A DNA stretch of 60,644 nt from Vampirovibrionales bacterium (GCA_046080605.1 JBJTUH010000086.1:1-60644), one strand, 5' to 3'. Numbered from the stretch's first letter, positions 1 to 60,644 are shown. Notes: generated by a model not told the origin, from the sequence alone. Numbers and translations: made by a program.

Positions 1-101
1 TGAGTGTAATTACACCCACATTGCTTGCATTTATATCGTTGTTTTTGGTTCATGGTACCGTTTTTAGTCGCCTCGGTACAGTGGCATTTCGGGCAATTCA
101 T
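1..101 (-). CDS. Transposase N-terminal zinc ribbon (IS1 InsA-like / IS1595-type), 3'-partial
   Basis: Manual translation gives MNCPKCHCTEATKNGTMNQKQRYKCKQCGCNYT..., matching the CPxC...KNG...QRYxCxxC pattern. Not in the ORF track because it is too short and runs off the edge. Confidence 0.8.
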   Translation of the reverse strand, partial: MNCPKCHCTEATKNGTMNQKQRYKCKQCGCNYT

Positions 102-140
102 GGCTCTATTATAACATAACTATGTTGAGGCACCAACGCC
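1..140 (-). mobile_element. Left end of an IS1-family-like insertion sequence (runs off the window edge)
   Basis: The minus strand from 140 reads GGCGTTGGTGCCTCAACATAGTTATGTTATAATAGAGCC-ATG: a GG-start terminus, an extended -10 (TGnTATAAT), then a zinc-ribbon transposase start. The SIR2 reading frame on + becomes recognisable right after 140. The exact end is inferred because the second IR is not in the window. Confidence 0.65.
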
Positions 141-141
141 G

Positions 142-1119
142 AAAAAAGAAATAGATTTTCTGCTAAAGATTCGTCCTCATGCTATTATCACAACTAATTA
201 TGATACCTTTCTTGAAAATATTTTTACTGAGTATGAACCTATTATTGGTGAAAAGGTATTAAGAAATCGACATGACTCAATAGGTGAAATATTTAAGATC
301 CATGGCTGTGTTACAGAACCTACAAGTTTAATTATAACTAAGTCAGACTATGATCAGTATTCTAAGAAAAAAAAGTACTTAAGTGCAAAACTTCTTACTT
401 ATTTCTTAGAACATCCACTTATCTTTATTGGGTACAGTGTTCAAGATGAAAATATCAAGGCATTACTCAGTGACATTAGTGAAGTTCTTGGAAATACTGG
501 AGAATTAATACGTAACGTATACATTGTATCTTGGAAGAGAAATCCAGAGGATTTACAAAAAAATTTGCAAAAAGAGATACTTATAGATACTGAGTGGGCT
601 AAGTCAATTAGGATTGGAAACATTTCAACAAGTGATTTTCATTGGGTCTATGAAGCATTAGTACCAGATACTCCTCTTGAAAAAGTATCAATGAAAACCC
701 TCAGAGCAATTATGGCTAGGAATGTTCAATTATTTCGTTGTGATATACCAAGGAATACTGTGCAAGTTAACATAAATAAGCTAACAGAAATAAGTGAGTC
801 TGAAGAACAGTATGCTAATGTATTTGGTGTCACCTTACTAGAGAATTCGGGGTCTCATCACCTACAGCATCCTTATACTCTAACTCAGGTTGCTAACAAA
901 TTAGGTCTAGAAAATTGGAGTGCTGCAGACAAGTTAATAAAAAAAATAGAAAGTACCAAAGATACTAATATCAAGAATAGCGATAATAAATATCATCAAC
1001 GTATAGGTACAGGTACAAAGGACAGTTCTTGCGTTCATAAGTATTCTGATGATTGTGTGGTGCTTCTGAGAAAAGTATTGAACGCTCAACCATATGAAAT
1101 ACAACTCCCCAGATTATAA
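142..1119 (+). pseudogene. SIR2-like (SIR2_2) NADase-domain protein, 5'-truncated by the IS
   Basis: Frame 1 is open from 115 to 1119 with no ATG before the domain: KKEIDFLLKIRPHAIITTNYD...FKIHG...LLTYFLEHPLIFIGYSVQDENI (TTNYD, KIHG and FIGYS motifs). Visibly more AT-rich than flanking DNA. The ORF track shows only the C-terminal 184 aa. Confidence 0.85.
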
Positions 1120-1235
1120 GCAAAACCTTAACTAGCAAGTGGAGGGTGTTATTTGGTGTTTCTTTTGGCATAAACTATAGAGATATCCTTTTGTTTTCTA
1201 CTGTCATAGCGTCTCGTATAGTACCAGAGAATCTT

Positions 1236-2246
1236 ATGAGTCAATCCTCCTACAAAGACTATTACAAAATGCTTGGCGTTTCTCGTCAAGCCTCCGAAAA
1301 AGAGATTAAAGCTGCATTCCGTAAACTTGCCAAAAAATACCATCCTGACGTAAACCCTCAAGCCTCTGACAAGTTTAAAGAGGTCAATGAAGCCTATGAA
1401 GTGCTTTCAGATACGGAGAAACGCCAGAAATATGACCAGTTTGGGCAGTACTATCAACAGCACCAATCAGGGGCAGGGGGTGGATTCCCTCAGGGTGGGG
1501 GCTTTGATTTTTCAGACATTCTTCGCCAATTTGGCGGACAAGCGGGCATGGGTGGAGGCTTCCCTGGGGGACATGGCGGCAGTGGCTTCTCAGACTTTTT
1601 TGAGATGCTCTTTGGCAATGCCGGAGGACACCCCGCACAGCATCAGCATCGTGCAGGCTACCAAGCCCAGCAAGCCTATTCACAAACCCGCCATGGACAC
1701 CAGGCTCACCACGCCCACGCTCAAGCGGTACAGCCTCAAGATACACAACAAACCGTGCCACTCCCTTTGCATTTTTTCCTTGAAGGCGGGAAACTTCAAA
1801 TCAGAAGTGTGGCAACTGGTGAAATGCACGAGGTGACCATTCCACCAAGGCTTACTCCAGGACATCGGATGAGGCTCAAACACCAAGGACAAATGAGTGC
1901 CTCAGGACAACGAGGGCATCTTGTTTTGATGCTTCAAGCAGTCCCTCATGCGGTATTTCAAGTGGAAGATACCTATCATCTTGTAAGAGAGGTTGAAGTG
2001 TCTTGGCTAAAACTCTTACTTGGTGGGGCGTTACAAGTGGAAACACTGGAAGGCAAGCAGATTGAAATCCCTTTACCACAAGGAGCCTCTATTCAAAAAC
2101 GCATTCGTTTGAAGGGACTAGGACTCTACAAAACCCAACAAGGTAGTGAACGAGGCGACCTGTATTTGAAGCTTATCCCTGTGTTTCCCACACGGCTTAC
2201 CTCAGAGCAACAGCATGCCTTAGAACAACTTCAGGGATTATTTTGA
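1236..2246 (+). CDS. DnaJ-class (type II, CbpA-like) co-chaperone
   Basis: J domain (KDYY...KYHPD...[10 protein letters not shown]-like), G/F-rich region, C-terminal DnaJ_C domain, no zinc finger. Start moved to ATG 1236. Confidence 0.92.
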
Positions 2247-2735
2247 CGCATCTGTTATAGTCATAAGCTTTGTGTTCAAGTACCGTAACAAGAAGGCATC
2301 TAGGCTAAGGTGTCCTCCTCCTACCATGGCAAGATGAGCCGTGCTTGCCAAAATGACCAAGGGGTACTCAAACCCTCCATCACGTGCAAACAGTCCACCC
2401 GAGAGGTGTACCACTAAAATAGCCACCACCATGGTGGAGGCAACCATCACAGCACCCAAACGTGTGAATAGCCCTAGGGTAAGGAGTATCCCTCCACCTG
2501 CTTCTGTCAGACCTGCCATGAGGGCTTGGAATGACGCTGGCTGTAGCCCCAGTTCAGCAAATTGTTTTGTGGTTTCGGGCAGCCCTCCACCTCCAAACGT
2601 CCCAAAAAGCTTATCAAGCCCATGGGCAATAAACACCATGCCTATGGCAAGACGTATGATAAGTAAGCCTATAGAAGAAAAACGCTGTGTGAGCTGTGTG
2701 AAACGTGCCACAAACGATAATAAAAAAGTCAACAT
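2238..2735 (-). CDS. DoxX family membrane protein (BufD-like partner of the MNIO cluster)
   Basis: [17 protein letters not shown]...E..GG.LL.LGLFTR...HL..G.....GGFEYPL...GGG.LSLD pattern, about 4 TM segments. Confidence 0.9.
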
Positions 2736-2860
2736 CAGGATACCCTTTTTCTAACAAGCCAGAGCTACCACTGTAAACACAACCAACCCGTTTCTGACAA
2801 AACGGTTATAGTCAAACCGCTACGTTGTCCCTTATACTATAGCAATCATGCTATGAGAAT

Positions 2861-2880
2861 GATGTTAGCTAGCTAACATC
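2861..2880. promoter_or_regulatory. Perfect 20-bp palindrome GATGTTAGCTAGCTAACATC; Crp/Fnr-type site TGTTA-N6-TAACA
   Basis: Centre at 2870.5. It lies 29.5 bp from an extended -10 (TGcTATAGT, minus strand, 2841-2836) facing doxX and 30.5 bp from TACAAT (2901-2906) facing the crp gene. Confidence 0.75.
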
Positions 2881-2924
2881 GTTTCAACCTCCATTACTCC
2901 TACAATGAGGCGAACCACATTCAT

Positions 2925-3698
2925 ATGAACACTTGGTATGTACAACACACTCAACTCACCGAACGACTCTCTGATGCAGAGCAAAGCCTATTCAAAACAG
3001 AGGGACTCGTGAAAATACTGGAAAAAGGACAATTTTTTCTACCCTCAGAAAGTGAGTACCCTGAAGGTATCCACATCATACTTAAAGGCTATGCAAAACT
3101 ACTTACCATGAACATGGAAGGTAAACGCTTTGCCATCTCGATTATGCAGCCTGGTGATTTTTTAGGACAACTCATTAAAGAGCCATCCGCACCCTCACAG
3201 GAACCTATACAGAACGAAGACTTTTTAGAGATGATGACGACAACCCATCTTTTATGTGTGAAGAAAGACACCTTTCAGCGGGTTGTCACCGAAAATCCAC
3301 AACTATGTATTCATGTATTACAGATGTTACAAGGCAAAACACAGGTATTTCATCGGAAGCTGTCTGACCTTCTATTTAAAGATGTCCACGCACGCATTGC
3401 TCAACTATTTTTGGATCTCACTTTTACGCATGGCAAGGAGTGTCCCTATGCCTTTGGATTAAAACGAGATTTACGGTTAAAGCATCATGAAATTGCAGAG
3501 CTAGTAGGTGCTTCACGTCCTGTGACCTCAATGACACTCAACCAGTTTTTAAAACAAGACCTCATTCATAAACATGATGGGCTGATTTGCTTAAATAACA
3601 TTCAAGGACTCCAACACGTGGCTCAACGGGGTGCCGTTGCCATGCCTATTGAAATGTACGCCTCTAAAGCTTCAATGAAACATGTGTATCCAGCCTAA
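2925..3698 (+). CDS. Crp/Fnr family transcriptional regulator
   Basis: cNMP-binding-like domain (G..KL...EGK....I..PGDFLG) and C-terminal HTH (LKHHEIAELVGASRPVTSMTLNQF). Confidence 0.93.
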   Translation: MNTWYVQHTQLTERLSDAEQSLFKTEGLVKILEKGQFFLPSESEYPEGIHIILKGYAKLLTMNMEGKRFAISIMQPGDFLGQLIKEPSAPSQEPIQNEDFLEMMTTTHLLCVKKDTFQRVVTENPQLCIHVLQMLQGKTQVFHRKLSDLLFKDVHARIAQLFLDLTFTHGKECPYAFGLKRDLRLKHHEIAELVGASRPVTSMTLNQFLKQDLIHKHDGLICLNNIQGLQHVAQRGAVAMPIEMYASKASMKHVYPA

Positions 3699-3715
3699 AT
3701 CCTCCTTAGGGATTT

Positions 3716-3731
3716 TGTTAGCTACCTAACA
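3716..3731 (+). promoter_or_regulatory. Second Crp/Fnr-type site TGTTAGCTACCTAACA upstream of the RiPP precursor
   Basis: 15/16 identical to the core of the 2861-2880 palindrome. Centre at 3723.5 is 29.5 bp before a -10-like TATGCT (3753-3758), i.e. about -41.5. Confidence 0.75.
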
Positions 3732-3843
3732 GCTTTTTTGTCTGAGAACTTCTATGCTATCCATGTTGGTATGAAAGAAAGTCACACCTGAGCTTCACCA
3801 ACTTATTGTGTATCACGTGATTGCTTAAAGGAATCTGTTTGTC

Positions 3844-4188
3844 ATGTTGTATAAATCTCTCGGATTATTTTCTGTTTTAGCATTATTACTTTCCGCTCAA
3901 GTAGCTCAAGCTTCTAGTAGTTCAAGCGCTTTGTTTGAACTTCAAGAAGTTCCTCATCTGTCCAATACCCATAGCACCCTCATTGCAGCGAAATGTGGCT
4001 CAGGTGCCTGCGGCAGCACCAGCAAATCAGACAGTGCTAAGGCACATGCTTGCGGGGCTAAAAATAAAAAAGGCAAGCACAGTACCCAGTGTGGCTCTAA
4101 GCAAAAAAAGGGTGATCATCCTCAACAGTGCGGTTCCAAGCAAAAGGAACAGCAGTGTGGTTCTCAAAGTAAAAAAGAAACCAACTAG
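3844..4188 (+). CDS. Secreted Cys-Gly-repeat RiPP precursor (HvfA/oxazolin-like)
   Basis: Sec signal peptide ending AQA. Six Cys, all as CG: KCGSGACG, HACG, TQCGSK, QQCGSK, QQCGSQ. Directly upstream of a DUF692 gene. Confidence 0.85.
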   Translation: MLYKSLGLFSVLALLLSAQVAQASSSSSALFELQEVPHLSNTHSTLIAAKCGSGACGSTSKSDSAKAHACGAKNKKGKHSTQCGSKQKKGDHPQQCGSKQKEQQCGSQSKKETN

Positions 4189-4218
4189 GTCTAATACTTG
4201 AAGCCCTATGCTTCAGCC

Positions 4219-4249
4219 AAGCGTTCAAAGTACAACCTTTTGAGCGCTT
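4219..4249 (+). other. Stem-loop between the precursor and MNIO genes (possible mRNA stabiliser or attenuator)
   Basis: AAGCGTTCAAAG...TTTTGAGCGCTT forms a 12-bp stem with two G-U pairs. Confidence 0.45.
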
Positions 4250-4278
4250 GTGCCTTTTACTTAAAGGTAGTCTCTCTC

Positions 4279-5151
4279 ATGTACTCTAGATTTTTAAACA
4301 CACTACAACATTTACCAAGATTAGGCTTTGGTCTTGGATTTAAGGAAACATACGGCAACGATCTTTTGCACCTAGCTGATGACACAGAATGGTCTCATCA
4401 AGTCGATTGGCTTGAAATTATTAGCGAAAATTATTTCAAGCCATCACACCATAGCCTTCAGCAACTACAGGCACTGCTTGAGGTTGGCTTCCCCATCATT
4501 CCGCACGGCGTTAATTTATCCTTAGGGAGCGTTACGCCTCTGAATACTGACTATCTTAAACATTTAGAAGCGCTTTTTACCCTCACGGAGCCTCTCTGGT
4601 TTAGTGATCATCTTTGCTTCTCCTCCTACGGAGGGCATCATGCGAATGACCTTTTACCCCTCCCTATCAATGAGGAAAGTGCCGAGCAGTGCATCAAGAA
4701 CATTTTGTATGTCAAAGAACGGTTTGACATCCCTTTTCTGGTAGAGCATGTTTCAACCTACATCGAAATGTGTGAACCAGGGTGGAACGAAGCCTCTTGG
4801 ATAAGATATATTGTACAAGAAGCAGATTGTGGTTTATTACTTGACCTCAACAATGTCTTCGTGAATACCCAAAATCATGGTGGCGATGCCTACCAATATA
4901 TTCATGCACTACCACTAGAACATGTCGTGGAAATCCATATGGCAGGTCATTTAAAAACCAAAGACCTCCTCATAGATACGCATGGAGAACCCATCTGTGA
5001 TGAGGTTTTTAGTCTTTTTTCTTATGCCCTCCCTCGATGCAAAAACCTTAAAGGCGTGCTGCTTGAACGAGATTCCCACCTGCCCAACTTTGAAGCCCTT
5101 TTAGCAGAATTGGCACAGCTGAGAATACTCCACTTAGAAAGCTGTACTTAG
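4279..5151 (+). CDS. DUF692 family multinuclear non-heme iron oxidative enzyme (MNIO; HvfB/BufB-like)
   Basis: Motifs GFGLG, WLEIISENY, HGVNLSLG, WFSDHL, LLLDLNN, EIHMAGH, IDTHG, LLERD. Start at ATG 4279. Confidence 0.93.
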   Translation: MYSRFLNTLQHLPRLGFGLGFKETYGNDLLHLADDTEWSHQVDWLEIISENYFKPSHHSLQQLQALLEVGFPIIPHGVNLSLGSVTPLNTDYLKHLEALFTLTEPLWFSDHLCFSSYGGHHANDLLPLPINEESAEQCIKNILYVKERFDIPFLVEHVSTYIEMCEPGWNEASWIRYIVQEADCGLLLDLNNVFVNTQNHGGDAYQYIHALPLEHVVEIHMAGHLKTKDLLIDTHGEPICDEVFSLFSYALPRCKNLKGVLLERDSHLPNFEALLAELAQLRILHLESCT

Positions 5152-5163
5152 AATATCACCCCG

Positions 5164-6033
5164 ATGACATCCTTTACTTTAGCACTGTATCAAAAACTGT
5201 GGCTCAGTTTGGCATTAGATCCTGATGCAGAAGACACTATCCTCAAAAACATCACAAGCTTTCAGACATGGCTACAAACCCAGCCCTATCTTGAAGCACA
5301 CTTCATAGAGGCATGTTTAACCATTCCTCTTGTAAGGTGGCAACAGTATGCCTTTATGGTCAAAGCGAACCTAGAAGATACATTGAAAAGCGTTTATCCT
5401 TACACGTTTCAGCTATTAGGGGATGAAACAAACGCCGTCATTCGACATTACCTTTTAACCTACCCTCCAACACACTACCTTTTTCTTGATTGCGTGGAAG
5501 CCTTTCCTGAAAGCCTCCAACAAAAAGAACCACGCCTCTTACATATGCCTTATTTAAAAGACCTTGCCCGCTACGAATGGGCAGAAGCGTGGCTACTGAA
5601 ACAAACTCCTACCCTCCACCTAACACCCATGCCTGATGCTGTTGAAGCATTTGAGAATTGCATTCCTAAACTTAACCCTCACCATTATGTACTCAGTAGT
5701 GAATATAATATACCCGCCATCGTGGCAGAGCTTCAAGCAAGACAGAACATGCATGAAGATAAGCCTATCTCTATTCACGTATTTGAACGAGTCTTCAATG
5801 ATATGAGCTGTGCAACACCTCTTTGGATCTACCTTGATACACAAGGCACATGTCGGTTTTATACCATGAATGCTTTGGTATTAAAGTTTCTCACCTCAGT
5901 CAAAGATAACCCCACTCTGTCTTATTTACAGCATTTTAAAGCAGTCTTGGGCTTGACCGTCTACGAGGAAAACACGCAACTGGCATGTATGAACCTCATA
6001 ACCTCTTTAAAGACCAATGATATTTTACTGTAG
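5164..6033 (+). CDS. DUF2063-like MNIO partner protein (HvfC/BufC-like, putative RRE)
   Basis: Y......L.DTL.SVYP.T..LLG......I..Y....PP...F.E.L......PYL.DLARYEWA pattern; immediately after the DUF692 gene. Confidence 0.85.
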   Translation: MTSFTLALYQKLWLSLALDPDAEDTILKNITSFQTWLQTQPYLEAHFIEACLTIPLVRWQQYAFMVKANLEDTLKSVYPYTFQLLGDETNAVIRHYLLTYPPTHYLFLDCVEAFPESLQQKEPRLLHMPYLKDLARYEWAEAWLLKQTPTLHLTPMPDAVEAFENCIPKLNPHHYVLSSEYNIPAIVAELQARQNMHEDKPISIHVFERVFNDMSCATPLWIYLDTQGTCRFYTMNALVLKFLTSVKDNPTLSYLQHFKAVLGLTVYEENTQLACMNLITSLKTNDILL

Positions 6034-6162
6034 TGAGGTTTCACCTGCTATCGTGCTTTATGATAGAATACGAGGGTAAAAAGTATACTCGCCATAGTAT
6101 GTACGCCCTTTTTTCTGCACATTATCACACACCTATCCCCCTATACCTAATCCCAGACACCC

Positions 6163-7239
6163 ATGACCAAGCGTGCCATTCTTCTTGTGAACCTAGGTGG
6201 GCCCGACTCGCTAGACGCTGTCCGCCCGTTTTTATATCAGCTGTTCTCTGACCCTGATATTTTTCAATTTCCTATGGGGTTTATCACCCAGAAGCTTTTT
6301 GCATGGATGGTGTCAAGTCGTCGTTATAAGGCAGCACAGGAAAACTATCAAGCCATTGGCGGACGTTCTCCTATTTTGCCTCTGACACAAGCACAAGCGG
6401 ATGCGTTAGCCTCTGTCCTGCATACAACCCCTGGTTATGAGGGGGTAAAGGTCTATGTTGCCATGCGTTACTGGCACCCTTTCACCGCTGAAGTGGTTGC
6501 CCAGATGGCACAAGATGGCATAGAAGATATTTTAATGCTTCCTTTATATCCACAATTCAGTTTTACAACCACAGGTTCTTCACTGAATGAATTAAAACGC
6601 TGTCTTAAAAAAGTACCACACTTTACGCCTCGCATTCGTGTCGTGGGACACTACTATCAGCACCCGAGTTATCTTGCAGCACTGGCTGAGACCATTCAAG
6701 AGGGTCTTTCACGAGGTCAGTGGTCTGTCCCAGAAAAAGACGTAAGGATTCTATTTTCAGCCCATAGTTTACCCAGAAGCTTCATCTCAAAACGGAAAGA
6801 CCCCTATCAACGTCACATTGAGACCACATGTCAAGCAGTGATGCACCATGCCTTTCCAGAACATACGTGGGATTTAGCCTATCAAAGTAAAGTAGGTAAA
6901 TTGGTATGGCTTGGGCCTCAAACCGATGGGATGTTGGCATATTATCGTGCGAAAGAGATAGATAATATTTTAATTGTGCCTGTGGCGTTTGTATCGGACC
7001 ATGTGGAAACCCTCTGTGAGATTGACCAAGAGTATATTCCTGAAGCACATCATTTAGGGCTATGCCATGTGGAACGATGCCCTTCATTGAACAGTCGTCC
7101 TACCTTTATCCATGCCTTAAAAACCATTCTCATGGAGAAAGACGTTAAACAAGGCATCTTCCCTACATCATCTGACACTTTTATCCCTCAAGCTGCGACA
7201 CCTCATGCACACCCAGCCCTTACCCCAAGCACGGTTTGA
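6163..7239 (+). CDS. hemH: Ferrochelatase
   Basis: LLVNLGGP, IGGRSP, AMRYWHP, LPLYPQFS, FSAHSLP, YQSKVG, FVSDHVETL motifs. Confidence 0.97.
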   Translation: MTKRAILLVNLGGPDSLDAVRPFLYQLFSDPDIFQFPMGFITQKLFAWMVSSRRYKAAQENYQAIGGRSPILPLTQAQADALASVLHTTPGYEGVKVYVAMRYWHPFTAEVVAQMAQDGIEDILMLPLYPQFSFTTTGSSLNELKRCLKKVPHFTPRIRVVGHYYQHPSYLAALAETIQEGLSRGQWSVPEKDVRILFSAHSLPRSFISKRKDPYQRHIETTCQAVMHHAFPEHTWDLAYQSKVGKLVWLGPQTDGMLAYYRAKEIDNILIVPVAFVSDHVETLCEIDQEYIPEAHHLGLCHVERCPSLNSRPTFIHALKTILMEKDVKQGIFPTSSDTFIPQAATPHAHPALTPSTV

Positions 7240-9280
7240 CCTACAAAGCGATTATGCTCCGGCGGGTGACCAACCACAAGCCATTGCGACCCTTATTCAG
7301 GCACTCCAAACCCCTGAACCTAAAGGACACCCTGAGAACAAGCGTGTGACACTTCTTGGTGTGACGGGGTCAGGGAAAACGTTTACCATGGCACATACGA
7401 TTGCAAGCCTGCAACGTCCTACGCTGATTCTCGCTCATAATAAAACGCTGGCTGCCCAACTTTACAATGAAATGCAAGGATTTTTCCCTCATAATAAAGT
7501 CGCCTATTTTATTAGTTACTATGATTACTATCGTCCTGAGGCCTATATTCCTCGGACAGATACCTTTATTGAGAAAACGGCTCAGGTGAATGATGAAATC
7601 GACCGATTGCGTCACTTGGCAACAAGGGCTTTATTTGAACGACGAGATGTTATTATTGTGGCAAGTGTGAGCTGTATTTACGGATTAGGGATTCCTGAAA
7701 ATTATCTTCAAGCCTCGGTGATTTTTGAGCTCAACGATGAGATTAACCGTGAGGAACTCTTAAGCCAACTGGTACGTATGGCCTACGTACGGGTAGAAAA
7801 CCCGTTGCTTGAAAGAACCCACTTCAGAGTGCGAGGCGATGTCATTGACATTTTCCCTGCGGACGAAGAGCGTATTTTACGGTTAACCTTTTGGGATACG
7901 ACCCTTGAAAGCCTCTGCTTTTTAGAAGCACACTCGGGCAAAGTGCTTGAAAGTATGCAACAGTATATGCTGGTACCTGCCGTTCACTTTGTGACCCCTG
8001 AAGAAGAACAAGCCCGTGTGGTGGAAGACATTAAACAGGAACTAGAACAACGGCTAAAAGAACTCCACAGTGAGGGACTTGAGCTTGAAGCACGTCGCTT
8101 AGAAACACGGGTTCTTCGTGACCTTGAAATGATGAAAGAGCTTGGGTACTGTAACGGGATTGAAAACTACAGCCGTATTATTGAAGGTCGGCTGCCAGGA
8201 ACACCCCCTAAAACGTTGCTGGATTACTTCCCCGACGATTTTTTACTGATGATTGACGAAAGCCATATTACGGTTTCACAAGTACGGGGCATGTACCACG
8301 GGGATGTTTCTCGTAAAGAGACCCTTGTAAAATATGGGTTTAGGCTTCCGTGTGCCAAAGATAACCGACCCCTAAACTTTGATGAGTTTTGGCATCGTGT
8401 GGGGGACACCGTCTTTATTTCAGCCACACCTAACGCTTTTGAGCTAGAACAAAGTAGTACCGTGGCGGAACAAGTGATTCGCCCCACGGGTCTGCTTGAC
8501 CCTCTCATTGAAATCCATCCCACGGAGGGACAAATTGATACCCTCATGCAAGCCATTCAGGCAACCCTTGCCACACAAGCAAGGGTACTGATTACCACAC
8601 TAACTAAACGCATGGCTGAAGACCTCAGTGCCTATTTACAGGAAATGGGCATCAAGGTGCAGTATCTCCATAGCGATGTCAAGCCTCTTGAGCGTATTGA
8701 AATTATTCGTGACCTACGCCTAGGACGTTTTGAAGTGCTGGTAGGAGTAAACCTTTTAAGAGAAGGGCTTGACCTGCCTGAAGTGGCATTGGTTGCGATT
8801 ATGGATGCGGATAAAGAAGGATTTTTACGCTCTAGTGCTAGCCTTATTCAAACCATTGGACGTGCCGCACGTAATGCGGCAGGGAAAGTTCTGCTTTTTG
8901 CCGATAGTATCACAGACAGCATGCACACTGCCATTGACGAAACCAAACGGCGGCGTGCCTTACAAGAAGCATTCAATACCCGCCATGGCATTACGCCTAA
9001 AACCATTTTAAAGCCGCTCTCAAATGGCTTACTTGAGATGCTTTCAGAAAGTTCTCAAACGGGCAATAGCTCTCTGGATAAACCTTCAACCAAAACCCAA
9101 AAAGCACCGTCACCTCAAGTGCTGATTCAAACATTAGTGAAAGAAGCTCAAGCCAGTGGGAATCCTACACTGATTCAAGAAACCCGTGAACAGCTTGAGC
9201 AAGCCATGAAAGAAGCTGCCAAAAACCTAGAGTTTGAGCAAGCTGCCATGCTACGAGATGCATGGCAAGCCCTCGGTTAA
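7205..9280 (+). CDS. uvrB: Excinuclease ABC subunit B
   Basis: PAGDQP, LGVTGSGKTFT, YYDYYRPEAYIP, DESH, LLREGLDLPEV, QTIGRAARN, C-terminal UVR domain. Confidence 0.98.
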   Translation: MHTQPLPQARFDLQSDYAPAGDQPQAIATLIQALQTPEPKGHPENKRVTLLGVTGSGKTFTMAHTIASLQRPTLILAHNKTLAAQLYNEMQGFFPHNKVAYFISYYDYYRPEAYIPRTDTFIEKTAQVNDEIDRLRHLATRALFERRDVIIVASVSCIYGLGIPENYLQASVIFELNDEINREELLSQLVRMAYVRVENPLLERTHFRVRGDVIDIFPADEERILRLTFWDTTLESLCFLEAHSGKVLESMQQYMLVPAVHFVTPEEEQARVVEDIKQELEQRLKELHSEGLELEARRLETRVLRDLEMMKELGYCNGIENYSRIIEGRLPGTPPKTLLDYFPDDFLLMIDESHITVSQVRGMYHGDVSRKETLVKYGFRLPCAKDNRPLNFDEFWHRVGDTVFISATPNAFELEQSSTVAEQVIRPTGLLDPLIEIHPTEGQIDTLMQAIQATLATQARVLITTLTKRMAEDLSAYLQEMGIKVQYLHSDVKPLERIEIIRDLRLGRFEVLVGVNLLREGLDLPEVALVAIMDADKEGFLRSSASLIQTIGRAARNAAGKVLLFADSITDSMHTAIDETKRRRALQEAFNTRHGITPKTILKPLSNGLLEMLSESSQTGNSSLDKPSTKTQKAPSPQVLIQTLVKEAQASGNPTLIQETREQLEQAMKEAAKNLEFEQAAMLRDAWQALG

Positions 9281-9295
9281 GCAGTACCCACGAAT

Positions 9296-10786
9296 TTACT
9301 GTTTTGGCAGAGGCTGCACACGCTCGTGACTCATGGCAGTAATTTGCTCATCCCAACGTAACACAAGGGTATGATACTGCTTTTTAAAGCGTTGCCAGTG
9401 AGGCCATAGCTTTTCAATCCGTGCCAAACGACTTGGGAGCGTGTCATCCAGTACGCCCAAGTCCACACGGAAGCCATCTACCGTTTCAAACCATACGGTT
9501 TGCTCCTGTGCCTCATAATGTAGCGTACGAACAGGAATAGGCGTTAGGCGCTCCCACTGTTGCAGGGTTTGGTAAAGACGCTCCAACACTGTATGGTGTT
9601 GCTGTTGCCATGCCCTTAAGTGCTGTAATGATTCCATATAAGTGCTAGAAATGTTACCAGACGCTACCCGAGAGGAATGACTTGTTGCCCCAGAAACCCA
9701 TTGCCACAAAGGCTGAGACCAGCCCATGAGTGACGCAAACATAGAAACCGTAGGTTTTGGTGACCCTAACGCCTGTGTTTTATGATTGGCTTGTCTGTGA
9801 CCATGCCATACCAAGACAGGTAACCCCTGTACTTTCTGGGAGGGAACCCCTAAGGTATTGAAAAAGAGTGACTCAGTGGCGGGTGTATACGCCATGGCAG
9901 GTGCGTGTAACTGTTGGGCTAACACAGGCTGATAGGTTGTGGTTAGCCAACTTGCAGGAAGAGGTGTATCACCTTGATACACTAATTTGACCCATAAAGG
10001 CGGACTTTCAAACATGACATGCCACTTCCACACCCAAGAAGTTCTCCCACGCAGGGCTGGGGGAAGACTCGCACCAAACAGCAGGCGTTTTTGCAATGAG
10101 ACCGACTGAATATGAGGGAAAATCTGTTGTATTTTTTGAGTCACTTGAGAACGCACTTGAGCAGCACTGGCGTAAAAGGGTGCTTTTTGCGCCTGAGTGA
10201 TTACAGGGTGGAGGAGTGCCTCAAGTTGCTGTGGAGAAGCAACACCTAAGGGGTCAAGTACCCACCATTGCGGTAACGTATTACACCACTGTCCCAAGGT
10301 GTTCAAGGCATAGAGTAAACCCACCACACAGCCAAGACGCATCCACTGGCGTAGTCTTTGACACTGTGTCCGACGTTGTTTCATACGGCGTTTTAGTTGC
10401 CATGACCACACCTGCACCTTGCCTTGCGTTCGTGTGTGTAGGGGTAAAGCAATCTCATCGTCATTAGAAGGGTGTGGTAGAATCACCTCAGGTAATATGC
10501 AATGTTCAAACGTGAGTCCGTCCAGCACATGTGGTTCTGAAGAAGAGGCTTGTGGGGCATTTTGCACGAAGGTCTCACCCTGAGGAAGAGACATTGGCTC
10601 TGTAGCATCTGTAGGAAGTGTTGCACACTGGCTGCTCTCTTGAGGGGTTTCAAGAGAAGCGTGATCGGATACAGGCTCTGGCAGACGAGAAGAAATAGGA
10701 ACCGACATAAACCGTGTCAAGGCAACAATAGAGGGATAAAGCACGTCATGAACAAACACACGACAGGGCGTTACACAGGGCATCAA
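9296..10786 (-). CDS. Hypothetical membrane protein, divergent FtsQ/DivIB-like
   Basis: Disordered N-terminus, basic stretch, one TM segment, POTRA-like segment (IQQIFPHIQSVSLQK) and an FtsQ-like tail (GFRVDLG...L..RL.R.....Y.TLVLRWDEQ). Confidence 0.45.
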   Translation of the reverse strand: MMPCVTPCRVFVHDVLYPSIVALTRFMSVPISSRLPEPVSDHASLETPQESSQCATLPTDATEPMSLPQGETFVQNAPQASSSEPHVLDGLTFEHCILPEVILPHPSNDDEIALPLHTRTQGKVQVWSWQLKRRMKQRRTQCQRLRQWMRLGCVVGLLYALNTLGQWCNTLPQWWVLDPLGVASPQQLEALLHPVITQAQKAPFYASAAQVRSQVTQKIQQIFPHIQSVSLQKRLLFGASLPPALRGRTSWVWKWHVMFESPPLWVKLVYQGDTPLPASWLTTTYQPVLAQQLHAPAMAYTPATESLFFNTLGVPSQKVQGLPVLVWHGHRQANHKTQALGSPKPTVSMFASLMGWSQPLWQWVSGATSHSSRVASGNISSTYMESLQHLRAWQQQHHTVLERLYQTLQQWERLTPIPVRTLHYEAQEQTVWFETVDGFRVDLGVLDDTLPSRLARIEKLWPHWQRFKKQYHTLVLRWDEQITAMSHERVQPLPKQ

Positions 10787-11148
10787 ACGGAAGAGGGCGG
10801 GTTAAAAAGCATGACATGACTGTTTTAAGTAGTATACCTTGGTTTCGTCTCATTAGGCTATGATTTATTTTTATCCTGCCTCACCATACCCCCTCCCCCT
10901 AAGCATACTGAACTTTGAGCAAACCCTTGACGCATGAAGTACACTCATACCCCACCCCTGAACCAAAGAAACCTATTCCCTTCCATCAAACCCCAACACT
11001 CAAGTACATTAGAGCATCCTAGGATGCTAATTCCGAAAGATACCCTACCGTTTATCAAGGTTCACGGGTCGTTCACGCACTCCCTGTTGCAATGTGACAC
11101 ACACACTCAGATAGATTTGCCGTATACTAAAAAGATAGTTGCAAGGGT

Positions 11149-12924
11149 ATGAAAACCTTCCTTCCTCCTCCTCCCTTCCAAACGTTTTGTTTTTTAGAAT
11201 CGTACAAGGTACCTCCTATGCAGGCTTGCTCCTCTTTGATTACTACGTCTATGGCTGGTGTATGTGTTTCTTCTAGACAAGGCTACTGGAAACCTGTGCT
11301 TGTCATAGTGCTATGTGCCGTTTTAGGAAGTTTTGGGCTAACAGAAAGCCACGCAAGCTTATGGCACAAAAAACTTAGCGAAAAGGCAAAGCAGAAGGTT
11401 GAAACCCTACAACGTAAAGACACACAGAAAGTTCCGCTTGGACTAAGTATTCAGGGCAGTACCCCTCTACAAGGGTTTCATCCCTTGAATCAACAAAAAT
11501 GGATTCTGCTTAAAGGAATACCTGAAGCCTTGGGGGTACAAGCCCAACAGAGGGTGCAAGGGTTGAGTCAGCTTACCCTTGTCGTGACTGACCCTACATG
11601 GGTAGACCCTCTAGGGCTTGACCGCATTAAGGTTTTATTGCGTACCCAACCTGGTCCTGTGGCAGGTAACCGCATGCTATGGCGGGCAGATGTTTCAAGC
11701 TTAAAGCAAGAAGGCACGTTTCAATGGCAATTGTTACTAGGACAAAAAGCCCTTGCCACAGGTTCACTCACCATTGACACAGGCATTTACTGGCAAACCT
11801 TAAAAGTGGCACTCCAAAGCTTTTACTACCAGCAGCTTGGCACCAATATTACCTTGCCCCTTGCAAGCTTAAATCAAGCAAAACAAGAAGCCACGTTACG
11901 TCAACGTATAAAGCCTCTTCATTATCCCGCCTTATGGCCTCGTCAATATGACCCCATTGCAGGGGAGGCTTTGCTTGCCCGTATACCTGAAGGGTGGTGC
12001 GTACCCGTGAATAGTCCCAAGCTCACGCAACAGTACACCCTACAAGACTGCTGGCAGGAAAACGCTTCTCAAAAAGCCCTAGAGGAAAGCCTTTCATGGC
12101 TTTTACTCGCCTATCAACTTAATCCTAGTACGCATGCACGCTTAGGCATTGACTTACCGTTGAGTATGTTAGAAACTTACGGCTCAAAGAAAACGCCTGA
12201 ATGGCTCATTGTCATGGCACCTGCCATATACCAGCTTGCCACTGTTTCAAACCAAGGTACGTCCAACCAAGACGCATCCTCTGTATTGAGTCTGTATCAA
12301 AGCTTAATGAACCCCTACGACACACTTAAGGTGGCTCGCCTTGGACGGTTTCAAGGAAGCTCGTTAGAAAGTCTATGGCAAACGGTACAAACAGCCGTAC
12401 CACAAAGCTCTGAAGAAGCGTTATATACCTTCGTACAAGAACGGTTTAGTCGCCAAACTACTGGAAAAGTGAATCATCGGATGCTCTTGCAACAAGGCAT
12501 CTTACAAGGCTTCTCATTATTAAATGCCTTGAACCAAAGCCCTGATGGAAGCACGCTCAGTAGCGACCAGTTTGCGCAATGGCAGACATTGGCAGCTCTG
12601 TACGATGCCATAACAGGACACAATGCCCAACAGCTTAGTATGGTGTCAGGATGGGGACAAGATTGGCAACAGCAGGTCTCCTCAAAACAAGGTGCTATTC
12701 AGTATCCACATTTACTCACGCAACACCCCTTTACCCACGCATGGCAAGCCAGTATCCCGGGCCTGTTACAACCTACAGAAGACACGCACACGACGCTACG
12801 GGCAACACCACAACTGCAAGCACAATGGGTCTTTTTTCTTGCCCTCATGAACCGCCTCAATGAAGTCATGCTGACCCGCCATGGTGTCCTCTCTTCAGAA
12901 CGAAAAGGGTTATTTGGACGATAG
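11149..12924 (+). CDS. Secreted or membrane-anchored protein with a degenerate glycoside hydrolase family 9 fold
   Basis: WRADVSSL..EGTF (CelD-N Ig-like), ALQSFYYQQLG and YDAITGHNAQQLSMVSGWG resemble GH9 blocks; the catalytic DAGD and NE motifs are absent. Start uncertain. Confidence 0.5.
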   Translation: MKTFLPPPPFQTFCFLESYKVPPMQACSSLITTSMAGVCVSSRQGYWKPVLVIVLCAVLGSFGLTESHASLWHKKLSEKAKQKVETLQRKDTQKVPLGLSIQGSTPLQGFHPLNQQKWILLKGIPEALGVQAQQRVQGLSQLTLVVTDPTWVDPLGLDRIKVLLRTQPGPVAGNRMLWRADVSSLKQEGTFQWQLLLGQKALATGSLTIDTGIYWQTLKVALQSFYYQQLGTNITLPLASLNQAKQEATLRQRIKPLHYPALWPRQYDPIAGEALLARIPEGWCVPVNSPKLTQQYTLQDCWQENASQKALEESLSWLLLAYQLNPSTHARLGIDLPLSMLETYGSKKTPEWLIVMAPAIYQLATVSNQGTSNQDASSVLSLYQSLMNPYDTLKVARLGRFQGSSLESLWQTVQTAVPQSSEEALYTFVQERFSRQTTGKVNHRMLLQQGILQGFSLLNALNQSPDGSTLSSDQFAQWQTLAALYDAITGHNAQQLSMVSGWGQDWQQQVSSKQGAIQYPHLLTQHPFTHAWQASIPGLLQPTEDTHTTLRATPQLQAQWVFFLALMNRLNEVMLTRHGVLSSERKGLFGR

Positions 12925-13554
12925 CCCCGAACGTTTCATTGATAGGGCTTCGTTTACGGGTGCTACATCCGTCGACAATAAACTCCAAAGGGTAGAACCC
13001 CACCACTGCCCATGATGCCAATATGTATCGCGCATACTGCCTTCTTGAGTAAACCCAGCGGTTCGATACAAGGCTTCTTTTTGCGTATCTAACGTATAGA
13101 CTTCTGCCCATAGCCGATGCAAGTTAAGTTCGTGGAAAGCGTAAGCGATTAAGTGCTTGAGTGCCTCAGGGGCATAGTGCGTGTCAATATTCAAATGCTC
13201 ATACCCTATGTAAATAGAAAGTTCTGCAGCACGATGCACCCAATGAATAGGTACCAGTCCGCATGCTCCTATCAACGGAGCATCGGGAAGGTCTTCTGCC
13301 ACAATCCCCCACATACTGATGTGCGTGTTACGGCACGCCTGCTCTTGAAACCAAGTGTCTTGCATCGTGGTGTTTAACGCTCGGTATTCTCGAAAATACT
13401 GACGTAATGAAGGCTCATTGCGCCATGCCTGCAAGCGTGGAAGATCTTCAGGCTCCAAGGCACGTAAACGAACATGCGAAGAGACGCTTTGAGATGCCTG
13501 ATACCGCACTTGATTTTCTCCTTGAGGTTCAGGATGTTTGGGTGATGGTGCCAT
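12910..13554 (-). CDS. GNAT N-acetyltransferase (RimJ/RimL type, PseH-like)
   Basis: LRALEPEDL...WRN...IG.CGL..IHW.HR.AE..IYIG...AF.ELNLHRL.AEV...GF..EG. Divergent from a pseudaminic-acid-associated methylase. Confidence 0.8.
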   Translation of the reverse strand: MAPSPKHPEPQGENQVRYQASQSVSSHVRLRALEPEDLPRLQAWRNEPSLRQYFREYRALNTTMQDTWFQEQACRNTHISMWGIVAEDLPDAPLIGACGLVPIHWVHRAAELSIYIGYEHLNIDTHYAPEALKHLIAYAFHELNLHRLWAEVYTLDTQKEALYRTAGFTQEGSMRDTYWHHGQWWGSTLWSLLSTDVAPVNEALSMKRSGLSSK

Positions 13555-13688
13555 CAGTAAATATTCCCTAAGTAGGATAGGACAAATGCAAAACTAGAGT
13601 ATACTAGAGAAATGAGTGTATGTCATATCGTTAAAGAGTGTAGGTTTGTTTGTTCGTTTGTCTCAGTGCTTGCTATGAGTGTCATTGT

Positions 13689-14402
13689 ATGCTTTCTTCT
13701 GACTCTTTTTCTTCTAGCTCCGAAGTGTCTTTATCTTTTGCACCTTCTCATACTGCTTTAGGGGTCGCTTCACTTAATGAGCAAGAACAGTTCTGGCATG
13801 GCGAATTCGGTACACACTACGTAGAGAGAAACCTTCCTGAAGTATACCTTGCAAGTAACGTGGCACTTTTTAGTAGCATTTTTAAAGGAAAAACACCCCC
13901 TCAACATTTACTAGAATGGGGTGCCAATGCTGGACAAAACTTGCACGCCATTCGTACACTATTTCCCCATGTCACCTTATCCGCCTGTGAAATTAACCCT
14001 AAAGCTTTGCAGTGTCTTCAAGAGAGCCTCCCTGAGGTCACCCTCTACCCTCACTCTTTCAGAGAGCCTCTTCCCTTGGGGACGGAACGCCCTGATTGGC
14101 TCCTGTGTAAGCTTGTACTGATTCATCAGCCGCCAGAGATTCTACCTCGCCTTTATCAGCATATGCTGACACAAAGCGAACGCTACATTTGTATTGCAGA
14201 GTACTACCATCCCACCCCCGTAGAGGTGACCTACCGAGGACACGAAGGCAAACTATTCAAACGAGACTTTGCAGGGGAGCTACTATCCTATGCCCATCGT
14301 CACGGCTACCCCTCGCTTGAACTCATCGACTACGGGTTTGTGTACCGTGGAGATCCCAACTTTCCACAAGATGATATTACATGGTTTGTGCTTAAGAAGT
14401 AG
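13689..14402 (+). CDS. Pseudaminic acid biosynthesis-associated methylase
   Basis: EQEQFW.GEFG..Y.ERN, EYY.PTPVEV.YRGH..KLFKRDFAGE, DYGFVYR.DP.FPQDDITWF. Confidence 0.9.
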   Translation: MLSSDSFSSSSEVSLSFAPSHTALGVASLNEQEQFWHGEFGTHYVERNLPEVYLASNVALFSSIFKGKTPPQHLLEWGANAGQNLHAIRTLFPHVTLSACEINPKALQCLQESLPEVTLYPHSFREPLPLGTERPDWLLCKLVLIHQPPEILPRLYQHMLTQSERYICIAEYYHPTPVEVTYRGHEGKLFKRDFAGELLSYAHRHGYPSLELIDYGFVYRGDPNFPQDDITWFVLKK

Positions 14403-14410
14403 GAAATCTC

Positions 14411-15742
14411 CTATTTTTTAAGCCATTGCTTCACAGCATCATCAGGAATTTTATCAAGCAGGAGTGCAAGCCCTCCTGCCATCAGACCAGAAACCACTAA
14501 TACCACAAACCACATCATGGCAAAGCTTAATACCGCAGGTTTATCCCAATGGGCTTGCGTCAGTACCAATGCGTAAGCACCTTCTCGGGTGCCTAGCCCT
14601 CCTAAACTCAGAGGAATGACACTGGCGATGGCGGCCAAGCCGTAGGCAGAAAACAGGGTGGTTAAAGACGTAGAATAAGCAACAAAGCCTTGATAAAGCA
14701 GCCAATGAATCAAGACATTAAACCCTTGAACTACAACCGAAAGCCCTAGCGCTTTAAAAAAGTCTGTCATGGAAGGCTGCAATGCTGTATCGGGATACCA
14801 CTGTGCCAGTTTAGGGCGAACCCAAGCACCATAAAGCAGAAATGTCCCTACAACCCCTAGTAAACTCAAAAGAGAAAGCCCATGGACGATCCAAGCATAA
14901 TGCCCTAAAAGTTGCTGAGAGGCGGTATCAATACACAGGCATAATGACATCATCCAAGCCAGTACCGCAAACCCCAAAAGTCTGTCTAACAAGACTAACA
15001 CCGCTGAAAATGCTTTAAGATGGCGTGTCGTTTTTAGTTTTGTCCAAGCCGCTTGCCATAATTTTGACATCGGATGCCCTACCCCTGAAGGTATCGCATG
15101 TACGTTGTCTTTTACAGGAGAGGTTTGCTCAGGGTACTGAGCCTTAGCCAGTACGGAAGAAAGTCTCCAAACACGTACAAGGTCTCCACCCACAGCACCT
15201 GGTAGGCATAAATTAAAGAAAGTACCCCACAGATACGTCTTAAACAAATAGAATACCGAAAGAGAGGTATCTTCTACCCCCACCATAGTGGCAAGTCGTT
15301 TCCAACGCCAAGCACTAAACCACTGGGATATCAAGTACAAACTTGCCCATACGGGTACCCAAGGAAGCAGTGACACGGGAACCTTTGAAATAATCTCTGC
15401 AGGAGAGCTTTCTAACGTTGCCAGTAACACCACCACCACGCCAAGACTAAAAAGTGCCTTGGCACACACAATCCATACCCCTTGTTTTTGTTGTTGAGCT
15501 TGGTCTTCAGCACTGTGTAACCATTCTGAAGCCTCACTTTGAGGGGGAATATAATAAGCAATTTTAGGGTGGTCTTGGGTTATGGCATGAGAAGAAGGAG
15601 AAGCCGCCGTTGCCTGAAACACAGAGGCATCTGCCGAAGCGGAAGGCATAAACTGGGGTTCTTGATGGTCATCCAAAGGAGACCAAGACAAGCTCTGAGA
15701 AGGGCGAAAGAACGGGGATGAACCCTCAAGACGGGCAAACAT
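14411..15742 (-). CDS. Lysylphosphatidylglycerol synthase TM / flippase-like (UPF0104) membrane protein
   Basis: AWRW..L, G.FFN..LPG.VGGD..R, DRL.G, IP.S.GGLG.REG motifs; multiple TM segments. Confidence 0.85.
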   Translation of the reverse strand: MFARLEGSSPFFRPSQSLSWSPLDDHQEPQFMPSASADASVFQATAASPSSHAITQDHPKIAYYIPPQSEASEWLHSAEDQAQQQKQGVWIVCAKALFSLGVVVVLLATLESSPAEIISKVPVSLLPWVPVWASLYLISQWFSAWRWKRLATMVGVEDTSLSVFYLFKTYLWGTFFNLCLPGAVGGDLVRVWRLSSVLAKAQYPEQTSPVKDNVHAIPSGVGHPMSKLWQAAWTKLKTTRHLKAFSAVLVLLDRLLGFAVLAWMMSLCLCIDTASQQLLGHYAWIVHGLSLLSLLGVVGTFLLYGAWVRPKLAQWYPDTALQPSMTDFFKALGLSVVVQGFNVLIHWLLYQGFVAYSTSLTTLFSAYGLAAIASVIPLSLGGLGTREGAYALVLTQAHWDKPAVLSFAMMWFVVLVVSGLMAGGLALLLDKIPDDAVKQWLKK

Positions 15743-15791
15743 AAAGCCAGTTCCTAAAAGTGAAAGCCAAGCACACGACAGAATGACATGG

Positions 15792-16769
15792 TTAAAAGCC
15801 TAGTAATGTTCTTACACGATAAATCGGCTTATTCTGAGATTCATGATAGGTTCTTACCTGAATCTCAGCCAAAAGACCGGTACAAATAAGCTGAACACTC
15901 GAAAGTGCCATCATACAGGCACATAAAAGCAAAGGACGCTGCCCAATAGAAGCACCTGAGAGTTTACACACAAACAAATAGCCAAGGATGCCCATCGACA
16001 CAAGTAACAGCCCAAACCCTAGACGACCAAAAAGATGCAGAGGACGTGTCCAAAAACGTTTCATCATCACAACCGTCATGAGGTCAAGTACGACCTTCGC
16101 CGTACGAGATAAATTATATTTACTGACCCCAAATTGTCTGGCACGATGAGACACAGGCCATTCTAAAATTCTGGCACCTTCCATGGCTGCTAAGGCTGGA
16201 ATAAAGCGATGCATTTCCCCGTACATAGAAAGGTCTTTTGCAATTTCAGCACGGTACACCTTGAGAGAGCATCCATAATCATGAAGATAAACCCCCGTAA
16301 GCCAAGCAATGAGGCGATTGGCAAGCCATGAGGGGAGCTTTCTTGAAATCGCTGCATCCTGTCTGCCCTGGCGCCATCCTGCCACTACATCTAAATGGTT
16401 ATGTTCCAACTGTTCTAGCATTTTAAGTGCATCATGAGGATTGTTTTGCAAGTCGCCATCTAGGGTAACAAAGTATTTCCCTGTTGCATAGGCAAACCCA
16501 GCAGCCATCGCCGCAGTCTGACCATAATTACGGCGCATCTCAACCACTTTCAGTATGGGGTACTGTTGTGTCGCCTGTTTCAATCTAAGATAAGTGTCGT
16601 CCGTTGACCCGTCATCCACAACGACCATTTCAAAGGAACGCCCTGTAATAACCCCTGCATCATAAAGCTGAGATAACATGGGAAGGACGTTATCTTCCTC
16701 ATTCATCATGGGAATGATGTAAGAAACTTCAGGACATTCAACACTGGAAACTGACGACTGATTCACCAT
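15792..16769 (-). CDS. GT2 polyprenyl-phosphate glycosyltransferase (ArnC/GtrB-like)
   Basis: VVVDDGSTD, RNYGQTAA, LDGDLQN, DYGCSLK, GEMHRFIP, two C-terminal TM segments. Confidence 0.92.
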   Translation of the reverse strand: MVNQSSVSSVECPEVSYIIPMMNEEDNVLPMLSQLYDAGVITGRSFEMVVVDDGSTDDTYLRLKQATQQYPILKVVEMRRNYGQTAAMAAGFAYATGKYFVTLDGDLQNNPHDALKMLEQLEHNHLDVVAGWRQGRQDAAISRKLPSWLANRLIAWLTGVYLHDYGCSLKVYRAEIAKDLSMYGEMHRFIPALAAMEGARILEWPVSHRARQFGVSKYNLSRTAKVVLDLMTVVMMKRFWTRPLHLFGRLGFGLLLVSMGILGYLFVCKLSGASIGQRPLLLCACMMALSSVQLICTGLLAEIQVRTYHESQNKPIYRVRTLLGF

Positions 16770-16857
16770 AGTAAGCCTTTTTAATGAACGCTAACACAAA
16801 CCTGTTGCACCACTCACACCCTTCACTAAAGCATTAAAGTCACATGGTTGTAAGCCC

Positions 16858-18750
16858 TTACCCTTTGTTGAGTTTAGAGGCTACAAGGTGCCTAGCCGCG
16901 CACTGAACCAGCATAAACTTACGCCCTTCATATACCTGCTGAACATCTAAAGCGTTCTGTGCCTTGAGTAACGCCACCAAATGAGGGTGACGACGTTTTA
17001 AAACGACCCAAATGACCTTACGTGCTTGGGCATAAGCAACGAGCTGGGGTAAAGCTTCCATTTGAAACTCTTTGACAGGGTGCTGATGATAAAACAACAA
17101 GGCAGGTTTCAAGGTGTCTAAGCTCACAAGAGATGCCTTAGGACGAGAAGCCATATAGGCTAAAATAGTGTCAAAATCAGCTTGGTTCACGGCTACAAGA
17201 TGTGGCAATAACACAAACCGATACCCCAATGCGACAATTATCATCAAGCGTACTCCACTGCCTATCGCTTGCATCACAAACGTTTTATAGTTTGTGACAT
17301 GGTGAAGCGTCACCCATATAACAAGCACGGGAGGGATGCACCATTGTAGCAAGAGTGCCAAAGGGTAAGGAGGTACCAACACCTGATTAAACAGGGTGTT
17401 GACCTCAGAAGGTAATGATGCGTCAGCATGACCCACCCAAAAAGAGGCAGCCCACAGAACCACCAAAAGAAGAGGGATACCCCATGTGTCTTGAAAAGCT
17501 TGAAAGCGGACAAGCCAACGAGGAGGTACTTGATAGTGTGTCCACTCAGAGAGCATCCAGCCTATTACGACAGACCAAGCTGCCATGCCTGGCAAAAGAT
17601 AGGTAAGCAGTTTCGTTTTTGCTGCTGTAAAAAACAGAAACACAAGCATAAACCACCCTAACGCCATCCAGACCATTGGTGGAATTCTGCGTAGTGCTTC
17701 CTCAGACTGTTGGACTACGCCAGAGGTCACAGGAGGGGTAGAAGCACCTCTTAGTGCTTGTAGTAAGTGTGTCAATGTTGCGAAGGCAATAGGAACCCAA
17801 GGAAACAACCCAATCAATGCCACAGGGATGTAAAACCACCAAGGAGAGGCATGAGAAGACACCACACTTTTGAAACGTACGATATTATGAAAAAAAAGCT
17901 TTTCCCAAAAGAGAGGTCCCGTTTTTTGAGCAGCCAATAAAAACCAAGGACTACTTAATACCAATACACAAACACCAAAAACCAAGAGCTGTAATGCCCA
18001 AGGCTTGAAAAAACCCCGAGTATCAGACCATCCTACTCGCCATGCGTCACGCCAGGTACTAGAAGATGTGACCTTCATCACAAGGGTAGGCAATAAGACC
18101 CCCCACCCTAAGGCGGCAAGCCCTGGTAAAGCAAGTGCAACAGGTCCCTTTGTCATCACCCCGAGTACAGCACACCCCAAAGCAAGCCCCCATGGTTGCC
18201 ACACTTTCAGAGAGCGTTCTAAAAGCGAGAGGGGTTCCTTAGAAAGAGATTGCGTTTCCGTGTAAGCTTGCCATAAAAACAAGGTTGTCAACCACATCCA
18301 TGTAGCAAGTGTCATATCGGTCATTGACATACTCCCCAACACAAGCATGATGAGCATCGTCAGATGCACCAATGTCGTAAAAATAGCGGGGAGATCGCCT
18401 AACTCTTTTCGCACCACCCATGCGGTGGCAAACACTGATAGCCCAAGCATCAAGACACAGGGTAAACGAGCCGCCCACCCTGTGATGCCAAAAAGACAAT
18501 AGCTCGCCATTTGAAGCCAGTAGAATAAAATGGGTTTATCAAACCGTACCTTATCGTTAAACCACGGTACAATCCAATCGCCTCGATGTAACATCTCTAG
18601 GGAAGCCTGTGCATACCTTGGCTCATCCACATCCAGCAAAGGTGCATGACCTAAACCAAGCCAATAGAGAACCCCCCATAGTAAAAGCCCTATCAGCACC
18701 AAAGTCAAAAGAGAGATACGAGAGGAATCAGAGGCACGAGATAGCATCAT
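16858..18750 (-). CDS. ArnT-family (GT-C) polyprenyl-sugar-dependent glycosyltransferase
   Basis: LDVDEPRYA...EM...GDW.VP......RFDKP.LFYW, TKGPV, PWWFY, KL.TY.LP motifs. Confidence 0.9.
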   Translation of the reverse strand: MMLSRASDSSRISLLTLVLIGLLLWGVLYWLGLGHAPLLDVDEPRYAQASLEMLHRGDWIVPWFNDKVRFDKPILFYWLQMASYCLFGITGWAARLPCVLMLGLSVFATAWVVRKELGDLPAIFTTLVHLTMLIMLVLGSMSMTDMTLATWMWLTTLFLWQAYTETQSLSKEPLSLLERSLKVWQPWGLALGCAVLGVMTKGPVALALPGLAALGWGVLLPTLVMKVTSSSTWRDAWRVGWSDTRGFFKPWALQLLVFGVCVLVLSSPWFLLAAQKTGPLFWEKLFFHNIVRFKSVVSSHASPWWFYIPVALIGLFPWVPIAFATLTHLLQALRGASTPPVTSGVVQQSEEALRRIPPMVWMALGWFMLVFLFFTAAKTKLLTYLLPGMAAWSVVIGWMLSEWTHYQVPPRWLVRFQAFQDTWGIPLLLVVLWAASFWVGHADASLPSEVNTLFNQVLVPPYPLALLLQWCIPPVLVIWVTLHHVTNYKTFVMQAIGSGVRLMIIVALGYRFVLLPHLVAVNQADFDTILAYMASRPKASLVSLDTLKPALLFYHQHPVKEFQMEALPQLVAYAQARKVIWVVLKRRHPHLVALLKAQNALDVQQVYEGRKFMLVQCAARHLVASKLNKG

Positions 18751-19004
18751 AGGTTCAACAGAAGCACCAAGCTAACAGACTGATAACACACGACGCAAGA
18801 CCAAACCATAGCATGACCACAAGGGCATTACGGCTTACCACAGAGAAAGAAGAAAAACATCACAGGAATACGTTTTATAAGGTATCATAAAAGTACCTTT
18901 AATAAGAGGACAGTTAAAAACGTGTGTGACGTTCATACTTCTGTTTCTCACATCTTCCCTCGCCCTAACCGCTTCGCTGTAAATGCCCAAAGAAAGTTAC
19001 ACCC

Positions 19005-20048
19005 ATGATGTCATTTGATGTTTTTCATGATGCGACACCCGTTCCATTTACAGCCTCTCTTATCAAGACTTTGCGATTTTACAAAATGCATGGTTTAGGG
19101 AATGACTTTGTGATGGTGGATGCCATGCAACTCCCACATAACACTCAAGCCTCTTTACGACACCCAGAAAGTATGGCTGTATTGAGTCGTGCGGTCTGTC
19201 ATCGGCACTTTGGTATTGGTGCAGATGGGTGTATTTTGGTGTCTCAGCTCTCTGATGAGTTATACCCTTTTTACCTTTATCATAACCAAGATGGGACACC
19301 AGGAGGGATGTGCGGTAATGGGATTCGATGCTTTGCACATTACGTCATGGAAGCAGGCTATTTAAAAGAAGCCAAAGCCCATCACCCTTACACATGGTGC
19401 TGTCAAACGCCTGTCGGAGAAAAACGATTGTCTCACCTTGAAGGGGACATGTCTCCGATGATTCAAGTCAACATGGGAGTACCCGTTCTTGAGCCATCAC
19501 TGATTCCCTTTAACCCCGAGAGTGCTGGAACCCAAGCTTGTACAAGCCTCGCAAAAAATGCCTATGACATTACCCTTACCGCACCTCAAGTCATAGGTCA
19601 CTCAGAGGCGTTCACCCTACGCATACAATGCGTCTCTATGGGAAATCCTCACGGCATTCTGTGGTACCATTTACTTCCAGAAACCCTCCAATCGTCATGG
19701 GATACCCTTGTGACAACACTGGGGCCTCTGCTTGAAGTGCATCCCAGTTTTCCTCAAAAAGCCAATATCTCTTTTGCACGTTACCACGACGAGCATACAG
19801 TGAGTCTTGCCGTATGGGAGCGAGGATGTGGACCAACACTTGCTTGTGGTACAGGGGCTTGTGCCACCGTGGTGTCTGGCATGCTCCAAGGGGTCTTAAA
19901 AGACGATGTGCATGTCCGTTTACCTGGAGGCTCTTTACACATTCAATGGCATCCACTCAATGCAGCTCCTGTGATTATGACAGGTACTGCTACCATGGTA
20001 GGGGAAGTCATACCACATACTTCATTCATTGACCAATTTCTATACTAG
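19005..20048 (+). CDS. dapF: Diaminopimelate epimerase
   Basis: KMHGLGNDF, RHFGIGADG, MCGNGIRC, SMGNPH, WERG.G.TLACGTGACA. Confidence 0.96.
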   Translation: MMSFDVFHDATPVPFTASLIKTLRFYKMHGLGNDFVMVDAMQLPHNTQASLRHPESMAVLSRAVCHRHFGIGADGCILVSQLSDELYPFYLYHNQDGTPGGMCGNGIRCFAHYVMEAGYLKEAKAHHPYTWCCQTPVGEKRLSHLEGDMSPMIQVNMGVPVLEPSLIPFNPESAGTQACTSLAKNAYDITLTAPQVIGHSEAFTLRIQCVSMGNPHGILWYHLLPETLQSSWDTLVTTLGPLLEVHPSFPQKANISFARYHDEHTVSLAVWERGCGPTLACGTGACATVVSGMLQGVLKDDVHVRLPGGSLHIQWHPLNAAPVIMTGTATMVGEVIPHTSFIDQFLY

Positions 20049-20056
20049 TACCCCTC

Positions 20057-22069
20057 TTGCTTCATACGTTTATTATTGCTCATTTTAGTCATGGGTTTCA
20101 GGCTATGTCTTTTTCAACCTTTGTGCGTACATTGATTTCTTTACTCAAAACGCATGGATTCTACCGAGTCAGTCGTGCTTCTCTGTTTGTTCTCGTCATG
20201 ATAGGCGTGTTAGGGTGTGGGGTCAGTGGCATCCACCCACAAACACTCGCAGTGTCTGAGACTCAAGCATCTCCCAGTAGCTCCTCACCCTCTTTTGCCA
20301 CCGCTTGGTTTCAGCATACCACCCACCTCCGTGAGGCGTTACAGGGTAAGTCTTGGAGCATTCGCTTTGACGGCATGGTTGAGCGGGAAGATGGTATCTT
20401 ATACGTTCCTGTGTTACCTGTCATTCCGAGTGTGGCAGACCGTAAACACCCTGAACGAGCCTTAGAACGCTTCTCATTTGGTGAAGTCATGGATAGTGTA
20501 CCCTCCTCAGAAGGCATCATTGCCTTTCAGTCAGGAGCCTATTTACTACAACTCATTCCCACCAGTTCTGGTAAGTGGACACTACCAAGAGCAGCCCGCT
20601 ATCCCGAGGCCCTCAAAGCAGGCTTAGTGTGGCCTGATGTCATCTTACCTGAAAATCTCAGTATCCCTGTAGAACTCCAAACCCTATTTGCCCCCCTACT
20701 GAGTCCATTTAACGACACGCCTGATTCGACGGAAAGCCCTTCTTCCACGTCGTTTTCTGCAAACATCGCCAAACAAGGTGAGTTTAAGGAATGCGTCGTA
20801 TTCGGACACGGACTCTCTCCTGCGACAAGTGTCATGTATCGTTTAAGCTGCCACGCTCAAAGCGTTACCACATCTGCTTTTACAGCACCTGAGGTTCTCT
20901 TTCAGCAAGCATTCTCAGGGGGAATGCCTTTGCTAGGCTTCTCACACCCTTACACCACAGGAAACCTCACACGCTTTGAGCTGCTCACACACCCTACCCG
21001 TCTTAGTAAAGTGACGCTTTCGCCTCAAGACGGTACCGCAACGTCAAACCAGCAACAAGAAACCTTATTGGCGTTTTTACCTCAAGGGATGTCATGGATC
21101 TCACACCCATCCATGAACGTGGAGAAACAGACGCAAGGATGGCTCATGATACCTCACCCTACTGAGCATTATGCCGTACTCTATCATCCTGAAAGCCTCC
21201 GAAACGAAGGCCGTATTGACTTCCCTGAAACGGCACACCCTAGTCATACCATCCTGCAACACGGTGCTTGGCTATGGATTGCCGATGCAGAAAAAGCGGT
21301 TGTCTATGAGTATCACTATTCACAAAAAAGCTCAGTAACACAAGAACTATCCGCATGGCAACTTACTCGGTTACTCCCTGGGGTTACACGTGCCAGTCAC
21401 CTACAGCTTGTACGTCATGCTGAACATCCCTACCCATACCTTGCAATGAGTGCCAAAAGCCATGGGCTTCTTCGTTGGGTCTACTTACCCACGGGAAAAA
21501 GTGCTGGTGAGACCCTTGTTCAAGCGGGAGGACAGCAGGTCAAACAAGCTTGGGTTCAAAACGATACCCTACACGTCCTAGTAGAAACACCTGCCTCTCT
21601 TGCACATGCCCCCGAGTATAGTATTCAAGCGTGTGGCATGGTTGTAGCACCTGCTACAAGACAATCTTCCGAGACCCTACCAAACACACCTTCTAAACCC
21701 AAAGCAAGACCTTGGTGGAAACGGGCCGTTTCACAGATTCCTACACCCGTAGAAGATACTTATCTACCTCGTAGCTCATGGCAATGTCAGGTACAAACAG
21801 GAATAACGCTCCCCAGTCGTCCTTTGTTGTGGAGTCAGCTTTCCCCTAGCCATCCCTTAAACCAGGCACAGTCTCCTCAAGGACTATGGCTCGGTTTTTC
21901 AACACGAGGGGTCACCACCACAGACCAAACGCAACTTATGTACCTTCCTTTTAAGTACTTAGGAAATCACACCTCAGAAGGTCAGTCAGCTCAAGAGACA
22001 GCACTGCAAGAATGGTTCATTCCTGAATTACTCCTTATGCCGAGTTTCCTTGGCACACCTTCCAAATAA
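20057..22069 (+). CDS. Hypothetical exported protein (possibly a degenerate beta-propeller)
   Basis: Long ORF with an N-terminal hydrophobic segment and a beta-rich C-terminal half; no family recognised. Confidence 0.6.
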   Translation: MLHTFIIAHFSHGFQAMSFSTFVRTLISLLKTHGFYRVSRASLFVLVMIGVLGCGVSGIHPQTLAVSETQASPSSSSPSFATAWFQHTTHLREALQGKSWSIRFDGMVEREDGILYVPVLPVIPSVADRKHPERALERFSFGEVMDSVPSSEGIIAFQSGAYLLQLIPTSSGKWTLPRAARYPEALKAGLVWPDVILPENLSIPVELQTLFAPLLSPFNDTPDSTESPSSTSFSANIAKQGEFKECVVFGHGLSPATSVMYRLSCHAQSVTTSAFTAPEVLFQQAFSGGMPLLGFSHPYTTGNLTRFELLTHPTRLSKVTLSPQDGTATSNQQQETLLAFLPQGMSWISHPSMNVEKQTQGWLMIPHPTEHYAVLYHPESLRNEGRIDFPETAHPSHTILQHGAWLWIADAEKAVVYEYHYSQKSSVTQELSAWQLTRLLPGVTRASHLQLVRHAEHPYPYLAMSAKSHGLLRWVYLPTGKSAGETLVQAGGQQVKQAWVQNDTLHVLVETPASLAHAPEYSIQACGMVVAPATRQSSETLPNTPSKPKARPWWKRAVSQIPTPVEDTYLPRSSWQCQVQTGITLPSRPLLWSQLSPSHPLNQAQSPQGLWLGFSTRGVTTTDQTQLMYLPFKYLGNHTSEGQSAQETALQEWFIPELLLMPSFLGTPSK

Positions 22070-22111
22070 GACACTTTTTATTGTCCTGTTTTTAAAGTAA
22101 CGGAACGCATC

Positions 22112-22999
22112 ATGCTCTCTTCGCTTTCTTCATCCTCTATCGTTCGGGCTGGACTCGTTCAACATCATCACCCCATTCACGGTGATGAACCCTGCGAAAC
22201 ACACTATCACCATAGCATTCAAGCTCATGAAGGGTATCTTGAACAAGCCTCTAACGCAGGGGTTCATATTGTGTGCTTTCAAGAGTTATTTACTGGACCC
22301 TATTTTGCACCCTCACAAGACAGCAAATGGTTTAATCTCACGGAACGCCTACCCGAAGGACGTACGGTGCAGTGGGGAAAAGCGATGGCAAAACAGTACC
22401 AAATGGTACTCATTTTACCTGTGTTTGAGGAGGCAAAAGCCCCTGGGTTTTACTACAACACGGCGGTTGTGATAGATTCCGATGGAACCTATTTAGGTAA
22501 ATATCGCAAACACCATATTCCTCAAGTTGCTGGATTCTGGGAAAAATACTTTTTCAAACCAGGCAGTGAGGGTTTCCCCGTTTTTGAAACCGCAGTAGGC
22601 ACGGTCGGTTTGTTTATCTGCTACGATAGGCATTTTCCTGAATGTGCCAGAGCTTTAGCACTTCATGGTGCGACGATGGCATTTAATCCCTCCGCAACAG
22701 TCGCAGGTCTCTCAGAGAGTTTATGGAAAAAGGAACAAGTCGCTCAGGCCATTGCCAATGGGATGTATATTGGTGCTGTCAATCGTGTCGGACAAGAACA
22801 GCCTTGGAACATAGGTCATTTTTACGGTAGCTCCTATGTGGTAAACCCATGGGGTGATATTATCGCTGAAGGCTCTCGAGAAGAAAGTCAGCTAGTAGTG
22901 GCTGATATGGACATGAATGTTGTACGGGAAGCAAGGCAACAATGGCAGTTTTTCCGTGACCGCCGTCCTGAAAGTTACCAGCCTTTACTCCTTTCCTAG
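22112..22999 (+). CDS. Nitrilase-superfamily amidohydrolase, beta-ureidopropionase-like
   Basis: CFQELF, KYRKHHIPQV..FWEK..F.PG, ICYDRHFPE (E-K-C triad), FNPSATVAGLS. Confidence 0.88.
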   Translation: MLSSLSSSSIVRAGLVQHHHPIHGDEPCETHYHHSIQAHEGYLEQASNAGVHIVCFQELFTGPYFAPSQDSKWFNLTERLPEGRTVQWGKAMAKQYQMVLILPVFEEAKAPGFYYNTAVVIDSDGTYLGKYRKHHIPQVAGFWEKYFFKPGSEGFPVFETAVGTVGLFICYDRHFPECARALALHGATMAFNPSATVAGLSESLWKKEQVAQAIANGMYIGAVNRVGQEQPWNIGHFYGSSYVVNPWGDIIAEGSREESQLVVADMDMNVVREARQQWQFFRDRRPESYQPLLLS

Positions 23000-23089
23000 C
23001 AGGTGATGGAAGTCACGATTTTACGAGACGAAACGCCTTGCTTTATACAAAGCAAGGCGTTAAACGCTCAGGTACCATGGATGATGTTG

Positions 23090-23452
23090 CTAGTCTTCCC
23101 AATAAAAACAACATTGGGTTGGCGTTTCGTAGACGCATGTTTTATAGATTTCTGGAATGGTTTGCTTCATACGATGATAGATATACTTGCACAGATACTC
23201 GCTTGAAGGACTTTCTCCGTTAATACATGGATTTTCATTCAAATCTGTATGGTCAAGGTCATTCATGATTTCTCGTAAAGAAGCTTTCAACACCTTATAA
23301 TCGATCGAAACATTCGCCACATCGAGTGTGGCTTTTCTAGCCCAAACTCTTACTACAAAGTTATGACCATGAGGGTTTTCACATTTTCCTTCGTAGTTTA
23401 ACAGGTGATGAGCTGCTGAAAACATGCTCTCAATCATTACTTCATACATCAT
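23090..23452 (-). CDS. queD: 6-carboxytetrahydropterin synthase
   Basis: FSAAHHL..Y.GKCEN.HGHN, LDH.DLN, PSSE, YETP motifs. Start moved to ATG 23452. Confidence 0.93.
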   Translation of the reverse strand: MMYEVMIESMFSAAHHLLNYEGKCENPHGHNFVVRVWARKATLDVANVSIDYKVLKASLREIMNDLDHTDLNENPCINGESPSSEYLCKYIYHRMKQTIPEIYKTCVYETPTQCCFYWED

Positions 23453-23662
23453 TTTGGGGGTTATCCTTAAGCTTGATACAACAAAGGCACCACAAGGTGA
23501 GTGATGGTTTCGTATGAAACAGTTTCTGTCTCCCAGCACATCATGGGGTTTGCGTGAGGGTTCCCTTTCATCATAAAAAAAACATGATAAAACCCCTACC
23601 TCCAATCCTTCAAAAACCCTTAACGTATCTCTCTACACAACACACGGTAGCTTTCATCAAGA

Positions 23663-23697
23663 AAGCCGTTTTTCTATGTTACTCAGAAAAACGGCTT
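23663..23697. terminator. Stem-loop downstream of rpaB
   Basis: AAGCCGTTTTTCT-N9-AGAAAAACGGCTT, a perfect 13-bp inverted repeat. Confidence 0.65.
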
Positions 23698-23727
23698 ATC
23701 TCTGTAAGGTAGGCTGTGGCACAAAAA

Positions 23728-24711
23728 TTAAGATTGAATATCCAATCGCTGAAACATATACCCTACCCCTCGTGCTGTAAGAATGAGTTCTGGGTTCGCA
23801 AGATCCGTTTCTAATTTGGCTCTTAAACGACTCACATGCACATCCACCACACGAGTATCAATTTTTTGGTCAGGAGGGAACGACCATACATGTTGCAAAA
23901 TAGCGGCACGAGTAAAGGGTTGCCCAGCATTACTTAACAATAGCTCTAACAGATTAAACTCCATACCTGTTAAGCGAATACGCTCATTTTTACGAAAAAC
24001 TTGTCGCTTCTGGGTATCAATACGAAGGTGTCCCACTGTAATCATGTGAGAAGATCGTTTCGGAGACGCAATAGACGCAGCAGTACCTCCTGCCATATCA
24101 GCGGATAACTCGGAAGCCTCAAAGGAAGTTCTGGCGGCAGGAGTCGTTTCAAGCGCAACTTCTATCGCATGCCCTGTACCCTGTTCAACAGGTACTCCCT
24201 CCTGTAGCGTCTGGCTATTACGCCTTGTTTCAACACGACGTAATACTGATTTCACACGAGCTTCTAACTCTTTGGGGCTAAAAGGTTTAATGACATAATC
24301 GTCTGCTCCCATTTCCAAACCACTCACCCGCTCGTTCACATCTCCCAGTGCCGTCAAAATGATGATAGGAACATCACTTTGAAGACGGATTTCCCGTGTA
24401 ACAGCATAACCATCCACTTTGGGCATCATAATATCAAGCACAATAATATCAGGTTGAAACTGAGCATAAACCTGCAAGGCTTCTTCGCCATCGCCAGCCA
24501 CAGCCGTATCATATCCTAGCATTTTAAAACGAGTTTCTAAAATACGACGAATACTGGCTTCATCGTCTACAATGAGTATTTTCTTCCCATGGGCATTCCC
24601 ACGCTCGAAAAATCCAGACATCATCATTGGCTGACTCATACTACGAGCTCCCAAGCTTTCACGACGAATGTCAAATGAAGCATGTTCCAGTGTTACAAGG
24701 GTCGTCAACAT
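23728..24711 (-). CDS. rpaB: OmpR-family response regulator RpaB (Ycf27) with a long interdomain linker
   Basis: ILIVDDEASIRRILETR, LTALGDV, KPFSPKELEAR, RIRLTGMEF, DTRVVDVHVSRLRAKLE, NPELILTARG are RpaB signatures. The start could be 24639 or 24627. Confidence 0.9.
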   Translation of the reverse strand: MLTTLVTLEHASFDIRRESLGARSMSQPMMMSGFFERGNAHGKKILIVDDEASIRRILETRFKMLGYDTAVAGDGEEALQVYAQFQPDIIVLDIMMPKVDGYAVTREIRLQSDVPIIILTALGDVNERVSGLEMGADDYVIKPFSPKELEARVKSVLRRVETRRNSQTLQEGVPVEQGTGHAIEVALETTPAARTSFEASELSADMAGGTAASIASPKRSSHMITVGHLRIDTQKRQVFRKNERIRLTGMEFNLLELLLSNAGQPFTRAAILQHVWSFPPDQKIDTRVVDVHVSRLRAKLETDLANPELILTARGVGYMFQRLDIQS

Positions 24712-24946
24712 CTTACGTCATAGATACCAAATGATTCATAAACTACAGCGTGTAGGCTCTGCAAGCAAAACATCAACACAGGTTTAGTATATTCTATGAC
24801 TACGTTCACACCACGCCTTATAAAGTACACGTGTGGCATTCAGTGTAAACGAAAGATTTCCTTGTTAAGTTAGAACTTTCTTTAAGACCCTTTTCTGTAA
24901 CACATCCATACTACCAAAGTGTACAAGCGTTTATCACCACGGCATT

Positions 24947-25220
24947 GGCACATAACGTTACAAAAAGGAAGACCGCTTCATTTAACAGGACACAAAACGT
25001 TACAAAGAAGACTTCGTTACATTATGTTAAAACATGTAGACCCGAAAGTCATAGATTCATTTAAACAAATGAGCTAAACCTTCCATAATTGTAACAGAAG
25101 AAGCTTTCCAATAAAGCAACAGATTTGCAAAAATAAATCAATAAATCGTCTCAAACCCTTACACCGAGGCGATTTAAAGAGGCATAAAAAGCCATGATAT
25201 ATTTTACACTTTGTTACAAA
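24947..25220. promoter_or_regulatory. Cluster of HLR1-like direct repeats (candidate RpaB sites)
   Basis: 8-2-8 repeats: GGCACATA-AC-GTTACAAA (24947), GACACAAA-AC-GTTACAAA (24989), GTTACATT-AT-GTTAAAAC (25016), TTTACACT-TT-GTTACAAA (25203). Confidence 0.6.
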
Positions 25221-25561
25221 AACGACACAGTTTCTTTTAAAAGAACTATTTGTATATGTTTCTCTGTTCATTCATACTGAAAGCGTGGGATAACCCTCAA
25301 TCAAACCCACCTCTATTCTTCGGTACGTTTTATATGGTTTTACGTTATATGGCTTTAAGGCTTCAGTGTTTTAGGCACGACGAGTGATTCTCCTTAAAAG
25401 CCTTTTTATCTCACTTTTCAGACTTAGGGATAGACCTTGGAACATCTTCTTGGATACTATCCACATAACGATACAACGACTCTTGAAAAGCAGGAATCAT
25501 TTTTAAAAGCAACCGTTCACTCATTCCATAAAAATTGCAACACAAAGGGGGTGTTGTTCCC

Positions 25562-26635
25562 ATGACTGCTTTTACACCCGTTTCTTCTTCAGTGAATCTT
25601 GAAACGCAAACACGAAAGTCCCCATTATACTCATCTTTGGCCTTACCTGCCATGAGTACGAGAGCCTCTTTTGCAGGAGAAGCTCTACTGTATCAGTCTC
25701 TAAAAAGCACCCCTCAAACACACTCGTTTTCTGCATCCTCATTACCTAAAGAAGAAACCGCACTCCTCCAGCAGGTGAGTACCCCTGTGATGCCCCCCAC
25801 TATGGCACACACCTCTTTCTTGCCCACGGATGCTTTTACACCCAGTACACCTACTAACGCAATCGCTCATGCCACCATACAACCAAACGTCTACACAGGT
25901 GTGACCTCTGCAGAAGCAACCCACCGAGACGCTTCTCTCCCTATACACGCCTTATCAGAGCATACTGGGCAAGCATCCATCCCAGGGTTTCAGTCTCTAC
26001 CCCAGGGGTACATCCCCATTCTAGTCCCCTCACAGAGCCTCTCGCTTCTGGTTTCAGCACTTCATGAACACACTCAAAGCTCTGTCCAAAACGCATCTTC
26101 TAAAGAAGCAGCTCACCTCTCTGAGGACAGTCCTTCAGACTCAGAAGTGAATCACACAGAAGAAGACTCTGTATCTTCCTCCAGAAGTGATGCCAAACAC
26201 TTACATCAAAAGAAGGCTTCGTTTGACGAGGAACATGAAGAGGAGGAAGTACAGGAAACCTATGAAAAACCACATGCGTATGACAAAGACAAAACCTCTT
26301 CGCAGCACCACTCTAGCCTCAAAGAGAAAATAAGGAAACTACAGCACTCAGAGGAACCCCCGTTACGTCGATTACGTCGATGGATTGGGTACGCTTTGGT
26401 GACCACACTTACCACGACCTCAGCCCTTACAGGATTTTCCTTCGGATGGCTCAATCAAAGGTTTCTTATCCCAGATATACTGGAAAAGTTGCCCTTTAAA
26501 CGAGGACTTAGTGCCCTCAACGGAGCGGTTGTAGCAGGCGGGCTTATGTTTTATGTTGGCAATCAGGTGAGAAAGCTGTTCGGTCTAGCACCTAGCAAAA
26601 AAAGACCTCTCTATCTTGATGACCTACTCTATTAG
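25562..26635 (+). CDS. Hypothetical low-complexity protein with C-terminal hydrophobic helices
   Basis: S/T/P-rich then acidic region, and two C-terminal hydrophobic segments. Confidence 0.65.
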   Translation: MTAFTPVSSSVNLETQTRKSPLYSSLALPAMSTRASFAGEALLYQSLKSTPQTHSFSASSLPKEETALLQQVSTPVMPPTMAHTSFLPTDAFTPSTPTNAIAHATIQPNVYTGVTSAEATHRDASLPIHALSEHTGQASIPGFQSLPQGYIPILVPSQSLSLLVSALHEHTQSSVQNASSKEAAHLSEDSPSDSEVNHTEEDSVSSSRSDAKHLHQKKASFDEEHEEEEVQETYEKPHAYDKDKTSSQHHSSLKEKIRKLQHSEEPPLRRLRRWIGYALVTTLTTTSALTGFSFGWLNQRFLIPDILEKLPFKRGLSALNGAVVAGGLMFYVGNQVRKLFGLAPSKKRPLYLDDLLY

Positions 26636-27010
26636 AGACCCATCTGACACGACAAAAAAAGACTTCTACTGTTTTCTAATAAGCCTTGTGGTACCTTGTG
26701 AGAAAGTATGCAACGTACTTGATAGAGCGTTCATTTGGTGCTTTCCTTTTTTTTAGGTATGCTTAAACTGATCTAGTGTAGTATCCTACCATTATTATGG
26801 TGTTCTAAAGTATGTCTGTTCGCCCTGATGGCTTGTCTTTCGGCGAACTTATCTGTACCTTGACCATGTCCTTCACTGAGAAAGCTTTCATTGAGAGCCT
26901 TTTTTTGTGCTTTTCATTACGTAGTAGCACTCACCCTAAGTTTGTCATTGTTGCTCTTGTTCGACTTCACTCTATTCACTCTTTCACTTTGAAGATGGAG
27001 GTTCCAACGG

Positions 27011-29071
27011 ATGACCGTTGCCCAAGTTACCCCTCAGGTTGTTGATAATACCAAACCTGCACAACACGCTTTTCCCTACCCTGGTATTCCTGGCACCTCA
27101 GATGGTGCGAGTATGGTTGTCCATTGTGAAGTCCGTGGTGCCGAAGCAGGTATTGCTTACCCCATTACGCCTTCTACGGCGATGGGTGTAGGATTTGAAC
27201 AATATTTCTCTAATGGCTTCACTAATGTCTTTGGCACCCCTATTACGTGGGTACAACCTGAATCAGAACACTCTGCCGCTTCTTCTTGTGAAGGGTTTGC
27301 CGTTGCAGGGGGTCGTGTGACCAACTTCACAAGTGGACAAGGGCTTGTGTTGATGAAAGAAGTTCTTTATACCATTTCAGGAAAACGTTTACCGATCGTG
27401 TTTCAGATTGGTGCAAGAGCCTTAACCAGTCATTCTCTTAACGTCCATGCTGGACATGATGATATTATGAGTGTGATTGACTGTGGCTGGGGTATGTTAT
27501 TTGGACAGAACGCCCAAGAAGCTGGTGATTTAAGCCTTATTGCCAGACGTGCAGCTGAAAACTCTTTTACCCCTTTCTTTAATGTACAAGATGGTTTCTT
27601 AACCACTCACACCATTGAAAATGTACTATTTCCTGAAGATGAACTCGTCCATGAATTTTTAGGAAATCCTCGTGACAAAATTCGCTCCTTGTTTGACCCT
27701 GCTCGCCCATTAATGACAGGAGTTGTGCAAAACCAAGACAGCTACATGCAAGGTAAAATTGCCCAACGCTTTTTCTATGACAAAGTGAAGCCTGCAATCC
27801 AAGAAGCATTTGATGCGTTCTATCGCCTCACAGGTCGTCGTTATGACTTTATTCAGTGTACTCAAATGGAAGATGCTGACTATGCCATTATTGCGATGGG
27901 TTCTACGTCTGAAACTGCAGTGGCAACTTTAAAACACCTACGTAGTATGGGACATAAAGTAGGGGTTGTGAATGTCACCTGCTTCCGTCCATTCCCTGGG
28001 GCTGAAATTGCACGTGCAATTGCCAACTGTAAAGCAGTTGCAGTACTTGAGCGGATGGATGACCCTCTTTCCGAAGACAATCCCTTAACACTCCATATTG
28101 AAGCCGCACTTGCAAAAGCAGTCATGGGGGTTGAAGGCTACCCTCATTTAACTCGTCTGCCTTTGGTCACAACAGGGGTTGCCGGTCTGGGAAGTCGTGA
28201 TGTAACAGCGGGACATATGGTGTCTGTTGTGGAAAATATGGTGAATACGGATCATACACAACGTTTCTTCTCGGTAGGTATTGACCATGCGTCTGCATTA
28301 CCTGCGATTCCTGAACCCGATGTACGCCCTGCAGATGCGTTTTCCATCCGTGGTCACTCGGTAGGAGGATTTGGCTCTGTCACAACCAACAAAATTATTG
28401 CGACCTGTTTGGGCGATATTTTTGGGTTGAAAGTGCAAGCTTCTCCTAAATATGGTTCTGAGAAAAAGGGACTTCCCACAAACACCTACCTCACATGTAC
28501 CAAAGAAGACCGTATTCGTACGCATAGCGAGCTGATTAACGTTGAGTTTGTCCCCTTAATGGATCCAAGTACTTGGGCAATGGGGAACCCTCTGGTTGGG
28601 TTGTCAGAAGGGGGAACCCTCTTCCAGCATACCCGTATCGAAGATCCTCAAGGGTTCTGGAATAGCCTTCCTGATTGGGCAAAGTATTATATCAAGGAAC
28701 ATAACATCCGAGTCTTTGGGGTTGATACGATTCGTATCGCACAAGCCTGTTGTCAATCGGATGATTCTTTGGTGCAACGTTTCCAAGGAATTGTACTCCT
28801 CGGTGTGTTTTTACGCTTAACGCCTTTCCAAAAGAATCTTGGATTAAGTAATGAAGCCCTTTTTGAAAAAGTTGAAATCCCCATCAGAAAATATTTCGGC
28901 AAACGTGGTGATGCTGTGGTTGCTGACAATATGAAAGCCGTCAAACTCGGCTTCCAAGAGGTTCTTGAAATCCCTCGTGCCATGATGGAAGCAACTCCCG
29001 CAGACATCCTTGAGCGTGGTCGTCAAGAGTGGGAAGCAAAAGGTAAAGACACTAACGCCTTCTTTATCTAA
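27011..29071 (+). CDS. Pyruvate:ferredoxin oxidoreductase, alpha+gamma chain (N-terminal half of a NifJ-type enzyme)
   Basis: YPITPS, ESEH, FTSGQGL.LM, DGFLTTH, GLGSRD, GGFGSVTTNK, YGSEKKG.PT. Confidence 0.93.
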   Translation: MTVAQVTPQVVDNTKPAQHAFPYPGIPGTSDGASMVVHCEVRGAEAGIAYPITPSTAMGVGFEQYFSNGFTNVFGTPITWVQPESEHSAASSCEGFAVAGGRVTNFTSGQGLVLMKEVLYTISGKRLPIVFQIGARALTSHSLNVHAGHDDIMSVIDCGWGMLFGQNAQEAGDLSLIARRAAENSFTPFFNVQDGFLTTHTIENVLFPEDELVHEFLGNPRDKIRSLFDPARPLMTGVVQNQDSYMQGKIAQRFFYDKVKPAIQEAFDAFYRLTGRRYDFIQCTQMEDADYAIIAMGSTSETAVATLKHLRSMGHKVGVVNVTCFRPFPGAEIARAIANCKAVAVLERMDDPLSEDNPLTLHIEAALAKAVMGVEGYPHLTRLPLVTTGVAGLGSRDVTAGHMVSVVENMVNTDHTQRFFSVGIDHASALPAIPEPDVRPADAFSIRGHSVGGFGSVTTNKIIATCLGDIFGLKVQASPKYGSEKKGLPTNTYLTCTKEDRIRTHSELINVEFVPLMDPSTWAMGNPLVGLSEGGTLFQHTRIEDPQGFWNSLPDWAKYYIKEHNIRVFGVDTIRIAQACCQSDDSLVQRFQGIVLLGVFLRLTPFQKNLGLSNEALFEKVEIPIRKYFGKRGDAVVADNMKAVKLGFQEVLEIPRAMMEATPADILERGRQEWEAKGKDTNAFFI

Positions 29072-29083
29072 AGGTTTTCTTAC

Positions 29084-29121
29084 AAAGAAGAGATTCTCAT
29101 GAATATGAGACTCTCTTCTTT
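29084..29121 (+). terminator. Stem-loop between the two PFOR genes
   Basis: AAAGAAGAGA-T-TCTCAT...ATGAGA-C-TCTCTTCTTT inverted repeat. Confidence 0.5.
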
Positions 29122-29205
29122 ACATACTCGTTTTTATCGTGTGTGTTCAGTGTTGTATTCTTGGACGCTTTCCTTTTTACTTCTTCCCTGCTTAGGAGTT
29201 TTTCT

Positions 29206-30867
29206 ATGATGATGCTCGCGACAGAAGCCACTTCTTCTGCACAACGCAACCCTCGTGACCTTGACCAAGCCTATCCCGAATGGTATGACGCTTCCCGTGC
29301 CAAAGAGGTGGTACATGCCTACAATACAGGCTCTGGCTCAAACCAAGTAGCTGATACCTTTGTGGCTCAAAGTATTTTGCCCTCTCATACAGGAGCCTTG
29401 CGTGATTTCAGCTATATTGCCCCTGAACTCCCTGAGTTTAACAGTGAAAACTGTGTAGGCTGTATGGATTGCGTCACCAACTGCCCCGATACTGCCATTC
29501 TGGGAAAAGTCGTCACCAAAGCAGACCTTGAAGCCAAGTTGGCAAGTGTCACCGACGAAGACCACCGTAGCTACTTAGAAAGTCAGTTTGCAGAAACCGT
29601 CAAGTATCACGGACAATTTGAAAAGCGTCGTGCCAAAGATGCTACTATCCCTGAAGGTGCCATGTTTGGTATTTTCATTGACCCTACCAAATGTAAAGGG
29701 TGTGGAGAGTGTGTTGAGGTATGTGGCACCCATGAAGCTCTCACCATGATTAAAAAAACACCTGAAAACTTACCTACGTATCAGGATGCGTTTAGTTTCT
29801 ATCAGGAGTTGCCTGCTTCCCCTGAAACACATATTAGCAAAACGGATATGCGTGATATCATGCTCCGTCCTGGCAATATTAATCAGTATGTAGGCGGTGC
29901 TGGTTCATGTATGGGATGTGGAGAAGCCTCGGTCATTCGCCAAGTGATGGGTTTAACACATGACATGGTCGGTGACAAATATGGTATTGTTGCCTCAACA
30001 GGCTGTAATACAGTGTATGCCTCCACCTACCCTTATAACCCTTATGCTGCTCCTTGGACAAACTCGCTGTTTGAAAACGGTCCTACCGATGCCATGGGCA
30101 TTCGTACTTTCTGGGATCAACAAGGACATGATGACTGGGTACTATGGAACATCGGTGGCGATGGTGCCATGATGGATATTGGTTGGAACGCCCTATCTCG
30201 GATGCTTGCTTCTGGGATGAACATCAAAGTGTTAGTCCTTGATACCCAAGTGTACTCCAACACAGGCGGGCAGCAGTCAACCTCTTCTTATACAGGGCAA
30301 GAGTCTAAAATGGGTGCCCACGGTAAAGCCCATACAGGTAAACATGAGCGTCGAAAAGAGCTGGGTCAGCTCTGCATGATGCACCCTCATGTGTATGTGG
30401 CACAAACTATTGGCTCTAATACCACCCACTTCTACAAAGCGATTAAGCGTGCCATTGAGTTTGATGGTCCTGCTGTTGTGATTGTATACACCACATGTCA
30501 GCCTGAACATGGTGTGGCAGATAATATGGCTGCTCATCAAGCAAAACTTGCGGTGCAATCTCGTGCATTCCCCGTGTATGTCTATGACCCAGAAGCTGGT
30601 CCTACCATTAAAACAAGACTCTCGCTGGTAGGAAACCCTAGCATTGACCGTGACTGGCACAGTGCAAAGAGTACAGAAGGTAGCATGGAACAAGTCGACT
30701 TCTTGACTTGGGCAAGAACCGAAGGACGCTTTGCAAAACACTTTGATAAACAAGGCAATCCTAAAACAGAGTCCATTTTGGAAGCTCAAAAAGATCGTCT
30801 TGCCAACTGGCGATTGCTGCAAGAGCTTGCAGGTATTGAGAACAAAGACCTCATTCCTTCTAGCTAA
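29206..30867 (+). CDS. Pyruvate:ferredoxin oxidoreductase, ferredoxin+beta (TPP-binding) chain
   Basis: Two CxxCxxCxxxC motifs, GSCMGCGE, TGC, SLFEN, GGDG...DIG, DTQVYSNTGGQ. SD AGGAG before ATG 29206. Confidence 0.93.
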   Translation: MMMLATEATSSAQRNPRDLDQAYPEWYDASRAKEVVHAYNTGSGSNQVADTFVAQSILPSHTGALRDFSYIAPELPEFNSENCVGCMDCVTNCPDTAILGKVVTKADLEAKLASVTDEDHRSYLESQFAETVKYHGQFEKRRAKDATIPEGAMFGIFIDPTKCKGCGECVEVCGTHEALTMIKKTPENLPTYQDAFSFYQELPASPETHISKTDMRDIMLRPGNINQYVGGAGSCMGCGEASVIRQVMGLTHDMVGDKYGIVASTGCNTVYASTYPYNPYAAPWTNSLFENGPTDAMGIRTFWDQQGHDDWVLWNIGGDGAMMDIGWNALSRMLASGMNIKVLVLDTQVYSNTGGQQSTSSYTGQESKMGAHGKAHTGKHERRKELGQLCMMHPHVYVAQTIGSNTTHFYKAIKRAIEFDGPAVVIVYTTCQPEHGVADNMAAHQAKLAVQSRAFPVYVYDPEAGPTIKTRLSLVGNPSIDRDWHSAKSTEGSMEQVDFLTWARTEGRFAKHFDKQGNPKTESILEAQKDRLANWRLLQELAGIENKDLIPSS

Positions 30868-30877
30868 TCTCTGTGTT

Positions 30878-30909
30878 AAAGCCCTGCTGTTCTTAAGGCA
30901 GGGCTTTTT
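30878..30909 (+). terminator. Intrinsic terminator after PFOR
   Basis: AAAGCCCTGC...GCAGGGCTTT followed by Ts. Confidence 0.75.
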
Positions 30910-30974
30910 CTTCTGCATCAAACTCCTGATTCTCTCTCTTCATTCACACGCAACATTTTTTGTTAAGGAACTTC

Positions 30975-31895
30975 ATGATGTCTAACATGCAAGACCTCTC
31001 AAACGCTTGTACCCAAACACAACCAAGTATTTCAGCGAAAAATCTCCTGATTGCGCTTCAACCTGTGGTAAAGCAGCATTTACAATCGCCTCGTGGCCTA
31101 GCCTCTCAAACACAACAGCAGCTTGCGGATACCTACAACTGCCATGATGAAGCACAAGAAGCCCTTTTCCTTCAAGGGAAAACAGTGCTTAAAGAACCGC
31201 TACTCCCCTATGAGTGGGACATCTTGCTTTCCCCTTCTTACACCCCCAGTAAAGAGGAACGTCTACGTTATTTGCTCCCCATGGGCTTAGGACACTGTAG
31301 CCCTTTTACGTTGCAACAACTCATTGGCTATGTCACCAGCCAAGGCATTGAGGGCTGTCTGGTACGCCAAGATGGTTCGGAACTACGCTTTCCTTTGCCT
31401 GAACCCACCATTGAGGGGTTTATCACAAAGCTTGGATTGCATAAGCCTCTTTGTCCTGAGACAGGTCGCTTATTACTCTCCCATGCAGACTGGAACACCT
31501 TAACAGCTTATGACCAGCAAGGGTGCTTATTTGCATTAAGGCAAGACATTTGGCAAAAAACCGAACTTAGACGCAACTTGCTGAAAGAGACACTACTGCC
31601 TATCATACTGCAACAACCCGCCTCTACATGGAACCTACTACTCGATACTCTCACAAGTCATGCAACGTCTTATCGTCCAAAATCGTTAGAAGACTTGCTA
31701 AAGCAACTCCACAGTGTCAAAGCATCCTGTGAACAAGACCTTGAGCAGGTGACAGCGAGAGGGTTTCATCATGATGAAATCAAAGCAAGGTACCAAGATG
31801 AAGAGATTATTGAGCGTTTAGGTCAGAAAAATGTTCAACATCAGTATCAGCATTGGATTCACCAAACAAACCAGCTCCTCAATGTGTTTCAATAA
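30975..31895 (+). CDS. Hypothetical protein
   Basis: ORF of about 306 aa with an AAGGAA RBS-like sequence; no family recognised. Confidence 0.65.
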   Translation: MMSNMQDLSNACTQTQPSISAKNLLIALQPVVKQHLQSPRGLASQTQQQLADTYNCHDEAQEALFLQGKTVLKEPLLPYEWDILLSPSYTPSKEERLRYLLPMGLGHCSPFTLQQLIGYVTSQGIEGCLVRQDGSELRFPLPEPTIEGFITKLGLHKPLCPETGRLLLSHADWNTLTAYDQQGCLFALRQDIWQKTELRRNLLKETLLPIILQQPASTWNLLLDTLTSHATSYRPKSLEDLLKQLHSVKASCEQDLEQVTARGFHHDEIKARYQDEEIIERLGQKNVQHQYQHWIHQTNQLLNVFQ

Positions 31896-31916
31896 CCCCA
31901 TTTAAGGCTTTCCGCA

Positions 31917-32744
31917 CTACTCTAACCGTTCTTGTAATGCCTCTTGTAAGGAAAGTAATCGGGAGCGGTTTGAGAGGTGTTGCAAATAAAAGTCATTGTA
32001 ACGAGACACTTCTTCCCAGACTGGCTTCGTTTGATGCTTATTCCGTAAGGTAATAGGATACATCACATCATCAGACTCGTTTTTCTCTTGCGTTACTGAT
32101 ACCATGAGTTCCATTGTTTCTATCTCTGCAAGCTCTTTACGATGAGGCTCAGAGACTATTGCACTCTGGAACGTAGGAGATTTCTGGGTGACTTCCGAAC
32201 GATGAATCACCATGGGTTCTAATCGTTGTGGCTCCTGTAGCATAATCGCCGTTGTGGGGGTTTCTAGCAAGGGTTCAGCATACGTGAGTGCTATCGATTG
32301 ATACCCTTGGGAAGCGGGAATAGATACCTTTAAAGGAAAAGCTTTTGCCTCCGTTGTCAAACTATCTGCTTTGACAACCTGAAAGTCTTTATGAGGCGTT
32401 TTAGGGGATTGCGTCCCTTGGGTTTGACGTGGCTTTAACCGTGGAAACAACATGGTAAGCTCTTGATAAATCGTGGCTTTAGACCGCTGGGTGGCATGAA
32501 TGTGATGAGAGGAGCCAGAAGATATGATGCGTGGTTCATCAAATAATTCTTGTCTCACGAACGCATGACCGTGCAGTGCATGTTTCACCAGGTTCTGAGA
32601 AAACTGCTTAAAGGTATGCCAAAGCCAAGGTAAGAAAGACCATAGCTTACCCGTGTTTTGTGCCTCCGAAAAAGAAGGCTGTTCGAGTACATACGTTTTA
32701 AGTGTGGTATAAGTCGTACGCAAAAATGAATGTATCACCATCAT
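31917..32744 (-). CDS. Hypothetical protein
   Basis: 275-aa ORF filling the gap between genes; no family recognised. Confidence 0.55.
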   Translation of the reverse strand: MMVIHSFLRTTYTTLKTYVLEQPSFSEAQNTGKLWSFLPWLWHTFKQFSQNLVKHALHGHAFVRQELFDEPRIISSGSSHHIHATQRSKATIYQELTMLFPRLKPRQTQGTQSPKTPHKDFQVVKADSLTTEAKAFPLKVSIPASQGYQSIALTYAEPLLETPTTAIMLQEPQRLEPMVIHRSEVTQKSPTFQSAIVSEPHRKELAEIETMELMVSVTQEKNESDDVMYPITLRNKHQTKPVWEEVSRYNDFYLQHLSNRSRLLSLQEALQERLE

Positions 32745-33115
32745 AGACCTCGAAACCCTTAAAAATCACACAACCGTTCAATACTGGTATCTATCACTAC
32801 TCTCACAATGGTGCATGATAGCAACAGCTTTATGAAAGGGTACACAAGCACACTGTAGGTGCATCACCATAACATTAAGGATAGTCATAACAAAGAATCT
32901 CTGAGGTCAGAGGCTTCAAGCCACAGAACTCCACTATTTGTGCGACTTTTACGCTTAAAATACTCCTCTAAACAGAGGGGGGTTATTGAAGAAAGTTCGC
33001 CTTACACCCTCTGTTTCCTGTATGATAGCAGTATTACAGCCTTATACGGTATCTTTCAAGTACCGTATGACATTGTATCGTTCTCCCTGTGTCAACCAGA
33101 AAGAGGTTTGAAACC

Positions 33116-33553
33116 ATGATGACTGCAACACATGTACAAGTTAAGCAAGTGATTCAAGTGAAAACACTTGTGACATCCTCCTTTAAAAGCCAAGCGACCA
33201 AAGACCTTAAAGAAGAGCTTGACCTCATTGAATCGCAAATGATTCAAATTGAAGCCCAGTCAAACGAAGCTCACAAACAACTTGAACAACTTGCCAAAAC
33301 AGGGCAAAGTGTTCTTGCTCAAATGGAACAACTCAATCAAGAAGTGATTGCTCGTAAACAACAACTTCTTGGACTCAAAATGGAAGTGACCTCACAGCTT
33401 TCAGCCATTGAAAAAGCTCAAGAAGGAAGCTATCTGACGACAGGAAACCTTGAAGGGATTGTCACCCTTGCAGTGGGTGACCATTTGTATGACAAAGTTC
33501 GTAATACAGAAATCCTCGTCAAAGATGGCATCATTACCTCTATTTTAGGATAA
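33116..33553 (+). CDS. YlqD family protein
   Basis: V.VKTLVT..FK, coiled coil, LAVGD.L......EILVKDGII; upstream of rimM as in Bacillota and Cyanobacteria. Confidence 0.85.
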   Translation: MMTATHVQVKQVIQVKTLVTSSFKSQATKDLKEELDLIESQMIQIEAQSNEAHKQLEQLAKTGQSVLAQMEQLNQEVIARKQQLLGLKMEVTSQLSAIEKAQEGSYLTTGNLEGIVTLAVGDHLYDKVRNTEILVKDGIITSILG

Positions 33554-33617
33554 GGCTCTGTTCTCACAGTATTCGCCCTTGCTATGTCCCCATGTTTGCA
33601 CCCTAAGCTACCCTCTC

Positions 33618-34415
33618 ATGACGCTACCCTCTCACTCCAAACACCTTCCCTTAAAAAGTCTCCCAAGTACCACCTACACGTATGACGAGCTCATCGCCCA
33701 TCATACTGCCGTGGGTTACGTCCAAGACGCTCATGGGGTTAAGGGAGATATGCACTGGGTCTTTTTTTCAGAGGAGCCACACCACATCTGGAAGAGTCAA
33801 ACGCCAGTCAAAGTGTGGCTTTGTCCCCGAGCCCCGGGGAAGCATCGTCCTAGTGCTGGTGCAACACCACTAGAGGGCTGGTGGCTAGAAGTAATGGGCT
33901 GCCACACGAAGTCCTTAAATCATAAGACCATCGGACATATGAAAGTAAAGGGCATTCAAAACAGAGAAATGGCACTTGCCCTAAAAGGATGCGAGCTTTG
34001 GATGCTTGACATCGACCTCAGTGACGCAAAACACTCTGAGACACTTACGAAAGATGCGACAAAAGAGCCGTTGATAGGAGTCGCCGTGCTTTCCCTTCCC
34101 CTCTACCAGTACCGAGGACTCAACGTCTACAGCCAAGAAAGCTTTCACACAAAAAAGCCCCCTATTGGATGGGTATCTGAAGTGCTAGAGACAGGAGACG
34201 GCACGCAATGTTTTTTAGAGCTTACGAGCATGCTAAATCCTATAGCAGAAGGAACGACTCAAGAAAAACCCCAAGAAAAGCCGCTCATTCCTTTAAATCC
34301 TTTGCAAGTGGTTTGCGTTCACCCTCAGGAACGTGCCGTTATTTTGGAAGAAACGCTTTATACTTGGTTACTCAGTCTATGGGAAGACCGTCATCCTGAG
34401 TCACTCTCCCCTTAA
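33618..34415 (+). CDS. rimM: 16S rRNA processing protein RimM (divergent, with insertions)
   Basis: VG.V..AHGVKG, KGI.NRE.A.ALKG.EL, GL.V......IG.V.EV.ETG, LIP motifs. Confidence 0.75.
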   Translation: MTLPSHSKHLPLKSLPSTTYTYDELIAHHTAVGYVQDAHGVKGDMHWVFFSEEPHHIWKSQTPVKVWLCPRAPGKHRPSAGATPLEGWWLEVMGCHTKSLNHKTIGHMKVKGIQNREMALALKGCELWMLDIDLSDAKHSETLTKDATKEPLIGVAVLSLPLYQYRGLNVYSQESFHTKKPPIGWVSEVLETGDGTQCFLELTSMLNPIAEGTTQEKPQEKPLIPLNPLQVVCVHPQERAVILEETLYTWLLSLWEDRHPESLSP

Positions 34416-35260
34416 GCATTAGCAGCTGAAAGTTCCATTTGGGCTTCATCTCGATTCCGAGTCCAGAGCTGTTTGGCTTGGGGTCCACCATTCATCATGC
34501 CATTATTCGAGTAGAATTGCTGGGAAAGCGACTCGTCTCGTGCCGCTTTTCCAATCCACTCAGGTGCAAGACTGTTAGCGGTAATCAATCCTAAGCCAGC
34601 ACCAGCAAGTCCACCCAACGCCACAAGAGGAATCGCAGCGCCTCCTAGTAATGCTGTACCCGCCATCCAAGTGAGTCCTGCACCTAAGCCCAAGCCTGCA
34701 ACAGTGGCACGAGGCGCCCATTCCTTTGCGACCTCAAACTGTTTTTTGTATCCAGCAGCCACAGCAGTAGAGCTTGCCGCCATAGGGTTAATCCCTAATT
34801 GTTGCTGGTTCCAGTTTAGAATGTTGTCTTGCCAAAAAGGAATATTAGGATTACTAGGGTTAGTCAATCCACCTAGTGTCGTTGGTAAAATGGTTGTACC
34901 CAGAGGAGAAGAAGCTTGCGTCGTTGAAGGGGTTGTAGAAGAGGGGGTTCCTACAGGGGTCGTCCGAGCGGGATCGGTCACGACAGTCGCCTGATTAGGC
35001 ATCATGCCCCCAAGCCAGTTCTGAACCGCAAATGGTCCTTGAATAGGAGGCAAAACATTCTGCCCATTCAATTGAGGCATCATGCCGGGAATCACCGTGG
35101 CTCCTGTACCCGTAGGAAAGGCTCCTGTAAACCCATTCACCATGGGTGTTTGCCATCCATACCCATAGCTATTAATGGGCATGGTAGAAGGTGCTGCTAA
35201 AAGAGACATCTGAGCAGCGTAAGCTGACGCATACGGATTACCCAAGGTCGTATTCATCAT
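34412..35260 (-). CDS. Hypothetical Pro/Thr/Gly-rich protein with a glycine-zipper segment
   Basis: Low-complexity N-terminus; AGLGLGAGL...GGLAGAGLG hydrophobic hairpin. Confidence 0.7.
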   Translation of the reverse strand: MMNTTLGNPYASAYAAQMSLLAAPSTMPINSYGYGWQTPMVNGFTGAFPTGTGATVIPGMMPQLNGQNVLPPIQGPFAVQNWLGGMMPNQATVVTDPARTTPVGTPSSTTPSTTQASSPLGTTILPTTLGGLTNPSNPNIPFWQDNILNWNQQQLGINPMAASSTAVAAGYKKQFEVAKEWAPRATVAGLGLGAGLTWMAGTALLGGAAIPLVALGGLAGAGLGLITANSLAPEWIGKAARDESLSQQFYSNNGMMNGGPQAKQLWTRNRDEAQMELSAANA

Positions 35261-35447
35261 AATGATGTCGATTCCCCACGAAACAAAAGAGCTTAAACAG
35301 TGATGAGCCTAAACGCTGAATAGAAACGCTGAAAAAATGGAGTATGACCAAAACAAAGTCATAGAACGACGATCGTCGTTCATGCTTAACACCCTTGTTG
35401 CTATTAGGATAAAACCTCTCCAAAGAAGAAATCGTGCTATAGAGGCT

Positions 35448-35849
35448 TCATCCCATCTGGGTGATATAACCGTATAGCCATGCCCCTAGCACGATATTCA
35501 GGACAGGATACAACAGGCTTACAGGATGACCATAGCCATACTGTTGAGCCAACACGGTATACTCTGTCACCAGAGAAGAAAACGTGGTTAAGCCGCCTAG
35601 GAACCCCACTTGCAAGGTCGTTTGTACCATAGGTGTCACCTGTCCTTGAGACACCCAACGCATCAAGAACCCTGCAAGCAGACACCCTACAACATTCACA
35701 CTCAACACAGCCCAAGCAGACATAGACCATCCAAGCCAACCTTGCACTTGCCCCTGTGCTTGCTGGAACAATAACACCATTGCAAAGCGTAGGCTACATC
35801 CTACCAAGCCCGCCAAAGCCACTGTTAGCCATAGAGTTCCAGTGGTCAT
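35448..35849 (-). CDS. crcB: Fluoride channel CrcB/Fluc
   Basis: G...RF, L.VNVVGCLL.G, GFLGGLTTFSS signature. Confidence 0.88.
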   Translation of the reverse strand: MTTGTLWLTVALAGLVGCSLRFAMVLLFQQAQGQVQGWLGWSMSAWAVLSVNVVGCLLAGFLMRWVSQGQVTPMVQTTLQVGFLGGLTTFSSLVTEYTVLAQQYGYGHPVSLLYPVLNIVLGAWLYGYITQMG

Positions 35850-35874
35850 ACCTCATACCCTCTACCTACACTCA

Positions 35875-36978
35875 TTATAATTGATCACTTGAACGCTCAC
35901 CACGATGCCACGCCACAAAGCGTGCAATCCCCTCTTGGAATGAAACCTTCGGGCTGTAGCCCACTAAACGTTGTGCTTTTGTAATATCCGCTGCCGTGAG
36001 CCGTACATCCCCTTCCTGCATCGGTAAAACATTGATAAGTGCTCTTTTTTGCGTGGCATGCTCAATCGTTTGAATCATTTCTTTTAAACTGACAGGAGAC
36101 CCGCCCCCTAAATTGAGTATTTCAAAAAGAGGCTCTTTTTGCATACATAAGTAATGTCCCACCTGTGTTAGTCCTTCTATGAGGTCAAGAATATAGGTGT
36201 AGTCTCGTTGTGTCGATCCATCACCATAGCGCTGAATGGGGCGACCATGGTCAATGGCATCAATAAACTGATGAATTGCCAAATCAGGGCGTTGCTCAGG
36301 ACCATACACAGTAAAGAATCTGACACACATAATTGACAGCCTGTAGATACTCACATAGGGTGCTAAAAGGTGTTCACACATCAACTTACTGGCAGCATAA
36401 GGAGACAATGGAGGAACAGTCAACACTTCTTCTTCTTTAAACGGTCTCATCCATTCATTTTCTGAAAGCTGTGCCTGTTTATAAGCACCCAACTCGCCAT
36501 ACACCGAACTAGACGATGCAAACACAATACGAGTAATCTCTAGCTTGCGAAGGTGTTCCATCAAGGTAAAGGTGGCCTGAACATTATGACGCAAATACCA
36601 TTCAGGATGTTGAATGGAGGGACGAACCCCCGCACGTCCTGCTAAATGATAAACCAGCCCTTGAGGAGCTTTTAAGCAAGCTTGCCATGTTTGCAAGATA
36701 GCAGCATAGCTTTCAGCATCACACAAATCAACCTCGTACACCTGTAAGTGTTGGCTTGCAATCTGATGGGTTGCCATGTAGTCATAAAGCTGTTGGATAC
36801 GTTGATGTTTCATCGTAGGGTCATAGTAAGTGTCAAAGGCATCAAGTATCAATACCTGATAGCCTTTTTCCAAATGCCATCGTGCCAAATGATGACCAAT
36901 AAACCCTGCTCCCCCTGTAATAAGCACCGCAGGTTTCTCAAGGGTCACATGGGGATGGTGTGTATGTTCCCACATCAC
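35875..36978 (-). CDS. NAD-dependent epimerase (UDP-glucuronate 4-epimerase-like)
   Basis: ITGGAGFIG, AGVRPS, ASSSSVYG, SPYAASK, RFFTVYGP.QRPDLA. Confidence 0.9.
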   Translation of the reverse strand: MMWEHTHHPHVTLEKPAVLITGGAGFIGHHLARWHLEKGYQVLILDAFDTYYDPTMKHQRIQQLYDYMATHQIASQHLQVYEVDLCDAESYAAILQTWQACLKAPQGLVYHLAGRAGVRPSIQHPEWYLRHNVQATFTLMEHLRKLEITRIVFASSSSVYGELGAYKQAQLSENEWMRPFKEEEVLTVPPLSPYAASKLMCEHLLAPYVSIYRLSIMCVRFFTVYGPEQRPDLAIHQFIDAIDHGRPIQRYGDGSTQRDYTYILDLIEGLTQVGHYLCMQKEPLFEILNLGGGSPVSLKEMIQTIEHATQKRALINVLPMQEGDVRLTAADITKAQRLVGYSPKVSFQEGIARFVAWHRGERSSDQL

Positions 36979-36979
36979 A

Positions 36980-38269
36980 CTAGACCCATCTGATGCCTGC
37001 TTGGGTCATACGCTCACAGGCTTCTCGTAATTTTTCCTCTGGCTGTACTAAGGAAAGCCTTACATGATATTTACCCGCATCAGCCCCAAAGGCAGTCCCA
37101 GGGGTCACAACCACACCGCATTCCTCAATCAAGCGTAAGGTAAAACTATCCGCAGTATAGCCTTCTGGCACAGGGAGCCAAAGATAAAAGCTAGCTTCTG
37201 GTGCTTGAAGGTGGGTACAACCCAACGTGTGCAAAAGCCCCAAGAGTAAATCTCTACGTTGATGATAGCGTGCCGTAATAGGAGGAACAAGCGTTTCAGC
37301 GTGATTCATTGCAAACGCAGCCGCTTCTTGAATGGCAGTATTGACCCCATAGTCCATATTACTCTTAATACGGTATAGCACTTCAATAATCTCTTTATTA
37401 CCTGCTGCAAAGCCAATCCGCCATCCTGCCATATTAAAAGTTTTTGAGCATGAGTAAAACTCAACGGCAACATCATAGCCGCCTTCTTCCGCAAGAACGC
37501 TAGGCGTTGTATGACCATTAAAGGCAATTTCCCCATACGCCATATCACTCACAAGCACCAGCTCATGTGCCTTCGCAAGTGCAATCGCTTCACGCCAATA
37601 CTCAGGTGTTGCACAGACTGTGGAAGGATTATTCGGAAAATTAAGAAGTAAAACCGTCGCACGGTCTAAGACCTCAGAGGGAATCGCCTTCAAGTCGGGC
37701 AGCCCCTGCGAGGTCATAGGAATGTAATGGGGGGTTGCTCCACTAATCAGTGTGGCACGTAAATAGGCAGGGTAGTGCAATGCAGGCATCAGCACAATAT
37801 CACCTGGTGTGCTGTAAGCCAAAATAAGATGGGTAATGCCCTCTTTTGAACCAATCAACGGTTGAATATCCGTTTCAGGAGATAAAGATGCCCCAAAGCG
37901 CCGATTGACATAGTGTGCAGCACTCTCACGAAACCCTTGAGATCCTTTAAAGTCAGGGTACTGATGATTACGTGTGGTTTGCAGTGCCTGTGAGAGTACT
38001 TCTAAAATAGGGTCTGGGGTGGGCATATCGTGGTTACCCATGCCTAAATCAATGAGTTCAACGCCCTTAGCACGAACCTCTGCTTTTTTGGCATCCAATA
38101 CGGCAAATACATAAGGAGGTAAGCTTTGTAAGCGCGTAGGCCATGCCCGTGATTTTTGTCTTGTGTCCGCCGCCACTGGAGAGGCTCCCAAGGCAACCGC
38201 TTGTAAGTCGGTTGAGATTTCAGAAGAAGAAGCACTCATCATAGAACGTGGCGTAGTAAAAACGGACAT
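36980..38269 (-). CDS. dapL: LL-diaminopimelate aminotransferase (class I PLP enzyme)
   Basis: LPPYVFA, IDLGMG, GSKEG, NFPNNP, D.AY, SKTFNMAGWRIG, YG..MDYG-like block; dapF is in the same window. Confidence 0.75.
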   Translation of the reverse strand: MSVFTTPRSMMSASSSEISTDLQAVALGASPVAADTRQKSRAWPTRLQSLPPYVFAVLDAKKAEVRAKGVELIDLGMGNHDMPTPDPILEVLSQALQTTRNHQYPDFKGSQGFRESAAHYVNRRFGASLSPETDIQPLIGSKEGITHLILAYSTPGDIVLMPALHYPAYLRATLISGATPHYIPMTSQGLPDLKAIPSEVLDRATVLLLNFPNNPSTVCATPEYWREAIALAKAHELVLVSDMAYGEIAFNGHTTPSVLAEEGGYDVAVEFYSCSKTFNMAGWRIGFAAGNKEIIEVLYRIKSNMDYGVNTAIQEAAAFAMNHAETLVPPITARYHQRRDLLLGLLHTLGCTHLQAPEASFYLWLPVPEGYTADSFTLRLIEECGVVVTPGTAFGADAGKYHVRLSLVQPEEKLREACERMTQAGIRWV

Positions 38270-38641
38270 ACCCTAACACACCTTTATAGTTTATGTGTCA
38301 CAACAACAAAACAAGAAACACGGTCACCCTTGGTCGCTGTAACCTCACATAACGTGAGACGCTCACACCCTCTTTGAAACACTTTGCCACAAGGGGACAC
38401 TACTCATATTAACACGGTCGCCCGCATAAAGTGTGCGTCAAGGGTGTGATGACAAGACCTAATGCTCCTTAGTATCCCATAGAAAGACGAGCTTTAACAT
38501 CCCTCACTCAATCAAACACTTACCCCGTCGTAAACTATGAATAGTCATGTCTTATGGCGTAGTGTTTCAATCCCCCTGTAACATCAAACGCTCGATTTAA
38601 ACCGTCTTTTGTCTGTATGGGTTTGTCAAGGAATCTTTCAC

Positions 38642-39673
38642 ATGATGGCTTATCAACGTCCCACATCCTCTCCAACACGTCACCGTTCAGGGACTGTAGC
38701 GACGTTACAAGACCACATATTGCTACCACTCGACACACAAGACGCATTAGACCACACCACTGAAACCGATACACCAGACCTTGAGAGCCATGAAGGGCAC
38801 CACACAGAGTCTGCCGCTAAAACGGTCGCACAATCGCTGAAAGAAGAGCCTTTTGAAGCAGGAACTTCTTTTAGTCTTTGGAGTTCCTCTCACATGAGGA
38901 ACCAAAAAAAGCTTACCCCTCAAGAAACCGCTCAGCTGTGGGAACACTATCGTAAAAACCCACACAATAGTCGCATCCGAGACAAAGTCATTCTTGCCTA
39001 TTTACACCTTGTACGCTATGTGGTGTCTCGTTTACCCTTAACACTCCCTACGGGGGTCAGTGTTGATGATCTCATCAGCTTTGGCACCATGGGCTTGATG
39101 AAAGCCGTAGAACGATTTGAACCCGAGCGTGGCTTAAAGTTTGAAAGCTACGCCGTCACACGGATTCGTGGCTCTATTATTGACCATTTAAGGGTTCAAG
39201 ATTGGATTCCTCGTGGCGTAAGGAAGCGCACCAAAGACCTTACAGAAGCCATCACATTGCTTGAGAAAGAGCTTGGACGTTCCCCATCAGAAGACGAGCT
39301 TGCAGCTCATTTAAAAGTGACGAAAGCACGAGTGCAACAAATGATGAGTGAAAGTCAAAGTTTTGTACTTTCTCTCGATGAAACCTATGCTGACGATGGC
39401 TCAGGGTCATCATTGTCTGTCATGGATACCGTAGAAGACCAATCACGCTTAACCCCCGATGAAGAGATTCTCCATGTAGAGCTTCAACAACGACTCATTG
39501 AGTCTATTAATACACTGCCCGAGCGTGAAAAGCTGCTCATTGCCCTTTACTATCACGAAAACCTGACACTGAAAGAAATTGGAGAAATCATCCAAGTATC
39601 AGAGTCAAGAGTGTGCCAGCTCCATGCTCAAGCCATTTCACGCTTACGCAATAAATTACGTCAGCTTGTATAA
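38642..39673 (+). CDS. fliA: RNA polymerase sigma-28 factor FliA/WhiG, with N-terminal extension
   Basis: DDLISFG..GL..AVERF...RGLKFESYA..RIRG.IID.LR..DWIPR; YY.ENLTLKEIG....VSESRVCQLH. Confidence 0.93.
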   Translation: MMAYQRPTSSPTRHRSGTVATLQDHILLPLDTQDALDHTTETDTPDLESHEGHHTESAAKTVAQSLKEEPFEAGTSFSLWSSSHMRNQKKLTPQETAQLWEHYRKNPHNSRIRDKVILAYLHLVRYVVSRLPLTLPTGVSVDDLISFGTMGLMKAVERFEPERGLKFESYAVTRIRGSIIDHLRVQDWIPRGVRKRTKDLTEAITLLEKELGRSPSEDELAAHLKVTKARVQQMMSESQSFVLSLDETYADDGSGSSLSVMDTVEDQSRLTPDEEILHVELQQRLIESINTLPEREKLLIALYYHENLTLKEIGEIIQVSESRVCQLHAQAISRLRNKLRQLV

Positions 39674-39692
39674 GTGAGCTACCATCAAGAGG

Positions 39693-41057
39693 TTAAGCAG
39701 TTTTAGGCGTTCCTTGGGCTTTGGGCATACGTGCTTGCAATTGCCCTAAATTACTTTTAATTTTGGCATCATATTTTGCAATTAAGGCAAGTGCCTGCCG
39801 AGTACGTTCTTCAGAACCTGAAGGCATACTTACATCCTCTCCTGAGGGGTCTCCTCCTTGAGGGGTCTCGGGCATCCCACTACGGCTTGCTAACGGGGAC
39901 TGCGAGGGCATGCCTGAGCCCATACGAGTGGGGAAAGGAGGTCGACCACCAGGCTCTCTGGAGGCTAGGCTACTTCGACGAGCATTAGGAGGCATCTCTT
40001 CTCTCTCGCCTGAGGGAGAAGCACCTTTTTCCTCCAATAACTGAGCTACCATGGCTTCCAATTTATCTAAACGTTTCTGGAGTGCCATCTCTTTGGGGGA
40101 AGGAGGCATGCCTGATTTTTCTCTTGCAGCAAGAGCTTCTGGCGGTGTGCCTTCAGGCATTCCCTCTGGGTTTGGCATACCGTCAGGTTTTTGAGGAGGT
40201 TGCACTCCCTGCCCTTTTTGGGCTTTTTGGGCCTTCAGGGCTGCAGCCATTTGCTTTGCCATTTCAACCTGTTTCGGCAGCGAGGCATTAGGGTCAACGG
40301 CTAGCATCCCTTGAGGCGACCCTGCCCCCATACGGCTCGCATTGGGCATCATGGCTTGATTCATCCCAGCGGGTGTACTCCCTGTAGGCATGGGAGATCC
40401 GGCTCCATTTTGTGGGTTCATTTGCGGGTTCATGGCTTGAGGATTACTGGCACCCCCTAACATCCCCTGCATGCTGGTATTCATATTCAGCAAAATATTT
40501 TTTACATCTTGAGTTGCATCCCCTACCTGAGTGTATAACTTGCCCACTTCACTGTTAGGCCCTCCAAGGGCATTCACCGTAAGTGCTGTAGCAGGATTCA
40601 TCTGCTGCGAAGAAGGAGGAGGCATCATGGGTGTTCCATTGAATGCCATAGGTGGTGCGCTAGCCCCCATTCTAGGTTGGGGTTGCTGCATAGGGGTTTG
40701 AGGCGAAGTACCTGAACCATTGCCATTGATGATAATGGGTACCACCACAATACGTTCATTCCCCGAGCCTAATGACCCTAAAACAGAGGATGCTCCTTGT
40801 GTTGGGTTCATCGTAGGCATCCCTGTTCCTTGACCAAAACGCTGAGGCATTGGAGCACCCAAGAACGTCTGAGGATTTTCCATAGAAGGAATGCCTGAAG
40901 GGGAGGACATACCGCTAAGCAACGAGGTCTGAGGAGGTATCATCCCATTATTGGCACCCATCGTATTAAGTCCGAGGTTACTCATATCAGGCGTGAGTGG
41001 TGCTGATAAGGCTTGTGGCATGGAAGCACCAGGAGAAGAAAATGAGCCAAGTTGCAT
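39693..41057 (-). CDS. Hypothetical Pro/Met/Gly/Gln-rich disordered protein
   Basis: Long ORF with short coiled-coil blocks and recurring R(F/M)G motifs. Start set at ATG 41057. Confidence 0.7.
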   Translation of the reverse strand: MQLGSFSSPGASMPQALSAPLTPDMSNLGLNTMGANNGMIPPQTSLLSGMSSPSGIPSMENPQTFLGAPMPQRFGQGTGMPTMNPTQGASSVLGSLGSGNERIVVVPIIINGNGSGTSPQTPMQQPQPRMGASAPPMAFNGTPMMPPPSSQQMNPATALTVNALGGPNSEVGKLYTQVGDATQDVKNILLNMNTSMQGMLGGASNPQAMNPQMNPQNGAGSPMPTGSTPAGMNQAMMPNASRMGAGSPQGMLAVDPNASLPKQVEMAKQMAAALKAQKAQKGQGVQPPQKPDGMPNPEGMPEGTPPEALAAREKSGMPPSPKEMALQKRLDKLEAMVAQLLEEKGASPSGEREEMPPNARRSSLASREPGGRPPFPTRMGSGMPSQSPLASRSGMPETPQGGDPSGEDVSMPSGSEERTRQALALIAKYDAKIKSNLGQLQARMPKAQGTPKTA

Positions 41058-41366
41058 AGTAAAACGACCTTCAATAAGGGTTGCGAAAAAGCAAACGTGA
41101 GCAAAACAAACAGAGAGAAAGCTAAGACAATGGGATACATCCTTCATTGTCCCCAAGATGGGTTACACCAATAAACACAAACACCCGTGCATAATTGCTT
41201 TTTTATCTCATGGAGAGCGTAAAGAAAAACTCGTTTGTCTCCAGCCCCCCCATGAGATGCTTGCTCTTAACGTATCTCTTCATTACACTAAGAAAAGGAT
41301 TTATTTTAATGCGTCTTTCACACTAGAACTAGCATGTTAAGTGAGTATTTTTGTTACGTTGTAAGT

Positions 41367-41482
41367 CACTGGGGAGCTAGCAACGCATTCGCTGGCTGAG
41401 ATTTTCACGAGTGTCATCGTCATAATGATACCGTGTGAAAAAACCCAAGAACCTGCTCTGGATAATGCCAGCGAAGGGAGTG
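41367..41482 (+). ncRNA. TPP riboswitch (THI element)
   Basis: CACT-GGGGAG...GGCTGAGA...ACCC-AA-GAACCTG-CTCTGGATAATGCCAGCGAAGGG-AGTG contains all conserved TPP aptamer blocks; P1 is CACT/AGTG. Confidence 0.93.
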
Positions 41483-41487
41483 TTGTC

Positions 41488-42294
41488 ATGGTGCGTATGC
41501 ATCCTTTGGTTCATCGACCTACGTTTCTTGTAAGCTCTTGTGTATCAGAAAAATCGCATGCGGTCAGTCGTGCTGTGCGTCGCTTTGGGATAGCCCCAAC
41601 ACTGAGTTCTAATATGGGAGTGAACGTTCCGACCAAGCCTTCTTTTTCAACACTTTTCTGGATTGCCAATGGTCTTACCTATGTTCCTGCAGCCATTCTG
41701 ACCCCTTGGATGACCAACAAACAACTTAAAAACGACCCCAATATTTCAGAACGAGAGAGGCATTTACTCGTCCATCAAGAAATTTCAAGACAAACGATTG
41801 GTGCCTTGATTCATTGTATAAATTATTACCCTGCGGTTCTCACGACACAAGCACTGCAATGGCTTGGAGAAAAAACCCCCGCTCTTCGACGTGTAGGTAC
41901 TTTTTTAAAGCATGAGCATCACCAAGCATGGAGTAATTTAGCCCTAGTGACACTCATGAACACGCTTGGGTACGGACTCCTACGCCCAGGAGTGGTCAAC
42001 TACACACTTCAGAAAACCTTGAAACATCCTCCTCATGCCCCCCAAGAAACCACACCTTCTACGACAGAAGCGCCCCTCACTCCTTCCACCCATGGGTATC
42101 TCTCTGTCTCTCCTTTTCGTTTTAATGCAAAAGAAGCGACTTATAGCGCTTCTCTAGCCTCTCAGAAGCTTAGCACACAAACTCCTTGGCTTTCAGAAGC
42201 CACACCTGCCACCTCTGGTTTGGGTTCTCCTCAAGGTCAGACGCTTTCTCCTCAAGGGGTCACCCTGTTTTCAGGGGTACCACAGGCAGTTTAA
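41488..42294 (+). CDS. Hypothetical protein with hydrophobic helices, downstream of the TPP riboswitch
   Basis: ATG 41488 is 7 nt after GGGAG. About three moderately hydrophobic helices with disordered ends. Confidence 0.7.
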   Translation: MVRMHPLVHRPTFLVSSCVSEKSHAVSRAVRRFGIAPTLSSNMGVNVPTKPSFSTLFWIANGLTYVPAAILTPWMTNKQLKNDPNISERERHLLVHQEISRQTIGALIHCINYYPAVLTTQALQWLGEKTPALRRVGTFLKHEHHQAWSNLALVTLMNTLGYGLLRPGVVNYTLQKTLKHPPHAPQETTPSTTEAPLTPSTHGYLSVSPFRFNAKEATYSASLASQKLSTQTPWLSEATPATSGLGSPQGQTLSPQGVTLFSGVPQAV

Positions 42295-42370
42295 GAGTGG
42301 TATTCTTAAATGCACTTCGCCCCCGTTGCTTATGTCACTTTTTTATTGCTTTTGATGACACTGATACTTT

Positions 42371-43456
42371 ATGACCGTCCCTACCCTCCCACAACACGAT
42401 TCTTCTCTTGCACCTCATGGTGCTTCAATGTCTCATACGTCAGCCTCTCAAGGGTTTTACTTAGGAAAGACATGGATTGCCAGTCAGGTTGTTTTGGCTC
42501 CCATGGCAGGGATTACAGATGTGGTGTTTCGTGGATTCGTACGTCAATGGGCTCCTCATTCATTAATTTGTACCGAAATGATTAGCAGTAATGGACTGGT
42601 GTACTCTAAACGTTGGGACTCTCCTATTTTGCAGCGTACCCTTACAGACCATCCTATTGCATACCAACTGGCAGCCCATCGTGAAGAGGTACTTCTTGAA
42701 GCAGCCCATCGTATCATTCAAGATTACCACCCTGTCAGCATTGACCTTAACATGGGGTGTCCTGTCAAAAAAATCACAGGGAATTTTGAGGGCTGCTCCC
42801 TGATGAAATCCCCTGAACATGCCTTTAAACTGATTAAAGCCCTTACCTCATCCATCGACACCCCCGTGACTGTAAAGTTCCGTTTAGGATGGGATGAACA
42901 AAGTAAAAATTATTTAGAGTTTGGTCAAATGTGCCAAGAAGCAGGTGCAAGCATGGTGACGTTACATGCCCGCACCAGAGCGCAAGGATATCAACCAGGA
43001 TGCGACTGGGATGCCTTCGGACACCTCAAGCAAGCCCTGAACATTCCCGTGGTTGCAAACGGAGATATTACTTCACTAGAAGATGTCCGTCATGTCCTTA
43101 AAACCTACCAAGTAGACGCAGTCATGATTGGACGAGGCACCCAAGGAAAGCCATGGCTCATTGGTCATCTCCACGAAGCCTTAACACAAGCACTGCCAGC
43201 ACTACCCACCATGCCTTTAACAATGATTATAGAAGTAGCACTTGCACACGCTGAAGCATTGGCAGAACATCAAGGAGAAGACCGAGCATGCAGAGAACTC
43301 CGAGCACAACTCCCTTGGTATCTTAAAGGGTTTAAGGGGGCTAGCCTATACCGACAACAACTTACTCAAATCAAGACCCTTGAAGATATTCGACATGTCC
43401 TTACATTAGTGCAAGAGGCTCATGAATACACCCATGATGTTTTAAACACCCTCTAG
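42371..43456 (+). CDS. dusB: tRNA-dihydrouridine synthase B
   Basis: LAPMAGITD, TEMIS, IDLNMGCP, TVKFRLGWD, LHARTR, VANGDI, VMIGRG. Confidence 0.95.
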   Translation: MTVPTLPQHDSSLAPHGASMSHTSASQGFYLGKTWIASQVVLAPMAGITDVVFRGFVRQWAPHSLICTEMISSNGLVYSKRWDSPILQRTLTDHPIAYQLAAHREEVLLEAAHRIIQDYHPVSIDLNMGCPVKKITGNFEGCSLMKSPEHAFKLIKALTSSIDTPVTVKFRLGWDEQSKNYLEFGQMCQEAGASMVTLHARTRAQGYQPGCDWDAFGHLKQALNIPVVANGDITSLEDVRHVLKTYQVDAVMIGRGTQGKPWLIGHLHEALTQALPALPTMPLTMIIEVALAHAEALAEHQGEDRACRELRAQLPWYLKGFKGASLYRQQLTQIKTLEDIRHVLTLVQEAHEYTHDVLNTL

Positions 43457-43503
43457 TTATTTTCATAGACTCTATGGTATAAATTGAGTATCAGCTACAT
43501 TCT

Positions 43504-43584
43504 GCTGCAGTGGTGAAATGGTAGACACGCTAGTTTCAGGTACTAGTGACTTCGGTCGTGGGGGTTCAAATCCCTTCTGCAGCA
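43504..43584 (+). tRNA. tRNA-Leu(CAG)
   Basis: GCTGCAG acceptor stem paired with CTGCAGC-A; D-loop GGTAGAC; anticodon arm CTAGT-TTCAGGT-ACTAG; long variable arm; GGTTCAAATCC. CCA not encoded. Confidence 0.95.
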
Positions 43585-43585
43585 A

Positions 43586-43622
43586 GTAAAAGCTCAGTGA
43601 AAGTTATTCACTGAGCTTTTAC
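43586..43622. terminator. Bidirectional intrinsic terminator after tRNA-Leu
   Basis: GTAAAAGCTCAGTGAA-N5-TTCACTGAGCTTTTAC perfect inverted repeat. Confidence 0.8.
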
Positions 43623-43643
43623 TCTGTAAAACGTATCCTCATC

Positions 43644-43934
43644 TTAACAGCGCAAGATTTCCATTCCCTCTTCTCGTACTGTCTGATGATACCTTGCATC
43701 AATCGTTTGCATAGAAAGTTGTAAAGCGGGGTTTCGACGAGCCGAAGGGGCAAAGCCTCCCGTTTTTTGTGGCATGTACACTTGATAACGCACATCATTC
43801 AAGCTGGTTAAAAGCAGTTCAGGATTTTTAACTTCACGGTCATAAGCAGTACGCCGTCCCTCATGCTCTTCTAGCATCAAGGCATAGCGTTTTCCACAAT
43901 AATCATCTAATTCATGAACATCAATCGGTGCCAT
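43644..43934 (-). CDS. Small hypothetical protein
   Basis: 96-aa ORF preceded by an AAGGAG RBS. Confidence 0.65.
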   Translation of the reverse strand: MAPIDVHELDDYCGKRYALMLEEHEGRRTAYDREVKNPELLLTSLNDVRYQVYMPQKTGGFAPSARRNPALQLSMQTIDARYHQTVREEGMEILRC

Positions 43935-44036
43935 AAGTTCTCCTTTTTTCTCATCATCTGCAAAGACTCTCTCTTAATGATGGTAGCTTCGACCACTTTC
44001 ATGATTTCTGAAGTCAATCCGTTACTTCAGGCAACC

Positions 44037-44074
44037 ATAAAGCTCTCTTTATTGTTTTATAAAGAGAGCTTTAT
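44037..44074 (-). terminator. Stem-loop after glyA
   Basis: ATAAAGCTCTCTTTAT-N6-ATAAAGAGAGCTTTAT perfect 16-bp inverted repeat. Confidence 0.7.
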
Positions 44075-44092
44075 GTGTATAAGCGAGTCTAT

Positions 44093-45415
44093 TTACGAGA
44101 CAGAGACAAGTTCAGGCGTAAGGGTCTGTAAGTATGCCTCAAGCTCAGGGTATAAGGGATACTGATTGGCAAGCTGATGCACTTGTTGTTTCAAGCTTTC
44201 TTGTTGCGTTTCAAACGCTTCAGGGGTTGCTTTTAACGCTTGTGCAATCAACCCAGAGAGGCTACGAGTGGCTTCTACCCCAAACCCACGAGAGGTAATC
44301 GCAGGGGTTCCAAGACGGACACCGCTCGTCACAAAGGGACTCTGAGGATCATCTGGAATGGTATTCTTATTGGTGGTGATATGAATACTTTCAAGACGTG
44401 CTTGGGCTTCTTTCCCCGTAATCCCTAAAGAACGCAAGTCTAAAATCATTAAGTGATTATCAGTGCCACCGCTTAATACGGAAACACCTTGCTCCAAAAG
44501 GGTTTGAGCCATGGCCTGAGCATTTTCAATGACCGCCTGAGAATACGCTTTAAATGAGCTAGAAGCAGCTTCTTTAAACGCAACGGCTTTTGAGGCAATC
44601 ACGTGCATTAAAGGACCCCCTTGGGTTCCTGGGAAGACCGCCTTGTCAATCGCCTTGGCATAGGCTTCCTCACTGACCATCACCACGCCCCCACGAGGAC
44701 CTCGGAGGGTTTTATGAGTGGTGGAAGTTACAAACTGACAATGAGGGAAGGGGCTTGGGTGATGCCCTGTGACGACAAGTCCCGAGATATGAGAAATATC
44801 TGCCAACACCACAGCACCGACCTCATCGGCAATGGCACGGAATACCGCAAAATCAATCACTCGAGGATAAGCACTGGCTCCGCAAATAATCATTTTAGGC
44901 TTTACGTCTAATGCTTTTTGACGTACCGCTTCCATATCTAGGCAACCTGTTTCAGGGTCTACGCCATAATGATGAGCTTGAAACCAAAAGCCAGAAACGT
45001 TGACAGGAGACCCATGGGTTAAATGCCCCCCATGAGAAAGATTCATCCCTAAAATGGTATCACCAGGCTTTAGACCTGCTGCAATAAAAGCCGCCATATT
45101 AGCCTGAGCCCCGCTATGAGGCTGCACATTGGCATGAACACAACCAGGAAATAGGTGTTTAAGACGCTCAATGGCTAAGCTTTCTGCCCTATCCACCACA
45201 TCGCATCCACCATAATAGCGTTTCGCAGGTAAGCCTTCCGCATATTTATTGGTCAACACACTTCCCATGGTGTCCATGACGGCTTGGGACGCAAAGTTTT
45301 CACTTGCAATGAGTTCAATACCTTCTTGTTGACGGTGAAGCTCATCTAAAACAACAGCAAAAATATCAGGGTCTTGCTTGGCAAGTGTTTCAAAAACTTG
45401 AAAAGTGGGTGACAT
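44093..45415 (-). CDS. glyA: Serine hydroxymethyltransferase
   Basis: [48 protein letters not shown]. Confidence 0.98.
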
Positions 45416-45504
45416 CTCAGGAAGGCTCCATTATATCTTAAAACATCATTCAACACGTGACACAACTTATTTCAACATAGCTTTATCAGCCTCAGCTGAT
45501 GACC

Positions 45505-46008
45505 TTAAAGCGAGCAACTTACCGAGGCACAAGGTTCAAAGCTTGGCATCATTGAAAGCTGGCTCACACGACGTAGGTGACGCTCTCCCTCAAAGGTACT
45601 ATTCAACCATGTATTCACAATATCCAATGCCACCATGGGGGTCGTAAGCCGTTCCCCCAAACACAAGACATTGGTATTATTATGGGCTTTACTCAATTGA
45701 GCCACCAAAGCTGAAGGTGCTACTACGGCACGAATATGAGCGTACCGATTGGCTGCAATCGCCACCCCCACACCACTACCACACACTAAAATACCAAGAG
45801 CGTCTGGATGCTCTAAAATATACTGTGCAACCTTTGCACTCATATCAGGATAATCTACCGAATCTGTGGTACTGGAACAGCCAACATCCACGGTTTGAAT
45901 CCCAAGGGTATGCAGGTGCTGCTCAATGACATGCTTTAAGGTGTATCCCGCATGGTCAGAACCTAGCACCATGGTAACAGGATAAGAGGAAGAAGCTTGG
46001 ACTGTCAT
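45505..46008 (-). CDS. rpiB: Ribose-5-phosphate isomerase B
   Basis: GSDHAG, SVDYPD, CGSGVG..IAAN, HNNTNVLCLG.R, FEG.RH.RRV. Confidence 0.95.
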   Translation of the reverse strand: MTVQASSSYPVTMVLGSDHAGYTLKHVIEQHLHTLGIQTVDVGCSSTTDSVDYPDMSAKVAQYILEHPDALGILVCGSGVGVAIAANRYAHIRAVVAPSALVAQLSKAHNNTNVLCLGERLTTPMVALDIVNTWLNSTFEGERHLRRVSQLSMMPSFEPCASVSCSL

Positions 46009-46184
46009 TCGCTTAAAACTCCTTTTTAAGTGGCATTGTGCAGAAGGTAAATTTAAGAATACTCATAAAGATAGAGGATATTGTATAGAGGGATGTCCCT
46101 TATTATGCCTTGAGTCAAAGATAATCTCAAGGATATCTCCCACAAGCCTTACTTCATGCTTAAAACACACACACACCCTTTTTT

Positions 46185-46673
46185 ATGAACCAAAAACGTC
46201 TAAAACAACTACAAACATTACAAAAGCTTAAAGCTCAGGAAAAACAGCGTCAGCTTCCTGAGTTTCAGAAGGCTCAGGCAACACTACTCGCATGCCAAAC
46301 CCGAGTCACAGAGCTTGTGAACGCAAGAGATGTCGCTCAAGAGGGTATTATACAGACACTCCAAAGCGTGTTACATCCTTTAACGCCTACCAACGAGCCA
46401 CTACCTTTACCCCAATCTTTAGAGCAATCTCATCACCATTTACAGTGGTTAGAGCGTGCGATTTTACAGGCATCCACTGAAATAGCTCTTGCTCAAGAGA
46501 AAGTAGACACCCTCAAGGAACCCCTCCTTCAACTCTCAAAAGAGGAGAAGCAACTAGAGACCTTACAAGAAAAAATCCATGAGGCTTATCGTCTTGAGGA
46601 AGAAAGGAAAGAAACCCTCCTCTTGGAGGAGTTTTCATTGAGAGCTTTTCTACAACATCCCAAAGAATGCTAG
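46185..46673 (+). CDS. fliJ: Flagellar export protein FliJ
   Basis: All-helical, about 160 aa, with the C-terminal K.LE.L.EK...Y..EE.R.E...LEE pattern; upstream of fliK-flgD-flgE. Confidence 0.75.
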   Translation: MNQKRLKQLQTLQKLKAQEKQRQLPEFQKAQATLLACQTRVTELVNARDVAQEGIIQTLQSVLHPLTPTNEPLPLPQSLEQSHHHLQWLERAILQASTEIALAQEKVDTLKEPLLQLSKEEKQLETLQEKIHEAYRLEEERKETLLLEEFSLRAFLQHPKEC

Positions 46674-46827
46674 TCTAAAGTGTAGCCGTCTATTCATTAA
46701 AAGCTAAAACAGTGTTTTTGAGTGTTCTTAAGTTTTTGGTATCTCACTATTTTTTCATCTCGCTATTATATGGTTGTCTACGTACGACAGTATGTTTATT
46801 ACACCTCTATGACAGGTAGCTTTTATT

Positions 46828-49317
46828 ATGGTCACCCACACCCCTCTTAGCTCCCAAGGGCTGATACCTTTACAGCCCACACCATTGAGTAGCACCACAC
46901 TTTCAACACAAAAAATTTCCAAAGTCACCCCATTTTTAGGTCGTCAAGCTTTTAGCCTCCGCCTAAAAAATAGTAGCCAAACCCTTCAGGCTTCACTGAA
47001 TGTTCCAAATAATACGACAGCAACACAACCTTCATCTTTTAAAGAGAACCAAGAAAAACTTACCACTCAAAAAACACCTTACACTCCCTCCAATGATCTT
47101 TCTAAAACAAGCCGTCCAAAACAATCACACTCTCAACTCTCCCATGACACTCAGGAAAACACGACTGAGTCCTCATTATTTGAGACACAAGCTTCCAAGG
47201 TTGTATCGAATCCCATCACAGAGGCACAAGAGCAAGAGACTCAGGTGAAAGAGGACCGCTTTGAAGTACCCGTTTCTCAAGGTGATGAAACGCAAACGCT
47301 CCAACTCCCAGTATCCCTCTATCAAGAGGTACTGATGCTTCTTCAGACTTATAACCACTCAGAAAATAGTATCACTCCTCTCATGGCACCCACGGTTCCT
47401 TCTGAAACAGAATCCGTTGAGTCTCTCTCTGCCTTCATCACAGCCCCACTCAACGAGGACACACCCACTGTCCCCACACCGCATGAAGGTATGCCTTTCA
47501 CCACACCCAAGACTTCTGCTGCTGAAGAGACCCTCCAGCAGGCAACGCCCTCCATAAGCCTTCCAGCCACACAAACAGAAAACGAGGGCGAAACAGCCCA
47601 CCCCTTACAAGACGTGAAGAACCTATTGCGTCCTTATCTTGAAGCCCAAGGTATCCCCACGACATGGCTTGAAGATATCACCCTCTATACACTCCCCTCT
47701 CAGGAGGCTGAGAAAGCGTTTACTGAAATACAACCTCATTTCACGGAGGCTCCTGTCCCCTCCATCACCCGATTATCTCTGGATAGCCTATCCAAAGAAG
47801 AGGAACTCGATAAAGCCTTGGCTGAAATACAACCTCGTTTCACGGAGACCCCTGAACCATCCATCACCCGATTATCTCTGGAGGACCTATCCAAAGAAGA
47901 AGGTACTACTCAAGAGTCTTCTTCTGAACGATTCGCTGAGGCTTCTGAGGTACACATACCTCACCCCCCTGAAACACCCACGACAGCATTCCTGTCTGCC
48001 ACGCCACCTATACCACAAGGACAAGCTCTCTCTCCTGAAGCTACTGCTAGCTCCTATGTCCACACACCTGTACAGCCTCAAGCCTCTACGCCTCTTACAC
48101 AGAACTCGCAAACCCTATTCTCATCCTCTAGTCCTATTAAAACGTTACGTCTCGTCATTGAACCCACAGAGACCCCAAGTTTAAATACTCGCTCTTCAGA
48201 CGCTTCCTCTTCAAGTATGGGACGTATGGTCCTTATTTTAAAGCAAACGCCCTCGGTATCTCTTCCTATTCTCTCTACCGCAGAGAACCCTTCTTTAGCA
48301 AAGCCCCAATCCCTTTTCTCAGGAAGTAGCTTCCCATCTTTTCAATCGGGAGAACTTACAGGAACTCTCTTTCTTGGCACAAAAGAAACATTTCAAGCTA
48401 TTGCCACGCAAGAAGGCTCCTCACTGTCAGGAACGCCAACGGCATTGAACCCCTCTTTTCAAGTGCCATTAAGTTCTCATACCGCTCTGACGATTCAACA
48501 TGACCCTACATTACAAGGGTCATCTTCATCAAACCTGAGCCTATCTTTAGCAGAAAGTATCAAAAAAGAAACCTTACAAATAGCCTCTCACACGAGTTTC
48601 TCTGTTGAAGCAGCTACAACGTACCCCCATACACTTTCTCATCAAGGACTTCATTCGGCAAGCTCATTCTATGGGGTTGAAAGCCTCTATCATACCTTAA
48701 GTGAAACCCCAGTGGGGTTACTGAACCCTTGGAGAGAACGCTCTTATCAAGACTCGGTTAACCTGACGCAACACGAGAGTCCTTCCCTAGAACGCTCTTC
48801 TGTGAAGGCACCCTCTGAAGCCAACACCCCAAACGACTTCTCTTTTTCTGACAACCCTGCTCAAGACTTTTCCGATACAAAAGATTCGTCTCAAAGCTCC
48901 TCTCGTGACATTGAGACCTCTGGTTTCAGACCTTCTTTCATGGACTCAGCGACCTCAGGAAACAGTTCCTATCATTCATCTTCTTCTCATCAAGAACCAC
49001 CTCAATCTTTTGGTCAAGGTCATCCATCCACAAAAGCTCCTGTACTTTCAGAAAACACACTGGACGCTCTGATAGATTCAACCGATGGTTTACCCTCTCC
49101 TACTAACCACTCAGTCACCTCTTCCTTTGTAGAACCCATCACTTCTGACGTAGCTGTTTCAGGGGTATTGCAAGAAATACTCTCTCAGTATGAAACACCT
49201 TCTTTCTCTCTCCCTCAATTACAGGAATCCTCTTTTTCTCCTCTCGACATGAAGTCTCTTGATAGTGTTCGATTATTATTACAAAGCTCTTATCATCGTC
49301 CTCTAAGTACTCACTAG
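46828..49317 (+). CDS. Very long S/T/P-rich protein in the fliK position (hook-length control FliK-like)
   Basis: Synteny fliJ-X-flgD-flgE and disordered composition; no FliK C-terminal domain recognised. Confidence 0.45.
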   Translation: MVTHTPLSSQGLIPLQPTPLSSTTLSTQKISKVTPFLGRQAFSLRLKNSSQTLQASLNVPNNTTATQPSSFKENQEKLTTQKTPYTPSNDLSKTSRPKQSHSQLSHDTQENTTESSLFETQASKVVSNPITEAQEQETQVKEDRFEVPVSQGDETQTLQLPVSLYQEVLMLLQTYNHSENSITPLMAPTVPSETESVESLSAFITAPLNEDTPTVPTPHEGMPFTTPKTSAAEETLQQATPSISLPATQTENEGETAHPLQDVKNLLRPYLEAQGIPTTWLEDITLYTLPSQEAEKAFTEIQPHFTEAPVPSITRLSLDSLSKEEELDKALAEIQPRFTETPEPSITRLSLEDLSKEEGTTQESSSERFAEASEVHIPHPPETPTTAFLSATPPIPQGQALSPEATASSYVHTPVQPQASTPLTQNSQTLFSSSSPIKTLRLVIEPTETPSLNTRSSDASSSSMGRMVLILKQTPSVSLPILSTAENPSLAKPQSLFSGSSFPSFQSGELTGTLFLGTKETFQAIATQEGSSLSGTPTALNPSFQVPLSSHTALTIQHDPTLQGSSSSNLSLSLAESIKKETLQIASHTSFSVEAATTYPHTLSHQGLHSASSFYGVESLYHTLSETPVGLLNPWRERSYQDSVNLTQHESPSLERSSVKAPSEANTPNDFSFSDNPAQDFSDTKDSSQSSSRDIETSGFRPSFMDSATSGNSSYHSSSSHQEPPQSFGQGHPSTKAPVLSENTLDALIDSTDGLPSPTNHSVTSSFVEPITSDVAVSGVLQEILSQYETPSFSLPQLQESSFSPLDMKSLDSVRLLLQSSYHRPLSTH
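47711..47900 (+). repeat. 99-bp (33-aa) tandem duplication inside the fliK-like gene
   Basis: CTGAAATACAACCTC...TCCATCACCCGATTATCTCTGGA...CCTATCCAAAGAAGA occurs at 47723 and 47822 (EIQPxFTExPxPSITRLSLxxLSKEE twice). Confidence 0.9.
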
Positions 49318-49396
49318 TCCTCTTACCGTTGTCTTATTACTGGTTCGCCATTCATTTAAGCCCTCATTTCCCTGAAGAGAAAGACCCTACACCCTT

Positions 49397-49855
49397 ATGA
49401 TGATTACCGCTAGTTCACTTTCGGAACAATTGACGAATATTAATAGCAATACCAATATTGTCAACCAAACCGCCAGCAGCAAGGATGGTGGTGCAAAGAC
49501 TATGGATAATCAGGCTTTCATGCGCCTGATGATGGCTCAGCTCCAAAATCAAAACCCTCTTAGCCCAACCGATAATAGTGCCTTTGTTCAACAACAAGCA
49601 TCCTATGCTCAAGTGGAAGAAACTCGTAATTTAGCCGCTGCCTTAAAAGGCTCAACCCAACTCCAACAAGCCTCTGACATTGTAGGTAAAACAGTCAGTT
49701 ATTTACGCTCTGGAGACAAAAGTTTAACCACTGGTGTTGTTAAAAGTGCCACAATCAATCAAGGGGGAATTGAACTTGAAATAGGAACACAGGGAGATAA
49801 AGTCATGTTTGACAAGGTTGATAGTATTCAAGTGAGCTTACCCTCTAAGTCCTAA
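49397..49855 (+). CDS. flgD: Flagellar hook capping protein FlgD
   Basis: FMRLMMAQLQNQNPLSPTDN..FVQQ.A....VE; A..IVGKTV. Confidence 0.93.
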   Translation: MMITASSLSEQLTNINSNTNIVNQTASSKDGGAKTMDNQAFMRLMMAQLQNQNPLSPTDNSAFVQQQASYAQVEETRNLAAALKGSTQLQQASDIVGKTVSYLRSGDKSLTTGVVKSATINQGGIELEIGTQGDKVMFDKVDSIQVSLPSKS

Positions 49856-49974
49856 CTGTAGTAGCCCTTATTTCGGCCCAAACTGTTAGGGTGTCACATC
49901 CCTGATACCTCTGTCTTAAAGCCGTATTACCGTTTTACGCTTTTCGTTCTCAATGTCTGAAGGAAACACCACCT

Positions 49975-51135
49975 ATGATGATGTCTCAAGGGTTATTTAC
50001 AGCTGTATCAGGCATTCGTGCAAATCAAACCAAAATGGATGTTATTTCTAACAACGTCGCAAACCTTAATACTACGGCATTCAAAAGCTCTTCAGCGAAT
50101 TTCGAAACCGTGTTTGATATTACTTTATCCGGTGGAAGCGCCCCCACTGGTACCACAGGAGGCACCAATCCGGCTCAAGTCGGAGTAGGAACACAATTAT
50201 CCAGTATTGGACAGAATTGGAATCAAGGTGCAACACAATCCACGGGCGTAAACACTAATTTAATGTTTAACGGTGACGGCTTTTTTATCGTGGAACCAAG
50301 AGGAACACTGAGCTATGACTTAAGTAACGACTATTATCTCACCCGAGCAGGGAACTTCCAGCTAGATGCCAACGGGTACTTAGCAACCTCGAATGGGTAT
50401 AAAATTTTTGGGACAAGTTCCATGGAGGACCCAGTCCCTAGCACGAAAGGCTTTATTCAAATACCTCAACAAATGAAGATCAGTTTCTATACAGATAACA
50501 CCTCAGGACAAATTTTAGGCGTGAATATTGGCAATACCAGCACGCCTAACGCAACCCTGACAAGTTTTCCCACCCTTACAGGTGGTACTGCAACCCCCCC
50601 TAACACCTTGGTACAGCCCCAGTTTTCAGTAGGCACGGATGGTGGCATTACCATGTCTTACGGAAATAATCAGTTTGTTATCAGAGACAATCCTACCAAC
50701 GGGCGACGTGAAATTATTTTTATTGATAAGTCTAATCCAAATCGTATTTTCGCAGGGGTCAATCAACAAGCAAGCGATGCAGGCATGGTACGACAAATGA
50801 CTGGGTACGAGATTTTCCCAAACCCTACAGGAGGCAATGGGATGGAAGGGATGTCATTACAAATTATGACAGCCAGCGTGACCAATCCCCAAGGACTTAT
50901 TGGAGAAGGTGGTACAGCGTACTCTATCGGACCCAATTCTGGAGCAGCCCAGTTTGGCATTGCTGCCAGAAATGGTCGAGGAACCATCTCATCAGGCCGG
51001 CTAGAATCTTCAAACGTTGATTTATCCACAGAGTTTTCCAGTCTAGTCATTACACAACGTGGATTAGAAGCTAGTAGCAAAATGGTGACAACCTATTCTT
51101 CTATCCTTGAAACCATTGTAAACATGGTTCGTTAA
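49975..51135 (+). CDS. flgE: Flagellar hook protein FlgE
   Basis: AVSGI.ANQ..MDVISNNVANLNT.AFK, G.GFF, TRAGNF, LESSNVDLS.EF..L...QR. Confidence 0.93.
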   Translation: MMMSQGLFTAVSGIRANQTKMDVISNNVANLNTTAFKSSSANFETVFDITLSGGSAPTGTTGGTNPAQVGVGTQLSSIGQNWNQGATQSTGVNTNLMFNGDGFFIVEPRGTLSYDLSNDYYLTRAGNFQLDANGYLATSNGYKIFGTSSMEDPVPSTKGFIQIPQQMKISFYTDNTSGQILGVNIGNTSTPNATLTSFPTLTGGTATPPNTLVQPQFSVGTDGGITMSYGNNQFVIRDNPTNGRREIIFIDKSNPNRIFAGVNQQASDAGMVRQMTGYEIFPNPTGGNGMEGMSLQIMTASVTNPQGLIGEGGTAYSIGPNSGAAQFGIAARNGRGTISSGRLESSNVDLSTEFSSLVITQRGLEASSKMVTTYSSILETIVNMVR

Positions 51136-51173
51136 GTAGGGTGATCTCCGTTTTCAACTTATTGACAATGTGA

Positions 51174-51232
51174 ACTACAATAATTTACAGAGCGTAACAA
51201 CTTTATACATATGCTCCATAAGTTGGTATAAT
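51174..51232 (+). promoter_or_regulatory. Four 10-bp-phased ACA-core repeats followed by an extended -10 (TGGTATAAT)
   Basis: ACTACAAT, TTTACAGA, GTAACAAC and TATACATA at 51174, 51184, 51194 and 51204; -10 at 51224-51232. Confidence 0.45.
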
Positions 51233-51306
51233 ATGTTACGCTTTGTTTATACTTTTACCCCTTCAGGACTCGTGTGTATCATCGGGATACGTAACATTAT
51301 TAACAC

Positions 51307-51744
51307 ATGTCAAAAACTCTCTCAAACAATGACAGATTATTACTTACAAAACTCCATCGTATTTTACATCCCTGCTTCCCTTATCCTGTTGAAACCTTCC
51401 GAGGGGAAGATGTTCTTTACAATAGACTTAATGCGTTACGCACTTGGATCAATACGACCATTCCAGGCGTTGAGCTTTACTTAGAAGATGTATGGCATGA
51501 ACGTATCGCACATAAAACCTGCTTTGAATACATTTTACGGTCTTTAAGAACCAAAGACGAAACCTCTCCGATAGGATTTGACTGCTACAGCCATTCTCAA
51601 GATCATCAAGGTGTATGGCATTTAGAAGCCTATGAGTATTCTGTGTGTCTCATGCCTGACTTAACACCTCTTATCTTTTTTTTACAAGACCATGGTCCTG
51701 AACCTTGGCAAGGGTATGTTACACATTTGGTTGAAACGTTTTAA
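51307..51744 (+). CDS. Hypothetical protein
   Basis: 145-aa ATG ORF downstream of a promoter-like element. Confidence 0.65.
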   Translation: MSKTLSNNDRLLLTKLHRILHPCFPYPVETFRGEDVLYNRLNALRTWINTTIPGVELYLEDVWHERIAHKTCFEYILRSLRTKDETSPIGFDCYSHSQDHQGVWHLEAYEYSVCLMPDLTPLIFFLQDHGPEPWQGYVTHLVETF

Positions 51745-51912
51745 CCTGAAAGCTCATACATTTCGTCATTTTTTCTGTTCACTTGTCTTATCGTGCTATT
51801 AATTTTTGTTAAGTTTCTCAACATACTGTCAAAAACTACAGTCAGTGCGTTACAATAAAAGATACTACTGTCAGTAGTGTCTTTTATTGTAAACCATCCT
51901 AAAGAAGTTACC

Positions 51913-52638
51913 ATGTTACATTCTCATCTATCTGTAAAATCAGTGTTACATCATCGTTTAATTGTGTCTGTGCAAGCCGAAGGAAACGAACCCCTCAATA
52001 CACCAGAGTATTTAACTGCATTGGCTGAAACTGTGATGTTAAGTGGTGTAAAGTTTTTTCGTATGGCAGGGTGTGAGACCATTCGTTATTTTAAACAAAA
52101 AAATCCTGATACAACGATTGTAGGTCTCACGAAACATGCCCTTCTCAATGAAAATCCTTGGGAAAAAGTTTATATCACCCCTACTTTTGAAGATATTGAA
52201 GCACTCTATCACGCAGGTGCCTCACTCATTGCCGTAGATGGTACCACAAGAGATCGTCCGTGTGGTATGCCAGCAGAAACGTGGTTAAAAGAAGCAAAAT
52301 TACGCTTCCCTCACATTCCTCTTTGGGCAGACTGTGCCACACTAGAAGACATTGAAATGGCCTACCGATGTCATATGGATGTTATTTCAACCACTTTATT
52401 TGGCTACACGCTTGAAACACAGAGCTTCGCTGAAAAAGAACTTCCTGGTTTTTCCCTATTACAGGAGGCACGGACGCTCATTCCTCGGGAAAGCGAAACC
52501 ATGCTTATTTTAGAAGGGCGCGTATGGGAACCTTGGCATATCCGAGAAGCGTATGAGCGTGGTGCGGATGCAGTCGTTGTAGGCTCCGCCATTACACGAC
52601 CTCAATTGATTACGCAACGCTTCTTGGTTGCAGGGTAA
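51913..52638 (+). CDS. nanE: N-acetylmannosamine-6-phosphate 2-epimerase
   Basis: LIVSVQA...EPL, VYITPT, IAVDGT.R.RP, STTL.GYT, EGR, VVVGSAITRP..IT.RF. Confidence 0.92.
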   Translation: MLHSHLSVKSVLHHRLIVSVQAEGNEPLNTPEYLTALAETVMLSGVKFFRMAGCETIRYFKQKNPDTTIVGLTKHALLNENPWEKVYITPTFEDIEALYHAGASLIAVDGTTRDRPCGMPAETWLKEAKLRFPHIPLWADCATLEDIEMAYRCHMDVISTTLFGYTLETQSFAEKELPGFSLLQEARTLIPRESETMLILEGRVWEPWHIREAYERGADAVVVGSAITRPQLITQRFLVAG

Positions 52639-52666
52639 CTGACGATAGATAGCCGACATTTCAGAT

Positions 52667-52700
52667 AAAAGAAGGACTCCTGAAAACAGGAGTCCTTCTT
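52667..52700. terminator. Bidirectional terminator between nanE and dnaK
   Basis: AAGAAGGACTCCTG-AAAA-CAGGAGTCCTTCTT perfect 14-bp inverted repeat between convergent genes. Confidence 0.8.
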
Positions 52701-52745
52701 GAGTATGAACACCATTTTTTGACAGGGTGTTCAATCAAGGTGTCA

Positions 52746-54572
52746 TCATACGGTTTTAAAGTCTGCATCAATCACATCATCTTGTTTAGCAGATGTCTCA
52801 GAAGCAGTCTCTGAGGCAGTGGCATTTGCTTCACCTGCTTCATAGGCTTTAGCAGCAATACCATAGGTGACTTGTTGTAACTCATCCAAAGAAGCCTTTA
52901 AAGTTTCTAAAGACGTATCTTCTTTTGCAAGAAGGTCACGCACTTTTTGAATCCCTTCTTCGGATTTTGTTTTTTCTTCAGGCGTGACTTTATCGCCAAG
53001 ATCCTTCAACATTTTTTCAAGACTAAAGCACGTTTGATCGGCTTGGTTACGTAGCTCAATCAGTTCTTTTCGTTGCTTATCTGCTTCTGCATTACGCTCT
53101 GCTTCTTGTACCATACGCTCAATTTCATCATTTGAGAGATTGGTACTTGCAGTAATGGTAATTTTTTGTTCCTTATTAGTGGCAAGGTCTTTGGCAGAAA
53201 CATTCACAATACCATTGGCATCAATATCAAAGGTCACTTCAATTTTGGGAACACCACGAGGTGCAGGAGGAATACCATCCAAATGGAATGTCCCTAACAC
53301 TTTATTATCACGTGCCATTGAACGCTCTCCTTGACACACCACCACCTCAACGCCAGGTTGATTATCGGCAGCCGTCGAAAAGATTTGGCTACGTTTCACA
53401 GGAATGGTGGTATTTCGCTCAATTAAAGGTGTCATGACACCGCCAAGCGTTTCTAAACCAAGGGTTAATGGTGTCACATCTAATAGCACAATATCCTTCA
53501 CTTCACCTGCCAACACCCCAGCCTGCACTGCAGCCCCAATGGCAACCACTTCATCAGGATTCACCCCTTGATGGGGTTCTTTGCCCGTGAGACGCTTCAC
53601 GAGTTCTTGCACAGCAGGAATACGGGTTGACCCTCCTACCAAGACGACTTCGTCAATCTCAGCAGCCTGTAAGCCTGCATCTTTCAATGCTTTTTCTACA
53701 GGAATACGGCACCGTTCTACTAGGTCAGCACTTAAACCCTCAAACTTTGCACGGGTCAGACTCATCTCAAGATGTTTAGGTCCATCCTGATTGGCAGTAA
53801 TAAAGGGTAAGCTAATCTGAGTTTGCATCACTGAGGAAAGCTCAATTTTAGCTTTTTCGGCAGCCTCTTTTAAACGTTGCAGGGCTTGAGGATCCTTAGA
53901 AAGATCCATGGTTTCCTGTTTCTTAAACTCATCCACAAGCCAATCAATGATTTTTTGGTCAAAATCATCGCCACCCAGATGGGTATCACCACTCGTTGAT
54001 TTGACTTCAAAAATCCCGTCCCCTACTTCAAGGACAGACACGTCAAAGGTTCCACCCCCTAAGTCAAACACCAAGATTTTTTCTTCAGTTTTCTTATCCA
54101 AACCGTAGGCTAAAGCCGCAGCTGTGGGTTCATTGACAATTCGTAAAACCTCAACCCCTGCAATTTTCCCAGCATCCTTGGTTGCTTGACGCTCACTATC
54201 ATTAAAGTAAGCAGGTACCGTAATAACAGCTTGAGTCACTTTTTCGCCTAAATAAGCAGAGGCATCATCCACGAGCTTACGCAGAATAATACCTGAAATT
54301 TCTTGAGGGGTATAGTCTTTACCGTCCACTTGCCATGCATGGGACGTTCCCATATGACGCTTATTGGAAGCAATCGTATTTTTATGATTCATGACAGCTT
54401 GACGCTTTGCCACTTGCCCCACAAGGCGCTCACCATTTTTGAATGCCACCACAGAAGGGGTTGTACGACCTCCTTCTGCATTTGCAATCACCACAGGTTG
54501 CCCACCTTCCATGACTGCCACGACACTATTGGTTGTTCCAAGGTCAATACCGACCACTTTTGCCATCATCAT
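52746..54572 (-). CDS. dnaK: Chaperone DnaK (Hsp70)
   Basis: [40 protein letters not shown]. Confidence 0.99.
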
Positions 54573-54788
54573 AATAAACGTTAAACTCCATCTATCAGTA
54601 TAGTGTATGATTGTGAGCCTTTAATATCAAAGGCTCACATAGAAACAAGAGAAAACACTAAAACCCCTTGAGGTTTTATTAGCATACGCATGCCAAAGGA
54701 GAAAAGAAAAAACACTTTCTTTTAAGCATACGGTAAAGACTTCAAAAACAAGAGAGTCCTTTAGAAAATTTTAGGGTTTAGCGTCATT

Positions 54789-55442
54789 TTATCCTTGACG
54801 CTTCGCCCAATCCGTCTTAAATTGCTCGATGCCTTTTTCTGTCAGAGGATGTGCATAAGATTGCTTCAAGACCTTTAAAGGGATGGTCGCCACATGAGCC
54901 CCTGCTTCACAACACTGTGTGACATGCAAAGGGCCACGAATGGAGGCTGCTAAAATCTGACTTTCATACCCATGAGACTCAACCAACTCAACAGCTTGGC
55001 GAATCAATGCCATACCATCCTGTCCAATATCATCCAAACGCCCCACAAAAGCACTAATATACGTTGCCCCTGCCTCGGCAGCCAATAAAACCTGAGGTAG
55101 GCTAAAAATCAACGTAACATTTGTAGGAATCCCTCGTTTAGAAAGCACAGACACCGCTTTCATCCCCTCAATACCAAAAGGAACCTTAATACAGACTCCT
55201 TCACCCCAAGTAACAAACTCTTCGGCTTCACGAATCATGCCTTCAGCATCCTCAGACATGACTTCCATACTCACAGGGCATCCTGGAAACAGTTTACAAA
55301 TTTCTTGAATCATCCCTTTTACGTCCCCACCCCCTTGTTTTGCTAACAAGCTAGGATTGGTGGTCACACCACTTACAACACCCAACGTAGCGGCTTCACG
55401 TAACTCCACTAAATCAGCGGTATCTACAAAAATTTTCATCAC
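54789..55442 (-). CDS. tal: Transaldolase / fructose-6-phosphate aldolase (short type)
   Basis: IFVDTAD, GVTTNPSL, TNVTLIFS, AGATY.S.FVGRLDD, LAASIR, HPLT. Confidence 0.9.
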   Translation of the reverse strand: MMKIFVDTADLVELREAATLGVVSGVTTNPSLLAKQGGGDVKGMIQEICKLFPGCPVSMEVMSEDAEGMIREAEEFVTWGEGVCIKVPFGIEGMKAVSVLSKRGIPTNVTLIFSLPQVLLAAEAGATYISAFVGRLDDIGQDGMALIRQAVELVESHGYESQILAASIRGPLHVTQCCEAGAHVATIPLKVLKQSYAHPLTEKGIEQFKTDWAKRQG

Positions 55443-55805
55443 GAGGTATACACTCCATTAGCTTATTGTAGGGATATTGACAAGAAAAAGTTCATTCAAT
55501 GTATGGATGACTTCAGAGGTATCAGAGAGCCTCTCAGCGTACCTACACCTTTTGTTACTATCTCCTGAGCGTCATGATCTATCGTTGTAAAAGGTAACGA
55601 CATAGCACCATGCTTCTTTAGAGAGTCTATCATGTGGTACAATCCGTAAGGTTTACGTTTAAGTTGAGGTCTCTGGCATGTTTTAGCATACCCCAAACAA
55701 GGGACATCATCGAGCCAGCCCTCCCTTTGTTTCTTCGTATACACTACAGTAAAGGATGATAACCTCTCTATTTTTTCACACGCTCTCTCTCAAGGAGTTG
55801 TTATA

Positions 55806-56987
55806 ATGATTCACCTTTTTTCTCACTTTGGTGCAATGTCTCATTTAAAACAGATGCGTTTGGGTGCCTTCGTCTTGTGTCTCTCACAGATTGTTTCCCC
55901 GTTTTTATGGGTTTCTCTCGGCTCTCAAAGCGAAGTATGTTACGGAGAACCTTCTTCTTTTCAAGGAAAAGTCGTCACACAGGGCAACACACCTCAAGTT
56001 AGTACAGGCCCCCTAGAGGTTCAATCTGGTACAGTCTTAGATATTTCTATTTCCACCACTGCAGAAACCTCTTTAAGCCAAGTAGGGGAAGATTTTTACG
56101 GGAAAATTTCTAAGGATTATTACATTGGCTCACAGCTTGCGATTCCCGCAGGAACGGTACTTCATGGTACCATTTCCCAAGTCGTTGCTCCAAAGCGAGC
56201 AGGGAGAGACGGCTATGCAAGCGTCAAGTTTGACCAAATGATTTTTCCCGACGGAAGGGAAATCAGTATGTCAGGCGAAGCAAGTTCTCAAGCCAGTCAA
56301 GGCAAGCGTATTTTAAACGCAACCGCCCGTGTCGCAGGACATACATTAGGCGGTGCTTTAATCGGAACCCTCATGATGGCTCGCTCTGGCGGTATTGTCT
56401 TAACGGGAGCCAGTAGTGGCTATAATTTCATTGGTGCCGCTGCGGTGGGTGCAGGGGCAGGGTTAGGGGTTGCCCTAGCACGCAAAGGCGAACACAAATC
56501 TCTTGACCCTGGTGCGGGACTCCAAATCAGACTAGAGACTCCTCTACATTTAACCCCTTCGTCTTTAGACCATACCCATCTCCATATCCGAGAACAGAAA
56601 CAAATGGTCGACGGCTTAAAGGTCACTATTTTAGAAACCCAAGCACTGAAAGATATGTTTGGGGAACCCACCCTACTGCAAGTAACCCTTGATATTGAGA
56701 ATCGTACCGCCTCAGGATTCACCTTATTTGATATTGCCCTAGTTGACAGTTATGAAACGGCCCATTTTTTAAGCCCTTTTGGCTCCGAAGATACGTTAGG
56801 CTTTTCTCAAAAAATCAGCCCTCAATCACGACTTAAAGGAACACTAACCTTTCAAGTCGATAATCCCCAATTAACGCATCGACTCGTACTCTATAAACAA
56901 TATACTCGAGAACCCTTAGCAAGTATCCCACTAAGTTTTAATATTCCCAAAGTAACACTCTCTAAGAAATCTCCCCGTACACCATAG
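55806..56987 (+). CDS. Hypothetical exported protein: TrbI/VirB10-like beta domain, glycine zipper and C-terminal Ig-like domain
   Basis: GT.L.I......S..SQVG..F.......IPAGT.LHG.I......R.GR....V.FD....PDG; GA.VGAGAG zipper; G..L.I.LE.PL; DUF4352-like tail. Confidence 0.55.
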   Translation: MIHLFSHFGAMSHLKQMRLGAFVLCLSQIVSPFLWVSLGSQSEVCYGEPSSFQGKVVTQGNTPQVSTGPLEVQSGTVLDISISTTAETSLSQVGEDFYGKISKDYYIGSQLAIPAGTVLHGTISQVVAPKRAGRDGYASVKFDQMIFPDGREISMSGEASSQASQGKRILNATARVAGHTLGGALIGTLMMARSGGIVLTGASSGYNFIGAAAVGAGAGLGVALARKGEHKSLDPGAGLQIRLETPLHLTPSSLDHTHLHIREQKQMVDGLKVTILETQALKDMFGEPTLLQVTLDIENRTASGFTLFDIALVDSYETAHFLSPFGSEDTLGFSQKISPQSRLKGTLTFQVDNPQLTHRLVLYKQYTREPLASIPLSFNIPKVTLSKKSPRTP

Positions 56988-56994
56988 GCAAAAG

Positions 56995-57022
56995 CCCCCT
57001 AGTACCCTACGACACTAGGGGG
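56995..57022. terminator. Stem-loop between convergent genes (after dnaN)
   Basis: CCCCCTAGT-N10-ACTAGGGGG. Confidence 0.65.
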
Positions 57023-57056
57023 ATAGTCAATACCCTACATGTAACCTCATCAAGGC

Positions 57057-60644: not shown

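Follow-up and report, generated by a model that had tools for sequence, protein, structure and literature searches.

A window of 60,644 nucleotides, the whole stretch of DNA analysed, from a Vampirovibrionales bacterium contains five neighboring genes that are likely to form a self-contained module of ~3.9 kb, in which production of an oxazolin (HvfA)/bufferin-like peptide, secreted and modified at its cysteines, is switched by the module's own regulator of the CRP/FNR family. A cassette with its own Crp-type switch is a variant on the known kind of MNIO peptide cluster, and no paper linking MNIO with Crp was found in the literature searched. All five ORFs of the layout that an earlier note had read from the DNA were confirmed in position and orientation over the span 2238-6033: doxX (2238..2735, 165 aa) on the minus strand, followed on the plus strand by crp (2925..3698, 257 aa), the precursor gene (3844..4188, 114 aa), the MNIO gene (4279..5151, 290 aa), and the gene for a DUF2063/HvfC-like partner protein (5164..6033, 289 aa). 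The family calls of that note held at the Pfam level, with DoxX, HTH_Crp_2, MbnB_TglH_ChrH, and DUF2063 all above cut-off. The claimed host lineage, non-photosynthetic and related to cyanobacteria, is also supported, as the closest records with a Crp carry the titles Vampirovibrionales, Vampirovibrio sp., and Ca. Melainabacteria. A search of the 94.6%-complete host genome found a single MNIO gene.

Putative modifying enzymes and DoxX

The MNIO matches PF05114 (MbnB_TglH_ChrH) with 279.2 bits (cut-off 25; E 3.7e-83) over profile positions 2-259 of 263. Its start is more likely the ATG at 4279 than the TTG at 4198 given in the ORF list, because the family domain and the N-termini of relatives begin there. 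An alignment with 3bww (E 1.8e-40) contains the identical His/Asp/Glu motifs HG, SDHL, VE, LD.NN, IH.AGH, DTHGE, and LLERD, with candidate iron ligands among their residues. The best families of this enzyme are BufB and HvfB, far ahead of ApyH, MbnB, and ChrH, whose model gives it only 58 bits; the BufB and HvfB scores both lie below the NCBIfam equivalog cut-offs (BufB NF050167, 265.1 bits against 310; HvfB NF003818, 219.2 against 360). The partner passes the cut-off of PF09836 (DUF2063; 32.1 bits against 27.2, E 1.4e-07) and reaches 51.3 bits against 142 on the HvfC model NF050145 (E 1.3e-13, profile positions 24-235 of 237). Likewise, the DoxX-family membrane protein is HvfX-like, with 87.4 bits against 23.6 for PF07681 (E 1e-24) and 58 bits for NF050144 (HvfX), whose cut-off is 80. 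As MNIO, partner, and DoxX all remain below the equivalog cut-offs, the same chemistry is not assured.

Precursor peptide and known systems

By inspection, the translated precursor starts with a Sec-type signal peptide, in which Lys4 and the hydrophobic core LGLFSVLALLL precede the cleavage motif AQA|SS. The body contains an LFELQEV...LIAA motif and a C-x4-C pair followed by four further Cys-Gly sites, which gives six cysteines in the contexts KCGS, ACGS, ACGA, and three times QCGS, and only few His residues. No Pfam family was found for this peptide, which is neither a DUF2282 nor a Buf_6/12Cys protein; the EGKCG motif is absent, and the HvfA models NF050188 and NF050137 gave no match at E <= 10. 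It is homologous to the precursors of relatives: it aligns with those of the order, of which 8/15 match NF050188 and 5/15 match NF050137, and with the precursor of G024, a genome of another family (tblastn 4.6e-13, locus L022), which itself matches the HvfA model at 3.2e-05. The earlier family assignments stand at the Pfam level, with the caveat that the precursor lacks EGKCG and fails the HvfA models.

According to the available parts of PMC11252979 and 10.64898/2026.07.17.739211, the oxazolin hvf operon of nontypeable Haemophilus influenzae has the order doxX(hvfX)-hvfA-hvfB-hvfC. The four kinds of genes are common to both loci, with the DUF2063 partner and the MNIO as nearest named families, and so is a precursor of ~100 aa with a Sec signal peptide, an N-terminal C-x4-C, and repeated Cys-Gly; neither locus has a dedicated protease or exporter. 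In contrast to hvf, doxX is divergent in the window, and crp and two putative operators lie between doxX and the precursor gene. Furthermore, the cysteines stand in Q/A/K-C-G-S/A contexts in the window and in AEGKCGEGKCG in hvf, all four window proteins fail the Hvf equivalog models, and the hosts are Vampirovibrionales and Pseudomonadota, respectively. For Caulobacter vibrioides, control of the bufferin clusters buf1 and buf2 by the ECF sigma factor SigF and its anti-sigma factor NrsF is described in the accessible part of PMC11626156. The window resembles these clusters in an MNIO nearest to the BufB model, a DUF2063 partner, DoxX, a precursor with signal peptide, and local regulation of a stress type, but its precursor is neither of the DUF2282 nor of the Buf_6/12Cys type, and a CRP/FNR protein takes the place of the sigma/anti-sigma pair. 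A search of the host genome gave no NrsF, which supports the earlier proposal of such a replacement. A further MNIO RiPP system of the same broad lineage, MelA1/MelH from a Ca. Melainabacteria MAG (PMC13056109, as far as available), is of the ChrH type and differs in MNIO subfamily and in its precursor, which has a CPACGMG motif.

The cysteine chemistry had been cited in the earlier note as oxazole/thioamide-type; for oxazolin, the abstract of the 2026 preprint 10.64898/2026.07.17.739211 describes it as 5-thiooxazole. It seems unlikely that the MNIO pair performs another modification, or that the product serves another metal, redox buffering, or a predator-prey role instead of copper chelation. 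Such a divergence would fit the equivalog scores and the precursor sequence described above, the varied reactions of MNIO enzymes evident from abstracts, the mercury to which some bufferin fusions point in the excerpted PMC12452194, and the doxX operon of G024, which runs on into a DsbD-thioredoxin fusion. It is opposed by BufB/HvfB scores far above those of the other MNIO families and by the HvfA-model matches among aligned precursors of the order. In addition, bufferin- and oxazolin-linked MNIOs stay in one sequence cluster according to the same excerpts (PMC12452194), and CsoR- and Fur-family metal regulators adjoin sister clusters.

The Crp-type regulator

The window Crp, which belongs to lineage A, has the make-up of CRP/FNR proteins, with a C-terminal Crp-type HTH and an N-terminal cNMP-binding-like beta-barrel. 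In Pfam, HTH_Crp_2 reaches 41.2 bits (cut-off 27; E 1.7e-10) and cNMP_binding 25.8 bits, slightly below its cut-off of 27.5, which is exceeded in three relatives of the lineage. Among solved structures, CRP is the best match (E 2e-14), with E. coli CRP aligned over residues 41-221. In E. coli CRP, cAMP is presumably contacted by E72, R82, S83, T127, and S128; these positions are occupied by Q, N, E, F, and H in the HMMER alignment of the window protein. Because all of these contact positions are replaced, the window Crp probably does not bind cAMP, and its effector is probably not this nucleotide. FNR proper carries an N-terminal Cys cluster for its Fe-S center. This cluster is absent from the translation and alignments of the window Crp, in which cysteines occur only at 110, 128, 173, and 222.

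Putative operators and promoter geometry

The 16-bp palindrome TGTTAG-N4-CTAACA has exactly two exact copies in the 2,385,025 bp (2.39 Mb) of the host genome, and both flank crp. Putative operator 1, TGTTAGCTAGCTAACA (2863..2878), lies in the divergent intergenic region of doxX and crp and is perfect over 20 bp (2861-2880), while putative operator 2, TGTTAGCTACCTAACA (3716..3731), lies in the gap between crp and the precursor gene, with 120.5 bp from its center to the start codon (ATG) of the precursor downstream. Matches with one mismatch are at background level, with 6 further ones compared to 7 for a reversed control pattern, and the regulon of the window Crp thus appears, from these site counts, to be one module. 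The 16-mer of operator 1 is identical in G003, where it is flanked by decayed crp and precursor genes, 121.5 bp upstream of the precursor ATG. Locus L132 from a metagenome has the same gene order and related sites in both intergenic regions, which are degenerate in that 2/12 specified bases differ.

Class II promoters of CRP/FNR proteins have their site centered near -41.5, and CRP/FNR proteins bound there are activators; for E. coli CRP, sites shared by divergent promoters are known. The window sites resemble class II sites in the 16-bp palindrome, the TGT-N10-ACA frame, the fixed spacing to -10-like hexamers, and the single site between divergent genes, whereas the half-sites are TGTTAG or TGTCAT here and TGTGA or TTGAT in CRP/FNR. 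A putative -10 hexamer for doxX, TATAGT (2836..2841, minus strand), has the expected distance to the center of operator 1, which it would place at ~-41.5; for crp, TACAAT (2901..2906, plus strand) has an offset of +1 and would place operator 1 at ~-42.5. In the precursor promoter, TATGCT (3753..3758, plus strand) would place operator 2 at ~-41.5. At 8/8 precursor-facing sites, a TAnnnT hexamer was found at +29.5 to +34.5 relative to the site center, or shifted outward by one base, compared to a background rate of 2.2% at the class II offset; this count overstates independence, as the loci compared are related.

Some features would suit a cluster-specific Crp that acts as a repressor released by a signal, in the manner of the CsoR-type regulators of copper genes. 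A competing sigma-70-like promoter at 2809-2838 (plus strand) would put operator 1 downstream of the crp transcription start, at ~+18 to +33 of the transcript, and a minus-strand promoter match (2887-2859) overlaps the same operator. Moreover, just 30.5 bp separate the crp site of G038 from the ATG, with no -10 at the expected offset, and a CsoR-type regulator is found beside the sister cluster in G019. Repression is nevertheless judged quite improbable, as the -10-like hexamer has class II activation spacing at every precursor-facing site, with the site replacing the -35 element, and as an activator role is general for CRP/FNR proteins bound at this distance.

Conservation of the module and its sites

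In G001, a genome of the same genus, dnaJ and hemH are ~300 bp apart and the five-gene module and MNIO are absent. Between the window and this sister species, the five genes are present or absent as one block. The whole module occurs in a different context in G024. The MNIOs of G000, G006, G003, and G024 form one clade with 100/99 support, in which G006, with the closest MNIO, has neither Crp nor site. Synteny of crp and doxX with the MNIO genes of relatives, as expected in the earlier note, was found in part: among 20 relatives' MNIO loci examined, a homologue of the window Crp is adjacent in 2/20 and doxX in 3/20, so that the arrangement occurs but is not general in the order. G041 has a doxX-crp pair with no cluster beside it.

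A second Crp lineage, with 27-28% identity, is associated with the site TGTCA(T/G)-N4-(A/C)TGACA. In G029 and G041, crp genes of this lineage are divergent beside precursor genes with TGTCAT-N4-ATGACA between them. In 235,595 bp of relatives' MNIO loci, the strict pattern has 5 occurrences, 5/5 of them upstream of a precursor gene. All five belong to genomes encoding the second lineage at E <= 1e-50, a regulator-site co-occurrence of 5/5 that overstates independence because the loci are related. In three of the five genomes, crp is unlinked to the MNIO locus, and unlinked crp copies have their own site upstream in 3/4 loci fetched. At E <= 1e-20, a Crp match is present in 9/41 genomes, all 9 among the 20 with MNIO (hypergeometric 4.8e-4, the relatives not being independent). 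The precursor-facing site of G024 is of the second-lineage type, so that this promoter may respond to a Crp other than the neighboring one.

The earlier claim of a cluster-specific Crp/Fnr regulator is supported by the genome-unique flanking palindrome and its conservation, by sites that occur together with the regulator across genomes, and by block-wise presence or absence of the five genes. It is very unlikely that the cluster is real and Crp a general regulator that merely adjoins it, with the palindromes serving structurally, for instance as terminators or repeat hairpins, and not as its operators. In favor of this, operator 2 is a potential 6-bp hairpin followed by GCTTTTTT directly 3' of the crp stop codon, the adjacent crp is missing from most MNIO loci of the order, and the doxX-crp pair of G041 stands alone. 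However, the base sequence of the site, beyond mere pairing ability, is kept between genomes whose Crp proteins are only 39% identical, the rest of the host genome has no exact site, and operator 1 has no T-run. A general role would also leave unaccounted for a second lineage whose own half-site tracks its regulator across genomes, the fixed spacing of sites to -10-like hexamers, and the gain or loss of crp along with the cluster.

A wider reading is possible but doubtful, and is put forward tentatively: the window Crp may belong to an undescribed Vampirovibrionales branch of the CRP/FNR family that is dedicated to HvfA-like metallophore cassettes as a class II activator. This branch would comprise two sub-lineages whose half-sites, TGTTAG and TGTCAT, diverged with the proteins. 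Its effector would be copper- or oxidant-related and not a cyclic nucleotide, and regulator, operators, doxX, and biosynthetic genes would be mobile as one unit.

Proposed mechanism

In the preferred reading of a module with its own activator, a Crp dimer would bind to both copies of TGTTAG-N4-CTAACA. At operator 2, ~41.5 bp upstream of the likely start, it would replace the -35 element as a class II activator and turn on the genes for precursor, MNIO, and partner. Operator 1 has a -10-like hexamer at a similar distance on either strand and would therefore drive doxX and crp, the latter being positive autoregulation. A 13-bp stem-loop followed by UGCCUUUUAC (4218..4250, plus strand) lies between the precursor and MNIO genes, with a fold energy of -29.2 kcal/mol (z -3.45), and a hairpin directly 3' of the precursor stop codon was present in 5/5 loci folded. 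The stem-loop is probably a leaky terminator, which would pass some transcripts into the enzyme genes and keep the substrate in excess.

The function of the product is drawn by analogy from the available parts of the work on HvfBC and BufBC (PMC11252979, PMC11626156, 10.64898/2026.07.17.739211). MNIO and partner would first oxidize precursor cysteines to 5-thiooxazole-type ligands; Sec export and removal of the signal peptide would follow, and the periplasmic product would chelate copper. By the same analogy the peptide is probably metal-binding, and a role in metal or oxidant stress is a candidate function, to which the CsoR-/Fur-type regulators near sister clusters also point.

Two smaller features lie between crp and the precursor gene. 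A second palindrome, ATCACGTGAT (3812..3821), precedes the start codon of the precursor gene by 23 bp and has 3 copies in the genome; it was not seen by eye in the printed intergenic stretch of G003. Operator 2, which is followed by a T-run, might also act as a weak terminator of crp.

Composition and assignment of the gene cluster

The cluster at 2238-6033 comprises doxX on the minus strand (2238-2735; Pfam DoxX, E 1e-24), followed on the plus strand by crp (2925-3698; HTH_Crp_2, E 1.7e-10), a gene for a 114-aa precursor without a Pfam family (3844-4188), the gene for the DUF692 enzyme MNIO (317-aa ORF, 4198-5151; MbnB_TglH_ChrH, E 3.7e-83) and the gene for its 289-aa partner (5164-6033; DUF2063, 32.1 bits vs. 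27.2). The existence of the cluster is confirmed, and so is its completeness as the earlier note meant it. MNIO and partner are a textbook pair. Among NCBIfam models, the MNIO scored much higher with BufB (265 bits) and HvfB (219 bits) than with ApyH, ChrH, or MbnB, while the partner matched HvfC (51 bits) and DoxX matched HvfX (58 bits); all these BufB, HvfB, HvfC, and HvfX scores are below the respective equivalog cut-offs. The cluster belongs to the oxazolin/bufferin type as a divergent representative. A comparison of the partner with solved structures yielded nothing meaningful (best E 0.04, unrelated chain).

The MNIO most likely starts at the ATG at 4279, because the Pfam domain opens 17 residues past this methionine and the proteins of relatives begin there. 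This start would leave a 90-bp spacer containing a 13-bp stem-loop (4218-4250). A genome search revealed this MNIO gene as the only one. The cluster is neighbored by a DnaJ-type gene and a ferrochelatase gene (Pfam) as well as by uvrB (read from the translation).

The precursor

According to its translation, the precursor has a Sec-type signal peptide ending in AQA|SS, an LFELQEV...TLIAA stretch, and a CGSGAC pair followed by four more cysteines, with a glycine after each. This plan is common to 14 putative precursors of the order, which have a signal peptide, LFQ(M/L)SEV...LIAE, C-x4-C, and (H)KCG or KCA repeats. A 15th aligned row (L041) has no cysteine and is probably not a precursor. The HvfA model was matched by 8 and the KCGExKCG domain model by 5 of the 15 rows. 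The precursor of the window matched neither model in an NCBIfam scan at E ≤ 10, in which its sole match, to an ACGX-repeat model, was at chance level (E 0.56). It is homologous to the precursor of another genome of the order, G024 (tblastn, 4.6e-13), which in turn matches HvfA (3.2e-05). A word-index search for homologs retrieved only the protein itself and one 61%-identical protein on a 2,961-bp contig, and is uninformative on breadth.

HvfA of H. influenzae is described as a 95-aa protein whose signal peptide comprises 24 residues. C38 and C43 form a disulfide, and the six cysteines of its AEGKCGEGKCG repeats lose 4 Da each (PMC11252979). This modification of oxazolin is now named 5-thiooxazole (10.64898/2026.07.17.739211). 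By analogy, the C-x4-C pair of the window's precursor may form a disulfide, and modification would take place at the four to six Cys-Gly sites. In contrast to the H. influenzae protein, these sites lack the EGKCG context. The HvfA-like precursor family is widened by a Cys-Gly variant without EGKCG from a non-photosynthetic cyanobacterial lineage.

Predicted operators, promoters, and attenuator

The intergenic DNA between doxX and crp contains the palindrome TGTTAGCTAGCTAACA (putative operator 1, 2863-2878), and that between crp and the precursor gene contains TGTTAGCTACCTAACA (putative operator 2, 3716-3731). These two exact matches to TGTTAG-N4-CTAACA in the window are also the only two in the whole genome of 2,385,025 bp. 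When one mismatch was allowed, six more sites were found versus seven for the reversed control, and since this count is no greater than that of the control, these sites are attributed to chance. A perfect 10-bp palindrome, ATCACGTGAT (3812-3821), precedes the start codon of the precursor gene by 23 bp and has three copies in the genome; it was not seen by eye in the corresponding intergenic stretch of the relative G003.

In class II CRP/FNR-dependent promoters, the regulator site is centered near -41.5 and replaces the -35 element. A TAnnnT hexamer starts 29.5 or 30.5 bp from the site center in all eight precursor-facing sites of the genomes and loci compared (TATGCT, TACGAT, TATAGT, TAATCT, TAAAGT, TATAGT, TATGTT, and TACAAT), against a background frequency of 2.2% when either of two neighboring offsets is allowed. 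Judged from these positions, the spacing is that of a class II promoter. However, a site upstream of the unlinked crp gene in the genome G038 is only 30.5 bp from the ATG, which fits this geometry poorly. At operator 1, the doxX side has TATAGT exactly at this offset and the crp side has TACAAT shifted outward by one base, suggesting a single site shared by two divergent promoters. Under this model, transcription would start near 3765, 2913, and 2829. Two sigma-70-like matches around operator 1 count against such a shared class II site.

Directly 3' of the precursor stop codon, a stable hairpin is predicted in all five loci that were folded (z-scores -3.45, -4.12, -1.50, -1.59, and -5.13), with a U-rich tail in three of them. 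The position of the hairpin is conserved but its sequence is not, which fits a leaky terminator that would set the ratio of precursor to enzyme.

Occurrence in Vampirovibrionales

Of 40 relatives within the order, 19 encode MNIO homologs, which occupy 21 places including the window's own, two of them in genome G019. Around the 20 places in relatives, regions of about 12.8 kb (less at contig ends) were searched by tblastn with the window's proteins. The partner was present in 18 of these 20 loci, and the precursor in 9, with 6 more recognized by eye in ORF maps. The window's Crp had matches in only two loci (G024, G029) and DoxX in three (G024, G035, G020). G024 has the full order doxX<-|crp->precursor->MNIO->partner, but in most of the loci crp and doxX were not found beside the DUF692 homolog. 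The earlier note's placement of the system in a non-photosynthetic cyanobacterial lineage is borne out by the Crp relatives in species-representative genomes, which belong to a Vampirovibrionales bacterium (52% identity in the Crp alignment), a Ca. Melainabacteria bacterium (42%), and a Vampirovibrio sp. (39%).

The genomic context in G024 differs from that of the window, with a DsbD-thioredoxin fusion downstream of doxX and PEP carboxylase after the partner. This 549-aa fusion (L022, 2395-4528) joins a redoxin and a thioredoxin-like domain to a DsbD transmembrane domain, and doxX overlaps its gene by 8 nt, a hint at a link between DoxX and thiol-disulfide chemistry in the periplasm. On the MNIO tree, which is only midpoint-rooted, G024 forms a clade with the window's genome, G006, and G003 (support 100/99), yet it belongs to another family of the order. 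In G001, a 94% complete genome of the same genus as the window's, no MNIO was found. Its dnaJ and hemH homologs, with 70-74% DNA identity to those of the window, are about 300 bp apart versus 3,973 bp in the window. This close spacing and the missing MNIO indicate that the five genes were gained or lost together.

In G003 (L044, 5974-7214; L024, 5105-7936), crp has one internal stop (TGA) and the precursor an in-frame TAA after the leader, while the operator 16-mer is identical to the window's. Copies of a DDE transposase gene flank this remnant, and MNIO and partner are encoded at a distance of about 44 kb, where a further copy of this transposase gene adjoins them. As read from its sequence, the locus is decaying and broken by an IS element.

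A metagenome scan revealed three further loci: doxX<-|crp->precursor->MNIO, truncated where the contig ends (L132), crp->precursor->MNIO (L134), and doxX<-|crp only (L133). The crp-to-precursor spacers of L132 and L134 are identical, and both loci probably come from one species. In L132, TGTTCGCTACCTTACA is found in the intergenic region of doxX and crp, and TGTTCGGTACCTAACC in that of crp and precursor. Each deviates from the consensus in 2 of the 12 bases specified, and matches of this quality have a genome-wide background of 0.36 per 10 kb. The isolated doxX<-|crp pair (L043, 5313-6720; L133, 1-1118) adjoins neither precursor nor MNIO, encodes a Crp 42% identical to the window's, and has a degenerate site, AGTCATCCAGATTACA, in its spacer. 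Its genome, G041, also has a lone precursor-like ORF beside a crp of the second lineage described below, and at another place an MNIO cluster.

A second Crp lineage and co-occurring sites

In G029 and G041, a Crp only 27-28% identical to the window's is encoded divergently beside the precursor, with TGTCATTTGGATGACA or TGTCATCTGGATGACA in between. The pattern TGT[TC]A[GT]-N4-[CA]T[AG]ACA had five matches in the 20 MNIO loci (235,595 bp), all upstream of the precursor, in genomes G024, G023, G029, G040, and G038. When the G029 Crp was searched against the 41 genomes, matches at E ≤ 1e-50 occurred in exactly these five. This second crp is unlinked in most of them, being located on another contig in G023, G038, and G040 and on contig C9 in G024. 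At E ≤ 1e-20, Crp matches were found in nine genomes, all among the 20 MNIO-positive ones of the 41 (hypergeometric 4.8e-4, a value that overstates the case because relatives are not independent). Among the 20 loci scanned, no site was found in MNIO-positive genomes without such a Crp, e.g. G006, G031, and G026, although the MNIO tree shows the latter two as close kin of G040 and G038, which do have a site. Three of the four unlinked crp loci fetched have a site of their own upstream, close to the gene in G038 and G024 and 436 bp away in G023; none was found upstream of crp in G040. Two sites of this type in the window's genome (C92, C160) were treated as chance, with about 0.6 expected by estimate and no Crp of this lineage encoded there. 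The two naturally diverged protein/operator pairs are useful for studying the evolution of DNA specificity and effector sensing.

Relation to described systems

Copper-binding peptides made by MNIOs (bufferins, oxazolin) are a large class of RiPPs that has been described only since 2024. Their control has been attributed to SigF/NrsF, an ECF sigma/anti-sigma pair, in Caulobacter and to BvgAS in Bordetella, and DoxX is reported in the same paper to be dispensable for modification (PMC11626156). Regulation of hvf is still to be studied according to the oxazolin paper (PMC11252979). The survey PMC12452194 lists DUF2282, MNIO, DUF2063, DoxX, sigma-factor domains, and NrsF as criteria for biosynthetic gene clusters and about 2,000 Buf_EGKCG/oxazolin proteins, mostly from Pseudomonadota. 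"Crp", "regulator", "cyanobacteri", and "CsoR" have no occurrences in its main text; its supplementary tables could list Crp-linked clusters. An MNIO of the ChrH type, encoded in a Melainabacteria MAG, has been studied (PMC13056109). Full-text searches found no paper on MNIO together with Crp, one unrelated paper for DUF692 with Crp, and no occurrence of Crp or Fnr in the seven papers retrieved that mention oxazolin, bufferin, or DUF692. That the earlier note knew of no described example of the arrangement agrees with the literature searched. What appears to be new is the probable control by a CRP-family protein of the cluster's own, with operators and a promoter geometry that are legible in the sequence, as no description of such control was found.

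The locus is a compact case in which regulator, two putative operators, predicted promoters, and a probable attenuator can be read from the DNA. Since its host is an uncultured freshwater Vampirovibrionales bacterium, E. coli offers a direct testing ground.

Regulatory context and possible signals

The Crp has a cNMP_binding match near the Pfam threshold (25.8 bits vs. 27.5). At the positions of the cAMP contacts of E. coli CRP (E72, R82, S83, T127, and S128), it has Q, N, E, F, and H. The CRP/FNR field gains a member with an apparently narrow regulon and without these contact residues. Inspection of the sequence revealed no N-terminal cysteine cluster. C173, H187, H217, and C222 had been considered as a metal- or redox-sensing site; they are invariant in the first three sequences only, and the site was dropped because, of nine members of the lineage, two lack C173 and two lack C222.

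The gene context of the clusters points to metal or redox stress. In the second cluster of G019 (L032, 4890-8413), a gene for a CsoR/RcnR-type repressor (PF02583, 9.6e-25) is located directly upstream of the precursor-MNIO-partner operon and an AhpC/TSA-type redoxin gene downstream; with the former, a cluster of this kind is paired with another type of regulator. A search of the window's genome for NrsF found none. In G023 (L026, 7999-8484), the Crp-type site and precursor are immediately preceded by a Fur-family gene (5.6e-31), and this cluster may therefore be under the influence of two regulators. YceI-like genes are found 3' of many clusters, and doxX is beside three. Many loci of family f3 (L029, L031, L033-L037, L126) have the context ileS, precursor, MNIO, partner, and YceI-like periplasmic protein, with ileS assigned by eye and the YceI-like protein by Pfam for L037 only and by eye for the others.
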